Shown piece by piece: positions 1-55,383 of a stretch of DNA of 55,383 nt (positions are counted from its first letter, which is position 1; each line of letters opens with the position of its first letter). Source of the DNA: a virus. Lineage: Duplodnaviria > Caudoviricetes. The position numbers and the translations under genes are program-made. The notes below the pieces were generated by a model that saw only the letters and a program-made list of their open reading frames with translations, did no database searches and was not told the origin of the DNA. Location of the stretch: positions 1 through 55,383 of the IMG/VR virus record IMGVR_UViG_3300042923_000371; one strand, written 5' to 3'.

Positions 1-127
1 GATTGAATGTTGCTAAAAAAGGAAAGACAGTCGTAATGTTTACGCAAGAAATGGAAGCTTACGAAGTCTTTGAAAGAATAATAGCAAATCAATCATATGT
101 GCCAATGGACAACTTAATTGAGAAATT
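1..127 (+). repeat. Terminal overlap, copy 1 (assembly circularity)
   Basis: Identical to 55257-55383; lies inside the DnaB reading frame. Confidence 0.95.
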
Positions 128-695
128 CGAGGATATCGATGAAACCACAAAAGATATTTACTTTAGCAAAATAATAAATAAGTCTAACGAACTTTCAAAG
201 CTACCGATAAAAATGATTGACCGTACAAGACTTACAACAGCAACCATAAGAACAGAATGTCAGCAGTTTGAGAATATAGGACTAATAATTATTGATTACT
301 TACAACTTATGACACCTGTAAAAAGTGAACAAAATAGAAACTTGGAGATTGCACAAATAACAAGAGAATTAAAAATATTAGCATCTGACCTCGGCTGTCC
401 TATCCTTCTACTGTCACAGCTTAATAGAGTTAAAAATGAAACTGATATGCCATCACTGAACGATTTAAGAGATAGCGGAGCCATTGAACAAGACCTTGTT
501 AAGTCAATGATGTTATGGAAAACGGATATTGAAAATAACAAAATTGGCTTAGTTATTAATAAGAACAGGAGAGGAAGTACAGGAGCAGTTGAGTTTAAGT
601 TTGAAGGTAAGTATATGATGTACACCGAACTAGGGTTATATGACATGAAAAAAGCTAAGAAGAATAAAAAAAGTGATTGGAGTGATTTTGATTGA
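3..695 (+). CDS. dnaB: Replicative DNA helicase, C-terminal part
   Basis: IIIDYLQL, LSQLNR, DLRDSGAIEQD and KNRRG are DnaB motifs. Confidence 0.95.
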   Translation: MNVAKKGKTVVMFTQEMEAYEVFERIIANQSYVPMDNLIEKFEDIDETTKDIYFSKIINKSNELSKLPIKMIDRTRLTTATIRTECQQFENIGLIIIDYLQLMTPVKSEQNRNLEIAQITRELKILASDLGCPILLLSQLNRVKNETDMPSLNDLRDSGAIEQDLVKSMMLWKTDIENNKIGLVINKNRRGSTGAVEFKFEGKYMMYTELGLYDMKKAKKNKKSDWSDFD

Positions 696-886
696 ACGAA
701 TATCAAAAGAGGTTACACAAAGAAGTAAAAGAGCTTTCGAACGTAAGAAAGTTAAGCTATAAGCGTGCTAAAAAAACTATCAACACTATCAAGAAATATG
801 AAATTTATACACCATGTGAAGATTGCGACTATTGCTATTGCACAAAGAAGAAAAATAAACTTGCATATTGCAGAGATAGATTATAG
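692..886 (+). CDS. Hypothetical Cys-rich protein
   Basis: Overlaps the dnaB stop; CxxCxxC cluster. Confidence 0.55.
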   Translation: MNEYQKRLHKEVKELSNVRKLSYKRAKKTINTIKKYEIYTPCEDCDYCYCTKKKNKLAYCRDRL

Positions 887-898
887 GGAGGTAGAGGA

Positions 899-1192
899 AT
901 GAATGATATTGAAAGAGCAATAGAAATTTTAAAAAATGAAATAAAAACAAGCTTTAGCATTCTTGATGCATTACCTGAAAAAAGCAGAGATAGGGCAACT
1001 GATTTAACAAATAAAATAAAGGCATACGGTTTGGCAATAGAAGCACTAAAAAAGCAGAATTCAATTAAGCCATTTCAACATCAAGGGCATTGTGGCAAAT
1101 GTATATGTGAAAAAATACTAGGTAGTGTGCATATTAATTATTGTCCTGAATGTGGTCAAAAATTAGATTGGTCAGAGGTAGAAAATGAATAG
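899..1192 (+). CDS. Phage Zn-ribbon protein
   Basis: RBS GGAGG; C-terminal NYCPECGQKLDW motif common in phages. Confidence 0.75.
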   Translation: MNDIERAIEILKNEIKTSFSILDALPEKSRDRATDLTNKIKAYGLAIEALKKQNSIKPFQHQGHCGKCICEKILGSVHINYCPECGQKLDWSEVENE

Positions 1193-1529
1193 ATTAACTA
1201 AAGATGACCCTGTTTATTACAAGGTAGAAGTTAATAAATTAATCAAACAAGCTAAACAAAATGGACTAGAAGTCGGCTATGAAATCAATAGCTCTGATAA
1301 CAAAATTAAGACTGCTAAAGTATTATTTATGAATGATATCGGTGAAATAGCAGCTGCAACTGTATATGAAGAAGCTGAAAAAGCATCGAAAGACAGTTAC
1401 AAAGAATGTAGCCAAGATAAACAAAAACGTATAAATTGCAATATTGGTGAAGGTGTGAATAATTGGGATTGTTATAGTGATTGTGCGTTTTGGGACGGTG
1501 AAGAATGCACTTATAACAAAGATAAATAA
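1185..1529 (+). CDS. Hypothetical phage protein (MNRLT start)
   Basis: RBS GAGG; overlaps the previous stop. Confidence 0.65.
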   Translation: MNRLTKDDPVYYKVEVNKLIKQAKQNGLEVGYEINSSDNKIKTAKVLFMNDIGEIAAATVYEEAEKASKDSYKECSQDKQKRINCNIGEGVNNWDCYSDCAFWDGEECTYNKDK

Positions 1530-1541
1530 TGGAGGTGGAAA

Positions 1542-2040
1542 ATGAATAGGTTAACTGAAAAATTCATGGATAAAGTTGTGTTACCAAATATTCCAATGGA
1601 AATAAAAAATAAGAAAGATTTAGAAGAATATCACGAAGTAAGAAGGAATATTGAAAATAAAATAATTAAGCTTGCAGCTTATGAAGATACAGGACTAGAG
1701 CCAAAGGATGTATTAACAGCAACAGAATTAGTGAATATTGATGTTGCATTAAAAAAAGCAAATTACGCACTTGATGAATTGAAAGAATACAAAGACTTAG
1801 AAGAACAGGGCTTATTAATAAAATTGCCTTGTAAGGTTGATAGCGTAGTTTATGCAATAAAAGACGGAGAAATCAAGGTAATTAGATGTGATTATACTGA
1901 CGGATATGGTTTTGTCGAAGTAAATGGCTATACAGATGATATTGATTGGGAATTACAAAATAGATTTTTCTGACTTCGGGAAAACAGTATTTCTAACACA
2001 AGAAGAAGCTGAAAAAGCACTATCAAAGGAGGATAAATGA
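1542..2040 (+). pseudogene. Conserved phage protein (KLAAYEDTGLEP...LIKLPCKV family) with apparent frameshift near 1948-1950
   Basis: ORF stops at 1973, but the family-typical tail DFGKTVFLTQEEAEKAL is encoded in the +1 frame and ends at TGA 2040. Confidence 0.7.
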
Positions 2041-2129
2041 GTAATTTCATAGCTTTTGTACTAGGCATGACAGCAGGCATGACATTATTCGGAATTTATT
2101 TATGGATGGAGGATAAGAATAAGGGTTGA
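2037..2129 (+). CDS. 30-aa membrane peptide MSNFIAFVLGMTAGMTLFGIYLWMEDKNKG
   Basis: Below the ORF cutoff; AGGAGG RBS; ATGA overlap; one hydrophobic helix. Confidence 0.55.
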   Translation: MSNFIAFVLGMTAGMTLFGIYLWMEDKNKG

Positions 2130-2294
2130 ACATAATATATCACTATAAAAACAAAATATTAACGCAAGAAACAGCAGAAAAGGAACGCAAGCAAAGGTAT
2201 TTTTACAGATTCTTCAAGTTGTATGTAGTTAGGCGGTCAGAGGTTGAGGGAGAAAATCAACATGTTTATTTAGAGAAAATTGGAGGGTAAGGGA

Positions 2295-2852
2295 ATGGAA
2301 AGAGCTTTTATAGTATTGAAAGACAGTGAGTATAGCAAAGATTTGGACAAGTATGTTGAGTTGTCAAATGAGCAAAAGAAATTCATAAATAAATATTTTG
2401 ATGAAAAGGGCATCGAAGCAAAGGCTTATATAATTAGTGGAAATGGTTCAATAAATGAACCGTTCGAAGATTGGAAAAAAGATGATATTAGGCTACGTAT
2501 TGAAGCTACGGAAAATGACTTAATCAAGTTCGGAAAAATGTTGTGTAAGAAAGGTGATGGATTGAATAGATTTAAGGCAAAGTCTGAAATCGGCAAAGAT
2601 TTTGCACAAAGATGCGTTGATGAAAAAGTTGTTATAAACTTACATGAACCATGGTTAAGAGATTACTTTAAAAGTTTAGGTTACAGAGGATTTGGATTTC
2701 ACAGATTCACTAATAATGACAATATGTATTTGAAAATAGACAGCGATTGCGTAAGTTCAACTGATACACCTAAAGGATTTATAGAAGTAAAATTGAGTGA
2801 GTTTTATAAGGCATATGAAGAAGTTGAAAAAAATAATACGGAGGATAAATAA
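2295..2852 (+). CDS. Hypothetical phage protein
   Basis: ORF 2280..2852; probable ATG at 2295 after GGAGG. Confidence 0.7.
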   Translation: MERAFIVLKDSEYSKDLDKYVELSNEQKKFINKYFDEKGIEAKAYIISGNGSINEPFEDWKKDDIRLRIEATENDLIKFGKMLCKKGDGLNRFKAKSEIGKDFAQRCVDEKVVINLHEPWLRDYFKSLGYRGFGFHRFTNNDNMYLKIDSDCVSSTDTPKGFIEVKLSEFYKAYEEVEKNNTEDK

Positions 2853-3113
2853 TTGAACATTAAAATTGACAAGAACTATTCATTAAAAAGTGACCCAAGA
2901 AATGTAATCTTGGTTGAAAACAAAACAGTACAAGATGGAAATAACAAAGGCACAGAGTACGAAAGCACGATAGGTTATTATGGAAATATTGAACAAGCTT
3001 TAAATGGCTATCTAAACGTTAAGATTAACACAAGCGAAGCAACAAGTATCAAGGAATTGCTAGACGAGATTAAGGGTGTAAAGGAAATAATAAAAGGAAT
3101 GTTGGAGGTGTAA
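2853..3113 (+). CDS. DUF5405-like phage protein
   Basis: MNIKID..SDPRNVIL...GYYGNIEQAL pattern. Confidence 0.55.
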   Translation: MNIKIDKNYSLKSDPRNVILVENKTVQDGNNKGTEYESTIGYYGNIEQALNGYLNVKINTSEATSIKELLDEIKGVKEIIKGMLEV

Positions 3114-3115
3114 GA

Positions 3116-3529
3116 ATGAACAAATTTATAGTAACAGGAAATCTAACTAAAGATAGTGAATTGAAATTCGTACCATCAACAGGTATGGCTGTTTGCAAGT
3201 TTTCTATTGCGAACAATGAAGGTTATGGAGATAAAAAAACAGTTAATTTTTTTAACTGCACAGCGTTTAAAGCCACAGCAGAAGCTGTTGCAAATTACAC
3301 GCACAAAGGAAGTAAGGTTTTAATTGAAGGTAAAGTACAGTTAGGCTCTTATGATAAGAAAGACGGAAGCGGAAAAGCCTATACTACCGACATAATTGTA
3401 AATTCTATTGAGTTTTTAGACAGCAAAGCAGATAGACAAGCACAGCCACAAGGACAAGAAGGAAGTTTCTTTGATGATGGCGAAGATGTGTTTGAACCTG
3501 TAGAGGATGACAGTACATTACCATTTTAA
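3116..3529 (+). CDS. ssb: Single-stranded DNA-binding protein
   Basis: MNKFIVTGNLTKD...KGSKVLIEG OB fold; acidic tail ending LPF. Confidence 0.95.
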   Translation: MNKFIVTGNLTKDSELKFVPSTGMAVCKFSIANNEGYGDKKTVNFFNCTAFKATAEAVANYTHKGSKVLIEGKVQLGSYDKKDGSGKAYTTDIIVNSIEFLDSKADRQAQPQGQEGSFFDDGEDVFEPVEDDSTLPF

Positions 3530-3583
3530 AAAATATAAATAAGAGAAGTCGCTAACACAGGACTTCTCGAAGGAGGAAAAAAT

Positions 3584-3739
3584 ATGCTTAGCATGTTATT
3601 AATTTTATTAGTAGGTTTTGTATATTTACCAGTGATTGCACTTTACGCAACAGGAGATATAGAAACTATTAGATTTATAATAATTACAATATCAGTAGTT
3701 GGATTTACATTTCTTGCTTATAAATTCGATTGGGAGTGA
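3584..3739 (+). CDS. 51-aa two-helix membrane protein
   Basis: Below the ORF cutoff; AAGGAGG RBS; MLSMLLILLVGFVYLPVIALY...IIITISVVGFTFLAYKFDWE. Confidence 0.6.
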   Translation: MLSMLLILLVGFVYLPVIALYATGDIETIRFIIITISVVGFTFLAYKFDWE

Positions 3740-4224
3740 TGCGGATGAACAGTGGAAAGAAATTTGAGACCAATTTCAAAAATTCTGTACCTGACAATAT
3801 ATTCTTTTACAGATTCAGAGATGGTACAAGTAGTTGGTCTAAACAAGAGAATACTAGATTTCAAGCAAAAAACATCTGCGATTGCATGATGTATGACGGA
3901 CAGTATTTGTACTTGCTAGAGTTAAAATCACACAAGGGTGAAAGTCTCCCATTGTCGGCAATTAGAGAAAATCAAGTCAAGGACCTATTATCAGCAAGCA
4001 AACACGAAAACGTTATAGCTGGATTGATAGTAAACTTTGCGGACAAAGAACAAGTTTATTTCATGGACATTGGTTTAGCTGAAAAATGGTACAACAACGG
4101 TATTAGGAAAAGTATTCCATTGTCAGAGTTTAAAGAAAGTTGTATTGAGATACAAGCTACAAAGCTAAAGACAAATTACAGATATGACATAGATAGATTT
4201 ATAAAAGATGTTGTTAAGAAATAG
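3730..4224 (+). CDS. recU: RecU-like Holliday junction resolvase
   Basis: GKKFE..., CD, LELKS (PD-(D/E)xK), ENQ motif. Confidence 0.75.
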   Translation: MGVMRMNSGKKFETNFKNSVPDNIFFYRFRDGTSSWSKQENTRFQAKNICDCMMYDGQYLYLLELKSHKGESLPLSAIRENQVKDLLSASKHENVIAGLIVNFADKEQVYFMDIGLAEKWYNNGIRKSIPLSEFKESCIEIQATKLKTNYRYDIDRFIKDVVKK

Positions 4225-4236
4225 GGAGGTAGAGGA

Positions 4237-5226
4237 ATGAGGTTTAAAGTAGGCGATGCGGTAAAGGTTATAGAAAATAAGAATAGGTTTTATTCAAAGG
4301 AAATGAAGGAATTAATTGGTGAAATTTGCACAATATTTCGTGTTAAGAAAGATGAGTATAACTTGGTAGAAGATGATAATAAATGGTGTTGGGGCGATGA
4401 TATGCTAGAGCCAGCAGAAGAAAAACAGCCTGAACAAGTAATCAAAGACCAAGTCCAGCAGATAGCAGAAGAAAACGAAAGACAATGCAAAACCTGTAAA
4501 CATAAAAGCGAAACACTAACACAAGAGCCATGCCGAAGCTGTGATGAAGATTTGTTGGACAAGTGGGAAGAAAAAGACTGTGATAGTTGTAAATATAGTA
4601 ATGCTTGCAAATATCCGTTAGGAAAGGCTAATAAGCATTGTTTAAGTTGCTTTGACTATGATGAGTGGAAACCAATAATGAACAAAATGAAAATCATTTT
4701 AATATCAGGCAAGGCACAGCACGGAAAAGATTCAGCAGCTAACATAATAAAAAGCAAGCTTGAAAGTCTAGGTAAGAAAGTATTAATTGCACATTATGGC
4801 GACCTAGTGAAATACACTTGTAAGACATTCTTTAACTGGAATGGTGAAAAAGACGAGCAAGGCAGAACGCTACTTCAAAGAGTTGGAACGGATGATATAA
4901 GAGCAAAATATCCCAACTTTTGGGTTGAATATGTAAAAAGTATACTAGATGTGTTTAACGGAGAATGGGACTATGTTATTATTCCAGACACAAGATTTCT
5001 TAATGAAATTGAATTGATGAAGGCAAACTTTGATGATGTAACAGACGTATGCGTTATTAGAACTAACTTTATAAGTTCGCTGACAGAAGAACAAAGAAAG
5101 CACAAGTCAGAAATTGCATTGGACGAACATATATTTGACTACTACCTTGTAGCAGAGGACTTAGGAATGCTAGAAAGAAAAGTTGATAACTTCATTAAAG
5201 AATTGGAGGTTGACAAATGCCAATAA
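4237..5226 (+). CDS. Fusion: SH3/KOW-like N-terminus + Cys-rich repeats + deoxynucleoside monophosphate kinase
   Basis: SGKAQHGKD P-loop, RTLLQRVGT, PDTRFLNE and HKSE dNMP-kinase motifs in the C-terminal half. Confidence 0.8.
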   Translation: MRFKVGDAVKVIENKNRFYSKEMKELIGEICTIFRVKKDEYNLVEDDNKWCWGDDMLEPAEEKQPEQVIKDQVQQIAEENERQCKTCKHKSETLTQEPCRSCDEDLLDKWEEKDCDSCKYSNACKYPLGKANKHCLSCFDYDEWKPIMNKMKIILISGKAQHGKDSAANIIKSKLESLGKKVLIAHYGDLVKYTCKTFFNWNGEKDEQGRTLLQRVGTDDIRAKYPNFWVEYVKSILDVFNGEWDYVIIPDTRFLNEIELMKANFDDVTDVCVIRTNFISSLTEEQRKHKSEIALDEHIFDYYLVAEDLGMLERKVDNFIKELEVDKCQ

Positions 5227-5432
5227 GACTTATGCAAGTAGGACAAACATATAACATTCAAATTGACGTAGTTGACGAAGATGATGCAACCGCAAGGCTA
5301 AAAAAGAAATACATTCCAGCAGAGTTTTTAAAAGAATTTCCTTGCTTTTACTTATTTCAAACGAAAAACTACAAAACGACAATACATAAGCAAGACAGCC
5401 GAAGGAAACCGATGTTGATTATGGAGGTGTAA
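5217..5432 (+). CDS. Hypothetical protein
   Basis: RBS GGAGG; in operon. Confidence 0.6.
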   Translation: MPIRLMQVGQTYNIQIDVVDEDDATARLKKKYIPAEFLKEFPCFYLFQTKNYKTTIHKQDSRRKPMLIMEV

Positions 5433-5433
5433 A

Positions 5434-5688
5434 ATGAGTGCCAAAATTATAGAAACTTTAATGCTTGATAAAGAATACTATTTTGTAAACGACATTGTAA
5501 AAATTACAGTGTTAGATAAAGAAAAGAATAAAGAAAATATATCTTTAATAGGGAGAATTATTGAATTAAATAAAGATTACGGATTAGTAAAAAACTCTGC
5601 TATTGAATTAGATACATCGTTTGAGTTTAATCAAAATTCTGTGGTTATACCCTTGCAGAGAATAGTAAGTATTGAAAAAATAAGATAG
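5434..5688 (+). CDS. Hypothetical protein
   Basis: RBS GGAGG; in operon. Confidence 0.6.
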   Translation: MSAKIIETLMLDKEYYFVNDIVKITVLDKEKNKENISLIGRIIELNKDYGLVKNSAIELDTSFEFNQNSVVIPLQRIVSIEKIR

Positions 5689-5699
5689 GAGGTAAACTC

Positions 5700-6161
5700 T
5701 TGACAAATGAAACCATAAAACAAATGCTTTACAACTACAAGAAGCTTGACAAATGGATATTAGATTGTGAAAAGGAACTAAGTTTTATTAAAGAAAAAAT
5801 AGATGTCTTGTACAGTGTAGGAATTAGTACATTGTCTAATATGCCCCATGGAACAGGAATTTCAGACAATACATTTAATGCAGTAGACGGAGTAATCGAA
5901 CTAAAAGAAACCTATAATGAACGGTCAAAGGTTATTGCAAAGGAATTAAAGGAATACTACAAGCAAAAAGAACTTGTTGAGTGGATATATCCGCAGCTTA
6001 GACCGTTGCATCAGGAAATTATAGAAAAGCGATATTTTCAGAATATGGCATGGAAAGAAATATATGCAGAATCACAATTAGAAATGCAATCATACCTTGA
6101 TGCGAATACTAAAATGTATAAAGTTATTAATGGACTACTAAAACAAAAAGCAGAGAATTAA
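5700..6161 (+). CDS. RinA/ArpU-like late transcriptional activator
   Basis: MPHGTG linker, coiled coil, IIEKRYFQNMAWKEI sigma-4-like end; last gene of the replication arm. Confidence 0.7.
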   Translation: MTNETIKQMLYNYKKLDKWILDCEKELSFIKEKIDVLYSVGISTLSNMPHGTGISDNTFNAVDGVIELKETYNERSKVIAKELKEYYKQKELVEWIYPQLRPLHQEIIEKRYFQNMAWKEIYAESQLEMQSYLDANTKMYKVINGLLKQKAEN

Positions 6162-6409
6162 ATCTCTGCTTTTTTCTTTGATTCTGCTATATAGTTTTCA
6201 ATTTGCGAAAATGTATAACCTCTGTTAATGAGATATTTTATAATCATTTCAGTAATAAATGTTGCTGTTGGCTTATCTTCAAATTTTAATTCATCAGTAA
6301 AAAGCTTTTTAAGTCCTTTAGGCAAGTCAACCGACAAAGTATCGTAATTAATTTTTCTAAAGTTTTGCCTGTATTTCTTAGCTTGCTCTGTTTCGTCCCA
6401 TTTTCCCAT
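6158..6409 (-). CDS. Ribbon-helix-helix-like DNA-binding protein
   Basis: KINYDTLSVDLPKGLK pattern; last gene of the leftward operon. Confidence 0.55.
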   Translation of the reverse strand: MGKWDETEQAKKYRQNFRKINYDTLSVDLPKGLKKLFTDELKFEDKPTATFITEMIIKYLINRGYTFSQIENYIAESKKKAEI

Positions 6410-6424
6410 TGTGTGTCCTCCTGT

Positions 6425-6661
6425 TTATCTTGCTAATTTACAATATTTATCTATAACTCTATCTGCCATACTCCATACTAAGACATTTACTTCTTTATAA
6501 CTTTCGGCTCTTGCAACTTGTTCCCATATAGCTCTATCAATTTCGCTCATGCTTTCAAAAGCTTTATCTATATTATTTTGTCTTACTGCTGTAAGTTGAC
6601 GTTTTTGCCATCTTTTAAGTTGTTCATTTAATTTGATTTGTTCTTGTTCTGTATAAGTCAT
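6425..6661 (-). CDS. Hypothetical protein
   Basis: RBS GGAGG; start overlaps the recombinase stop. Confidence 0.7.
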   Translation of the reverse strand: MTYTEQEQIKLNEQLKRWQKRQLTAVRQNNIDKAFESMSEIDRAIWEQVARAESYKEVNVLVWSMADRVIDKYCKLAR

Positions 6662-7527
6662 TCTTTCCTCCTGTTTAGTGGGTTATTCTTAACCGCTTCT
6701 TTCAATTGCTTGTTATCAATATGTGTATATATTTGTGTAGTTGCCACGCTTTCATGCCCTAATATCTCCTGTAATGCTCGAATATCTGTGCCGGATTGAT
6801 ACATTAGGGTGGCTGCGGTATGTCTTAGCTTGTGTGGTGAGCCTTTTAAACCAGCTAAAGCTAAATACTTATCTAGCATAGATTCAATGCCTTTTGCTGT
6901 CATTCTCATTTTGCGGTTACTTATAAATAATGCCTTATCGTTTAAATCTTTCCTACACGTCATATAATCGTCTATGGCTAACAAAACACTGTCATTAAGG
7001 TAAATAGTCCTTTCCTTATTACCCTTGCCGATAACGGTCAATATATCGCCTTGAATATCGTCTGTATTAATATTCACTAATTCGGACAACCTTAAACCAC
7101 TGTTAAGAAATAATGTCACTATTGCAAAGTCTCTCTTGTTGTCAATCACACTTAAAAGCTTTTCGGCATCTTCTAGTTTATAATAAATCGGCAACCGCTT
7201 TTCAATTTTAGGCGTTTCTAATTCTAGTGTCGGATTATACTCAATAACTTTTAACGTTACTTGTAGGTATTTAAAGTAACTTTTAAGGCACGCAATACGT
7301 CTTGCCTTACTTTTATTTGAATTACCCCTCTCGTTGCTTAAAAACGATATAAAAGCGTGTAGGTCTGTAATGGTTATTTTCTTTAATTCCTTTATGCTGA
7401 TTTCTTTTTTCTTAAATCTTGATTTTAAAAAGTCAAAGAAAATATTTAGGTCCTTTTCGTATGCTGTTATTGTGTTGTCGGATTTTCCTTTTATGTCTTT
7501 CATGTAATTTAGATAATCGTCAATCAT
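6658..7527 (-). CDS. XerC/XerD-like tyrosine recombinase
   Basis: SAM domain (SDNTITAYEKDL), GLRLSEL, GKGNKER, PHKLRHTAAT, LGHESVATTQIYTH; likely ATG at 7527 after AAGGGG. Confidence 0.92.
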   Translation of the reverse strand: MIDDYLNYMKDIKGKSDNTITAYEKDLNIFFDFLKSRFKKKEISIKELKKITITDLHAFISFLSNERGNSNKSKARRIACLKSYFKYLQVTLKVIEYNPTLELETPKIEKRLPIYYKLEDAEKLLSVIDNKRDFAIVTLFLNSGLRLSELVNINTDDIQGDILTVIGKGNKERTIYLNDSVLLAIDDYMTCRKDLNDKALFISNRKMRMTAKGIESMLDKYLALAGLKGSPHKLRHTAATLMYQSGTDIRALQEILGHESVATTQIYTHIDNKQLKEAVKNNPLNRRKE

Positions 7528-7571
7528 TGTATCGCCCCTTTCAAAATCTTCGTGTAGGCATTTTAACCTTG

Positions 7572-7633
7572 TTTTAACGTAAGATAATATATCAGCCAAG
7601 CAAATGTTTGACTGATATATTACTTTTGTTGAA
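7572..7633. repeat. Inverted repeat upstream of the XerC-like gene (candidate recombinase site or hairpin)
   Basis: TAATATATCAG (7585-7595) / CTGATATATTA (7612-7622) perfect 11-bp arms with imperfect outer extension. Confidence 0.6.
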
Positions 7634-7639
7634 GAAACC

Positions 7640-7798
7640 TTAAATTCTTAAATGGTTAATCAGGTGTAAATCATCTTTCATGTTGTCTATTAATGCAACT
7701 AAATTATCTCTTAGCTTTTTTACTTTATCTGTATCACTTTTGTCGATTGCATCAATATACTTATCAACCAATTCTTTTAATAATTCTTCTTTGCTCAT
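7640..7798 (-). CDS. 52-aa hypothetical protein MSKEELLKELVDKY...
   Basis: Below the ORF cutoff; GGAGG RBS within the boundary repeat. Confidence 0.65.
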   Translation of the reverse strand: MSKEELLKELVDKYIDAIDKSDTDKVKKLRDNLVALIDNMKDDLHLINHLRI

Positions 7799-7809
7799 TT
7801 CATGTCCTC

Positions 7810-7971
7810 CTATGAGTTTAATTTTATAATTTCGGTATGATATTCTTTGTGGTTTAAATTAATATTAATACCTCTTTCCATTCGTTCGGCTGCTCTGAGC
7901 GATTCTGTTGATTCTAATTCCTGCACAACCTTACCTTGATTATCTTTTATTACAACTTTAAATTTTTCCAT
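7810..7971 (-). CDS. 53-aa hypothetical protein MEKFKVVIKD...AERMERGININLNH
   Basis: Below the ORF cutoff; GGAGG RBS; TAG stop lies within the boundary repeat. Confidence 0.65.
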   Translation of the reverse strand: MEKFKVVIKDNQGKVVQELESTESLRAAERMERGININLNHKEYHTEIIKLNS

Positions 7972-7992
7972 TGATACCGTCCTCCTATGAGT

Positions 7993-8253
7993 TTAATTTT
8001 CGGCTGATAAAGCTTGTATATTGTAATTTTCTATAAAATCCCTTATATATTGCGGATGCTTGCTCATTGGTAAATCTTTCATATCATATCTTGTATTTAC
8101 TCTTGTTAATAATGAGGCGTGTTTATAGTTGCCATATTTTATATGAATATGGTATTTTTCACACATTACGACATCCCCATTTTTGAAATTATCTGACCCT
8201 TTATTTTTTAATTCTTCTCTTGTTAAAATATACATATTGTCTTTGTTAAACAT
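7993..8253 (-). CDS. Hypothetical protein
   Basis: RBS GGAGG within the repeat. Confidence 0.7.
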   Translation of the reverse strand: MFNKDNMYILTREELKNKGSDNFKNGDVVMCEKYHIHIKYGNYKHASLLTRVNTRYDMKDLPMSKHPQYIRDFIENYNIQALSAEN

Positions 8254-8487
8254 CTATACCCTCCTATGAGTTTTTAAAATCTTCGATAAACCCCTATAAA
8301 TCAATCTTATTTTCAACTATTGCCGATACTCCTATAAATACCAATAAGAATAAATTCATTGATAAAAAAGTTCCCATAATTCCTCCTTGAATTAAAAGGC
8401 GGAATCGGTTATAATAACCTTACCCGCCTGATTGGTGGTTGGTGTAGCATCTCGATTGCTTGCAGGCTTCGTGCTACACCATTTTTA

Positions 8488-9081
8488 TTAGTCCATCATG
8501 CACCATTGATGCGTTCTGATTTTGTATTCACTCAATATTTGCATTGCGTCTTCCATTCTTGTTGATTCGTTAAAACTGTCTGTTAATGCCTTCCAAGCTT
8601 TTTTCAGTCCTCTTGATGTCTTGTTGTAAAATGCAGGTTCATTGTAGCTATCTTTTAAATCTCTTCCGAATACTTCTTTTTCGCTTTGTAATTCAATAAT
8701 ACAATTGGAATTTTTCAACTTATTATCAGTGATTTCAACTTCTTTGAATCCGAATCTGTTAATAAATGTTTGAAGCTTTTCGACTTGTTTGTCTTGATAT
8801 TCATTAAAAGCTTTTTCAGTTACGAATCTTGTTGAGCCATTGCCTTTATCAATTTCTGATATCATAAATTCAGATATCATTTTAATTTCTCTTTCTACGT
8901 CGATTTCCTTTAATGTATATGCTTGATTACTGCTATTGTAATTAGTAATTTCAAACCATCCTGGGCAATTTGCCATATCGCCACGATAATATATTTTTTG
9001 TCCTGTTTGGTATTTGCAAGATGCTTCTTTCTTGACTTCTTGTGTTCTCATATTTGGGAACTGTATTATTTTAGCTGCCAT
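8488..9081 (-). CDS. Hypothetical early protein (two-domain)
   Basis: 197-aa ORF with GGAGG RBS. Confidence 0.75.
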   Translation of the reverse strand: MAAKIIQFPNMRTQEVKKEASCKYQTGQKIYYRGDMANCPGWFEITNYNSSNQAYTLKEIDVEREIKMISEFMISEIDKGNGSTRFVTEKAFNEYQDKQVEKLQTFINRFGFKEVEITDNKLKNSNCIIELQSEKEVFGRDLKDSYNEPAFYNKTSRGLKKAWKALTDSFNESTRMEDAMQILSEYKIRTHQWCMMD

Positions 9082-9085
9082 TGTT

Positions 9086-9271
9086 TCAATCCTCCATTAA
9101 ATAATTTATTAATTCTTTAATACTTTCTGATTCTTTGACTGTATTTCCGTCTTTGTCTATTAAATAATAGTTGTAATAGTAATCTTTTCTATCTCCCAAG
9201 CATTGCTTTTTATAAACATTTAAGTTTTTAGCTTCTGCGAATGCTGTCAAGGCTTTTAATGACCATCGCAT
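9086..9271 (-). CDS. Hypothetical early protein
   Basis: RBS GGAGG. Confidence 0.65.
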   Translation of the reverse strand: MRWSLKALTAFAEAKNLNVYKKQCLGDRKDYYYNYYLIDKDGNTVKESESIKELINYLMED

Positions 9272-9337
9272 GTTTATCCCTCCATGAATTTAATTTTTAA
9301 TTGATAAACCATTATGTCAATTTCTATGTCTGTAAGC

Positions 9338-9382
9338 GTTGAGGGCATTTCTGCCCTGTTGGAATCTTACCAACCTTGCAAC
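9338..9382 (-). ncRNA. Structured RNA motif, copy B (three-way junction)
   Basis: Minus strand GUUG-CAAG-GUUGG[UAAGAUU]CCAAC-A-GGGCA[GAAA]UGCCC-U-CAAC. Confidence 0.6.
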
Positions 9383-9390
9383 CTCGGGAC

Positions 9391-9573
9391 TTATTCTGCT
9401 CTGAAATTAACACAGTCACAATTTTTTAATGCTATACTATCTGCTATATATTCTTTTGCTACTTCTATTGCTTCTTCTTCACTTTCTGCTGATACTGCTT
9501 GCAATGTTCCTGTGTGGTATTTTCCTGCTCCCTTATCATAAATGGTATTCCAACTAACTTTGTATTCTCTCAT
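9391..9573 (-). CDS. Hypothetical early protein
   Basis: RBS GGAGG; VSAESEEEA motif typical of small phage proteins. Confidence 0.7.
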   Translation of the reverse strand: MREYKVSWNTIYDKGAGKYHTGTLQAVSAESEEEAIEVAKEYIADSIALKNCDCVNFRAE

Positions 9574-9601
9574 TTTATACCTCCAATTTTATTGCCTTAT
9601 C

Positions 9602-9654
9602 AGGTTGAGCTTTGGGGAATCTCTTCCCCTGCTGAATTTCACAGCCTTGAACCT
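9602..9654 (-). ncRNA. Structured RNA motif, copy A (three-way junction)
   Basis: Minus strand AGGUU-CAAG-GCUG[UGAAAUU]CAGC-A-GGGGAA[GAGA]UUCCCC-AAAGCUC-AACCU. Confidence 0.6.
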
Positions 9655-9672
9655 TGCCCTGTTTAATCGTTT

Positions 9673-9837
9673 TTATTTATTCTGCCAAATTTCAAGTTTT
9701 ATAATTATTTTTTCTAATTCATTAGCTTCTTTCTTTGCACCAATCTCAAGTAATTTATAATATTTATGTCTTAATTCGTCTTTTTCGTGGTTTACAGAAC
9801 TTTTTAATTCTTCAATTTTTTCGTAATTTTGGTTCAT
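9673..9837 (-). CDS. 54-aa first gene of the leftward operon, MNQNYEKIEELKSS...
   Basis: Below the ORF cutoff; GGAGG RBS directly after the promoter. Confidence 0.65.
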   Translation of the reverse strand: MNQNYEKIEELKSSVNHEKDELRHKYYKLLEIGAKKEANELEKIIIKLEIWQNK

Positions 9838-9868
9838 TTCTCTACCTCCGATTTATTTGATTAACTAC

Positions 9869-9897
9869 ATAATATCACATATCCAAGTATCATGCAA
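9869..9897 (-). promoter_or_regulatory. Sigma-A promoter of the leftward operon
   Basis: TTGCAT-N17-TATTAT with extended -10 TG. Confidence 0.7.
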
Positions 9898-10121
9898 GAT
9901 AATTTAAGTTAAACAATTGTAACATTTATAAAATCACAACAAATCATTGAAATACTATATAATAATATATTTAACTATTGTTTTAATTAAATCAATGTGT
10001 TACAATGTAGCAGTAAAGTTATTTCAATAACTTAACAATTTTACCGGAACTATTAGAGAGCAGTCTTAATAGTTACACCAAAATGCGGTAGGAATTTCGC
10101 AATGACTACCCAATATAACAT

Positions 10122-10158
10122 AAAGGAAGCAGTTACCCCTTAGCTGACTTCTTTTTTT
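10122..10158 (+). terminator. Rho-independent terminator
   Basis: GGAAG-CAGTTA/TAGCTG-CTTC stem plus T7. Confidence 0.6.
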
Positions 10159-10170
10159 AATGTCAAATCA

Positions 10171-10303
10171 AATGCAGTGGCGGAAAGGGTAACGCATCTA
10201 AAGAATACATAGCTTATAGACGTATATTAAAATGGTTGGCTGTGCGGTGAAAGTCCGTAATAGAGTTGACGAACGTGCAAGGTCCAATTCCTTGCCTGCA
10301 ATT
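10171..10303 (+). ncRNA. tRNA-like RNA with expanded (about 80-nt) anticodon region
   Basis: Acceptor AATGCAG/CTGCAAT, D-arm TGGCGGAAAGGGTAACGC, T-arm GCAAGG-TCCAATT-CCTTGC. Confidence 0.6.
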
Positions 10304-10324
10304 TTAAAAATAAATAATTAGGAG

Positions 10325-11026
10325 GTGCTTTTAATGGCACAGAAGAAAAAAGCTGTCACTAGCACAGCCGCCAATATAAAACAAAAAACTAAAGGTACAA
10401 ATATACCACCCACAGATGAAACGTGCGTTAAAACTCAATCTGTGACCTCTGATAATGATATAAATGATAAAAACTTAGAAGTTAAGCCTGGCGGAATCAA
10501 AAAAGACGGTCAACCATGGATTCCTGGTCGTAAAGCTGTCGAAGAAAAATTAACTCCTGATTTCTTGGCCCGTTTAACTGCTTATGCATCACAATCTATT
10601 TCAAATTTAAAGATAGCTGAAATGATAGGTATATCGTCAGCATCATTTTATAAATTAATGGGCGAAAGTCCTGATTTTAAACTTGCTTACGAAAAAGGCA
10701 TAGATTACCGAAAATATGAACTAGAAAAAGCACTTATTAAAAGAGCAGAAGGCTACACAGCAGAAGAAAAGCAAACAGTTATTACAGATGACCCTGAAAA
10801 GGGAAGAATAGTTAAAAACACTGTTACTCAAAAAAACTATGTTCCAGATACTACTGCTTTAATATTTAGCTTGAAAAACCTTTATGGCGATAAATATAAA
10901 GATAGAGTTGAATCGGTTAATACTGTAAACATAAATGTGCAACAAATTCAGAACATTCCCGATGAAGAACTGTTGAAATATGCGAATATGGATTTAATTG
11001 AGGATGCCGACTATCAGATAGAATAA
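10325..11026 (+). CDS. terS: Terminase small subunit (HTH-containing)
   Basis: HTH (LKIAEMIGISSASFY), ELEKALIKRAEGY and PDTTALIFSLKN motifs typical of TerS. Confidence 0.75.
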   Translation: MLLMAQKKKAVTSTAANIKQKTKGTNIPPTDETCVKTQSVTSDNDINDKNLEVKPGGIKKDGQPWIPGRKAVEEKLTPDFLARLTAYASQSISNLKIAEMIGISSASFYKLMGESPDFKLAYEKGIDYRKYELEKALIKRAEGYTAEEKQTVITDDPEKGRIVKNTVTQKNYVPDTTALIFSLKNLYGDKYKDRVESVNTVNINVQQIQNIPDEELLKYANMDLIEDADYQIE

Positions 11027-11715
11027 TTTTTTTAAACCCCTTTTAGTGGGAGGAAACATGATTAATTAAAGAAAAGCTACACGCATTTATAAAAAGGATA
11101 TTATTCTCAAATATGAGAAATACAATTATCAAAATGATAAATGGCTGAAAATACACGTTTTCTTAATCAATAAATTATATGAAATAATAACTATTATTAC
11201 GCATATGGCTAATTTTCAATACTTTCACAACAGCAAATTGCCTATTTCCGAAAATCCCCTTTTTAACCACAGAGAAAATACCTCCTGCTCTGTATGTTAA
11301 TGAGGGGATATATACTGCAAAGCTGATAGGGTATGCTGATGCCTGATGTATTGGAAAGCACAGGACCACCCTTCCCCTTTTTACCGGGGAGTGGGTTGGA
11401 GAAATAGGTAATCATAGTTAGCCCCTCCAAGACACACAAAATCACCTAGCAATAACACCCTTAAAGATAAGCATAAATTAACAAGCTTAAAGGGTAGGGG
11501 GGTGTAAATAAAGACACTCAAAAATATAATTTTTATTTTTTTAGAAGTAATTAAAACCGTCCGAATTTGCTAAGGCAATTCGTACAATAAGATTAATAAG
11601 GTACGGATTGAATGTTTCACGGTTAGTTATTGTTCAAATTATAATAGTTTCACGGTTATTTTTTTGGAATCAAATTATCCCAATAAATTATATTTAACAA
11701 AGTAGGTGATGTGCT

Positions 11716-12324
11716 TTGCAATTAGGAGAAAATGAATTCTTACTGTTTAACCCTGATACAGGGGAGATAAAAGGAATATTTGATAGCGAAACACAGACTA
11801 TTAGAAGCAAGGCACAAGTTGAATATTACAATAAACATAAATTTGAGATAAATGCGGACAAGGTGTATGACTTTGGACAGAGTGGTAAATTTAATATGTT
11901 TAGTACATTTTCAATAGAGCAATTAGCAAATGAAGGACTAACAGGCACAGATTATAGAGTATTACTCTTAATGATGTCTGGGGTAGGATACAAAACAGGC
12001 TATATATCAATGGGTAATAATCATTCTATGACACCTGAATGGATGGCTAAGAAACTAGATATTGATAAAAAGACAGTAGATAGAATTTTAAAGAAGTTAA
12101 TTGATAAAGGAATTATAGCAATAAACATAACAGAAAAAAAGAAATCATACTTTATGAATCCATACATCCAATATAAAGGCAGATGGATAAGTAAAGACTT
12201 ATATTGTATGTTTAAAGATACAAAGTGGGCGAAGCAAGCAGCAGAAGAACGAGAGAAAGAACTAAAAAGGCGAGAAGCTATGGAAATTAGTAAAGAGAAA
12301 AGAAAGTATTTAGGAGTTGATTAA
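11716..12324 (+). CDS. RepL-like winged-helix protein (Firmicute plasmid replication protein family)
   Basis: NPDTGEI start, wHTH, YFMNPYIQYKG. Confidence 0.65.
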   Translation: MQLGENEFLLFNPDTGEIKGIFDSETQTIRSKAQVEYYNKHKFEINADKVYDFGQSGKFNMFSTFSIEQLANEGLTGTDYRVLLLMMSGVGYKTGYISMGNNHSMTPEWMAKKLDIDKKTVDRILKKLIDKGIIAINITEKKKSYFMNPYIQYKGRWISKDLYCMFKDTKWAKQAAEEREKELKRREAMEISKEKRKYLGVD

Positions 12325-12657
12325 ATGGACATTGTAGTTACTATACCAAAATCAGAATACAAGAATGACGATAAAGAAACATTTGACATAATAAACAATG
12401 ACTTTACAGCATTTTGGACATTCAAACGTGCATTTCCTAAAAAACTATATAAAGGCGATAAAGTATATTTTGTAAAACATAACAAAATAGATAGTTCAAT
12501 GGTAGTAACAGAAGTTTGCAGTGAATATCAACAAATATGTGCTACGACAAATAGAACGTGGCAAGGTCATATTATCATGTTAGACGATTTGAATGATGAA
12601 AGAGATTTGAATATTGAAGTTAAAGGCTTTCAAGGCTTTAGATATAAATGGTGGTGA
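12325..12657 (+). CDS. PUA/ASCH-like protein
   Basis: KGDKVYFV and C-terminal VKGFQGFRY. Confidence 0.45.
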   Translation: MDIVVTIPKSEYKNDDKETFDIINNDFTAFWTFKRAFPKKLYKGDKVYFVKHNKIDSSMVVTEVCSEYQQICATTNRTWQGHIIMLDDLNDERDLNIEVKGFQGFRYKWW

Positions 12658-12663
12658 TTCCAT

Positions 12664-12864
12664 GTGAAAAAGATAACTATATACAGTAAATGGGATGTAG
12701 ACAAGCTAGAATGTGTTTGCTTGCTGTCAAATCCCCTATGCGATAGATATAAACAATGTGAAGAATTAGACCTTGTTCTTAACGTGTACGGAGATATAGA
12801 AGAATGTATGCGAAACAGGAAGTATAAAAAAGAACATGGTGTAGTAAAGCAAATTGGAAAGTAA
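12664..12864 (+). CDS. Hypothetical protein
   Basis: GGTGG RBS; in operon. Confidence 0.55.
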   Translation: MKKITIYSKWDVDKLECVCLLSNPLCDRYKQCEELDLVLNVYGDIEECMRNRKYKKEHGVVKQIGK

Positions 12865-12876
12865 AGTGGTGATTAG

Positions 12877-13269
12877 ATGAAGGAATATAAAAATGGTGAT
12901 TTTACTAACTATTATGATACTTCTATTTTGCCAAGTGGACAAACTATAAGAATTGAATTTCAAGAAGAATGGGGCAAATCGAAAAATTTTTACAATATAT
13001 ATTTGGTTACTTCACATAAAAGAAGGCAAGCTGATTCAACTTATGGAATTGCAACAGGTAAAGATGGTTTTAAGGGTTTATTATGGGTTAAAAATAAAAT
13101 AATTGAATTTGAAAAATTCATAAAAGAAAAATATCCTGATATTCACGTAATAATTTATTGTGATTGGACTGATAACAGAAGAAGAAAGATATATGAACGT
13201 GGTTTATCTAATATTGGATATAAATACAATTTTTTATTCAATAAAAAAGTTTTAAGCAAAACAATATAA
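12877..13269 (+). CDS. Hypothetical protein
   Basis: 130-aa ORF in operon. Confidence 0.65.
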   Translation: MKEYKNGDFTNYYDTSILPSGQTIRIEFQEEWGKSKNFYNIYLVTSHKRRQADSTYGIATGKDGFKGLLWVKNKIIEFEKFIKEKYPDIHVIIYCDWTDNRRRKIYERGLSNIGYKYNFLFNKKVLSKTI

Positions 13270-13283
13270 AAGTTGGTGATTGA

Positions 13284-14360
13284 ATGAGTAGTATTCCAAT
13301 AGAAGTTAAGAAGAAATGCATTGAAATGTCAAAGAATGGTATGACAGCAAGAGAAGTTTACACCGAATATTACAGTAAAACATATGATACAAGCTTTGAC
13401 GGATTCAGAGGAATGTTGAAGAAGTGGAAAAGAAAATCATATGCAGATGATGCGATACTAGAAGTTGGAAACCTTGATTATAAATTTACACCATATGCGA
13501 CAACAGTACAAGTCAACAAAGACGGTGAAATCACTCAAAGTTGGATAAAGTCAAAGACTAGCGATAACATTTATCTTGAATTAATTGAAAACATTAATAA
13601 TTTGAAACCATTTGAACCTATTACTAAACGTGAAAAACAATCAGTAGATAGAATGTTAGAAATACCCTTTGATGATATGCATTTTGGTGTAGCTACTTTT
13701 GATGATTACGAAGATACTTTGCAAGATACACTTGAAATAATGGAATCACATCAATATAAAGAAATTAATGTAATTATAGGTGCTGATTTATTACATACAG
13801 AAGATTTAAAAGGTCATACGTCTAATGGCACATATATAGGCGAGATTGATGTTCCTAAAGCATATAACGATACATTAAGATTTTACTTTGCTTTAATGGA
13901 AAAAGCATTAAATTGTAGCGAAAGAGTTAAAGTCACATATTCAATAGGAAATCATTCAGAGACATTAAGCTGGACAATAGTACAAGTTCTAAAGGTTAAG
14001 TTTCCACAAGCTGAATATGACGATTCTATTGATGAATTAAGAAAAGTTATTATATATGGCAATATATTTATCGGTTTAACTCATGGCGATACTATTAAGA
14101 GTAATCTAAGAGATGTAAAAGACTTGTTTATTGAAGAAAATACAATGGCATACGCTAAAGCTAAGATAAAAGAAATTCATGTATCGCACTTGCATTTACT
14201 GAAAGAAACAGGAGATATGAACGGTTGTGTAGTAAGAAGATTATCAACTAAAGTTCCTGCTGATAAATGGAGTAAGAAACATGGTTATACAACAGGAGTT
14301 AAAAGATTTATGTTGTTTGAATACAGTTCAGACAAACTGTTATCAATACATTATGTTTAA
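13284..14360 (+). CDS. Calcineurin-like metallophosphoesterase with N-terminal HTH
   Basis: DMHFG, GADLLH, GNH, HGD and HLH metal-binding motifs. Confidence 0.75.
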   Translation: MSSIPIEVKKKCIEMSKNGMTAREVYTEYYSKTYDTSFDGFRGMLKKWKRKSYADDAILEVGNLDYKFTPYATTVQVNKDGEITQSWIKSKTSDNIYLELIENINNLKPFEPITKREKQSVDRMLEIPFDDMHFGVATFDDYEDTLQDTLEIMESHQYKEINVIIGADLLHTEDLKGHTSNGTYIGEIDVPKAYNDTLRFYFALMEKALNCSERVKVTYSIGNHSETLSWTIVQVLKVKFPQAEYDDSIDELRKVIIYGNIFIGLTHGDTIKSNLRDVKDLFIEENTMAYAKAKIKEIHVSHLHLLKETGDMNGCVVRRLSTKVPADKWSKKHGYTTGVKRFMLFEYSSDKLLSIHYV

Positions 14361-14367
14361 ATACAAT

Positions 14368-14460
14368 GGCAGTTCATTTGCAAGAACGTAAGTCCAAACC
14401 CTACCAAGCCACTTAACAATGCGTAACAAGGTAGGTCTGATGCTAGAGCAATCTAGCATA
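14368..14460 (+). ncRNA. Structured intergenic RNA (possibly skipping-rope-like)
   Basis: GTTC/GAAC hairpin, CCTACC/GGTAGG stem, ATGCTAGA-GCAA-TCTAGCAT GNRA hairpin; family name from recall only. Confidence 0.5.
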
Positions 14461-14464
14461 TTTT

Positions 14465-14535
14465 GCCGATATAGTTCAATGGTAGAACAACTGTCCTGTA
14501 AATAGTAAGCGTGGGTTCAATTCCCTCTTTCGGCT
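14465..14535 (+). tRNA. tRNA-Thr(TGT), degenerate
   Basis: Acceptor GCCGATA/TTTCGGC, D-arm GTTC/GAAC, anticodon stem ACTGT/ATAGT with loop CCTGTAA, T-loop TTCAATT; C33 and two T-T mismatches. Confidence 0.7.
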
Positions 14536-14559
14536 TTTTCGTTAAAAGGAAGTGATACA

Positions 14560-16248
14560 TTGTCAGATAAAGAAAAATCAATACTTGAACAAATGCCTTT
14601 ATGGCAAAGAAAAATTATTAGCACTAGAGAAATGGAACGTAGGAAAATTGTTAGAGATATTACATATTTCTTTGAAAACTACATGTTCATTGAAAATAAA
14701 GATGGAAAAACACCAGAAGAACGTTCAGTGCTATTTAAAATGTTTCCTGAACAGAAAAGAGTATTGGAAGAAATAGAAAGTAAATCAAAAAACGTAATAA
14801 TAAAAGCTAGACAATTAGGGTTAACATGGTTAGCAGTAGGATATGGAACGCATGGTTGCATAAGAACTCAACAATATACAGTAGCAATATTATCACAGAC
14901 AGAAGAGTATATGTTTGCAGCAATAGACAGGGTAGAATATGTACTTATGCGACTTCCAAAGTGGTTAATGCAAGAGTATAAAAAGGAAACAGCAGAACAC
15001 AATAGCACGTATTTGTATGAAAAAAAATCAGACGAAGTTATTATATATCATCCAACGGGAGTAGACGGAGTAAGGGTTACAAGTAAAATTAATGGTTATG
15101 TATCAACAGAGCGTTCAGGTCGTTCTATAACAGCCGATTTAATAATACTAGATGAATGGGCATTCCATGATAATGCTGAATTGGTATTCGCAGGAATTGG
15201 ACCTACAATCAATAGACCTGACAGTGGTAAGCTAATAGGAATAAGCACTAATAAAAGGGGTTCGTTTTTTGAAGAAATTGTACTAGATTGTATTGAAAAT
15301 AATGCTGAAATGGGCTTTAATTTACTATTTTTATCAGTTTTTGCAGACCCTAGAAGAACACAAGAATGGTACGAACAAACTAAGAAAACATTCAAAAACA
15401 CATGGCGACAAGAGTACCCAGAGAAAATAGAAGATGCTTTATCGGCAGGCGATTTGACAGCTTTTCCAGAGTTTTCAAGAGAAATACACGTTTGTGAACC
15501 ATTTGAGATACCTAAACATTGGGTTAGGTGGGCTAGTTGCGATAATGGAATGGGCGGAACAAGAGACCCATTTTGTTGGCTTAAAGCAGCAATATCCGAA
15601 GATGGAACAACATACGTTTATTATGAATATTCAACAGAAAAAGGCAAAGGTGATTCAACATATTATTCAGACCAAGCAGTTAAATTTATGGATGATTGCA
15701 AAATAGATATAACAGACGAAGTAAGACAAGAAATAGAAAGTTATCATTTAGGATTTGAAACTGATGAAGTTGAGCAATACGCATTTGAAAAACTTCAATA
15801 TGTAGTTTTTGGACTAGATGCATTTAATAAAGATGTAGCCAAAGGAACAGGAAAAAGCCTTATGGATATATATAAAAATGCAGGCTTTTCATATCCGGCA
15901 GTTAAAGCAGTTACGGAACGAAAGCTAGGCAAAGACACTATACATGAATATTTAAAACCGTTTGATGATTTGATAACAGGTAAGAAAACAGCTAAGTTGC
16001 AAATATTTAATTCGTGCAAATATTTGATAAGTCATTTACCTAAGTTGGTAGTTGATGAAAACAATCCAAATGTAATAGCTGGAAATTCAGCTATTGACAA
16101 TACGGCAGATGCCTTAAAATATTTATTGATTGGTAGTCCAAGAAACGGCACTCAAAAAATTGAAATGGAAGAAACAAATGTTGCAAAATTTAAAAAATCT
16201 AAAATTAAAAAATTACATGGTAGAAAACAGAAAGGAGTAATAAATTAA
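14560..16248 (+). CDS. terL: Terminase large subunit
   Basis: KARQLGLT Walker A, IILDEWA Walker B, WRQEYP, C-terminal nuclease DALKY. Confidence 0.93.
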   Translation: MSDKEKSILEQMPLWQRKIISTREMERRKIVRDITYFFENYMFIENKDGKTPEERSVLFKMFPEQKRVLEEIESKSKNVIIKARQLGLTWLAVGYGTHGCIRTQQYTVAILSQTEEYMFAAIDRVEYVLMRLPKWLMQEYKKETAEHNSTYLYEKKSDEVIIYHPTGVDGVRVTSKINGYVSTERSGRSITADLIILDEWAFHDNAELVFAGIGPTINRPDSGKLIGISTNKRGSFFEEIVLDCIENNAEMGFNLLFLSVFADPRRTQEWYEQTKKTFKNTWRQEYPEKIEDALSAGDLTAFPEFSREIHVCEPFEIPKHWVRWASCDNGMGGTRDPFCWLKAAISEDGTTYVYYEYSTEKGKGDSTYYSDQAVKFMDDCKIDITDEVRQEIESYHLGFETDEVEQYAFEKLQYVVFGLDAFNKDVAKGTGKSLMDIYKNAGFSYPAVKAVTERKLGKDTIHEYLKPFDDLITGKKTAKLQIFNSCKYLISHLPKLVVDENNPNVIAGNSAIDNTADALKYLLIGSPRNGTQKIEMEETNVAKFKKSKIKKLHGRKQKGVIN

Positions 16249-16646
16249 TGAACTTAGGAATACACAAAGCACTAAACAAACGCAGATGCGGAATACACTA
16301 CACCTGCAAAAATGTAGCAGAACACTATATAGGGGATAAAGATAAACCACAAGACCCACATAATTATTATTTATGTGATGAACATTTAGAATTGCTATAT
16401 CAAGAACTAAGCAAGCGATACTCTGACGGTCTTAAACGTTCCCTAGACGAACAAAACAACGTAGGTAATATAAAAGGTCAATCAGCCATAAAAGATTATC
16501 TAACAGCCTTGTACGACAACAACGGAGTAATCTCAAAAGCAAAAATGGTTGAGATATGCCAAAAGCATGGAATAGACTTGCCAGAAGAAACACCGAACAT
16601 GAAAACATTAATGGAAATGCTGTTTATGGACGAATTAAAAAGCTAG
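16248..16646 (+). CDS. Hypothetical Zn-finger protein
   Basis: C..C...YLCDEH. Confidence 0.6.
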   Translation: MNLGIHKALNKRRCGIHYTCKNVAEHYIGDKDKPQDPHNYYLCDEHLELLYQELSKRYSDGLKRSLDEQNNVGNIKGQSAIKDYLTALYDNNGVISKAKMVEICQKHGIDLPEETPNMKTLMEMLFMDELKS

Positions 16647-16655
16647 GAGGAATTT

Positions 16656-16994
16656 ATGTTAATACCAGAAAAAGTAAGGATAGGAAGTTGCGACTATGAA
16701 GTAATATTGACAGATAAACCAATACTTAGAGAAGGTCAACAATGTTATGGACATATTGATTTAGAGCATCGTGAAATTGAAATAGACAACACATTACAAG
16801 ACATTCAAGGGCAAGAAATTACCTTGTTGCATGAAATAGCACACGGAATAATATACGAAAGAGATTTGAAATTGCAAGACGAAGAATTTATTGTTCATGA
16901 ACTTGCAAAGGCACTTCATCAGATAATCAGAGATAACCCAATAATGTTTTTAAATGAAGATGATATTGAATTTGTAGAGGAGGAAACACAATGA
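16656..16994 (+). CDS. HExxH zinc metallopeptidase-like protein
   Basis: TLLHEIAHGI...EEFIV. Confidence 0.7.
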   Translation: MLIPEKVRIGSCDYEVILTDKPILREGQQCYGHIDLEHREIEIDNTLQDIQGQEITLLHEIAHGIIYERDLKLQDEEFIVHELAKALHQIIRDNPIMFLNEDDIEFVEEETQ

Positions 16995-17326
16995 TAGTAA
17001 ATTATGATAATGCAACAATAGAAATTAAATTTAGACAGCCTATGGAAGTTGTTAAAATTGAGAATGTAATGAATATATCAACAGAAAACGGATATATGGT
17101 AATTACAACTCGCAACAACAAGAAATATATTTATAGTGAAATGTATGTAATGTCTATTGAACAACTAGATGAAGTAAACTGGAAAGAAATGATGAAAGTA
17201 GAATTGACTAGGCGAGAGATGTTAAGGGCAAAACTTAATGAGATAATCAAAAAAATGAACGGTAATCAATTATATGAGTTAGAAAAGTATGTTAATGAGG
17301 TGAAAGTAGAATGTTCAAACCACTAA
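16991..17326 (+). CDS. Hypothetical protein
   Basis: RBS GAGGAGG; ATGA overlap. Confidence 0.65.
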   Translation: MIVNYDNATIEIKFRQPMEVVKIENVMNISTENGYMVITTRNNKKYIYSEMYVMSIEQLDEVNWKEMMKVELTRREMLRAKLNEIIKKMNGNQLYELEKYVNEVKVECSNH

Positions 17327-17577
17327 ATAACATGGTAATCATAAAAAAACTAGAAGAAGAAGTAAAAAGTAAGTCAGGAATTATACTATCAGCAAGCACA
17401 GAGGACAGAGAACGGAACGATTTAGGCGAAGTTGTTGCAGTATCAAATGACATTACTGAATTAAATATCGGCGACAAGGTTATTTATTCAAAGTACGCAG
17501 GAAGTACGCTAAAGCAAGGCGGAGAAGATTACTTGATAATAAACATAGATGATATTTTGGCAGTTAAGGAAGAATAA
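17311..17577 (+). CDS. groES: Co-chaperonin GroES
   Basis: KPL...KSGIIL mobile loop, GEVVAV, GDKVIYSKYAGS, DILA. Confidence 0.9.
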   Translation: MFKPLNNMVIIKKLEEEVKSKSGIILSASTEDRERNDLGEVVAVSNDITELNIGDKVIYSKYAGSTLKQGGEDYLIINIDDILAVKEE

Positions 17578-17578
17578 T

Positions 17579-17812
17579 TTGAACGATTTCGAAGAAAAAT
17601 TAGCTGAATATGCACATAATCAGTGGAGCGGTTGGATGGAATACTTATTTAATAAGTCTACCAAAAATGACGATGGAACAGTTACTATTCCTAAATGGGC
17701 GGTAGATAGATGGGAAAGACAAATAAATACGGACTATGAACATCTAAACGAAGAAGAAAAAGAATCAGACAGAAAAGAAGCACAAGGAATGATTAAGATA
17801 ATGAACAACTAA
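17579..17812 (+). CDS. RyR-domain-like small protein
   Basis: LAEYAHNQW...YEHLNEEEKESDR resembles the RyR repeat; probable TTG at 17579. Confidence 0.5.
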   Translation: MNDFEEKLAEYAHNQWSGWMEYLFNKSTKNDDGTVTIPKWAVDRWERQINTDYEHLNEEEKESDRKEAQGMIKIMNN

Positions 17813-17833
17813 ACACTTTAATAGTGTTTTTTT
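17811..17833 (+). terminator. Rho-independent terminator
   Basis: AAACACT/AGTGTTT plus T-run. Confidence 0.55.
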
Positions 17834-17857
17834 ATTACTCATTTTAGGAGTGATTAC

Positions 17858-18151
17858 ATGGATAAATGTTGTTACTGTGATACCGAATACAAGATTATTC
17901 ATAACAACAGAGATTACACTTTAGTAAATCTTAAAGGAAATTATGAAAATCATGGTCATTTTTGTAAAGAAAGTAGCTGTCATTTACTGATAAGACTTAT
18001 GCGAAAACAAATAGTGCCGAAATCAAGGTATTTACAGAACGCAGTATTAAGGATAAGCACAGACGAAAAGTATAAGCAGAAAGTATTGAATAAACAAGAG
18101 AAATTGAAAAACAAGCAACAATATATGAATGTTAATAATGGATTCAGGTGA
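17858..18151 (+). CDS. Hypothetical protein
   Basis: AGGAG RBS. Confidence 0.65.
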   Translation: MDKCCYCDTEYKIIHNNRDYTLVNLKGNYENHGHFCKESSCHLLIRLMRKQIVPKSRYLQNAVLRISTDEKYKQKVLNKQEKLKNKQQYMNVNNGFR

Positions 18152-18160
18152 GGTGATTAA

Positions 18161-18490
18161 ATGGAATTATACGGTTCAGATTTAAAAAATATAAGCATGA
18201 CTAGAGGTGACAGCGAGAGTTTAACTGTAAAAGGCTTATCTTTAGTCAATGGCGATGCTATATACATGACTGTACGAACAAACGTAAATACAGCAAGAAA
18301 AGAATTATTCAAGGAAATAACTGAATTTGTAAACGGTGAAGCAGTAATTGGAATAACACCAGAAGATACTAACAATTTAAGATTTTCAACATATGTGTAC
18401 GACATTCAATTAACTAGAGCAGACGGAACAGTAACCACAATCATAAAACCTCATGAGTTTAAAGTGGAAGGAGAGGTTACTTATGATTAA
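18161..18490 (+). CDS. BppU-N-like (Ig-like) structural adaptor protein
   Basis: MTRGDS...ITPEDT...YVYDIQL...TTII pattern. Confidence 0.65.
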   Translation: MELYGSDLKNISMTRGDSESLTVKGLSLVNGDAIYMTVRTNVNTARKELFKEITEFVNGEAVIGITPEDTNNLRFSTYVYDIQLTRADGTVTTIIKPHEFKVEGEVTYD

Positions 18491-18908
18491 TATCGAATGT
18501 GTTATTGGTGCTGATGGTGTTATTAATGCTTCAATAAGTAAAGACTTAGTTATCAATGTTGATGTAATAAGTTCTGGTCCACAAGGTAAGACAGGTCCGA
18601 AAGGTGACAGAGGAATAACAGGGCTAACAGGACCATTAGGACCGCAAGGAATTCAAGGGAATCAAGGTTCACAGGGTGAACAGGGAATACAAGGCATACA
18701 AGGTGAAACAGGTATACAGGGTATTCAAGGCATTCAAGGACTTAAAGGCGATAAAGGTGACAGAGGAACCGACGGAGTAATAACAGAAATAAGCGGTCAA
18801 TATGCTTTTCAAATAATAGACGGTGATTTATATGTTTTATATCCTGATGATGCGACAGCACCTGATTATAGTATAAATGAAGACGGATATTTAGTATTAG
18901 CATTGTAA
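18483..18908 (+). CDS. Collagen-like (GXY) fibre protein
   Basis: About 20 GXY triplets, FQIIDGDL; probable ATG at 18483 after GGAGAGG. Confidence 0.8.
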
Positions 18909-18912
18909 AGGA

Positions 18913-20877
18913 GTGATGAAATTGGCACAAATAATTTTAGGTAAAGTAGTGGGCGAACAAGGACCACAGGGAATACAAGGACCGCAAGGCGAACAAGGAC
19001 CACAAGGGGAACAAGGCATACAAGGAGAGCAAGGCATTCAAGGAATACAGGGTATTCATGGTGAACAAGGACCGCAAGGACCACAAGGCGAGCCTTCAAG
19101 TGTAAATAATATAGATGCAGTAGACGGAAATATAACTTTAAATTCTGAAGATGTACCGTATGACAAAACAGAAAGCGAAATGACTGCCACAAATGTTAAA
19201 GATGCTATTGATGAACTTAAGGAATTAAACAATACTTTAAATGCACAACTATTTAAAACTGCTTATGTTATTAACGTTTTAAATGAAGGCGCAAATGGGG
19301 ATGACTTTACTGACGATACCATCCCGATAAATGCTGCTATCTCTAAAGCTGTTACATATAAAGCCGAAGGGCATAAGGTGACACTATATTTTCCACCATC
19401 AAAAGGGTATAAAACGACTAGCACTATCACAGTTGAAACAGGTATTAATGTAATAATGGACGCTCCAATAATTTATTATGGTACAGCCAACGAACCAGCA
19501 CTGATTATTGGTGAAACTGGCACAGCAAATTTAATTGTAAAATTAAAACTTGATGTAAAAAGAAACACAAAATCAGATTGGACGTCAGAGGATTGCATTG
19601 GTATACGGTTAATAAACTGTAATACATGCAAAATAGAAATTGTTGAAGCACTGTACTTTACGAAAGGTATTGAATGCATAGGTTCTTCGGGAGGATTTGC
19701 TTATAACGAAATATATCCTCGGTTATTAATTGGCAATAAATATAATCTCGACCTTACTAACGAGAATTCTGGAAGTGGAGTAGGTTGGTGTAACGAAAAC
19801 AATTTTTTTGGTGGTCGTTATGGAACGGAAAGCGGTTTAAATGTTGGTGTGTCTCGCTATGGTGTACGCATCACTTCTAAAGATGGCACATATAAAGGAA
19901 ATAACAATAATGTATTCCATAAACCTAGTTTTGAGATGGGAGCCTCAGTTTCAAACCCTAATGAATCTATTCCAGTTTTAATCGAACATGGTAATCAAAA
20001 TAAATTTTATGATTTTAGAAACGAAGGCAACTCTCAAATAGTTGCAAGAATTAGTAATGATTCAACTGAAAATGTATTATCTGCTGGGTATGGGTTGAAT
20101 AATGTGGAAGATTTAAGTAATTACCCAACCACAAGGGCAATTTCAACCAGAGAAGAGTATAAAGATGGGGCAAATAATTGCATATTTATATCAGGTTCTT
20201 TGCACAAAAAAGCTTGTTTTTCAAATGGAGCAACCTCTGTAAATATTCCCAATGTACACATAGCATCTTCATCAGCGGCTTTGGCATATAGTTCTCTTAC
20301 AAATATAACCCTAAACGCAGACTATCTTGAATTACCTTCAACTAGAGGAGTAGGTATATTTGTAAAAACACAGCGTTGTAAGCGTTTTGTCATACGCAAA
20401 GATGTTGAGTTAAGTAACGGTGGACGTATTGCAATACGATGTTATGACTCCGCCGGAAATGTATTAACTAATGCGGGAAGTGGACATCCTTATATCAAGG
20501 GGGCAACAGGTCAAACTTTTAATTACACTACAAGTTTTGGCGGTGTTTATTCTACCATTGGAGACAGCGAAATAGATACATATTTCGTAGTTGGTAACGA
20601 TGTGGATAGTATAGCGATAGAATTAATAGGAGGTACACAACCACTTAGAATTAGAAGTTTTTCTATATTTGCGATAGATACAAAAAGTGCTGCTACATGG
20701 GTGGGATATGAGGAAATAATAGCAGGGGTTAATACAGGAACAGCTGCACCGACAGCAGGCACATGGGGAGTAGGAAGGCGGGTTATTAATTCAAGCCCTA
20801 CGGTTGGGCAACCTAAAGCATGGATATGTACCGTGGCAGGAACACCTGGAACGTGGGTTAGCGAAGGTAATTTATAG
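18913..20877 (+). CDS. Tail spike / receptor-binding protein: collagen stalk + beta-helix (pectin-lyase-like) domain
   Basis: GPQGEQ repeats, [24 protein letters not shown] spike motif, C-terminal APTAGTW...[12 protein letters not shown]. Confidence 0.8.
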
Positions 20878-20979
20878 CATATAAGAAAAATAATAATGAA
20901 TTAAGTTTAGGTAATAAAAGAATAATCGGGGAGTCTAGCACTTCCCTTTTTAACGCTTAAAAATAAAAGGAGGAATAAT

Positions 20980-21243
20980 TTGAACGATTATATTTTCATA
21001 ATTGCGATGTTGTTTGTAATTTACGCTTTAACAGTAATAAGCTTAACATCATCAATGAATAAAAAAGACAAGCAACACGCAGAAGAGAGAAAACAATGGA
21101 CAGAAGAGAGACAAGATTTGCTTAACAGATTAATGGCAAAGAATACAACAGAATACATTCAGATTAAAAAACAAGACAAGCCGACAGTGATAACAGACGG
21201 TGAAATTCTTGGTGACGATTACTATAACGGAATACTTAACTAA
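20980..21243 (+). CDS. Small membrane-anchored coiled-coil protein
   Basis: AGGAGG RBS; N-terminal TM helix. Confidence 0.65.
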   Translation: MNDYIFIIAMLFVIYALTVISLTSSMNKKDKQHAEERKQWTEERQDLLNRLMAKNTTEYIQIKKQDKPTVITDGEILGDDYYNGILN

Positions 21244-21292
21244 GAGAGTGAATAACTCTCTTTTATTTTGTAAAGAAAGGCGGTGATAATTA

Positions 21293-23335
21293 ATGCAATA
21301 CAGCCAAATGTTTAATGATGTTTATTCCAAAGTAACTACTCCGACAGGCTTTGCAGAAGGTTTAGCTTTTAAACACTATAACGAAAGAAAAGAACAAAGA
21401 AAATTCAAGCGTAAACTAATAAATGACAATGAAAAGATAGCATATATCAAACAAGAATACGAAAGACGAAGATTAGAACGTTTGTATTTTGAGTTGAAAT
21501 GGCAGCTTAATATGGCATTTATCGAAGGCGAACAGTATCAATATATCTCTAATGTTACTAACGACCTAGTTGAATTTCCTAAGTTGCTAAAAGCACAGGA
21601 AAGAGAAGCATATAACCATATATTGCCGATATGGACTACAAGACTTGCTAAGTTATCAAGACTTAATTTAGTCTTTAAAGCAAGACCAGCAACCAACGAT
21701 ACTGATGACGTGCATAATGCTTATATCACTACAAGGCTATTAGAGAATTGGAATACAAACAATGAGTTAAACGAAGCACAGAATAACGCTAATGCATGGA
21801 TGGAAACAACAGGCACAGCAATATGGAAAACAATATGGAATCCTAGTAAGGGTAAAAAGCTAGGAATGTCACAAGACGGTACATATATCAAAGAAGGTGA
21901 CGTTGAAAATGTTATATGTTCACCATTCGAGATATTCCCTGATTCAAGCTATAACAGTGATGTTAAGTTCTGCAAGAACATTATTCATGCTAGAGCAGTA
22001 GACATTGATTACGTTTATGACAATTTTGATGTTGATTTACCGGGAGAAAAGCTTAATGTATTTGCTAGTGGAATGAACCTAATGCATAACATGAGTAATC
22101 AACTTAAAGGTAATGACACTAAGAAAAAAGATGATGTTATTTTACTGTATGAGTTTTACGAAGTACCGACAAAGGACTATCCTAACGGAAGATTGATTAT
22201 TTGCTGTGACAATTACGATAAGCTGTTATACGAAGGTGAATTGCCATATATAAACGCAGAATACAACAACAGGGAATTACCTTTCAGACTTCAACGTTCA
22301 ATTATTCGACCTGGATATTTTTGGGGAAAGACAGTAATTGACAGCTTGATACCTGTTCAGCGTAGATATAACGCAATTAAAAATCGTATGACAGAGTATT
22401 TAAAGACCGTTGCAGTAGGTATAACAGTAGTTGACGAAGCAACAGCAGAGAAAAACAACCTTGAAACCGAAGAAATTGCACCTGGTGACATGATTATATA
22501 TAACCCAAGTGAAGGAACGCAAGTTCCAACATTCATGCAGACACCACCATTGCCGAATGAGTTCTTTAACCAAGAGAACGCAGATATGGCTAACTTTACT
22601 AAAATGAGTGGTACAAGTGAAATATCAAGGGATAGTTCAGCACCAAGCGGAATTGAAAGCGGTAAAGCACTTACCATACTAAACGAGCAAGACGAAACAA
22701 GACTATCATTAACAGCAAGGCAAATACAAGATTGTATGTTAGCAGTAGCAAAACAGACCATGTATTTGTACAAGCAATTTGCTAGCAATGAAAGAGTTTT
22801 GAGAATAGTTGGTAAAGGTGATGCAGTAAAAACAGAAAGTTGGGATAAGAACACTCTAACAGCAGAGGACATTATCATTGAAGGTGTTGCAAGAATAGGC
22901 GAAACCTTAACACAAAAACGTAACATGATAATTGAATTATTAGGATTGGGATTGTTTAGAGATTCTAACGGAATGATAGACGATTCAGCTATTCTTGAAA
23001 AATTAGAGTTTGGCGATACAGACGTAGGACTTGACAACAAGAGATTAGAGAAAATCAAGTCTAACGAACAGAATATCAAAATGAGTACAGGACAGCCACA
23101 AAGAGTTGATTTCTTTGAGTTGCACCCAGTAGCAGTAGATACACATACAGAATATATGTTATCGGCTGAATATGAACAATTGCCAGACGAAATTAAAATG
23201 ATATTCCAACAACATTTAGTAGAACATTTAAATTTTATTCAACAGCAAGCAATGCAACAGCAAGCACAACAAATGCAAGCACAACAGCCAAAAGGCAGAA
23301 AACAAGTAGATATAAACGAAGGGAGTAATATTTAG
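21293..23335 (+). CDS. Portal protein (P22-like)
   Basis: 680 aa; SPFEIFPD, FWGKTVIDSLIPVQRRYN, SGKAL; Gln-rich C-terminal barrel; upstream of scaffold and capsid. Confidence 0.85.
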   Translation: MQYSQMFNDVYSKVTTPTGFAEGLAFKHYNERKEQRKFKRKLINDNEKIAYIKQEYERRRLERLYFELKWQLNMAFIEGEQYQYISNVTNDLVEFPKLLKAQEREAYNHILPIWTTRLAKLSRLNLVFKARPATNDTDDVHNAYITTRLLENWNTNNELNEAQNNANAWMETTGTAIWKTIWNPSKGKKLGMSQDGTYIKEGDVENVICSPFEIFPDSSYNSDVKFCKNIIHARAVDIDYVYDNFDVDLPGEKLNVFASGMNLMHNMSNQLKGNDTKKKDDVILLYEFYEVPTKDYPNGRLIICCDNYDKLLYEGELPYINAEYNNRELPFRLQRSIIRPGYFWGKTVIDSLIPVQRRYNAIKNRMTEYLKTVAVGITVVDEATAEKNNLETEEIAPGDMIIYNPSEGTQVPTFMQTPPLPNEFFNQENADMANFTKMSGTSEISRDSSAPSGIESGKALTILNEQDETRLSLTARQIQDCMLAVAKQTMYLYKQFASNERVLRIVGKGDAVKTESWDKNTLTAEDIIIEGVARIGETLTQKRNMIIELLGLGLFRDSNGMIDDSAILEKLEFGDTDVGLDNKRLEKIKSNEQNIKMSTGQPQRVDFFELHPVAVDTHTEYMLSAEYEQLPDEIKMIFQQHLVEHLNFIQQQAMQQQAQQMQAQQPKGRKQVDINEGSNI

Positions 23336-23625
23336 TGAAATATAGAAAAAAACCAGTAGTAATCGAAGCAGTACAATGGAACGGCAATGACCATAGAGAA
23401 ATGTATAATTTTCTTACTGGTGACGTAGATGGATACATACAACCAAGTGGTAGCAATTTCTACATTGACCATAATAAAGTTAAAGGTGGGTTAATTATAA
23501 AAACTTTAGAAGGTGAGCATATAGCAAGCATAGGAGATTACATTATAAAAGGTGTAAACGGAGAGTTTTATCCATGTAAGCCTGACATATTCGAGAAAAC
23601 ATATGAAATAGCGGAAGGAGAGTAA
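23335..23625 (+). CDS. Conserved phage protein, KKPV...YPCKPDIF family (candidate nucleotide-signal sponge)
   Basis: MKYRKKPVVIEAVQW...TLEG...GDYIIKGVNGEFYPCKPDIFEKTY. Confidence 0.75.
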   Translation: MKYRKKPVVIEAVQWNGNDHREMYNFLTGDVDGYIQPSGSNFYIDHNKVKGGLIIKTLEGEHIASIGDYIIKGVNGEFYPCKPDIFEKTYEIAEGE

Positions 23626-23631
23626 TATATA

Positions 23632-24426
23632 ATGAGTAAATTTTTACAAGGACTAAAATTGCAGTTGTTTGCAGACGGTGGAGGAGAGCCAACACCTCAA
23701 CCAACACCAACACCACAACCGCAAGCACAGCCAATACAACAGCAACCACAGGTTGATATAAATGAATTAGTATCTAATATATCGAATAGGATAAATGATA
23801 CGTTAAATCAAAGATTATCACCTATTGAACAAAGAATGAATCAGCCGACAGCAGAACAGCTAGAAGCACAGAATGAACAAATAAGACAACAGTTTGAAAG
23901 CAATCCTTTAGAGTTTGTTAAGAGTATTCAGCAACAAGCCAAGGAACAGGCTTTAAACGAATTTAAAACACAGTATGACCCTATGATTAAGCAAACACAG
24001 ATGTTAAACAGTAAACTAACATGGCAAGACCAGATAAGGCAGTTTACATCGTCTAACCCAGAAGCTGCGAAGAGTATGCCACAGATTACAGAAACACTAA
24101 GAAACAATCCTGAATTATTAGGAACAAAAGACCCTTTAGGAAATGCTTATAAATTAGCAATAGCAAATAACCTAATGGGAAACGGTGATGTTGTACAAGG
24201 TGTTTTAGGTAATGAGGAATACAGACAACAGATAATGCAAAACCCAGAATTAAAGCAAGCAATAATTAATGAGTATCAGCAAGGTTTAAATAGCGGTCAG
24301 CAAGGTTTACCGCCAATAATGGGTAACACACAAGGCGGAAGTATTCCTGCAAGTGGCGGAGAGTTACCAAAGAATTTAAAAGAAGCTAGAATGGCAGCAA
24401 TGCGAAGATTTCAACAACAACAATAA
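23632..24426 (+). CDS. Capsid scaffolding protein
   Basis: Between portal and capsid; Q/P-rich and helical; N-terminal LKLQLFA motif. Confidence 0.8.
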   Translation: MSKFLQGLKLQLFADGGGEPTPQPTPTPQPQAQPIQQQPQVDINELVSNISNRINDTLNQRLSPIEQRMNQPTAEQLEAQNEQIRQQFESNPLEFVKSIQQQAKEQALNEFKTQYDPMIKQTQMLNSKLTWQDQIRQFTSSNPEAAKSMPQITETLRNNPELLGTKDPLGNAYKLAIANNLMGNGDVVQGVLGNEEYRQQIMQNPELKQAIINEYQQGLNSGQQGLPPIMGNTQGGSIPASGGELPKNLKEARMAAMRRFQQQQ

Positions 24427-24437
24427 GTCATAGTTAT

Positions 24438-24460
24438 CAACACCTAAAGGGTGTTTTTTT
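24438..24460 (+). terminator. Rho-independent terminator
   Basis: AACACC/GGTGTT plus T-run. Confidence 0.6.
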
Positions 24461-24554
24461 ATTGTCTTTTGTTAATAGACAATGTAAACAGAACAGGCTT
24501 AACTCACCAACGAGTAAACTAAAAAAATTATAAAACATAAAGGAGAAAAAGAAC

Positions 24555-25730
24555 ATGGCAGTAACATTAGCATACTTAAACGAGGTTTTACAGAAAGATT
24601 ATTTACCGGGATTTAAAGCACAACTTAACGAGGAGTTATCATATTTCTACAAACTAATGGAAAAGAACACTGACCCTGCATTGGGAGCAGATTCAACTTT
24701 CTTAGTAACTTTTGGTAGAAATGGCGGAATTGGTAACAGAGCAGAGGATGGAAACGTGCCTGATGCTAAGTCAGCAGGAAGAAAGCAAATCAGCGTATCA
24801 CCTAAAAACTTTTACGCTAGAATTGCACTTTCTGACAGATTAATAAAATCAGGCAAGACAGGTGCAGCATTTGTAAACGCACTTGACCTTGAAATGGAAG
24901 AATGCTTTAGAGATTCTAAAGATTCTTTGAACAGACAGTTGTTTGGTGATGGTACAGGAACATTGACAACAGTTAAAACAGCAGTTGCAGTTGCTGACGA
25001 TGAAGTTGTTGTAAACAATGCTAAATTCCTATATCCGAACATGGTAGTTGACGTTATCGCAATAGCTGACGGTACAGTAACAAAATCAGGCTTAGTTATT
25101 AAGAACGTTGACAAAACAACAGGAACAGTTACTTTCACAGCTACTACAACAGCAGCAGAAGGCGACAGAATTGTTACAAGTGGTTCTTACAACCTAGAAA
25201 TTACAGGTTTGAAGAAGATAATGACAGTTGACAACACTATTTACGGTGTTGACAGAAGTGCTAATAAATGGTTTAACCCTGGAACATTAACAGCATCTTC
25301 AACAGTATTACTTGATGATGACTTAATGGAAAAGGCTATTCAGACCGTTGACCTTGAAAGTGGAAAACAACCTGAAATTATCCTAGCTGGATATTTAGCA
25401 CAAAGAGTATTAAAGAACTATCTTGCACAGTACCAAAGATACACAACTATTGATACAAGATACGATGCTGGACATTCAACAATGTCTTATGACGGTATTC
25501 CGGTTGAAAGAGATAAATACCAAGATGACGATGTTATGGACTTCTTGAACATTCAAGACACATTCACAATGTTGTCAATCGGTGAGTTATTCGATTGGAT
25601 GGACTTAGACGGTGCAGTATTAAAGGCAGTAAGCGGAAAAGCACAGTATGAAGCTATTTTAACATCATACGCAGAAGTAATGTGTAAACAACCTAACGCT
25701 AACGTTAGAATTAGCGGAATAGAAGCATAG
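24555..25730 (+). CDS. Major capsid protein
   Basis: 391 aa; AAGGAG RBS; LNRQLFGDGTG, YDGIPVERD, CKQPNA. Confidence 0.85.
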   Translation: MAVTLAYLNEVLQKDYLPGFKAQLNEELSYFYKLMEKNTDPALGADSTFLVTFGRNGGIGNRAEDGNVPDAKSAGRKQISVSPKNFYARIALSDRLIKSGKTGAAFVNALDLEMEECFRDSKDSLNRQLFGDGTGTLTTVKTAVAVADDEVVVNNAKFLYPNMVVDVIAIADGTVTKSGLVIKNVDKTTGTVTFTATTTAAEGDRIVTSGSYNLEITGLKKIMTVDNTIYGVDRSANKWFNPGTLTASSTVLLDDDLMEKAIQTVDLESGKQPEIILAGYLAQRVLKNYLAQYQRYTTIDTRYDAGHSTMSYDGIPVERDKYQDDDVMDFLNIQDTFTMLSIGELFDWMDLDGAVLKAVSGKAQYEAILTSYAEVMCKQPNANVRISGIEA

Positions 25731-25744
25731 TAGGAGAGGACTAA

Positions 25745-26152
25745 ATGAGGAAAGAATTATTAATCAGTCGCTTTCAAAAGTTAGGATATAAACTCATAAC
25801 GAGCGATTCTTACAATATTGCTAAACGAATTGAAAAGTATGATAGTGATTTGGTTCTTTTCTTCAATCCTGCAAGAAAAAGGTATGAGATTCATTCTTGT
25901 ACCTTTTTTCCTTCTAGTAGACCTACATACGTTTGTGGAAGTCCTTATTTAGATGCTGAACTTATACTTTACATGAAGAGAGCAGACAACAGGACAGAGT
26001 TTGGCTTTAGGGAAAAAATGGACTTGCTGGATAGAGAAGAACGACAAAGAGAGATAGAGAAGAGCAAGAAAGAACAGGACATACGAGATAATGTAATTTC
26101 TAGTATAAAGAAAGAAGATAAAGGAGTACGACACTTCTATATGGGAGGTTAA
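25745..26152 (+). CDS. Hypothetical virion-module protein
   Basis: RBS GGAGAGG; follows the capsid gene. Confidence 0.65.
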   Translation: MRKELLISRFQKLGYKLITSDSYNIAKRIEKYDSDLVLFFNPARKRYEIHSCTFFPSSRPTYVCGSPYLDAELILYMKRADNRTEFGFREKMDLLDREERQREIEKSKKEQDIRDNVISSIKKEDKGVRHFYMGG

Positions 26153-26156
26153 ATGT

Positions 26157-26702
26157 ATGACCGTACAAGAAATTTATGATTACGCTTTACTATTAAGCGG
26201 TTTTGATGAAATACCAACCGATTATGTTTACTTATATATCAATGAATGTATGAACGACTTAGCTGAAAGATTTGATTCAGCAGGGAAAAAAGAAACAACT
26301 TATCTATACGGTATAGATGAAGATTGGACGGACCTACCAAGTGGGTGTTTAGCAGTTAAAAGAGTGTTTAAAGACAATACACCATATAGTGAGTTTGTTG
26401 TCGAGAACGGACAGATTAAATTTGACGAATCAGGCGAATACAAAGCAGAAATTTTAACATCACCTAGTAGAGTAACAGCATTAACAAACACACCTGAAAT
26501 TAATCAATTATTTCATGATGCTATTGCGTATTATGTTGCTTACAAAGAATCAACAAGAATATTTATGCACGAAGATTTGACACAGGGAAACAACAAAATA
26601 TTACTATTTACAGAGTATAACCGTAGAGCAGAACAAGCCAATAACAAGATTAGAGGAATGAAACGGTCAAGAAGTAGAATGAGATATCCAGACTTCATGT
26701 AA
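26157..26702 (+). CDS. Head-tail adaptor (podovirus type)
   Basis: MTVQEI...YINE..DL...PEINQLFHDAIAYYVA pattern. Confidence 0.7.
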   Translation: MTVQEIYDYALLLSGFDEIPTDYVYLYINECMNDLAERFDSAGKKETTYLYGIDEDWTDLPSGCLAVKRVFKDNTPYSEFVVENGQIKFDESGEYKAEILTSPSRVTALTNTPEINQLFHDAIAYYVAYKESTRIFMHEDLTQGNNKILLFTEYNRRAEQANNKIRGMKRSRSRMRYPDFM

Positions 26703-26706
26703 GGAA

Positions 26707-28746
26707 GTGTTAATAATGAATTATAAAGGTTATTTTGATTTTAGCGGTGGATATAATGATACTACCGTTCAAGATATATTAAAAGACAATGAATTGTCAA
26801 CTTGTGAGAATGTCAATATTTCTCCAAGAGGTGAACTGTTACTAAGAGACGGAACATCTAAAATAAACGACACTTCTAAGAATGCAGAGATAACAAGACG
26901 TTTTGAGTATTTAATTAGAGATACATCTATTGTATTAGAAGTTTACAATAAAAAACTTTACCGTGTAGGAAGTCCTGATGTTTTAATACAGACATTAATT
27001 TCAGACAAGCCATATTTCCTACAACAACAAGACGTTATTTATGTTACAGACGGTCAAGAAGTGTATGAGATAGGACAGAAAGACTACTTTTCAAATGTAG
27101 GAACAGTAGACGTAAAGAAAGACAATATAATTCAAGTAGTAGATGATTTTTCCGTTACAACAGTAGCTGGAAACTTCTACAAAGCAAAATCAGACTTAGG
27201 AAGTATTGACCTTAATCTAGCCACATATACAGACACTACAAAGTGGGATAACGTAACAGATATACGATATGCAACATCTAATATTATAAGACCTTTAAAG
27301 TCTTATGTAGCAGGCAAGAAAGAGAAAACAGAAATATCTATCTTTGGAACAGTGACAGAAGCAGGATATATCACTATAACATTAAATTCAGTTGAACATG
27401 ATATAACATTATTAAAAGACAAAACAGCTAGAGAAGTAGCGACACAGATAGCAGGCATGACTATTGAAGGCTATACAGTAACAGCTAAACAAAACGTAGT
27501 AACCTTTGAAGCTAACGACATAGGTTATAAGGAAAATTGTTTAGTAGAGTCATACAACACAGGATTGTCATTAGTAGCCAATGTTGATGTAAATGGTGAA
27601 GATGACGACAACATACTAACGGAAGTAAAGAAATGTACTAAATTTATTCATCATACTAAAAGTGGAAGATACGTTGCGACAGGAAACCCTAACAAACCAT
27701 ATGCTATATATTTTAGTGAAGCATTACAATTAAATTACTTTAAAAAGTTCAACATATTAAGTCCAACATCATCAGAGGGTAGTGCAGTATGCTTAGTCAA
27801 TATGCTTGACAGTGTATTAGTAGGGTATAGACACGCATGGTTTGAATACACAGGAATAGACCCTGCGACAGATGGTGTTTGGAGAAGATTGGCTATTCCT
27901 TTTGGTTGTGCTGCCGAGTATTCAGTTCAAGTATTAGATTTCTATAATTTCGTTTACTTAGCTGATAACGGACTGTATCAAGTATCGGCAAACATATTAA
28001 ACCAATACGGTGTTGTAATGCAGAACAATACAGCAGTTAAAAATATAAGTGACGATAAAATAGAAAACACGATTAAATCAATTATTGATAAAACTAAATG
28101 TGTATCAGTATATCATAATGGAATCTATTATCTAGCCTATAATGACGTTATAGGAACAAATAATAAGATTCTTTTATATTATTCAGATAAAAAAGCTTTC
28201 ACTTTGTATAGTGGAATACAAGCCAATGATTTCCTTTATAGGAAAAATGGAGACTTGGAAATAGCAAGTAAAAATTATTCTTTGAAATTTATAAACACAA
28301 AGCACGCAGATGTTGATATTAACACAGGCGGAGAAAAAAGAATTGAAATAGAAATTAAAACATCAAACTTAGCTTTAAATAATTTTGTATCAGAGAAATT
28401 TATTGATAAGTTGTTTGTACAAGCTAACATAAGTTCTGAATCATTATTAGAACATTTAAGAGCATTAATAAGAATCGACTATGAATCTACTAACATAATT
28501 GACACTAACTTTCAAGAGTTACAAAGTGGTTTTGTTTGGGGCAATCCTTGGGGTACACCATGGGCAAATCATACTACAACAATGCAATCGACTTTCATTA
28601 GAAAGAAAGGTAACAGAATAGCATTGTCTTTCACAAACAAAGGTTTAACGGATATAGGTTCTAATATAATATTTTACGGTTTCGTAATATCCTACAAGGA
28701 ACTTACACCGCATCAACCTATATCTAATTTAAGATTTAAGAGGTGA
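26707..28746 (+). CDS. Tail nozzle / stabilisation protein (beta-propeller; P22 gp10 / T7 gp12-like)
   Basis: DFSGGYN start, ENVNI..G.L..R.G, YFSEAL, FGC, YLADNGLY, ISDDKI. Confidence 0.75.
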   Translation: MLIMNYKGYFDFSGGYNDTTVQDILKDNELSTCENVNISPRGELLLRDGTSKINDTSKNAEITRRFEYLIRDTSIVLEVYNKKLYRVGSPDVLIQTLISDKPYFLQQQDVIYVTDGQEVYEIGQKDYFSNVGTVDVKKDNIIQVVDDFSVTTVAGNFYKAKSDLGSIDLNLATYTDTTKWDNVTDIRYATSNIIRPLKSYVAGKKEKTEISIFGTVTEAGYITITLNSVEHDITLLKDKTAREVATQIAGMTIEGYTVTAKQNVVTFEANDIGYKENCLVESYNTGLSLVANVDVNGEDDDNILTEVKKCTKFIHHTKSGRYVATGNPNKPYAIYFSEALQLNYFKKFNILSPTSSEGSAVCLVNMLDSVLVGYRHAWFEYTGIDPATDGVWRRLAIPFGCAAEYSVQVLDFYNFVYLADNGLYQVSANILNQYGVVMQNNTAVKNISDDKIENTIKSIIDKTKCVSVYHNGIYYLAYNDVIGTNNKILLYYSDKKAFTLYSGIQANDFLYRKNGDLEIASKNYSLKFINTKHADVDINTGGEKRIEIEIKTSNLALNNFVSEKFIDKLFVQANISSESLLEHLRALIRIDYESTNIIDTNFQELQSGFVWGNPWGTPWANHTTTMQSTFIRKKGNRIALSFTNKGLTDIGSNIIFYGFVISYKELTPHQPISNLRFKR

Positions 28747-28750
28747 TAAT

Positions 28751-29437
28751 ATGGCGATACAACAAGAAAGAATATTTAATGCTGATGTAGGACAAGATAG
28801 CGTAGGTAATGCGGGACCTGATGCATTAGAGCAAGATTTAGACAACCTTTATGGAAACAAAGCATGGAAAGATGAAGTGTTAACATTAACAAATACTACA
28901 GCATTTACACCTACACTTGACTATCACCCAATGACTAAAAAGTTTATGGAAACTTATGCAACAGAAAACTTTATGGAAAAGATTACTTATGATTCTACAG
29001 GTAACGGTGTAGTTGATGATGCTGAAAAGGTAAACGGACATACCGTTGAATCAGATGTACCTTTAGATGCTGTATTTACAGATACAGTATATACACACCC
29101 GTCAACTCATGATGCAAGTATGATAGTGCAAACTATAAATGCACAAACAGGAACAACTTATACAGTAGTCGGAACAGATGCAGGAAAAATTGTAACGCTT
29201 AATAATGCAGATGCTATAACAGTAACATTACCTCAAGATTTAGATTTAGCTTTTAGTATTGGCAAGAAAATTGACTTTATAGTCTTAGGTTTAGGCATGG
29301 CAACTTTTCAAGCCGGAACAGGAGCAACATTAAGAACACTATCAACAGCAGTTACAAAAGGACAATACGCATTCGTAACAGCTATCAAAATTGCAAGTAA
29401 TACATGGTTAATAAAAGGTGATTTAAACACTATTTAA
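28751..29437 (+). CDS. Tail fibre / needle-like protein
   Basis: GNGVVDDAEK, FTDTVYTHP, INAQTGTTYT..DAGK...W...GDL fibre motifs. Confidence 0.7.
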   Translation: MAIQQERIFNADVGQDSVGNAGPDALEQDLDNLYGNKAWKDEVLTLTNTTAFTPTLDYHPMTKKFMETYATENFMEKITYDSTGNGVVDDAEKVNGHTVESDVPLDAVFTDTVYTHPSTHDASMIVQTINAQTGTTYTVVGTDAGKIVTLNNADAITVTLPQDLDLAFSIGKKIDFIVLGLGMATFQAGTGATLRTLSTAVTKGQYAFVTAIKIASNTWLIKGDLNTI

Positions 29438-29454
29438 AGTGAAGGAGTGATATT

Positions 29455-30876
29455 ATGGCATTAGGAAGTTTATTAGGTGCAATAGGAAGTGGACTTGCAA
29501 AAGCAGCTTCTAATTACGCAAACGAAAAGAAAAAGAACAATACAACATCATCAAATTCAGCTAGCAATAACACAACAAAAACAACTACAACACCAACTAC
29601 AACACCAACTAACGCAACAAACGAACACGCAAGTTATATCAATCAGAATTATCAAGGTGGCTTAGGTGCTTACACAAAGCTACAACAAGACAGGTATAAT
29701 CAAGCGTTACAAAACAATGATGTTGATTTATTAAACAGATTAAATGCCGATTCTCAAAAGGTAGGCTATAACTTAACAAATCAAAATGTTGCACCACAGT
29801 TCAATGCACAACCTTATATAGACCAAATTAACGCATTAATGAATGAGAACTATCAAAATCAATTATCACAGATACCCATGCCGGATTATTCTATGTATGA
29901 AAAAAACATGAATAATTTTCAAGACGATATGGCATCTCTGCTAGGCACTTTAGAGAATTATCAAGGTGCAGATTCTATGAGTATGGACGAAAGCATGGCA
30001 AGAGCATATTCACAGCTAAACGGAATCTACAATGCTAATCTTGATAAGACTTTAGAGAACTACAACAAGAACGCAGTATCAAGGGGAATGTTTGGACAAC
30101 TTCCTGTTGAAGCTTTAAAACAAAATGCAATAAGCGAAACTGAATTAAATAAGTCTAAGGCTACAAATGACTTAGCAACAAATTTATTCGGTCAAGATTA
30201 TAATATGGCTAGACAGAAAGATGCTGATTTTTACAAGAATATTAATCAGCAAGCAGGGCTATTAACTAATCTGTATAACACAGAAGCCGACCAATATCAA
30301 AATGCTATCAATGAATATATGAATACTGTCAACATGGCAAACATGAAAGATGATAGTTATTATAACGATATTGCTCGACAATTAGACTTAATCAATAGCC
30401 AATATGGAGCATCGCAAGACCAATATAACAATGCTTTAAAATCTTTTTCAACTAACTATGATATTCAATCAAACGATAAAAATCAGCAGTACGAACAAGC
30501 GTTAAATAAGTTTAACATGGGATATGCCGACCAAAGTGTAGCTGACATATTAGGTGTTCCTTTAGGACAGCTACAGCAAATCATAGCTAATTCTATGAAA
30601 AGCAAAAAACCAGTGGACAATAAGCCTAAACTTGATGTTCAAGAATTAACAACATCAGCTAGATTATTAGCAAATCAAATGTACCCTGACGGTCAATATA
30701 CACAAGACCAATATCAAGAAATATATGATTACTTGTATGGCTTGTGGACAGACCCACAGGGTAGCACTATCAATAGAGAAATTGAAGATGAAGTAACAAG
30801 GCGGGCAATGATAGAAGATATGCAGTCGGGCAATTTACCTGGACTAGGTGGCAGTATATTTGACTTAGTAAGATAG
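29455..30876 (+). CDS. Internal virion (DNA ejection) protein
   Basis: Gly/Ala N-terminus, N/Q/Y-rich helical body, SRGM motif; position after the tail genes. Confidence 0.65.
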   Translation: MALGSLLGAIGSGLAKAASNYANEKKKNNTTSSNSASNNTTKTTTTPTTTPTNATNEHASYINQNYQGGLGAYTKLQQDRYNQALQNNDVDLLNRLNADSQKVGYNLTNQNVAPQFNAQPYIDQINALMNENYQNQLSQIPMPDYSMYEKNMNNFQDDMASLLGTLENYQGADSMSMDESMARAYSQLNGIYNANLDKTLENYNKNAVSRGMFGQLPVEALKQNAISETELNKSKATNDLATNLFGQDYNMARQKDADFYKNINQQAGLLTNLYNTEADQYQNAINEYMNTVNMANMKDDSYYNDIARQLDLINSQYGASQDQYNNALKSFSTNYDIQSNDKNQQYEQALNKFNMGYADQSVADILGVPLGQLQQIIANSMKSKKPVDNKPKLDVQELTTSARLLANQMYPDGQYTQDQYQEIYDYLYGLWTDPQGSTINREIEDEVTRRAMIEDMQSGNLPGLGGSIFDLVR

Positions 30877-30887
30877 AGGTGATTTAA

Positions 30888-33800
30888 ATGAAAGGCGAAC
30901 AATTATACAAACAATTAAAACTTGGAGAGATAAATAAATCACAGCTTACAAATAATGAACTAGGCGAAGTCTACAAATACATGATAGATTCTAAAAAAGT
31001 ATCAGCAAGCGAGATTAAGCCTGCGGTAGCTGAAAGATTTAATTTAAACACTGTCAGTGCTACACCTAAAAGAACAGAGCCTTTTAAAGTTTCTGACTAT
31101 GCTAGGGTAGAAACTTCTAAGACCACACAGCCAATATCACAGCCACAGCCAATAGAAAAACCATCATTGTTGAGTAAACTTGGGTTTAATTCATCACCAT
31201 CAATAAATCTATATCCTACAAGGGATATGAGATACCAGCCACAACCAATGCAACCTATGCAACAACAATCCGCTAACCCTGAAAATGAGTTAGCGGATTT
31301 ATTGACTAATCTTAGCACAGGTAATACAGGAAGAAACCCACAAGGAACAACTGTTAAATATAACGAGAATCCTGTAACTTGGGAAGAGACACCGTTAAAG
31401 GCAGCAGCAGCTAATATTGTTCAAGGCTTTAATACATTAGGTAGAGCAGGCGGGAATATAGTTGATATGACATTGGGTGATGCAAATATTCCTATCGTTG
31501 ACAAATATCTAGAAGATATGAGGATAGCAAAGAATACATCTGATGCTAAAATTGCAAACATAAACAAAGGAACAATACAAAATTTTGCAGGACAAGTATT
31601 TCAAGGAGTAGGGCAAGCTATACCAAGTGTAGCAACAGCTTTGTTTACTGCTCCGTATTCAGCAGCAAATGCAACAGGTAATTTATTAACACAAGGCGGT
31701 ACACAATTAGTTAATAATGTTGCTATGGTTAAAAACCCTACAATGCTATTTAAAGCACAACAGCAAATTACGGATATGTTTAAGAATCCACAGCTTGCAA
31801 CTTCCATGATTCAAAGTGTAGGAATGCAGTACGAACAAGCATTAAATGCAGGAGCAACAAAAGAACAAGCTATAAATTCAGCTATAACAGGTGGCGTTCC
31901 AAGTGGACTTATTGAGGTATTAGGTGGTACAGAATCATTAAGTAAAATGCTAACATCTAAAATGCCTATCGGTAGAGCAATGCTAGAAAGTGGACTTGGT
32001 GAAGCATTAGAAGAAATTATACAATATCCTATTGAAAACTTAGGACAAAAAATTGCATTCGATAAAGATATGCCTTTGTATTCAACAGAGGAACAAGCAA
32101 TAATCAATCCTAAACAACAATTAGAAGCAGGAGCAGTAGCATTTACATCAAGTGCATTAATGGGTGGTGCTGGTAGTTTTATAAATTCAAGTTTAGATAA
32201 ATTGAATAATAACTTTAACAAGAAAATCGAAACTTTACCGCCACAGAAAAAAGAACAGGCTTTAACAATTAAAAAGGTAATAGACGAAAGTTTACCACAG
32301 ATATATGAAGCTGCTTTGCTAGAAGAAGATACAAAGCCTGTAACTGATTTATTTAATCAGTTAGAAACACAATATCCAGAACTTTCAGAATACCTCGAAG
32401 GACATTTAACTAATGTAAATACTTTAAAAGTTGAATATATTTCTAATGCAAAGCAAAACAGCAATATATCAGAGCCAACTACACAGCCGACAGCAAACGA
32501 AAATATCAAAGTCGAACAAATAGTCAATGACGATATAAATATCGCAGAAACAACATTAAAAGACGTTAACGAAGATATTAAAGAAATTGACATACAACCG
32601 ATTGATAATGTTTTCGATTTACAGACACTTAATGAAAATAATAAAATGGTTACGCAACCGATAGATGAAGAAGCTATTGAAGTTCAACCTATCGAAGAAA
32701 TAGAAATGCCGACAGCAGATGATTATTTCTTAGATGAAGAAGTAAAAGAAGATGTTCAAGAGGAAGTACAAGAAGAATACCCTAACGGAACAATTATTAA
32801 AGCCAAGAATGGCGAAACTTATACAGTAACTTCTATGAACGAAGATACTTATGTTGTTACGAACGAAAGAACGAAACAAGAGAACGAATATTCTTTAGGT
32901 GGGTTGAAGAGGTTGGGAACTGTACAAGGAAATGCTTTAAAAAATAATGGCGAACAACCTATAATTGAAGATGTTGTAAATGAATCAGACAATCAACGAC
33001 TTACTTATACAGAAGGTATAGAAAGTAATACAGAGACCATTAAGCCTTTAACAGAGAATAAAACTAACACTAGCGAGCAAACGCTCAATGAAGATATAAA
33101 CGTTGCTTTAAGAAAGAATAATGACGTACAGGAAGAAAATAACACATCACAGCAAGAGGAAATTAACGTACCTTCACAATTCTTAGGTGAAACACCTATC
33201 AATCCTCTAGCAAATGAAGACGGATACATTAAACTAGGTAATGAACAGCCAGAGCCGATTAATAAAAAGTTTACCTATGACAATGAAGAACTAGAAACAC
33301 AGCATAAGAATAACAGAATTACAAAAGCTAGTAAATTGGAAAAAATAAAAGAGTTGGCAAGTGAATTTAAAAAGGCTGCTACTAGGACATTTAGAGATAT
33401 AGACCCTAAACTTTCAGAAAATGCAGAAATCTTGAAAGAATTAATTAGATACCCGAAACTCAAATCAATATCAGGTGATGAAACGACTAGAGTGCTTTTA
33501 GATATAATCGAAAGGGAAAACGAAGGACTTTCAGCAGAGGAATATAACAGATTTGAAAGATTTGTTTTCTTAGCTGACTTAATGGAAGAAATAGAATCAG
33601 GAAGAACATTGCCTGGACTTTGGACAGAAGAATCGGTTAAAAGGAATTACAATAACCTTAAAGCTTCACTTAATGAAAACATTCAAAAGGCTGTTGATAG
33701 AAGGAAAGCTTATTGGGATAATATAATTAAAGATTATTTAAGTGCTATGGAATCTATTGGTTTTGATGTTAAAGATAGATTCGATAAAAAGAACTATTTC

Positions 33801-36011
33801 AGACACCAAGTTTTAGAATATGTTAATGCTAAGAACTTAGCAGGGGCAGGAAGTAAAGTTAAGGTAAAGCAAAGAGGTTACACAAAGCAAAGAAAAGGTA
33901 CTGAAAAAGCTATCAACGAAGATTATATACAAGCTGAATATGAAGTGCTTGCAACAATGCTTTATGACAAAGAAGTTGCTTTAATGCTTAAAAGAATTGA
34001 TAAAAACTATGGAATCAAAGGACAGCTAAAAGCACAGGCTAAAGAAGAGAACAAAGCCATAAAAGAACGAAATGAAATATTAGCAGAAGGAGACCCAAAG
34101 GAAGAAAGAGTTACATGGAAAGATTTAATACCGGAAGGCTATACAACTTGGCAACCAATAGCAGGGAAACACTTATTCACAGCTAACACTATATCGGAAA
34201 AATTTGCAGAAGCATTAATCACTGATACTTTAGACCAACTGTCAACATCTGATAAGAAAGTAAAAGAAATGTTAGTTATGGGATTGGATAAAGAGCAATT
34301 TGTATTACCTGTAAATATAGCCGACACTTTGGATAGAGTTTATAACAATCAGCAACAAGATAAATTACTTCAACAAATACTAAGTACACCTTTAAATATA
34401 TGGAAATCTTGGGTATTAACAGTAAATCCTAGACAGGTAGTCAAATATAACCTTAGAAATATAACAGGTGATATTGACGGTCTAATGGCAGCAGCAGGAT
34501 TTAAAGCTTTCAATCCTAAACTTGTAGGCAGGGCATCAAAAGAGTTATTTAATTCTATGAGATTTGGAAGATTTACAAAGGACTTGTTAGAGTTTAGAGA
34601 CAAAGGCGGCTTTCAAGATTTAATGTACGCACAGGAACTAGGCGAACTTAATGAAATGAAGCAGTTTAAAATCTACAACAAGAATGACACTGATAATATT
34701 ATCAGAAAAGCAATTAAAAAAATGCCTGGACTTAATCTTTATACTGACTTTACGGAAAACTTGACGAATTACAGAGAAAGTATATTCAGATATTCAGCTT
34801 ATTTATATTTTAAAGAAGATATAAAAAAGAACGGTAAGCCTACTTATTATGGTGCTTCTAACAGAAACAGAATTGATGGACTAAAGACTATTGAAGATAA
34901 AGCTTATCAGTTAAGCAAAGATGCTTTAGGCTCATATGATGAAATTACGGAAGTAGGGCAAGCAATTAAAAAGTATCTGATACCTTTTTATAGTTGGAAT
35001 GAAGTTAATATGAAACGTTATAAGAGGGTATTTGAGAACACAATCAAAGATATTAAAGCACAAGAGGAAGTCGGTAAAAAGGTAATGTCTGGACTACAAT
35101 TAACAGGATATACAGGACTTAATGCGACAAGATTAATAGGCAAAATGACAATAAGAGTTTTATTTGCATCTGCTTTATTAATGGCATGGAATAGGTTTAT
35201 GTTTCCTGATGATGATGACGAATTGCCAGATGATGTTAAGAATACACCTCATTTAACTTTAGGTAGAGATGAAAAAGGCAATATAATTTATTTTAGTAGA
35301 TTGGGTGCATTGAATGATGTTTTTGATTGGTTTGGCTTAGACCAAATATATACTGACGTTCAAGATATAATGAAAGAAAGAAAAACAGTTAAAGAGCAAG
35401 CGGAAGATATGGCGATTGCACCATTAAACAAGTTGCTAAATTCCATAAGTCCATTTATCAAAACACCGGTGGAAATTCTAAGCGGAAGTTCATACTATCC
35501 TGATTTTAGGAATCCAAGTGCTATAAGAGATAAAAGTTATTATATTGCAAACTCTTTAGGACTAGGAGAGGAATACAGACGAATAGCTGGACTGCCTGTT
35601 GAAACTTCATATGCTGAAACATGGCAGAAAGCTTTGATATACAAAAGCAATCCAGAGGTTAATGCTTACTACAAAGCTATCGACCTTAAATATCAGTTTG
35701 AAGAAAAAGTATTGAAGCAACAATCAGGTAGAATGTTAGGCGGTAGCGAAAAGTCCGAGGCGCTTTATTATTACAAAATGGCTTTGAAGTATGACGATAA
35801 AAAGGCTGCGGATAAATATTTAAAACTCTACTACAAATTAGGCGGTACTGATAAAGGACTTAAACAAAGTTTAGGCTCTTTAAATCCTATGTATGGTTTA
35901 GTGGAAAAAAGAGGGGAACGAGAACAATTTGAGAAATGGCTTACAGAGGAAGAAAGACAAATATTAGATATTGCAATGAAATATTTCGAAAATCTAATAG
36001 AACAGAAATAA
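30888..36011 (+). CDS. Large DNA ejection / polyvalent protein with LPD38-like C-terminus
   Basis: 1707 aa; hydrophobic Gly/Ala region, acidic linker, IPFYSW...WN...ELPDD...SPFIKTPVE. Confidence 0.7.
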   Translation: MKGEQLYKQLKLGEINKSQLTNNELGEVYKYMIDSKKVSASEIKPAVAERFNLNTVSATPKRTEPFKVSDYARVETSKTTQPISQPQPIEKPSLLSKLGFNSSPSINLYPTRDMRYQPQPMQPMQQQSANPENELADLLTNLSTGNTGRNPQGTTVKYNENPVTWEETPLKAAAANIVQGFNTLGRAGGNIVDMTLGDANIPIVDKYLEDMRIAKNTSDAKIANINKGTIQNFAGQVFQGVGQAIPSVATALFTAPYSAANATGNLLTQGGTQLVNNVAMVKNPTMLFKAQQQITDMFKNPQLATSMIQSVGMQYEQALNAGATKEQAINSAITGGVPSGLIEVLGGTESLSKMLTSKMPIGRAMLESGLGEALEEIIQYPIENLGQKIAFDKDMPLYSTEEQAIINPKQQLEAGAVAFTSSALMGGAGSFINSSLDKLNNNFNKKIETLPPQKKEQALTIKKVIDESLPQIYEAALLEEDTKPVTDLFNQLETQYPELSEYLEGHLTNVNTLKVEYISNAKQNSNISEPTTQPTANENIKVEQIVNDDINIAETTLKDVNEDIKEIDIQPIDNVFDLQTLNENNKMVTQPIDEEAIEVQPIEEIEMPTADDYFLDEEVKEDVQEEVQEEYPNGTIIKAKNGETYTVTSMNEDTYVVTNERTKQENEYSLGGLKRLGTVQGNALKNNGEQPIIEDVVNESDNQRLTYTEGIESNTETIKPLTENKTNTSEQTLNEDINVALRKNNDVQEENNTSQQEEINVPSQFLGETPINPLANEDGYIKLGNEQPEPINKKFTYDNEELETQHKNNRITKASKLEKIKELASEFKKAATRTFRDIDPKLSENAEILKELIRYPKLKSISGDETTRVLLDIIERENEGLSAEEYNRFERFVFLADLMEEIESGRTLPGLWTEESVKRNYNNLKASLNENIQKAVDRRKAYWDNIIKDYLSAMESIGFDVKDRFDKKNYFRHQVLEYVNAKNLAGAGSKVKVKQRGYTKQRKGTEKAINEDYIQAEYEVLATMLYDKEVALMLKRIDKNYGIKGQLKAQAKEENKAIKERNEILAEGDPKEERVTWKDLIPEGYTTWQPIAGKHLFTANTISEKFAEALITDTLDQLSTSDKKVKEMLVMGLDKEQFVLPVNIADTLDRVYNNQQQDKLLQQILSTPLNIWKSWVLTVNPRQVVKYNLRNITGDIDGLMAAAGFKAFNPKLVGRASKELFNSMRFGRFTKDLLEFRDKGGFQDLMYAQELGELNEMKQFKIYNKNDTDNIIRKAIKKMPGLNLYTDFTENLTNYRESIFRYSAYLYFKEDIKKNGKPTYYGASNRNRIDGLKTIEDKAYQLSKDALGSYDEITEVGQAIKKYLIPFYSWNEVNMKRYKRVFENTIKDIKAQEEVGKKVMSGLQLTGYTGLNATRLIGKMTIRVLFASALLMAWNRFMFPDDDDELPDDVKNTPHLTLGRDEKGNIIYFSRLGALNDVFDWFGLDQIYTDVQDIMKERKTVKEQAEDMAIAPLNKLLNSISPFIKTPVEILSGSSYYPDFRNPSAIRDKSYYIANSLGLGEEYRRIAGLPVETSYAETWQKALIYKSNPEVNAYYKAIDLKYQFEEKVLKQQSGRMLGGSEKSEALYYYKMALKYDDKKAADKYLKLYYKLGGTDKGLKQSLGSLNPMYGLVEKRGEREQFEKWLTEEERQILDIAMKYFENLIEQK

Positions 36012-36030
36012 CAAAGCTTAATATGTGAAT

Positions 36031-36058
36031 AAGGACAGTGTTTTTATACTGTCCTTTT
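36031..36058 (+). terminator. Rho-independent terminator
   Basis: AAGGACAGT/ACTGTCCTT plus T-run. Confidence 0.7.
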
Positions 36059-36090
36059 ATATTGTCGAAGGACGTTAAATGAGGTGGTTA

Positions 36091-36417
36091 ATGGAAGATT
36101 GGGTTAAGGAATATTGGATAAAGGCATTATTTGGCGGTGTTATTAGTGCCTTTGGTGTATCGGTAGCTTGGGCGAAAAAGAAGTTTAAAAGGCAAGTAGC
36201 TTTAGAGTTAGGCATTCAAGCTTTATTAAGAAATGAAATAAGACAAGCATACAAGGAATGTGTTAACAAGGAATATTGTTCATTAGACGATATGGAAAAT
36301 ATTCAAGATATGTATGACAGTTACCATGCTTTAGGTGGTAATGGCTCTGTTACTAGGCTAATGGAGAAATTAAAAAAAATGGATACGGAAAAACCTATAA
36401 AAGAAAAGGAGTGTTAA
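36091..36417 (+). CDS. Holin-like membrane protein (GGNG family)
   Basis: N-terminal TM; GIQALLR...YDSYHALGGNG; start of lysis cassette. Confidence 0.65.
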   Translation: MEDWVKEYWIKALFGGVISAFGVSVAWAKKKFKRQVALELGIQALLRNEIRQAYKECVNKEYCSLDDMENIQDMYDSYHALGGNGSVTRLMEKLKKMDTEKPIKEKEC

Positions 36418-36419
36418 AA

Positions 36420-36632
36420 ATGGAAGAAAAGAAAGAAAAAACTTTTAAGGGTCAGTTAGCAAAATTAATTGATGTAAAAAGTATTGTAACGATAGCTTTA
36501 GTATTTACTTTGGTATTTGTGGTAGTAAGCGGTAGACCAGTGGAAGAAAAAATATTATTACTTTTTTCTAACTGTGTTACAAGTATAATTACATACTTTT
36601 TTACAAAGAAAGACCAACAGAAAGCAGAATAG
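36420..36632 (+). CDS. Holin
   Basis: KLIDVKSIVT, two TM helices; directly before the endolysin. Confidence 0.7.
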   Translation: MEEKKEKTFKGQLAKLIDVKSIVTIALVFTLVFVVVSGRPVEEKILLLFSNCVTSIITYFFTKKDQQKAE

Positions 36633-36670
36633 GAGCGGTAGAAATACCGCTTTTTAAAGAGGGTGATTTT

Positions 36671-37951
36671 ATGAGTTATTTAGTAATACTAGATGCAGGG
36701 CATGGATTGAACACGTCAGGAAAAAGGACACCGCCATTTGATGACGGAACAGTAATGTATGAAAATGCATTCAACAGGGATATTGTTAGACGAATAGATT
36801 CTATGCTAGAAAGTGAAAATGAGGTTGATGTATTTTTTACAACTACTGAAAAAAGAGATATTCATTTAGATGAAAGAGTAGGCAGAGTTAATCAACTATA
36901 CGAAAAGGTTAAACCATTATATGACAAAATAGTTTTAGTATCTGTTCATGCTAATGCCATGAAAGATTATTGGAATGATATAGGAAACGGAACAGCTACT
37001 TTTCATTATCCCGGGAATGAAGTTGACGAGAAATTTGCAGAAGTTATTCAAAAGAATCTCATTGCTAAGACAGGACTTAAACCTCATAGGGGCGGTGTTG
37101 TTGCAGCAGACTTTCAAATAATCAGAGATGTGTCATGTACTGCTTGTTTGTGTGAATGTGCTTTTATGGACAACAAAGAAGAAGCTAAGTTATTAATATC
37201 TGATGATTTTAGACAAGCTTGTGCAGAAGGTATTGTAAACGGACTAAAGGAGTATTTTGGAATTAAGAAAGAAGTTGATAACATGGAATATAAAAAGTAT
37301 AATGACAGAATACATGAACTAAAAAGCAACGTTGAGGAATTAGATGTAAAAATAGTTGATAAGAAAATCTTTGATATTACCGAATATACTAATTGTACTA
37401 ACGGAACATTTTATTGGTATGACGATAAAGGAAAAACATATCCTACAAGCATTTTATATGCGGATAACACAATTTATCAAAATTTAGCAAATCACTATTT
37501 AAGATTCAATGCTCCCCAATCTGTTTTCATAGTTTATAAAAATGATACGGTTGACATGAAACGTATTAAGAGTATATCAGAACTCAAATTAGATGATATA
37601 AGGCTTGTTGTAGGTGGTTTAGGTTTAAGGAATACCTTAGATACTACATTTAAGTATTCTCCTGTTACAGAGGGCTTTAAAGGGCTATATGCTGACGTAC
37701 TAAGAAAGACTAATAAAACAGTGCTAGGTTATAACAAGCGATTAAATAAAGTGTATTTATTGACCGTCAAGAACGCAACTCATGGCGAATTATTGGACAT
37801 CGTTTCTGATAACAGCACAGGCGAAGCTTACGACCTTGCAATTTCATTAGATGGTGGCGGTAGCACCTTTATGGATGCTAACAAAGAATATGTTTTCGAG
37901 GGGCAAGATTCAAGACGAATTAATAACATAATAGGCTTTAACTTAGACTAG
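36671..37951 (+). CDS. Endolysin: N-acetylmuramoyl-L-alanine amidase (Amidase_3) + phosphodiester-glycosidase (NAGPA-like) domain
   Basis: ILDAGHG, E, SVHANA, ECAFMDN; C-terminal NGTF and AISLDGGGST. Confidence 0.88.
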   Translation: MSYLVILDAGHGLNTSGKRTPPFDDGTVMYENAFNRDIVRRIDSMLESENEVDVFFTTTEKRDIHLDERVGRVNQLYEKVKPLYDKIVLVSVHANAMKDYWNDIGNGTATFHYPGNEVDEKFAEVIQKNLIAKTGLKPHRGGVVAADFQIIRDVSCTACLCECAFMDNKEEAKLLISDDFRQACAEGIVNGLKEYFGIKKEVDNMEYKKYNDRIHELKSNVEELDVKIVDKKIFDITEYTNCTNGTFYWYDDKGKTYPTSILYADNTIYQNLANHYLRFNAPQSVFIVYKNDTVDMKRIKSISELKLDDIRLVVGGLGLRNTLDTTFKYSPVTEGFKGLYADVLRKTNKTVLGYNKRLNKVYLLTVKNATHGELLDIVSDNSTGEAYDLAISLDGGGSTFMDANKEYVFEGQDSRRINNIIGFNLD

Positions 37952-37970
37952 GGAAACCTAGTCTTTTTTT
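37945..37970 (+). terminator. Rho-independent terminator
   Basis: AGACTAGG-GAAA-CCTAGTCT plus T-run. Confidence 0.8.
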
Positions 37971-37984
37971 ATTTATAAAAACGT

Positions 37985-38014
37985 TTGTATCTTTTTTGTT
38001 TTTAGTGTTATACT
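37985..38014 (+). promoter_or_regulatory. Sigma-A promoter of the moron gene
   Basis: TTGTAT-N18-TATACT with extended TG. Confidence 0.55.
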
Positions 38015-38041
38015 ATATAAAAAAGGTGGAGGGAAATACTA

Positions 38042-38707
38042 ATGAAAAATAAAATTAAAATTTTAGTTATCGTTTTTGCTTTAATTCTGACAACTCCTGT
38101 ATTAGCTGATAGCATCATGGAATCAATAAATGTAGTTATGAACACTGTTAAGGTCCAAGTCAACGGTCAAGACTTAAATTCTGAATCTATATTATATAAT
38201 GGAACAACTTATCTTCCTTTAAGAAAGGTTGCTGAATCTGTGGGAAAAGATGTTGCTTGGAATCAAGAAACTATGACAGCAAATATTGTTGATAAAGATT
38301 TACCGGGTGTTATTACAAGTGGATTTAGTGATGATAGTTATATGGCAGACTTTACTGATGGCTTTGGCATTATGCTAAGCATTAATAAAGAAACAAGAAC
38401 TGCTACTGAATTAAAAGCTAAAGAAGGTATTGTTTTAGGCACATATACTAAAGAAATAAAAGATAAATCCACCATTACTAAACCAACTATTACAGGTTTT
38501 AAAGATGGAAACAGAATCAATCCTGTTAAGTATGAAACGTATAGTTTAATTATTCCACAACAATTTAAAGAAGGTTTTCATAAGGTAGATTTCTTTGAAA
38601 ACTTCAATAATGATTCTGATTCTATTGGTGCTATTTACTTCAATGACAATGTTGATAGTATTTATTATGATGACGGAATACATAAATGCAAATTATACTT
38701 TAAATAG
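38042..38707 (+). CDS. Secreted stalk-domain (copper-amine-oxidase-N-like) surface protein; moron
   Basis: Signal peptide; YNGTTYLPLRKVAESVGKDVAW motif; own promoter and terminator. Confidence 0.8.
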   Translation: MKNKIKILVIVFALILTTPVLADSIMESINVVMNTVKVQVNGQDLNSESILYNGTTYLPLRKVAESVGKDVAWNQETMTANIVDKDLPGVITSGFSDDSYMADFTDGFGIMLSINKETRTATELKAKEGIVLGTYTKEIKDKSTITKPTITGFKDGNRINPVKYETYSLIIPQQFKEGFHKVDFFENFNNDSDSIGAIYFNDNVDSIYYDDGIHKCKLYFK

Positions 38708-38719
38708 TAGTAAGCTTAC

Positions 38720-38745
38720 GAGGGCAGATGTCGCCCTCTTTTTTT
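38720..38745 (+). terminator. Rho-independent terminator
   Basis: GAGGGC/GCCCTC plus T7. Confidence 0.75.
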
Positions 38746-38778
38746 ATGCCTAAAAATATTTTTTAATATTATTTGGTA

Positions 38779-38805
38779 ACATTTTTATTTAGTAGTCATA
38801 TTATA
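38779..38805 (+). promoter_or_regulatory. Sigma-K-type sporulation promoter
   Basis: AC-N16-CATATTATA fits the Bacillota sigma-K consensus AC-N16/17-CATANNNTA. Confidence 0.5.
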
Positions 38806-38842
38806 CCGTATCAATTAATATTAATTAGTAAGGAGGTGCGAA

Positions 38843-39016
38843 ATGCCTAAACCGTTGCATTTAACTTTTAAGAAAGAAGAACAAGAAATATACGATTGGT
38901 TATGTTCACATTCCACTAAAGGAGGTTATATCAAAGATTTAATTAAAGCTGATATGTTGGCACATAAGAAAAGTAGTCAAAAGGTAATGAAAGGTTTTTT
39001 AACCTTAGAAGAATAA
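38843..39016 (+). CDS. 57-aa RHH-like DNA-binding protein MPKPLHLTFKKEEQEIYDWL...YIKDLI
   Basis: Below the ORF cutoff; AAGGAGGT RBS; strand-helix-helix pattern. Confidence 0.7.
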   Translation: MPKPLHLTFKKEEQEIYDWLCSHSTKGGYIKDLIKADMLAHKKSSQKVMKGFLTLEE

Positions 39017-39124
39017 TATAAACTCCCCCAGCCGACCAAAGCATACAGGGGAGAACACACAAGGGTGTTTTTTATATGTTAACAAATAGCTTGTCTTATG
39101 TGTGTCGAATTATAGGAGGGTATT

Positions 39125-39313
39125 ATGAAAGAAATTATTACCAAAAGAATTAAACAATTAGAAAAGGAACTTAAAGCACTTGAAAATAAACGTATAACCA
39201 TGAATGACGTTGATTTATATAGAGAAGTTTATATTGAAATTACTTTACACAAAACGCAGATTAATTTATTAAATCAGATGCTAGAGCAAGAGAATTTTCA
39301 AATTGTTTTATAG
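39125..39313 (+). CDS. Hypothetical coiled-coil protein
   Basis: AGGAGG RBS. Confidence 0.65.
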   Translation: MKEIITKRIKQLEKELKALENKRITMNDVDLYREVYIEITLHKTQINLLNQMLEQENFQIVL

Positions 39314-39323
39314 GAGTGAGTAT

Positions 39324-39524
39324 ATGAGTAAGCTTGAAAAGTATATTAAAAATATTTGTTATGATGCTTTAGAAAACTCAATAGAAAAATCTAACAAGAA
39401 AGGTATTAAATATTTACGTTGGGAAATTGAGAACGGTGTTATTGACAAAGACCAATTTAACATAAAACTATATGGCACTACTGATGAATATAAAATTAAA
39501 CAATTAAGGAAGAAAATTACATGA
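39324..39524 (+). CDS. Hypothetical protein
   Basis: ORF 39303..39524; probable ATG at 39324 after AGGAG. Confidence 0.6.
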   Translation: MSKLEKYIKNICYDALENSIEKSNKKGIKYLRWEIENGVIDKDQFNIKLYGTTDEYKIKQLRKKIT

Positions 39525-39658
39525 GGAAAACAACGCAAAATGATTTTGTTCAGAACTGCACTCCACATCCGTTTCGTTTGTTCTGATAAGTTCATTTTAA
39601 ATTTGTCCTTATGTTGATATAACAATATCATATTATTCAAATATATTTGAATGAGTGA

Positions 39659-40132
39659 TTGAATACTTGCTTGAAGGAGGTAATTAATATTAATTCGTAT
39701 AAAATAGCAGAAAAAGAAATGTACACATTCTTAGGAAGTTTAGGTTTATTGTTTGCAAACAATATAATATATTTTATGCCACAAATTTTATTGATTAGTT
39801 TAACAGCTTTGTCAGGTGGCATGATGATAAATGTATTTATAGAGAGTAAATGGAAAACACTTTTTACAAATTTAGGTCTTGTTAATACGCAAAAGCAAAC
39901 TCCAAAGCTGATTAGAAAAGAAAAAAATGACCTTGGAGATAGGTATATATTTACGATTCCAGAAGGTTATTGTTTAAGCGATTTTGAAAAAGTACACGAA
40001 GAATTAGAAGTGGCATTGTGTAAGTCTTTAAAGCTTGATTTGACGAAAGATTTTAACATAGCAATGCAAATATTCGATGCTGAATATAAAAGCGTTTATA
40101 AGCCTAATAAGGAGGTATATTTGAATGAATAA
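39659..40132 (+). CDS. Membrane protein, N-terminal partner of a split FtsK/SpoIIIE
   Basis: Two TM helices, then PKLIRK...YIFTIPEGYCLSDF; overlaps the ATPase gene; start uncertain. Confidence 0.65.
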   Translation: MNTCLKEVININSYKIAEKEMYTFLGSLGLLFANNIIYFMPQILLISLTALSGGMMINVFIESKWKTLFTNLGLVNTQKQTPKLIRKEKNDLGDRYIFTIPEGYCLSDFEKVHEELEVALCKSLKLDLTKDFNIAMQIFDAEYKSVYKPNKEVYLNE

Positions 40133-40931
40133 AATGATTTATGCAATAGGGGTAACAATCACAGCTAAAGGTGAAGCGATAGTTTATATTGACCTAGAAA
40201 ATCAACCTCATGTGTTAGTTGGTGGAATAACAGGCAGCGGAAAGACTACATTTTTGAAATGCTTATTGACAGGTATGGTATTAAATGATGTTGACATTAT
40301 TATAATTGATATGAAAATGGGAGGAGATTACAACGTATTCAGATACTATAAGAATCTGAAAGCATTTGTCAAAACAGTTGCCGAAGCTGATGTTGTTATT
40401 GAAAAAATCAAAGCTATAAAAGATGAAAGATTTTCTATGCTTGATAAAACTAACTGTAAAGATTTTACAGATTATAACCTAAAACATAACAATGAAATGA
40501 AACCTTTAGTTATTCTGATTGAGGAATATACCATGCTATCTAAAGACAAAAATTTTAACAATGAATTGAATATCATTTTAGCACAGGCTAGAGCAGTAAA
40601 TATAAAAGTTATTCTTTCAGTGCAACGTCCTTGTCAAGATAATTTAGATTCTAGGCTAAAAGCTAACCTTAATCATACGGTAGCGTTTAAGGTAAAGAAT
40701 ACTTATAACAGTGAAATATTGCTTGATAAAGGTGACTTAAGGGCGGTAAAAGATTTACACGGTAGCGGTGAAGCTATACTCTCAAACGATACCCAAGATG
40801 TTATGTTTAAAAGTTTTTTCTTAGAAGATAGAGAAATTAAAAAAATGATAAGGGATAGATTAAATTACAATAAACGTGTTGTTGTTAGGGAAACTGTTCA
40901 AGCAAAGGATGCTAAAGAAGGAATAATATGA
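40125..40931 (+). CDS. FtsK/SpoIIIE-family ATPase
   Basis: PHVLVGGITGSGKT Walker A, IDMK, ILIEE, QARA...QRP. Confidence 0.9.
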   Translation: MNKMIYAIGVTITAKGEAIVYIDLENQPHVLVGGITGSGKTTFLKCLLTGMVLNDVDIIIIDMKMGGDYNVFRYYKNLKAFVKTVAEADVVIEKIKAIKDERFSMLDKTNCKDFTDYNLKHNNEMKPLVILIEEYTMLSKDKNFNNELNIILAQARAVNIKVILSVQRPCQDNLDSRLKANLNHTVAFKVKNTYNSEILLDKGDLRAVKDLHGSGEAILSNDTQDVMFKSFFLEDREIKKMIRDRLNYNKRVVVRETVQAKDAKEGII

Positions 40932-41431
40932 TTACTGATAGAGATTGGAATGTAGTTGAATTTGTTACTAAAATTCCTTGTTATACAGATACTTTAATAA
41001 AATTATTCTATCCTACTTCTGAAAGAAACGGTTACAACAGATTGGCTTTTCTGCATGACTATTTGTATCTAAAACGTACTAGGCATGGAGCCAATGACAG
41101 ATATTTTTATTTCACTAAAAAGGAACCAGCACAAAAGAAGCATCTTGATTTATTGGCAAAAACTTATTTGTGGTTAATTAACAATGGTTATACAGTTGAT
41201 ATTTTGACCGTACAAACACAAATAGGTAACATACGACCAGACATGACTTGCACGATAGAACGTAATGGTAAGAGTGTTATAATGGCTGTGGAGATACAAA
41301 GAATGTTTGATAGTGAGAAAATAAAGAAGTATGAGGAATCAGAATTTAAAAAACTGTTATATGTATCAGATAAAAAATTGGTAAGTAATAAGATAGAGGT
41401 AATCAATCTAAACAAAAAAGAACTGCCATAA
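40928..41431 (+). CDS. Replication-relaxation family protein (wHTH + PD-(D/E)xK)
   Basis: ITDRD start, H.L, IRPD...AVEIQR; directly after FtsK. Confidence 0.7.
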   Translation: MITDRDWNVVEFVTKIPCYTDTLIKLFYPTSERNGYNRLAFLHDYLYLKRTRHGANDRYFYFTKKEPAQKKHLDLLAKTYLWLINNGYTVDILTVQTQIGNIRPDMTCTIERNGKSVIMAVEIQRMFDSEKIKKYEESEFKKLLYVSDKKLVSNKIEVINLNKKELP

Positions 41432-41447
41432 AAAGCAGTCCTTTTTT
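41415..41447. terminator. Bidirectional terminator
   Basis: AAAAAGAACTGC/GCAGTCCTTTTTT. Confidence 0.55.
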
Positions 41448-41490
41448 GTTAATTTTTAGCTTGAAAATTTCCAATAAGTCAGTATAATAT

Positions 41491-41748
41491 AACTAACAGC
41501 ATATGGATTGTAGCAACTCATAACTAACAAATAGCCTTAAAACCGTTGAAAATACTACATACCGTTTTCATTGGTAATGAAGAGGTCGGCAGTTCGAGTC
41601 TGCTCGTAAGCTCTTTTTTTATGCCTTTTTAAACTAACATAATGTTGAAATTTCAATACTTGTAAGAAATTTTCATTCTATACGGAACGTATCAATTGAA
41701 ATATATGCTGATACTATGCGTATCATACAATTACACATAACTAACAAA
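41491..41748 (+). repeat. Candidate integrase arm sites AACTAACA
   Basis: Copies at 41491, 41522, 41632 and 41739 flank the core; CATAACTAACAAA occurs twice. Confidence 0.55.
41567..41613 (+). other. attP core: 3' part of tRNA-Thr(GGT)
   Basis: TTCA-TTGGTAA-TGAAG anticodon arm, AGGTC, GGCAG-TTCGAGT-CTGCT T-arm, CGTAAGC-TC; no 5' half; about 170 bp from the integrase stop. Confidence 0.88.
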
Positions 41749-41785
41749 CAGCTACAAATATCTTAAAAAAATAAATAACTTTTAG

Positions 41786-42868
41786 TTATTCCATTTTTTC
41801 CATTTGTTCATGTAAGAATTTAGCATTAATATCAACGTATTGTTTTTTAGTAAAGTTAATGTCTGTATGACCCATCATATCTTCGATAGCTTTATCGTCT
41901 AGTCCTGCCATTTTCATCTTACTTGCAGCAGTATGTCTAAATGAGTTTACACCATAGTCATTTAATTTTAATCGTTCAACTAAAGGTTGATGATAGTATT
42001 CTCGATAGTATTCATATCGCACTTTTTCGCCATCTTTAGTAAATAAATATTTCGACTCAGGGAATTCATTATAAAAATACTTAATATAAGGCATTACTTT
42101 AGAGTGAATAGCAATTAATCTGTCTGTTCCTTTCTCAGTCTTGCCACCACCAATAATCAATCCGTTTTCTAGGTCTATATTTTTATCTTTTTTAAGGTCT
42201 AAAAATTCATTTATCCTCAATCCTGTATAAGCCAAGATTAATGATGATTTAGCAATTCTATCATCATCATTCTTAAACAGAGTGTCAATATCTTCTTCTG
42301 GAAATGCAGTAACCTTGCCTGGCTTAATGCCCCTTAAACTGATAAATTGGGCATAATTCACGTTTAACAGCTTATACTTAATTAATTCATCATACATTCG
42401 CTTTATCAAACCTTTAATGCGTGTTAATTTACCATGTGATGATTTTGCATCAGGGTCATCGATTAGATTATCAATTATATCCTGAAAGTCCATATAGTTT
42501 AATGAATACAATGATTTGTTTTTTAAAGATTCTAAAGGATAATATGAAGCATTCAAGCTATTCATGTAATCTTTATTTCGATTTTCCTTTTCGCATTCTT
42601 TTACAATTATCTTAAATATTTCATCGATTGTTGTTTTTTCACTTACCTTTTCGCTTATAGAAGGAACATAATCTAATAATGCTTTCATAGCTTCATCATG
42701 TTCTTCAAAGTACCCTATTATATGTTTTATTTGTTTGCTCTTTGATTCTTCTGTTTCATCTGTCCAACCTTTTGTTACACAAGCTACCCATGGTCTGCGT
42801 CTATTCCCTGATAGTCGATAGACCGTCCCTGAACCATTCAGCCTACGGTAATTTTTCTTTCGTGCCAT
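41786..42868 (-). CDS. int: Phage integrase (tyrosine recombinase)
   Basis: NGSGTVYRLSGNRRRPW arm-binding start, YTGLRINE, KT, SFRHT, MGH...Y; adjacent to attP. Confidence 0.93.
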   Translation of the reverse strand: MARKKNYRRLNGSGTVYRLSGNRRRPWVACVTKGWTDETEESKSKQIKHIIGYFEEHDEAMKALLDYVPSISEKVSEKTTIDEIFKIIVKECEKENRNKDYMNSLNASYYPLESLKNKSLYSLNYMDFQDIIDNLIDDPDAKSSHGKLTRIKGLIKRMYDELIKYKLLNVNYAQFISLRGIKPGKVTAFPEEDIDTLFKNDDDRIAKSSLILAYTGLRINEFLDLKKDKNIDLENGLIIGGGKTEKGTDRLIAIHSKVMPYIKYFYNEFPESKYLFTKDGEKVRYEYYREYYHQPLVERLKLNDYGVNSFRHTAASKMKMAGLDDKAIEDMMGHTDINFTKKQYVDINAKFLHEQMEKME

Positions 42869-42945
42869 ATTTCCTCCTTTTAATATTACTTGTCTTATAT
42901 TATAACACGTTTCGTATAAAATTAAACAAAAAAATAAAAGTAGTC

Positions 42946-43260
42946 TTAGTAACCACTTTTAATATACTTTTTAATGTCAACTATCCGTTTTTCAATGTCA
43001 ATCATTTGCTTTTCAATTTCTTCAATATCTTTTACTAACTTCCCCCTATCGATATTTTTAGTTTCTTTTCCTATAAGATAGTCGATAGAAGTTTCATAAA
43101 AAGATGAAAGTTTAATTAAAGTTTTCAACCCAGGCATTCTATAACCATTTTCATAAGAACTTAAAGTTGATGCTTTTATCCCAATTTGTTTAGCTGATTC
43201 TTGAAGTGTTAAGTTTTTTTCGTTCCGTAACTTTTTTAATTTCTCCCCAAATGCTTTCAT
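42946..43260 (-). CDS. XRE-family HTH regulator with coiled-coil tail
   Basis: LKKLR...STLSSYENGYRMP...SIDYLIG. Confidence 0.85.
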   Translation of the reverse strand: MKAFGEKLKKLRNEKNLTLQESAKQIGIKASTLSSYENGYRMPGLKTLIKLSSFYETSIDYLIGKETKNIDRGKLVKDIEEIEKQMIDIEKRIVDIKKYIKSGY

Positions 43261-43432
43261 AATAAAAAATCATAGCATAAAATATGGAAATTTTCAAATT
43301 TATTTACGAATTGTATAAATTATATATTGATTTTATACATTCAAGCTGTTAAACTATAAATAAGTAAATTTCGACAAACACACCCTTAAATTATGAGAAG
43401 GTTTGCCGAATGATATTTTAGAGGGAAATACA

Positions 43433-43480
43433 TTGACTTTTTTATAATTCTAAATTATAATTAAGTCGAACAAACATTCG
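43433..43480 (+). promoter_or_regulatory. Sigma-A promoter with overlapping LexA (SOS/Cheo) box
   Basis: TTGACT-N17-TATAAT; CGAACAAACATTCG at 43467-43480 (consensus CGAAC-N4-GTTCG, one mismatch). Confidence 0.7.
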
Positions 43481-43506
43481 ATACTTAATGTAACTAGGGG
43501 GAAAGG

Positions 43507-43650
43507 ATGGATAACGAGGATAGGTGTGCAATGTTACTAAGGGATATTAACATCTTATTGACAAAAATACCCCAAGATGAAGAATATTTAATCTTCATCA
43601 AAAAATTAATCAAATCTTACATATCATTAAAAAAACAGCACTTATTATAA
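43507..43650 (+). CDS. 47-aa SOS-regulated protein, candidate antirepressor
   Basis: Below the ORF cutoff; purine-rich RBS (GGGGG-AAAGG); MDNEDRCAMLLRDINILLTKIPQDEEYLIFIKKLIKSYISLKKQHLL. Confidence 0.65.
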   Translation: MDNEDRCAMLLRDINILLTKIPQDEEYLIFIKKLIKSYISLKKQHLL

Positions 43651-43661
43651 GTGCTGTTTTT
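43631..43661. terminator. Bidirectional terminator
   Basis: Perfect AAAAACAGCACTTA/TAAGTGCTGTTTTT between convergent genes. Confidence 0.8.
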
Positions 43662-44016
43662 ATTTTATAACCTTATGCCATGCGATAATTTCTTCATGCG
43701 AAAGCTTTGATAATTTAATTATAAGTTCATTTAATTTAGTATCTTTTTTCATCATTAAAATATTAATTGCATCTGTTAGTGTGTGGTCATCATTATCTAT
43801 AAAAGTATATAATCTTTTTATATCAGTCTTTCCTAGCAAATAATCAGTATCAACATTAAAATAATCAGCGAAAATTTCCAGTGTTTCAAGATTAGGTTCA
43901 CGAATACCTTTTTCATAATGAGATAATAAACTTCTATTTATTCCTGTCTTGTCTGATAATTCTTGTTGTGTTAATGTTGATTCTGTTCTTAATAGTCTTA
44001 ATCTATCCTTAAACAT
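43660..44016 (-). CDS. CI-like repressor (XRE HTH, no S24 peptidase domain)
   Basis: LTQQELS...SHYEKGIREP...FNVDTDYLLG; divergent from the Cro-like gene. Confidence 0.85.
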   Translation of the reverse strand: MFKDRLRLLRTESTLTQQELSDKTGINRSLLSHYEKGIREPNLETLEIFADYFNVDTDYLLGKTDIKRLYTFIDNDDHTLTDAINILMMKKDTKLNELIIKLSKLSHEEIIAWHKVIK

Positions 44017-44057
44017 ATAATCTTCCTTCTTTTTAGATTTAGTTTCCTTTTACATTA

Positions 44058-44177
44058 TACACAAATCGTATCAAAATAAAAGCAAAAAGTTACACAAATT
44101 GTATTACGTTTTCTTAACAATATTTTACTTGATACTTTAAGTAACAATAACTATAATAAAATTATACAATAAGTAAC
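44058..44177. promoter_or_regulatory. Genetic switch: rightward promoter and operator repeats
   Basis: TTGATA-N17-TATAAT (44129-44157); ATAC-N5-GTAAC-type sites at 44131 and 44163, related sites at 44058 and 44091, a further copy at 44407-44421. Confidence 0.7.
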
Positions 44178-44199
44178 AATAAAACTAAGGAGGAAAAAA

Positions 44200-44439
44200 A
44201 TGGACAAACTAATTATTGCCAAAAGATTAAAAAATATTCGCAAAGAACAAAAGATTTCACGAGAAAAGGTAGTCGAGGACTTGGGCATCAGTTATTCAGC
44301 ACTTTCAGCCTATGAAATAGGTCAAAGAATCCCAAGAGATTACATAAAATTAAAGCTAGCAGAGTATTACAAAACTACTGTACAAGCTATTTTTTTTACC
44401 CCCGATGATACAATTTGTAACATTGAGGAGGAGATATGA
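44200..44439 (+). CDS. Cro-like XRE HTH protein
   Basis: SALSAYEIGQRIPRD...YKTTVQAIFF. Confidence 0.85.
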   Translation: MDKLIIAKRLKNIRKEQKISREKVVEDLGISYSALSAYEIGQRIPRDYIKLKLAEYYKTTVQAIFFTPDDTICNIEEEI

Positions 44440-44633
44440 AAGTAACAGTAAGTAAAGCAGCACAGTTATTAGGAATGTCTACACAAGGTTTGCGAATTGC
44501 GATGCAGAGAGGAAAATTTACTTACTTTGGTGAAGCATGGAAGAATGAAGAAAAATGGACTTACTACATAAATGATAACAGGTTAAAAGAATACATAGGA
44601 ACAGAACACCTGAACAACGAGAAAAAAAACTAA
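44436..44633 (+). CDS. Excisionase-like HTH protein
   Basis: TVSKAAQLLGMS.Q.LR..MQRG. Confidence 0.6.
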   Translation: MKVTVSKAAQLLGMSTQGLRIAMQRGKFTYFGEAWKNEEKWTYYINDNRLKEYIGTEHLNNEKKN

Positions 44634-44648
44634 AACCAAGGAGGAAAA

Positions 44649-44813
44649 ATGACCTACAAAGAACTATGGAAGAAACAAAACCCTGACAAGAATTTTGACA
44701 CAGCAGGTTGCAGAGATTATGAATTTTCAGAACTCTTGCAAGTGTCTAAAAACTGTGATGACAAAAGATGTACAAGTTGTTGGGATGAAGAATGCGAGAA
44801 GGAGGAGGAATAA
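44649..44813 (+). CDS. 54-aa Cys-rich protein
   Basis: Below the ORF cutoff; AAGGAGG RBS; C...CTSCW. Confidence 0.6.
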   Translation: MTYKELWKKQNPDKNFDTAGCRDYEFSELLQVSKNCDDKRCTSCWDEECEKEEE

Positions 44814-44815
44814 AA

Positions 44816-44953
44816 ATGCCTGTTGGATATTCCAGTACGTTGTCATTAAGCAGAATATTTTCAAAATACCCAAGTTTTAGTAATTATATTGAACGTATAA
44901 GCAAACGCAGAAAGAAAAAGCCTAGTTGGAATCAGAAGAAAAGAAAAAGATAG
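44816..44953 (+). CDS. 45-aa highly basic peptide
   Basis: GGAGG RBS; ends SKRRKKKPSWNQKKRKR. Confidence 0.45.
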   Translation: MPVGYSSTLSLSRIFSKYPSFSNYIERISKRRKKKPSWNQKKRKR

Positions 44954-44962
44954 GGAGGACAA

Positions 44963-45205
44963 ATGAAAATATTTTTATTCTATGTAAACATTGGATTGGC
45001 AATTTCAATTATTGAATTGATTTTCTTAAAAAATGAGCAAGGTAAGGAATTATTTGAAAAAGTAAGGGACTTTTTAAATATAGGTGGAACGATAGCAATG
45101 CTTTGCTTGGTACTGATTGTCTTTCCTATAACAGTATTATTAGCCCCAATAAATCTCATTTCAAGATTTATCAATACGCTAATCAAATTAATTAAAAAAA
45201 GTTAA
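44963..45205 (+). CDS. Membrane protein
   Basis: Two hydrophobic segments; GGAGG RBS. Confidence 0.65.
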   Translation: MKIFLFYVNIGLAISIIELIFLKNEQGKELFEKVRDFLNIGGTIAMLCLVLIVFPITVLLAPINLISRFINTLIKLIKKS

Positions 45206-45229
45206 AAGATAGGAGGAATATATAAGACA

Positions 45230-45484
45230 ATGGATAAACCTGAATTAATCAGTTCTTGGGAAGAACTTAAAGAAGTAAAATCACCAACGCATGATTTAGA
45301 TATTGATTTAGAGCATTGCAATGGCTGGATAAATCCCAAAAATGGCGATGAGGATAGTTGGGAAGGCAGATACTACTTATCTACACATACGTTTTATGGT
45401 AGTCAATTTAAACAATCTACGGAGATATTACAAGCGTGTGGTTTTAATGTTGAGTTAGCAAATTGGGATGAAGAGGAGGAATAA
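45230..45484 (+). CDS. Hypothetical protein
   Basis: YYLSTHTFYG motif; AGGAGG RBS. Confidence 0.7.
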   Translation: MDKPELISSWEELKEVKSPTHDLDIDLEHCNGWINPKNGDEDSWEGRYYLSTHTFYGSQFKQSTEILQACGFNVELANWDEEEE

Positions 45485-45486
45485 CC

Positions 45487-45669
45487 GTGAAACGCATATG
45501 TTCTAAATGCTCTAGACCGTGGAGTGTAAGCAATCGGAACAAAGACGGAAAGTATATATGTCCTTATTGTAATAAAAAAAGACCGCTTCTTTGTGAGAGG
45601 GGAAGCAGCCAAAACAAAAACTATCAAGACAATTATAAGCAATTAGCTAGTAGTTGTCAAGTGAGGTAA
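45487..45669 (+). CDS. Zn-ribbon small protein
   Basis: CSKC...YICPYC. Confidence 0.55.
   Translation: MKRICSKCSRPWSVSNRNKDGKYICPYCNKKRPLLCERGSSQNKNYQDNYKQLASSCQVR
45574..45660 (-). ncRNA. Antisense sRNA unit (consensus promoter + terminator)
   Basis: Minus strand TTGACA(45660-45655)-N17-TATAAT(45637-45632), then stem GGCUGCUUC/GAAGCGGUC plus U7. Confidence 0.6.
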
Positions 45670-45671
45670 AT

Positions 45672-46247
45672 ATGAAACTTACGGAAGAAGAAAAGAAAAA
45701 GGTTGAAGATAACTTAGCATTAGTGAATTACCTAATTAAAAAATATTCGTTTGCCTTAAATGGCAGTTATGATGACTATTTTCAAGCTGGTGCATATGGA
45801 CTGTGTTTAGCAGTTAAGCGATTTGATGAAAGCAGAGGAACGGAATTTAGCACGTTTGCATCAATGTACATTATCGGCTATCTAAAAAGATATTACAGAG
45901 ATTTTTCTCATGGTCCTGTTAGACCGCCTAGGAGCAGTTTTGATAATGACAACAAGCCTACATATCTGTACATAGACGGATTGATGAACGATGAAACGAA
46001 TGATTGCTTTAGCGGTTACGATTTTATAGATGCCGGAGAAGAAAGCAAAGAGAATGAAGTAATCACCAAGATAGTGTTTAAAGAAGCTAGAAACAAGCTT
46101 AAAGAACGTGAAAAGGATATTTTTGATTTACTATCCAAAGGTGCTACACAAGTGAAAATTGCTGATGAATTAAAAATATCACAAGCACAGGTAAGCAGAA
46201 TACAAAAGAAAATCAAAGCTAAAGTTAACAACTTTATAAGGAGTTGA
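45672..46247 (+). CDS. RNA polymerase sigma factor, SigF/SigG/SigB-like
   Basis: NLALV, DDYFQAGAYGL..AV.RFD..RG..FSTFA..YI.G, TQ..IA.EL.ISQAQVSRI. Confidence 0.88.
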   Translation: MKLTEEEKKKVEDNLALVNYLIKKYSFALNGSYDDYFQAGAYGLCLAVKRFDESRGTEFSTFASMYIIGYLKRYYRDFSHGPVRPPRSSFDNDNKPTYLYIDGLMNDETNDCFSGYDFIDAGEESKENEVITKIVFKEARNKLKEREKDIFDLLSKGATQVKIADELKISQAQVSRIQKKIKAKVNNFIRS

Positions 46248-46254
46248 TACGGAA

Positions 46255-46872
46255 GTGAGTACAAAGCTAAGTGCCATTATCGGACAGTACAGAAATATAC
46301 TTGCTACCGATGGCATTGTGGATAAAGAAGAATTAATCGAAATGCTGAAAGTTGACACTGAAATAATAGTCAAAGATTACAACAAATTAGCAGATAAAAT
46401 TTTAGACAACATAGAGGAATTAAAAGCCTATGCCTTACCAGTAAATAAAAAGCAAGCAGAAAAAGACCGCATGAAATTGTACAAGCAAGGATTGAGTGAC
46501 GAAGAGATTGCTCTAATAGAAGGTGTCACTTCAACCACAATATACAGTTGGCGAAAGGTAAGAAAATTATCAACTAATCTTACTAAGCTTCAACGTGAAA
46601 AAGCAGAAAAATATGAAAAGCGATTGGAGTTTTACAATCAAGGTTTAACGGACAAGGAAATTGCTGAAAATTGTAATGAGAAGGTTAGTACTATTAAAGG
46701 TTGGCGAGAACGTAACAAATTAACTGCAAATTCAGACACTATAAAAGAAAAGTGCTTAAAAATGCTTGATGAAGGCTGCGGAGTAAAGGAAGTTTCAGAA
46801 TCACAAAACATCTGTTCAACAACATTGTACAAATGGAAAAGTAGGAGGAAAAAAGCTAATGCAAAAATATAG
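46255..46872 (+). CDS. Triple-HTH DNA-binding protein
   Basis: Three repeats of the QGLSD.EIA...TI..WR type. Confidence 0.7.
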   Translation: MSTKLSAIIGQYRNILATDGIVDKEELIEMLKVDTEIIVKDYNKLADKILDNIEELKAYALPVNKKQAEKDRMKLYKQGLSDEEIALIEGVTSTTIYSWRKVRKLSTNLTKLQREKAEKYEKRLEFYNQGLTDKEIAENCNEKVSTIKGWRERNKLTANSDTIKEKCLKMLDEGCGVKEVSESQNICSTTLYKWKSRRKKANAKI

Positions 46873-47299
46873 ATGTGAGGAATGCGGACGGATATTTAAT
46901 AAGCCTGTTGAAATTCAAGAGGAACATGGAGAAGTATTTGTAGTATGTCCAACCTGCCTAAGTACAGATTACTGTAACGTCTTTAAATGTTCTTTGTGCG
47001 ACAGATATATAACTTATGATGAAATACACAAGGATATATGTTACGAGTGTGCAACTAAGGAATACGCCGACAGGCTAGGTTTAAAATTCATCGAAGTCAA
47101 CAAAGATTTCTACCTTGATTTTTACGGTGTTGAAAAGGTGGACAAGGATTTAAAGTCAAATTTAATTGAAATTTTAGAGAAAGACTTTTTAAGCAAGGTT
47201 GACATGGACACTGACTGGAACAAACAGCTTAAATCAGTTAAAGAATATTGCTTGGAAGATATTGACGATTGGATTGAGTTTTTAAAGGAGGAAATCTAA
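46859..47299 (+). CDS. Zn-finger protein
   Basis: Four CxxC pairs. Confidence 0.7.
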   Translation: MQKYRCEECGRIFNKPVEIQEEHGEVFVVCPTCLSTDYCNVFKCSLCDRYITYDEIHKDICYECATKEYADRLGLKFIEVNKDFYLDFYGVEKVDKDLKSNLIEILEKDFLSKVDMDTDWNKQLKSVKEYCLEDIDDWIEFLKEEI

Positions 47300-47875
47300 A
47301 TGTTTGATAGGTTATTTTCAAAAGACAAACGACTACCGCTAGAAGTTCATTTTAAGAACAGCTTTGCAATAAATAAAATTTCTGATTTTCTAACTGACTA
47401 TTTGACGAGTGATTCAGCGATTGTATGTATCGGAACGGATAAATGTATTGTTGACAGTTTAGGACCTTTGGTTGGTACTTTTCTTTCAAAACAAGATATA
47501 GGAATTGACGTATATGGAACATTATCTAGTCCTGTACACGCTAAAAACATGGATGACTACATAGAAATGATAAGCAAGAAGAATTATAGCAATGTCATTG
47601 CAATAGATGCTTGTTTGAGTAATAAAAAAGGTCAAGGAATAATTGAGGTTAGGGAAGGACCTATAACACCTGGGAAGGGAGTCGGAAAGGTATTACCTGA
47701 AATCGGTGATTATTCCATAATCGGAATTGTTGATACAAGCAACAAAGAATTTCACGAATTAGTTCAAGGTACACGTCTTTCATTAATTTATGAAATGGCT
47801 GAAATTATTTCAAGCGGTGTAGTAAGTGCGGTAAATAATAAAAAGTTATATAAGGAGGTAGCAAATTGTTTATAA
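47300..47875 (+). CDS. yyaC: Spore protease YyaC (DUF1256)
   Basis: VCIGTDK..VDSLGPLVGT, YGTL..PVHAKN, IAIDACL, PGKGVGK.LP.IGD.SI.GIV. Confidence 0.92.
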   Translation: MFDRLFSKDKRLPLEVHFKNSFAINKISDFLTDYLTSDSAIVCIGTDKCIVDSLGPLVGTFLSKQDIGIDVYGTLSSPVHAKNMDDYIEMISKKNYSNVIAIDACLSNKKGQGIIEVREGPITPGKGVGKVLPEIGDYSIIGIVDTSNKEFHELVQGTRLSLIYEMAEIISSGVVSAVNNKKLYKEVANCL

Positions 47876-48252
47876 GAAGTCAGGATAAAAAGATGCTTTT
47901 AAATTTTAAAAATCTAACAGTAATAGGAAAGGATAAAGAAAATAATATTTATGTTGTTGATAGTCCAATAGCTTACCCTGGTCCAATTTTGGCAATCGGC
48001 ACATATTCCACAGAAGAAAAAGCGTTGAAAGTGTTGGACATGATTGAAGAAAATTACAGAAAAGTTGGAATTGCCAAAATTGGCGGACTTAATTGCTATG
48101 AGGTTGATTACTCATTTCAGATGCCGGCAGACACAGACCTAGACGAACAAGAAGTTACAGAAGTTACAGAAACAGAAAAAGAGTTAGAAGATGCTTTAAA
48201 TTCTGTAAAGAATTATAAAAATATGTTGTTCGGTGGTTGCAATGGCAATTAA
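47866..48252 (+). CDS. Conserved phage protein
   Basis: IRSQDK...GTYSTEEKALKVLDMI. Confidence 0.7.
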   Translation: MFIRSQDKKMLLNFKNLTVIGKDKENNIYVVDSPIAYPGPILAIGTYSTEEKALKVLDMIEENYRKVGIAKIGGLNCYEVDYSFQMPADTDLDEQEVTEVTETEKELEDALNSVKNYKNMLFGGCNGN

Positions 48253-48886
48253 AACAAGGGAAGAATGGCTTAAAGTTAGGCAATCTGGAATTGGAGCATC
48301 AGAATGTAGTGCGATTGTTGGTCTTAACCCTTATTGCACGAATATCGAACTTTGGGAGTACAAAACAGGCATCAAAGAGCCAGAAGATATAGGCGATAAG
48401 CCATATGTTAAATACGGAACAGAAGCGGAAAAGTATTTAAGAGGATTGTTTGCACTAGACTTTCCACAGTACAAAGTAGGTTACAAAGATTTTGATGTTG
48501 TTAGGAATGAGAAATATCCGTTTATATTTGCCACTCTTGACGGTAGGTTGATTGAGAGGGATACAGGCAGACGAGGAATATTAGAGATTAAGACAACAGA
48601 AATTTTGAAAAGCCAACAAAAAGAGAGTTGGAAAGACCAAGTGCCTAGTAACTATTTTTGTCAATTATTATGGCAACTATTAGCGACAGGGTGGGAGTTT
48701 TCAGTATTAAAGGCGCAGCTAAAGACGACATTTGGTGATGAAGTTTATTTACAGACAAAACATTATCACGTTGAACGGTCAGATGTAAAGGAAGATTTAG
48801 AATATTTACAAGAAGAAGCTATCAAGTTTTGGGAAAAGGTACAAAAAAAACAATGCCCTGACTTGTTACTTCCAAACATTTTATAA
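48242..48886 (+). CDS. YqaJ/lambda-exonuclease family nuclease
   Basis: EWLKVRQSGIGASE, YG..AE, ATLDG, LEIKT, Y..Q. Confidence 0.9.
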   Translation: MAIKTREEWLKVRQSGIGASECSAIVGLNPYCTNIELWEYKTGIKEPEDIGDKPYVKYGTEAEKYLRGLFALDFPQYKVGYKDFDVVRNEKYPFIFATLDGRLIERDTGRRGILEIKTTEILKSQQKESWKDQVPSNYFCQLLWQLLATGWEFSVLKAQLKTTFGDEVYLQTKHYHVERSDVKEDLEYLQEEAIKFWEKVQKKQCPDLLLPNIL

Positions 48887-48904
48887 AAATTAGGAGGAAA
48901 AACA

Positions 48905-49243
48905 ATGAACGCAGTTGAATATTTAAAAATTAAAGAAAGATTATGCAAAAATGCAACATGCATTGATTGTCCGTTAAATCATAGAAATAATGGTTTAAAC
49001 AACACATGCGGAGTGTTTGAAAAAAAGCATCCCGACCAAGCAGTAGAAATAGTTGAAAATTGGAGCAAGGAACACCCTGTTAAGACTTATTTGTCGGTGT
49101 TGTTGGAGAAGTTCCCGAATGTAAAGTTAGATGAAGGAATACCGACAACGTGTCCGTATCATTTATTTAATATAGATAATCGCAAATGCCCCAGTTTAAT
49201 ATGTGTTAAATGCTGGAACAGAGAATACAAGGAGGAAATATGA
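48905..49243 (+). CDS. Cys-rich hypothetical protein
   Basis: VENWSKEHPVKT...C..CWN. Confidence 0.7.
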   Translation: MNAVEYLKIKERLCKNATCIDCPLNHRNNGLNNTCGVFEKKHPDQAVEIVENWSKEHPVKTYLSVLLEKFPNVKLDEGIPTTCPYHLFNIDNRKCPSLICVKCWNREYKEEI

Positions 49244-49773
49244 AGAAATCAGAACTAAAAACAGGAATGAGAGTACGAATGAGAAACAATGAAATTTATT
49301 TAGTGCTTAAAGATGTTGATACTGAAACTTATGGACATCAAGACATTATATTTGTTAGAAAATACGGTTTTATGACTGGAAGTAATTATGACGAAAATTC
49401 AATGAAAATATGTGGAAGTAGTAGTGATTTCGACATTATGGAGGTTTTCAATGTTGAAAATAATATTCCTTTCAGTTCTAGCGTACTTGATTTAAGTAAA
49501 AGACATTCAATCTGGCAACGTCAAGAATTCACAGAAGAACAAAAGGAAATATTCAAGGCACTTAGATTGTTGGGATTTAAGCATATTGTTAGAGATAAAA
49601 ATAATAACTTATATACCTATATACTAGAGCCCATAAAAAACAATACATATTGGGTGAGTAATGGGGATTGCAATGATTACTTAAAACTAAGGGTAAATGA
49701 AAATTTATTCAGCTTCATCAAATGGGAAGATGCAGAACCGTTCGAAATACCAATAATAGAAAAGGAGAACTAA
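49240..49773 (+). CDS. Hypothetical two-domain phage protein
   Basis: MKKSELKTGM start after AGGAGG; DIMEV and FSFIKWED motifs. Confidence 0.7.
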   Translation: MKKSELKTGMRVRMRNNEIYLVLKDVDTETYGHQDIIFVRKYGFMTGSNYDENSMKICGSSSDFDIMEVFNVENNIPFSSSVLDLSKRHSIWQRQEFTEEQKEIFKALRLLGFKHIVRDKNNNLYTYILEPIKNNTYWVSNGDCNDYLKLRVNENLFSFIKWEDAEPFEIPIIEKEN

Positions 49774-50649
49774 ATGGAATTTAAAATCACACCATATCAA
49801 AAAATAAGCACAATAGAATTTAACTACGCAGAGTTAAAGGCTGAATTAGCAGACAAGCTAGTCAAGTATAAAGGCACTACATATGACGATTCAGCAATAT
49901 CACTAGCAAAGAAAGACAAAGCAAATCTAAACAAGCTAAGAACAGCTATCGAGGACAAGAGAAAAGAAATCAAAAAGGACTTGTTAGAACCTTATACTTT
50001 GCTGGAGTCACAAATAAAGGACATTGTTTCAATGATAGACAAGCCTGTGCTAGAGATTGATACACAAATCAAGAACTATGAGGAAAGAGTTAAGGCAGAC
50101 AAGCAAGCTGAAATTCAATTCTACTTTGATGAGGTTGTAGGAAATTTAAAAGACATTTTGAAACTAGACAAGCTGTTTAACGACAAATGGCTGAACGTAA
50201 CCTACAACATGAAGAGCATCAAGGAAGAAATTGACGAATCAATCAAGCGTGTTAATGCAGATTTAGAAGTTATCAAAGGTTTAAATTCAGAATTTAACAC
50301 AGAGTTAATGAATGAATATTTATACAACTTTGATTTATCGGCAGTTTTAAGAAAGAAAACTATGCTTGAAGAACGTAAAAAGGCTATTGAAGAACTTGAA
50401 CAGAAAAAACGAGAACAAGAGTTAGCTAGAAACAATCATACAGACACTACAAGCAACCTTACGCAAACGAAAAACACTCAACCGACTATTTATATTACCG
50501 AACAACAAACAAGCGTTAAAGACGACGTAAAGACCTCACAAGAAAATATTATCACTCTTGACTTTAGGGTGTGGGGTACGCAGGAACAAATTTTAAAATT
50601 AAAAATGTTTCTAAATCAAAATGATATGAAATTTGGGAGGGTTGAGTAA
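49774..50649 (+). CDS. DUF1351 family coiled-coil protein
   Basis: IEFNYAELK...AKKDKANLNK...KWLN; located between YqaJ and RecT. Confidence 0.75.
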   Translation: MEFKITPYQKISTIEFNYAELKAELADKLVKYKGTTYDDSAISLAKKDKANLNKLRTAIEDKRKEIKKDLLEPYTLLESQIKDIVSMIDKPVLEIDTQIKNYEERVKADKQAEIQFYFDEVVGNLKDILKLDKLFNDKWLNVTYNMKSIKEEIDESIKRVNADLEVIKGLNSEFNTELMNEYLYNFDLSAVLRKKTMLEERKKAIEELEQKKREQELARNNHTDTTSNLTQTKNTQPTIYITEQQTSVKDDVKTSQENIITLDFRVWGTQEQILKLKMFLNQNDMKFGRVE

Positions 50650-50918
50650 TGAGTGAAAGAGAAGAAATTTTAGAATCACTTGAACCATTATTCGAGCAAG
50701 CAGAAAAAGAAAAATTATGGTTTTATTGCAGTTATCAAGATATGTGGTTTTCTCCAAGAGAATTAAAAGATATGCAAAAGGCTGGTCGTTTTGTATGGGG
50801 AGCAGTTAATTGGACTTTAAGAGACCCACTTAATAAAGTAAAAGAAATAGAAGTAAAAATTGAGAATTTAAGAAACGCAAAAGATAATTTTATTAAAAAA
50901 ATCGAGGAGGAAATATAA
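50649..50918 (+). CDS. Hypothetical protein
   Basis: WFSPREL...GRFVWG.VNW.LRDP. Confidence 0.7.
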   Translation: MSEREEILESLEPLFEQAEKEKLWFYCSYQDMWFSPRELKDMQKAGRFVWGAVNWTLRDPLNKVKEIEVKIENLRNAKDNFIKKIEEEI

Positions 50919-51911
50919 ATGGTAAACAACTCATTAGTGCAAAAAACACAGAAACAAAAATTTAGCGTAGCAATTCAGGGCGATGCTTACAAAAACTTAA
51001 TCAACAACACTCTAGGCAATCCAAAGAAGGCAGAAAGATTTATTGCTGCGGTATCAAGTGCAGTAGCTGTCAATCCGGCATTACAAGAATGTGATGCAGG
51101 CAGTATTGTTTCATCAGCATTGTTAGGTGAAAGCTTGAATTTGTCACCTAGTCCGCAGCTAGGACAGTATTATATGGTTCCGTTTAATGACAAGAAAAGA
51201 AACTGTAAAATTGCAACTTTTATACTAGGTGCTAAAGGTTACAAACAACTTGCTATGAGAAGTGGACAGTATTTAGACATTGATGTTATAGAAGTCAAAG
51301 AAGGCGAGTTTAAAGGCAGAGATAAGCACACAGGTAAACAGAAGTTTGAATTTATTGAAGATGAAAACGAAAGAGAAAAACTTGAAACAATAGGCTACTT
51401 AGCATACTTTGAACTTTTGAACGGTTTTAAAAAGAGTATTTATTGGACTAAGGAAAAAATGGAAGCACACGCTGACAAGTATTCAGCAGCTTTTAGTCTA
51501 AAAAGTTACAAGTTACTTCAAGAAGGCAAGATACCACAATCTGAAATGTGGAAATATTCTTCATATTGGTATACCTCATTTTCACAAATGTCGGAAAAAA
51601 CAATGATTAGACAGTTAATTTCACAGTGGGGAATCATGTCAATCGACTTACAAAAGGCCTTTGAAGTTGATATCGATGCTGAACAAAAGGAAACTGCTGA
51701 ATTTGTTGAGAATGAAACTGTTGATAATTTCTTTGAAGATACCGAAACACCGGAAGAAGTTAAGCAAGATGAAGTTATTCAGCCTGATAAGAGCAACAAA
51801 ACTACTAAGAACGATAAAAACAAAGCGGTAGATATGCACGAAGTAGAAGAAGGTTTGACGGAAGAAGAAAAAGCGATATTCGGACAAGAAAACTTCTTCA
51901 ATGAACAGTAA
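50919..51911 (+). CDS. recT: RecT family single-strand annealing protein
   Basis: NPALQEC, L.PSPQLGQYYMVPF, GYKQLAMRSG, M.EKT. Confidence 0.9.
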   Translation: MVNNSLVQKTQKQKFSVAIQGDAYKNLINNTLGNPKKAERFIAAVSSAVAVNPALQECDAGSIVSSALLGESLNLSPSPQLGQYYMVPFNDKKRNCKIATFILGAKGYKQLAMRSGQYLDIDVIEVKEGEFKGRDKHTGKQKFEFIEDENEREKLETIGYLAYFELLNGFKKSIYWTKEKMEAHADKYSAAFSLKSYKLLQEGKIPQSEMWKYSSYWYTSFSQMSEKTMIRQLISQWGIMSIDLQKAFEVDIDAEQKETAEFVENETVDNFFEDTETPEEVKQDEVIQPDKSNKTTKNDKNKAVDMHEVEEGLTEEEKAIFGQENFFNEQ

Positions 51912-51955
51912 GAAGGATAGGGGGAGTAATCCCCTTCTTATAAGGTGGTGATAGA

Positions 51956-52048
51956 TTGGATGTTAAATGGATAAAAATTGCAACAAATATGTTTGACAAT
52001 AGAAAAATAAAGCAGATAAGGGAACCATTTTATTGGCTGGGTTTGTAG
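51956..52048 (+). pseudogene. Truncated N-terminus of a phage replisome-organiser gene
   Basis: AAGGTGGTG RBS, TTG; MDVKWIKIATNMFDNRKIKQIR, then stops after 30 aa. Confidence 0.65.
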
Positions 52049-52062
52049 AAAGGAGTTAAATC

Positions 52063-52821
52063 ATGGCAAAGCGAAAGATAATTTCTAAAAAATTAAGGTT
52101 TGAAGTATTTAAAAGAGATAGTTTTACTTGTCAATATTGTGGAAGAATGGCACCTGATGTTGTATTAGAGGTTGACCATATCAATCCTGTTGTCAATGGT
52201 GGCGATAATGACATCATGAATTTAATAACTTCTTGTTTTGACTGTAATAGAGGTAAAGGCAAGAAAGTATTATCGGAAAACGAAACAATTAAAAAGCAGC
52301 AAGAACAATTAAAAGAATTAAACGAAAAACGAGAACAGTTAGAAATGATGCTCAAATGGAAAAAAGAATTAAGCAAATTTGAAGATGAACAGGTTCAAAA
52401 GTGCAATGAATTATTATCTGAATATGGTCGTTCATTAACAGAGAAAGGTAAGAATGATTTTAAAAAATGGATAAAAAAATATGGTTTCATTGAAGTTTAT
52501 GAAAATTTTCAGATTGCTTTAGAACAATACGTTGATGAAGATGATTCTACATCTTATAGCAAAGCAATTAACTATGTTCCAAAAATTATCAACAATAAAA
52601 TATTAGAACAAAACGACCCAATGTTACCTAAAAAACATTACATAAAGGGCATTTTAAGGAACAGAGGAATGCTTTACAACGAAGGCAGATTATATAAATT
52701 TCTTAATGCAAATTTTGTTAATGATAATTGCTATAACGCTGTAAAAAATATAGCTTGTAACTGTAATAATTGGTCTGATTTTTGGGAGGAAATTAATGAA
52801 GTCTGGGACGGTGATTGGTAA
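52063..52821 (+). CDS. HNH endonuclease
   Basis: RFEVFKRDSFTCQYCG, EVDHINP, NLITSCFDCNRGK. Confidence 0.92.
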   Translation: MAKRKIISKKLRFEVFKRDSFTCQYCGRMAPDVVLEVDHINPVVNGGDNDIMNLITSCFDCNRGKGKKVLSENETIKKQQEQLKELNEKREQLEMMLKWKKELSKFEDEQVQKCNELLSEYGRSLTEKGKNDFKKWIKKYGFIEVYENFQIALEQYVDEDDSTSYSKAINYVPKIINNKILEQNDPMLPKKHYIKGILRNRGMLYNEGRLYKFLNANFVNDNCYNAVKNIACNCNNWSDFWEEINEVWDGDW

Positions 52822-53648
52822 TGGGAATTTCAAGAATTGTCAATACTGACTTTTGGACAGATGCGAAAGTTATTGACTGTTATTCTCCAGAAGATAAATA
52901 TTTTTGGCTTTATCTTTTAACTAATCCACAGACTAGACAACTAGGTGTTTATAAACTTCCTAAAAAAATAATGGCATTTCAATTAGGCTACAGCCTTGAA
53001 GCAGTGCAAGTATTATTAGACCGTTTTCAAAATAAGTACGAAGCAATTATGTATTCAGACGAAACACAAGAAATTGCTATCTTAAATTATTTAAAGTATT
53101 CAATTGTAAAGGGTGGAAAACCTGTTATTGATTGTATTGCTAAAGATATTAGTCAAGTAAAAGATATTGCACTATTAAAAGTAATATATAGAAAAACTCT
53201 AAATTTTAATGATGACAGAGATACCATTAACGCAATTAGAGAAATGCTTTCTGTATTTGATAATGATAATGATAATGATAATGATAATGACAATGACAAT
53301 GACAGTATCGTACCACGATTCGTTGACGATTCGTTGGCGAATCGCAAAAAGCCTAAAATTAAAAGGATTTTCACTGGTGAAGATAAGGAATACTTATTAG
53401 CAAAATATCTATCAAAGTGTATTGCTGAAAGATTAGACAAGCCTTTAAGAGATGAAAAGACATTGCAGAGTTGGACAAGTGAATTTAATAAAATGGTTAG
53501 GCTTGATAAGTTAGACATAAATGAAATGAAAGATGTTCTAGTTTTTAGTCAAAAGGATGACTTCTGGAAAACAAATATTTTGTCAGCAAGTAAATTCAAA
53601 AAGCAGTATTTAACATTACTAGCCAAAATGAAACAAGAAGGTGATTAA
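52821..53648 (+). CDS. Phage replication initiator
   Basis: RIVNTDFWTD...PEDKYFWLYLLTNP N-terminus; DN linker; DDFWKTNILS..K C-terminus. Confidence 0.85.
   Translation: MGISRIVNTDFWTDAKVIDCYSPEDKYFWLYLLTNPQTRQLGVYKLPKKIMAFQLGYSLEAVQVLLDRFQNKYEAIMYSDETQEIAILNYLKYSIVKGGKPVIDCIAKDISQVKDIALLKVIYRKTLNFNDDRDTINAIREMLSVFDNDNDNDNDNDNDNDSIVPRFVDDSLANRKKPKIKRIFTGEDKEYLLAKYLSKCIAERLDKPLRDEKTLQSWTSEFNKMVRLDKLDINEMKDVLVFSQKDDFWKTNILSASKFKKQYLTLLAKMKQEGD
53259..53345 (+). repeat. (GAYAAT)7 repeat plus iteron-like repeats, candidate origin
   Basis: GATAATx5, GACAATx2; ACGATTCGTTG x2 (53315-53336) followed by inverted CGAATCG. Confidence 0.6.
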
Positions 53649-53651
53649 TTA

Positions 53652-54617
53652 ATGCCAACAATAGAAGAACTGAAATATTTACAATCACAGCCATTAGAAA
53701 GAAAGATAAATATTACAATTACAAGAATCATTGAATGGTATCAACGATTTAATGGACAAGTATATGTATCATTTAGCGGTGGTAAGGACAGCACAGTTTT
53801 ATTAGACCTTGCAAGACGAATTTATCCTGATATAGAAGCAGTATTTATTGATACAGGGCTTGAATATCCAGAGATAAGAGAATTTGTTAAGACTAAAGAT
53901 AATATTACATGGCTAAGACCTAAGATAAACTTTAAAGAAGTTATTGAGAAGTACGGCTACCCTGTAATTAGTAAAAGAGTGAGCAGACAACTACATGATG
54001 TAAAAAAACATGGAAAAAGTTGTTGGGCATGGCGATGTTTTGATGGTGAAGAAAAAGGAAGTTATGAAATGAAGCGATATAAGTATTTGATTGATTCACC
54101 TTTTAGAATTTCTGATAAATGTTGTGCCGTAATGAAAAAGGCTCCTGTTAAGGAATACGGAAAGAAAGTCAACAAAAAAGCAGTTATAGGAACAATGACA
54201 GACGAAAGTCAACAAAGGCAAACAACTTGGTTACAACAAGGTTGTAATGCTTTCGATAATAAAAACCCTATATCAACTCCAATGAGTTTTTGGACAGAGC
54301 AAGATGTTTTACGTTATCTAAAAGAAACGAAAATACCATATGCAAGCATTTACGGAAATATAGTTGCTAAAACAAAGCTGGTTAGCATGGAAGAATTAGA
54401 ACAGTTAGTAATGGAAGAAGTACCGACAGATTTAATGACAACAGGAGTAAACCGCACAGGATGTATGTTTTGTATGTTTGGTGTTCATTTAGAACAAGAG
54501 CCTAACAGATTTCAAAGAATGAAAATAACACATCCGAAGCAATACGATTATTGCATAAGAGAAGAAAATGGCTTAGGACTAGGAAAAGTATTGGACTATA
54601 TCAATGTTAAGTATTAA
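53652..54617 (+). CDS. PAPS-reductase family (PP-loop, Fe-S) protein
   Basis: SFSGGKDS, DTGLEYPE, KCC..MKK.P, RTGCMFC. Confidence 0.9.
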   Translation: MPTIEELKYLQSQPLERKINITITRIIEWYQRFNGQVYVSFSGGKDSTVLLDLARRIYPDIEAVFIDTGLEYPEIREFVKTKDNITWLRPKINFKEVIEKYGYPVISKRVSRQLHDVKKHGKSCWAWRCFDGEEKGSYEMKRYKYLIDSPFRISDKCCAVMKKAPVKEYGKKVNKKAVIGTMTDESQQRQTTWLQQGCNAFDNKNPISTPMSFWTEQDVLRYLKETKIPYASIYGNIVAKTKLVSMEELEQLVMEEVPTDLMTTGVNRTGCMFCMFGVHLEQEPNRFQRMKITHPKQYDYCIREENGLGLGKVLDYINVKY

Positions 54618-54634
54618 GAAGGAAGGTGGTTAAT

Positions 54635-55383
54635 TTGAAAAACACAAATTTAGAACTTGAAAACAGTATAGTAGGAATCTTATTTACATCATTCAACGAC
54701 ACAATAAAGCATTTTGACTTACTAAAATCAGAATATTTTACACAGAAAATAAACCAAGACATAATCGAAAAAGCTAAATTCTGTTATGTTAACAAAGAAG
54801 ATTTTACAGAGTATACCGCACAAGAACATTTAAAAAACTGCGGATATACAAATCAAATGGTTATTAATCACCTTGTTAGCTGTTCAGAAAATGTAATAAC
54901 AAAATACGCTTTAAAAAGTAATTTAAACATTCTAAGAGGTTTATATCAAAGACGGAAATTTGAAGAAATTCTAACACAAGAATTAAACAGCACAGAGGAA
55001 TTAAATTCAAGCATAGAAAAATTACTACAAGGACTTTATGAATTAAAAAACGGAACAAACGACAACAGAAAAGTTAAAACAATGTTTGATGTTTCTCTTG
55101 AATACTTAGATTTTTTAACTAACAAAGATGACGGAAATAGATGTGACACAGGTTTTTCGTTGATTGACAGTATGCTAAAAGGAATGTTTAAAGGACAATT
55201 AATAGGTTTAGCAGCAAGACCAGGTTGTGGAAAATCAGCTTTTAGCACAGCAATCGGATTGAATGTTGCTAAAAAAGGAAAGACAGTCGTAATGTTTACG
55301 CAAGAAATGGAAGCTTACGAAGTCTTTGAAAGAATAATAGCAAATCAATCATATGTGCCAATGGACAACTTAATTGAGAAATT
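54635..55383 (+). CDS. dnaB: Replicative DNA helicase, N-terminal part (continues across the join into 3..695; about 438 aa in total)
   Basis: Absent from the ORF track. TTG start at 54635 after GGAAGGTGG; reads MKNTNLELENSIVGIL...DTGFSLIDSMLKGMFKGQLIGLAARPGCGKS (Walker A), in frame with ORF 3..695. Confidence 0.92.
   Translation, partial: MKNTNLELENSIVGILFTSFNDTIKHFDLLKSEYFTQKINQDIIEKAKFCYVNKEDFTEYTAQEHLKNCGYTNQMVINHLVSCSENVITKYALKSNLNILRGLYQRRKFEEILTQELNSTEELNSSIEKLLQGLYELKNGTNDNRKVKTMFDVSLEYLDFLTNKDDGNRCDTGFSLIDSMLKGMFKGQLIGLAARPGCGKSAFSTAIGLNVAKKGKTVVMFTQEMEAYEVFERIIANQSYVPMDNLIEK
55257..55383 (+). repeat. Terminal overlap, copy 2
   Basis: Identical to 1-127. Confidence 0.95.

Follow-up and report, generated by a model that had tools for sequence, protein, structure and literature searches.

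Two copies of a small T-loop junction RNA in a leftward phage operon, probably homologous to the core of a wider phage RNA family

The window, a stretch of 55,383 nucleotides of DNA from a virus of the Caudoviricetes, contains two copies of a small RNA module on the minus strand, each lying in a gap between small genes of a leftward operon. Both copies are probably homologous to the conserved core of a family of structured phage RNAs, part of which is represented in Rfam by RAGATH-36 (RF03104). In the explanation proposed here, the elements are paralogues, two copies of one small multi-helix junction RNA that folds autonomously, in which a short helix closes the junction and a T-loop-type hairpin (H1) abuts a variable hairpin (H2). 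They would represent the conserved 5' core of this widespread phage RNA in minimal form, with a further hairpin (H0) lost and no 3' domain, and would be transcribed within the leftward operon. The modules may act in cis, their compact, tertiary-locked fold punctuating the polycistronic RNA; by defining or shielding the RNA ends that processing leaves, they would determine how stable neighbouring cistrons are relative to one another. A cis-acting role of some kind at the level of RNA is fairly probable, whereas a specific role in processing or stability, which is suggested by the position and compactness of the copies, is doubtful. The explanation as a whole, in which minimal family-core modules act in cis through processing or stability, is put forward tentatively, at a little less than an even chance.

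The two copies share one architecture on the minus strand, consisting of a closing helix, the sequence CAAG, a hairpin with a 7-nt loop carrying the U and A of a T-loop, and an adjoining hairpin with a GNRA loop (Table 1). This architecture had been described in the earlier note on this DNA and proved to be real.

Table 1. Positions of the two module copies, their helices, and the adjoining genes in the window
Feature	Position	Strand	Description	Basis
Copy 1 of the junction module	9602..9662	-	In the spacer separating genes 1 and 2	R1 match and reading of the sequence
Copy 1 closing helix (P1 of the earlier note)	9650..9654	-	AGGUU, paired with AACCU 9606-9602	
Copy 1 H1	9631..9645	-	GCUG 9645-9642 / CAGC 9634-9631, 7-nt loop UGAAAUU 9641-9635	
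Copy 1 H2	9614..9629	-	GGGGAA 9629-9624 / UUCCCC 9619-9614, loop GAGA	
Copy 2 of the junction module	9333..9385	-	In the spacer separating genes 2 and 3	R1 match 9329-9404, Rfam RAGATH-36
Copy 2 H1	9358..9374	-	GUUGG 9374-9370 / CCAAC 9362-9358, loop UAAGAUU 9369-9363	
Copy 2 H2	9342..9357	-	AGGGCA 9357-9352 / UGCCCU 9347-9342, loop GAAA, abuts H1	
Copy 2 3' block	9334..9341	-	CAACGCUU, then A9333	Minimum-free-energy fold
Gene 1 (54 aa)	9673..9837	-	Upstream of copy 1; no PHROG family	
Gene 2 (60 aa)	9391..9573	-	Between the two copies; no PHROG family	
Gene 3 (61 aa)	9086..9271	-	62 nt downstream of A9333, the end of the copy 2 3' block	

In copy 1, CAAG (9649-9646) directly follows AGGUU, the H1 loop has U at position 1 and A at position 5, and a single unpaired base, A9630, separates H1 from H2. 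A 7-nt strand, AAAGCUC (9613-9607), which was absent from the earlier description of the element, lies between H2 and AACCU. A competing closing register pairs GGGC (9656-9659) with GCUC (9607-9610), and the predicted energies are -17.5 kcal/mol with AGGUU/AACCU and -18.3 kcal/mol with the GGGC/GCUC register, versus -14.9 kcal/mol for the hairpins alone. Copy 2 begins with the 5' strand GAGGUUG (9385-9379), followed by CAAG (9378-9375), and its H2 is followed by CAAC (9341-9338) and then GCUUA. In the minimum-free-energy fold, the 3' block pairs with GAGGUUG to form 7 bp with G9337 bulged. In copy 2, the "single A" described between the hairpins has U9342 as a possible partner, and with this pair formed H1 directly adjoins H2, as in the family; the H1 loop UAAGAUU is found with the same sequence in family members. 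The closing stem in the earlier note (GGUU with AAC), the outer ends of which are exactly the limits that it gave for the element, 9654 and 9338, is a register that all of the family members examined could adopt. The closing helix is nevertheless thermodynamically marginal, and other registers compete with it.

H1 and H2 of both copies are present in the minimum-free-energy folds. Counted from the loops, the two copies differ by compensatory double changes, three of them in H1 and two in H2, and both retain the GNRA loop as well as U1 and A5 of the 7-nt loop, the bases that a T-loop requires for its reverse-Hoogsteen pair with an intercalated base. The description of a T-loop-like hairpin whose pairing is kept despite sequence change was borne out, with five compensatory pair changes between the copies. 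Single-sequence fold z-scores were weak (-1.1 to -1.4), and MAFFT alignments of the two copies were not structure-consistent. Reading of the sequence found no U-tail after H2 in either copy, and a terminator scan of 5900-10400 gave five terminator-like sites, none of them within 9300-9700, in agreement with the earlier statement that the elements are not terminators.

The leftward operon contains seven ORFan small genes and an integrase gene and extends for ~3.7 kb to a bidirectional terminator at 6145-6174, with no minus-strand terminator-like site inside the operon before position 6174. The start codon of gene 2 lies 28 nt after the end of copy 1, and its stop codon lies 5 nt ahead of the GAGGUUG of copy 2; no ribosome-binding site overlaps either copy. 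The sole tRNA gene of the window (14465-14535, plus strand) is 5 kb from the copies, and no same-strand tRNA gene is found near them.

The wider family is a real structured RNA. Its core reads AAGCG, AGGUUCGAU, hairpin H0, UGG, the T-loop hairpin, the variable hairpin, AACGCUUA, and N', the last being the base after CGCUUA, which follows a conserved A. In the family alignment, 99.1% of cells are paired, versus 78.7% in shuffles (none of 500 reached 99.1%), and pairing falls to 31-43% when the partners are slid. Double changes occur at three of the five H1 pairs and five of the six H2 pairs, and a G-U pair is present at the base of H2 in 16 of the 20 family sequences; the G-U pairs and strand specificity of the family point to RNA. 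The T-loop, with the consensus UA(C/A/U)GAUU, covaries with N' through its third base: this tertiary pair is Watson-Crick in all 20 sequences (CG 13, UA 4, AU 3) and in 44 of 46 regex parses, and both exceptions lack the family 5' block. Three retrieval patterns, each freeing different blocks, returned the same blocks. Across 36 family parses, the closing helix has two mutually exclusive registers that are both nearly invariant, AAGCG with CGCUU and GAGGUU with AAC-CUU, the latter with a bulged G; copy 2 of the window is compatible only with GAGGUU/AAC-CUU, whereas copy 1 is compatible with either. The junction strand GGUUCGAU resembles the canonical T-arm sequence. A double T-loop, in which GGUUCGA would form a second T-loop docking on GG, was rejected; it conflicts with the GAGGUU/AAC-CUU register, and the positions are invariant. 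The hosts of the family RNAs are uncultivated phages, mainly from gut and rumen, and members also occur in contigs of Clostridia-type genome bins.

Homology of the window copies to this core was assessed with a covariance model, R1, constructed from 20 foreign phage sequences with no window sequence included. When both window strands were searched without filters, R1 ranked copy 2 first (26.3 bits, E 8.4e-5) and copy 1 second of the 18 listed matches (18.9 bits, E 0.0084, full model span), the E-values being rough because the calibration of the model was shortened. This ranking, together with the hairpins in the folds, bears out the proposal of a structured RNA on the transcribed strand. The third match (47188-47235, 12.2 bits) was rejected as chance; it lies within an open reading frame (46859-47299) and lacks the hairpins. 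The highest non-family score was 13.8 bits in the other filters-off searches (~69 kb of loci), and the background maximum stays at 13.8 bits over about 124 kb when the window is included. Other family members score 31.8-90.1 bits, so that the window copies have the lowest scores of all family matches, and copy 1 is absent from the matches of a pooled R1 search with default filters.

At the level of sequence blocks, copy 2 carries GAGGUU, GGUAAGAUUCC, and AACGCUUA exactly, in the order and spacing of the family, and its AACGCUUA is identical to the family block. Copy 1 carries AAGGUU and either AAAGCUCA or AACCUGA as the shared block, and its H1 loop differs from the family consensus at two positions. 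H0, which lies between GGUUCGAU and UGG in the family, is deleted from both window copies in the R1 alignment, and neither the 3' domain nor the downstream blocks of the long family RNA were found in the window. The position of the tertiary pair is occupied by A:C (A9367 and C9332), which is not Watson-Crick, in copy 2 and by A:A (A9639 and A9605) or A:U (A9639 and U9599) in copy 1, according to the choice of homologous 3' block.

The Rfam scan proposed earlier gave RAGATH-36 on copy 2 only (26.1 bits, E 0.0034, 9255-9377), well below the gathering cutoff of 70 bits, and no match of that model to copy 1 at E values up to 10. Copy 2 aligns nearly base for base to model positions 1-47, which form the 5' module only. 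This module, like the window copies, is intergenic in phages and comprises a hairpin with the loop UANGAUU, an abutting hairpin, and then AACGCUUA; it is exact in copy 2 and partial in copy 1 (loop UGAAAUU, 3' block AAAGCUCA). In contrast, the 3' two-thirds of the model (positions ~48-128) is not present in the window, where the cmscan alignment has few standard pairs downstream of 9330. No other Rfam family matched 9200-9900 at E<1, and the models for tRNA, tmRNA, RNase P, and all self-cleaving ribozymes, among them hammerhead, twister, twister-sister, pistol, hatchet, and HDV-like, gave nothing there at E values up to 10. The first position of the RAGATH-36 model lies ~14 nt into the conserved core, so that AAGCGAGGUUCGA and H0 are left out, and the model spans just part of a 230-450-nt RNA; the core is present without an above-threshold RAGATH-36 call in 11 of 16 loci scanned. 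On these alignments, RAGATH-36 is a fragment of the wider phage RNA. The earlier suggestion of a possibly undescribed motif holds to the extent that the core is only partly catalogued, but copy 2 is a subthreshold RAGATH-36 match and both copies match the core model. The name RAGATH-36 was not found in the literature searched, and searches for RAGATH with tRNA and phage returned no title or abstract about the RAGATH-36 RNA. The term "RAGATH" does not occur in the available part of the main text of PMC5737381, and the available part of PMC13085918 treats RAGATH-18 and RAGATH-6 and no other RAGATH.

The family core is typically the 5' domain of the 230-450-nt RNA, which is encoded in or beside phage tRNA arrays. 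Same-strand tRNA genes are present in the locus for 31 of 41 family matches, and opposite-strand tRNA genes occur in a single locus, L009. In 10 of the 29 family matches examined, a tRNA gene starts 17-23 nt beyond the final block conserved in the long RNA, which suggests that the tRNA begins where the long RNA ends. No same-strand open reading frame of at least 70 aa overlaps a family match in any of 15 examined. The matches are found midway along tRNA arrays and also between genes, in two loci directly after intrinsic terminator hairpins, and are not consistently just downstream of promoters. Many precede tRNA genes rather than open reading frames, and 18 of 21 flanking proteins belong to no PHROG family; the lack of a constant neighbouring gene argues against a gene-specific regulator. 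Reduced and duplicated forms similar to those in the window occur elsewhere: L011 also lacks H0, and L009 and L058 each contain two core copies 340-950 nt apart, the first of which in each locus has no downstream long-RNA blocks before the next tRNA gene or copy.

Large structured RNAs that often adjoin tRNA genes in phages and prophages include GOLLD and ROOL, as described in the available part of PMC5737381. The family resembles them as a structured RNA beside phage tRNA genes but has no Rfam match to either and is a far smaller RNA, of which the window contains just the 60-nt core. The long RNA contains words that recall S-domain motifs of RNase P RNA; an identity with RNase P RNA was nonetheless rejected, as the Rfam RNase P models gave nothing and local alignments of five phage RNAs with three RNase P RNAs, taken from the genome bins to which L057, L058, and L061 belong, scored 14-20, with shuffle means of 17.6-19.4.

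Comparisons by blastn with GenBank phages gave no match for 8400-10100, no match for a family core, and three short chance matches, inside genes only, for copy 2. An exact pattern for window-like copies found two stretches in viral contigs, both without the hairpins, and one stretch in metagenome contigs, which lay in a coding region and had no R1 match. The gene 4 protein has no relative in viral contigs. The element is missing within 5 kb in two loci with relatives of the terS-like protein (L054 and L055; 70% identical where aligned), the R1 scores being at most 13.8 bits. In a second soil run, low-depth contigs (depth 2-3.3) align at 9327-9395 with four differences and at 9600-9665 with three differences and diverge from the window outside these segments. 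One such contig joins 8489 to 9327, skipping genes 3 and 4 right beside copy 2, with an aligned part over copy 2 of only 69 nt.

Several other readings of these elements can be considered. The two copies could be ordinary intergenic hairpin pairs that resemble the family by chance, as would fit the moderate bit scores with their rough E-values and the weak fold z-scores. This is very improbable given that two independent models, RF03104 and R1, match the same place, that three family blocks recur exactly in copy 2, ordered and spaced as expected, and that the two copies exceed the filters-off background maximum. It is also possible, though unlikely, that the copies are decayed or hitchhiking relics that no longer function as RNA and are kept as linker DNA for the exchange of small-gene cassettes by recombination. 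The lowest scores of the family, the loss of H0, the tertiary pair, and the 3' domain, the soil contig that skips genes 3 and 4, and the position of gene 2 between two direct copies are all in keeping with such relics, but the five compensatory double changes keep both hairpins intact, which would be unexpected of decaying DNA. The retained GNRA loops and U1 and A5, together with the G-U pairs and strand specificity of the family, likewise count against this reading. A related idea, that of an integron attC-like site, was raised by the integrase in the operon and was set aside because of the RNA-type covariation, G-U pairs, tertiary pair, and same-strand tRNA linkage.

Other readings assign the modules a specific function at the RNA level. 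The put RNAs of phage HK022 consist of two stem-loops of ~60-70 nt with at most one base between them in a phage operon, and the earlier note had drawn an analogy with these elements. On such a reading, the adjacent hairpins would bind RNA polymerase during elongation and render it insensitive to terminators and Rho along the long operon. The adjacent hairpins (separated by one unpaired base in copy 1, and abutting in copy 2 if its A pairs), the length of the operon up to its bidirectional terminator, and the long untranslated tRNA arrays of the relatives, which might benefit from protection against Rho, are features in its favour. However, the operon has no internal minus-strand terminator-like site to overcome, the window copies follow genes 1 and 2 rather than a promoter directly, and the relatives sit in the middle of arrays or after terminators with nothing that links them to RNA polymerase. 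The junction closed by a third helix, the T-loop contact, and the tRNA-array association of the family also differ from putL and putR, and a conserved junction and a tertiary T-loop pair are not known to be put features; the analogy is unsupported, and this mechanism is highly improbable. A protein- or ligand-binding operator or riboswitch-like element controlling translation or decay of the flanking genes would be consistent with the highly conserved unpaired junction nucleotides, which resemble an aptamer, and with the placement of copy 1 shortly ahead of gene 2, but the variable downstream genes of the family and the separation of both copies from ribosome-binding sites make it a very unlikely reading. 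A further candidate is a tRNA-elbow mimic or cleavage signal, in which the T-loop hairpin and its docking partner would imitate the corner of tRNA and the transcript would be cut at the module by a tRNA-processing enzyme such as RNase P or RNase Z, or by self-cleavage, a genuine punctuation of the RNA through cutting. In the tRNA elbow, G18-G19 meet C56, with G19:C56 forming a Watson-Crick contact, and the family pair between loop position 3 and a distant base after a conserved A is comparable; the 7-nt window loops, with U1 and A5, are similarly like T-loops of the tRNA elbow, the RNase P S-domain, and T-box stem I. The T-arm-like GGUUCGAU, the location of the family inside same-strand tRNA arrays, and the tRNA genes starting just past the long RNA are in accord with such mimicry, and the combination of a small RNA, junction nucleotides that hardly vary, and peripheral helices that do vary is typical of small ribozymes. 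On the other hand, the helix order is unlike that of tRNA, since H2 intervenes between the T-type hairpin and the 3' strand of the closing helix; the window copies have no cloverleaf, and the tertiary pair is missing in copy 2, and in copy 1 under one of the two alignments. The Rfam tRNA, RNase P, and self-cleaving ribozyme models found nothing at 9200-9900, and Rfam ribozyme models applied to one family member gave only twister-P3 (13.3 bits, E 7.8). A tRNA mimic or cleavage signal is accordingly regarded as an unlikely reading of the window copies.

These results also bear on the family as a whole. RAGATH-36 is an orphan Rfam family, and its conserved core reaches further 5' than the Rfam model, holds a covarying tertiary T-loop contact, and makes up the 5' part of a much longer RNA whose end, in many loci, falls directly at a tRNA gene. 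In addition, the window indicates that this core can occur alone, minimised and duplicated, in a protein-coding operon, which suggests that it is an autonomous functional unit, and it offers a version of 55-60 nt for tests of cleavage, protection, or binding. More speculatively, and with little probability at present, the 60-75-nt junction core may be the working centre of an undescribed class of phage RNA, a T-loop-locked module that cleaves itself or recruits host tRNA-processing machinery, maturing the 230-450-nt RNA that abuts tRNAs and, where it stands alone, punctuating protein operons. If true, the phage core would be a viral counterpart of the "tRNA punctuation" principle of mitochondria, and a core that directs RNA processing would provide phages with a new way to segment their transcripts.

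Elements of one architecture are present in the intergenic gaps after genes 1 and 2 of the leftward operon, exactly at the coordinates given in the earlier note. On the transcribed strand, copy 1 runs from AGGUU (9654-9650) through CAAG, a T-loop-type hairpin with a 7-nt loop (H1; GCUG-UGAAAUU-CAGC), a single A, and an abutting variable hairpin (H2; GGGGAA-GAGA-UUCCCC) to a 7-nt strand, AAAGCUC, which was absent from the first account, and then AACCU (9606-9602). Copy 2 consists of GAGGUUG (9385-9379), CAAG, H1 (GUUGG-UAAGAUU-CCAAC), H2 ((A)GGGCA-GAAA-UGCCC(U)), CAAC (9341-9338), and GCUUA. The stem differences with preserved pairing that had been described are upheld: with positions counted from the loops, both partners are changed between the copies at three pairs of H1 and two of H2. 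The hairpins of both copies are present in minimum-free-energy folds, with weak z-scores of -1.1 to -1.4. No U run follows either copy and the terminator scan found no site at either one, in agreement with the claim that neither is a terminator.

With direct terminal repeats at its ends, the 55,383-bp window represents a complete virus record. The leftward operon (minus strand) starts near 9860, ends at a bidirectional terminator, and includes further small genes besides genes 1 to 4 and the integrase gene; seven small operon proteins scanned against PHROG families gave no match. A terS-like gene is divergent from this operon. Where the leftward gene block converges with a rightward one, the terminator-like site forms a perfect hairpin of 12 bp flanked on each side by U/A tracts. 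Between copy 2 and gene 3, just past the copy, lies a promoter-like site (TTGACA, 16 nt, AAAAAT), listed in a promoter scan whose overall number of sites was no higher than the chance expectation. The single tRNA gene of the window is closely upstream of the large terminase gene.

Coordinates of the two junction elements and of other features of the window
Feature	Coordinates	Strand	Remarks
Gene 1	9837-9673	-	54 aa
Copy 1	9602-9662	-	gap between genes 1 and 2
Gene 2	9573-9391	-	60 aa
Copy 2	9333-9385	-	gap between genes 2 and 3
Promoter-like site	9293-9320	-	
Gene 3	9271-9086	-	61 aa
Gene 4	9081-8488	-	197 aa
Tyrosine integrase	7599-6658	-	same leftward operon
Terminator-like site	6145-6174		
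terS-like gene	10325-11026		
tRNA	14465-14535	+	Rfam, 63.4 bits
Large terminase gene	14560-16248		

The elements have probable relatives in other phages. A first pattern, GGTANGATTCC followed after a 10- to 30-base gap by AACGCTTA, retrieved 45 stretches from the viral collection, and RGCGAGGTT stood at a fixed distance upstream in 34 distinct sequences, though it was not part of the search pattern. The pattern GAGGTTCGA...GGTANGATTCC gave strong model matches in 17 of 20 new loci, and GCGAGGTTCGA...AACGCTNA, in which the loop was left free, gave matches in 6 of 15, all with a UA(C/A)GAUU loop. These three patterns, each freeing different blocks, recover one architecture: AAGCG-AGGUUCGAU, an extra variable hairpin (H0), UGG, a 5-bp H1 with loop UANGAUU, the abutting variable H2, (U)AACGCUUA, and a following base, N'. 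Because the family was gathered by exact patterns, the invariance of fixed blocks is partly by construction, and weight is put on the freed blocks and on covariation. In an alignment of 20 foreign phage sequences, 99.1% of cells are paired, compared with 78.7% in shuffles, of which none in 500 attained the observed value, and 31 to 43% with slid partners, and double changes affect 3/5 H1 pairs and 5/6 H2 pairs. The third loop base and N' (columns 42 and 86 of family alignment A2) are C:G in 13 sequences, U:A in 4, and A:U in 3, that is, Watson-Crick in 20/20; a wider regex tally gave Watson-Crick combinations in 44 of 46 parses, the two exceptions being without the family 5' block. Both positions are marked unpaired in the CS line of the Rfam RAGATH-36 model. 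This covariation is the signature of a T-loop whose cap is a remote base, as at the tRNA elbow, and most probably reflects such a tertiary T-loop contact.

A covariance model built only from those 20 foreign sequences (R1) was searched against both window strands with filters switched off. Among 18 matches at E values up to 10, copy 2 ranked first (9329-9404, 26.3 bits, E 8.4e-5) and copy 1 second (18.9 bits, E 0.0084), the E values being rough because calibration was shortened; the third match (12.2 bits) falls within an ORF and has no hairpins. Non-family matches in the other filters-off R1 searches were all at or below 13.8 bits. In a pooled search of 831 kb with default filters, copy 2 had an E value of 0.0013 and copy 1 was absent from the list. 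Taken together, the ranks, the background, and the pooled search make it likely that both copies are homologous to the family core. As members of the family they are the most divergent. H0 is deleted in both, as it is at locus L011, and the copy 1 loop is two positions off the family loop. At the tertiary-pair positions copy 2 has A:C; copy 1 would have A:A if the homologous 3' block is AAAGCUCA and A:U if it is AACCUGA.

The family closing helix can be drawn in either of two registers that exclude each other: AAGCG with CGCUU, or GAGGUU with AAC-CUU and one G bulged. The latter is the P1 stem of the earlier note. Since both are almost invariant across 36 parsed members, covariation is unable to choose between them; the few observed changes lean towards GAGGUU/AAC-CUU. 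U84 to C (parsed in L066 and L073, also read in L078) converts G-U to G-C in that register and breaks AAGCG/CGCUU, and G6 to C (one L058 copy and copy 2 of the window) breaks AAGCG/CGCUU only. The minimum-free-energy structure of copy 2 pairs GAGGUUG with CAAC-G-CUU, and closing options for copy 1 are AGGUU/AACCU (-17.5 kcal/mol), GGGC/GCUC (-18.3), and CAGG/CCUG (-18.5), with the hairpins alone at -14.9. A three-way junction is thus a fair drawing of the elements, although the helix that closes it is weak, with several registers competing by fold energy.

The core lies between cistrons or between tRNAs, with no fixed neighbor gene and no terminator features. Same-strand tRNA genes share the locus with 31/41 family matches (opposite-strand tRNAs only in L009); matches often lie within arrays of 12 to 17 tRNAs, and others lie between same-strand ORFs. 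A same-strand ORF of at least 70 aa overlaps the core in 0/15 matches examined, and 18/21 flanking proteins had no PHROG match, so there is no constant neighbor. Six stretches of genome-bin contigs carry the core (Oscillospiraceae, 3; Clostridiales, 1; Herbinix, 1; Saccharibacteria, 1), the Herbinix-labelled one (L058) in two copies; blastn with the family core found no match in GenBank phages. In many loci (L013/L049, L011/L051, L014/L048, L005, L018, L062, L066, L078, and others), the core forms the 5' domain of a conserved RNA that is longer, about 230 to 450 nt, continuing after an optional middle part with GGAAnUGCUnCC in a hairpin loop, GUGCAnCCUU, and GGUnAAA, in that order. A tRNA gene starts 17 to 23 nt after the last block in 10/29 family matches examined. 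The downstream blocks are absent from the window. L009 and L058 likewise have two-copy arrangements, and copies in which none of these blocks intervenes before the following tRNA or core copy.

One clade (L005 2700-2840, L044, L018, L062, and L009 upstream of 1088) has a conserved small ORF that runs across the core's 5' strand and stops within the H0 loop; its C-terminus is ...YGFGGxYLxxGxxWFTL(K/R)RGSMP. The longest ORFs across the core measure 38 to 120 aa, and the L005 small ORF has 42 codons from ATG and a strong ribosome-binding site. In L058, positions 4190-6770 (about 2.5 kb) are nearly ORF-free; besides two junction cores, this stretch contains four tRNAs and a tmRNA, and the rest includes apparently structured sequence that matches nothing in Rfam. 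RAGATH-4 and/or RAGATH-16 exceed threshold 1 to 4 kb from the core in L004, L005, L009, L018, L020, and L023 (in L023, RAGATH-16 at 4 kb and barely over the cut-off), so these phages carry several orphan structured RNAs.

At gathering thresholds, the tRNA was the only Rfam match in the window. In E-value mode on 9200-9900, RAGATH-36 (RF03104), a candidate structured RNA, matched 9255-9377 at 26.1 bits (cut-off, 70; E 0.0034); agreement with copy 2 is limited to model positions 1-47, covering two hairpins that abut, of which the first has loop UANGAUU, and then AACGCUUA. No ribozyme, tRNA, tmRNA, or other Rfam family matched this interval at E < 1. The RAGATH-36 model spans only the middle of the long RNA, beginning about 14 nt inside the core, and exceeded threshold in 5/16 scanned loci, the core being present in 16/16. 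The possibility that the motif was undescribed therefore survives in part: the elements are not a wholly new motif, sharing a RAGATH-36-type core below threshold, but are a new, minimal, stand-alone variant of that known but uncharacterised phage RNA core.

The observation in the earlier note is thus confirmed, but its interpretation is only partly supported, and the part that cast the elements as antiterminators like the HK022 put RNA is without evidence. Such a role is very improbable, as neither copy is promoter-proximal, no minus-strand terminator-like site lies within the operon, and relatives occur mid-array and, in two loci, directly after terminator hairpins. It is unlikely, if less so, that the copies are relics or recombination linkers, although contigs of low depth from a second soil run align at 9327-9395 and 9600-9665 and are unlike the window beyond, and one such contig joins 8489 to 9327, skipping 837 bases with genes 3 and 4 beside copy 2. 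A role in directing cleavage, as a tRNA-elbow mimic or small ribozyme, is equally doubtful.

By alignment and covariation, the core is a conserved, tertiary-structured RNA on the transcribed strand, and it can occur alone. The leading, though tentative, reading is that both modules may act in cis in the leftward operon as compact folded blocks that would mark or protect RNA ends and adjust the stability of neighboring cistrons.
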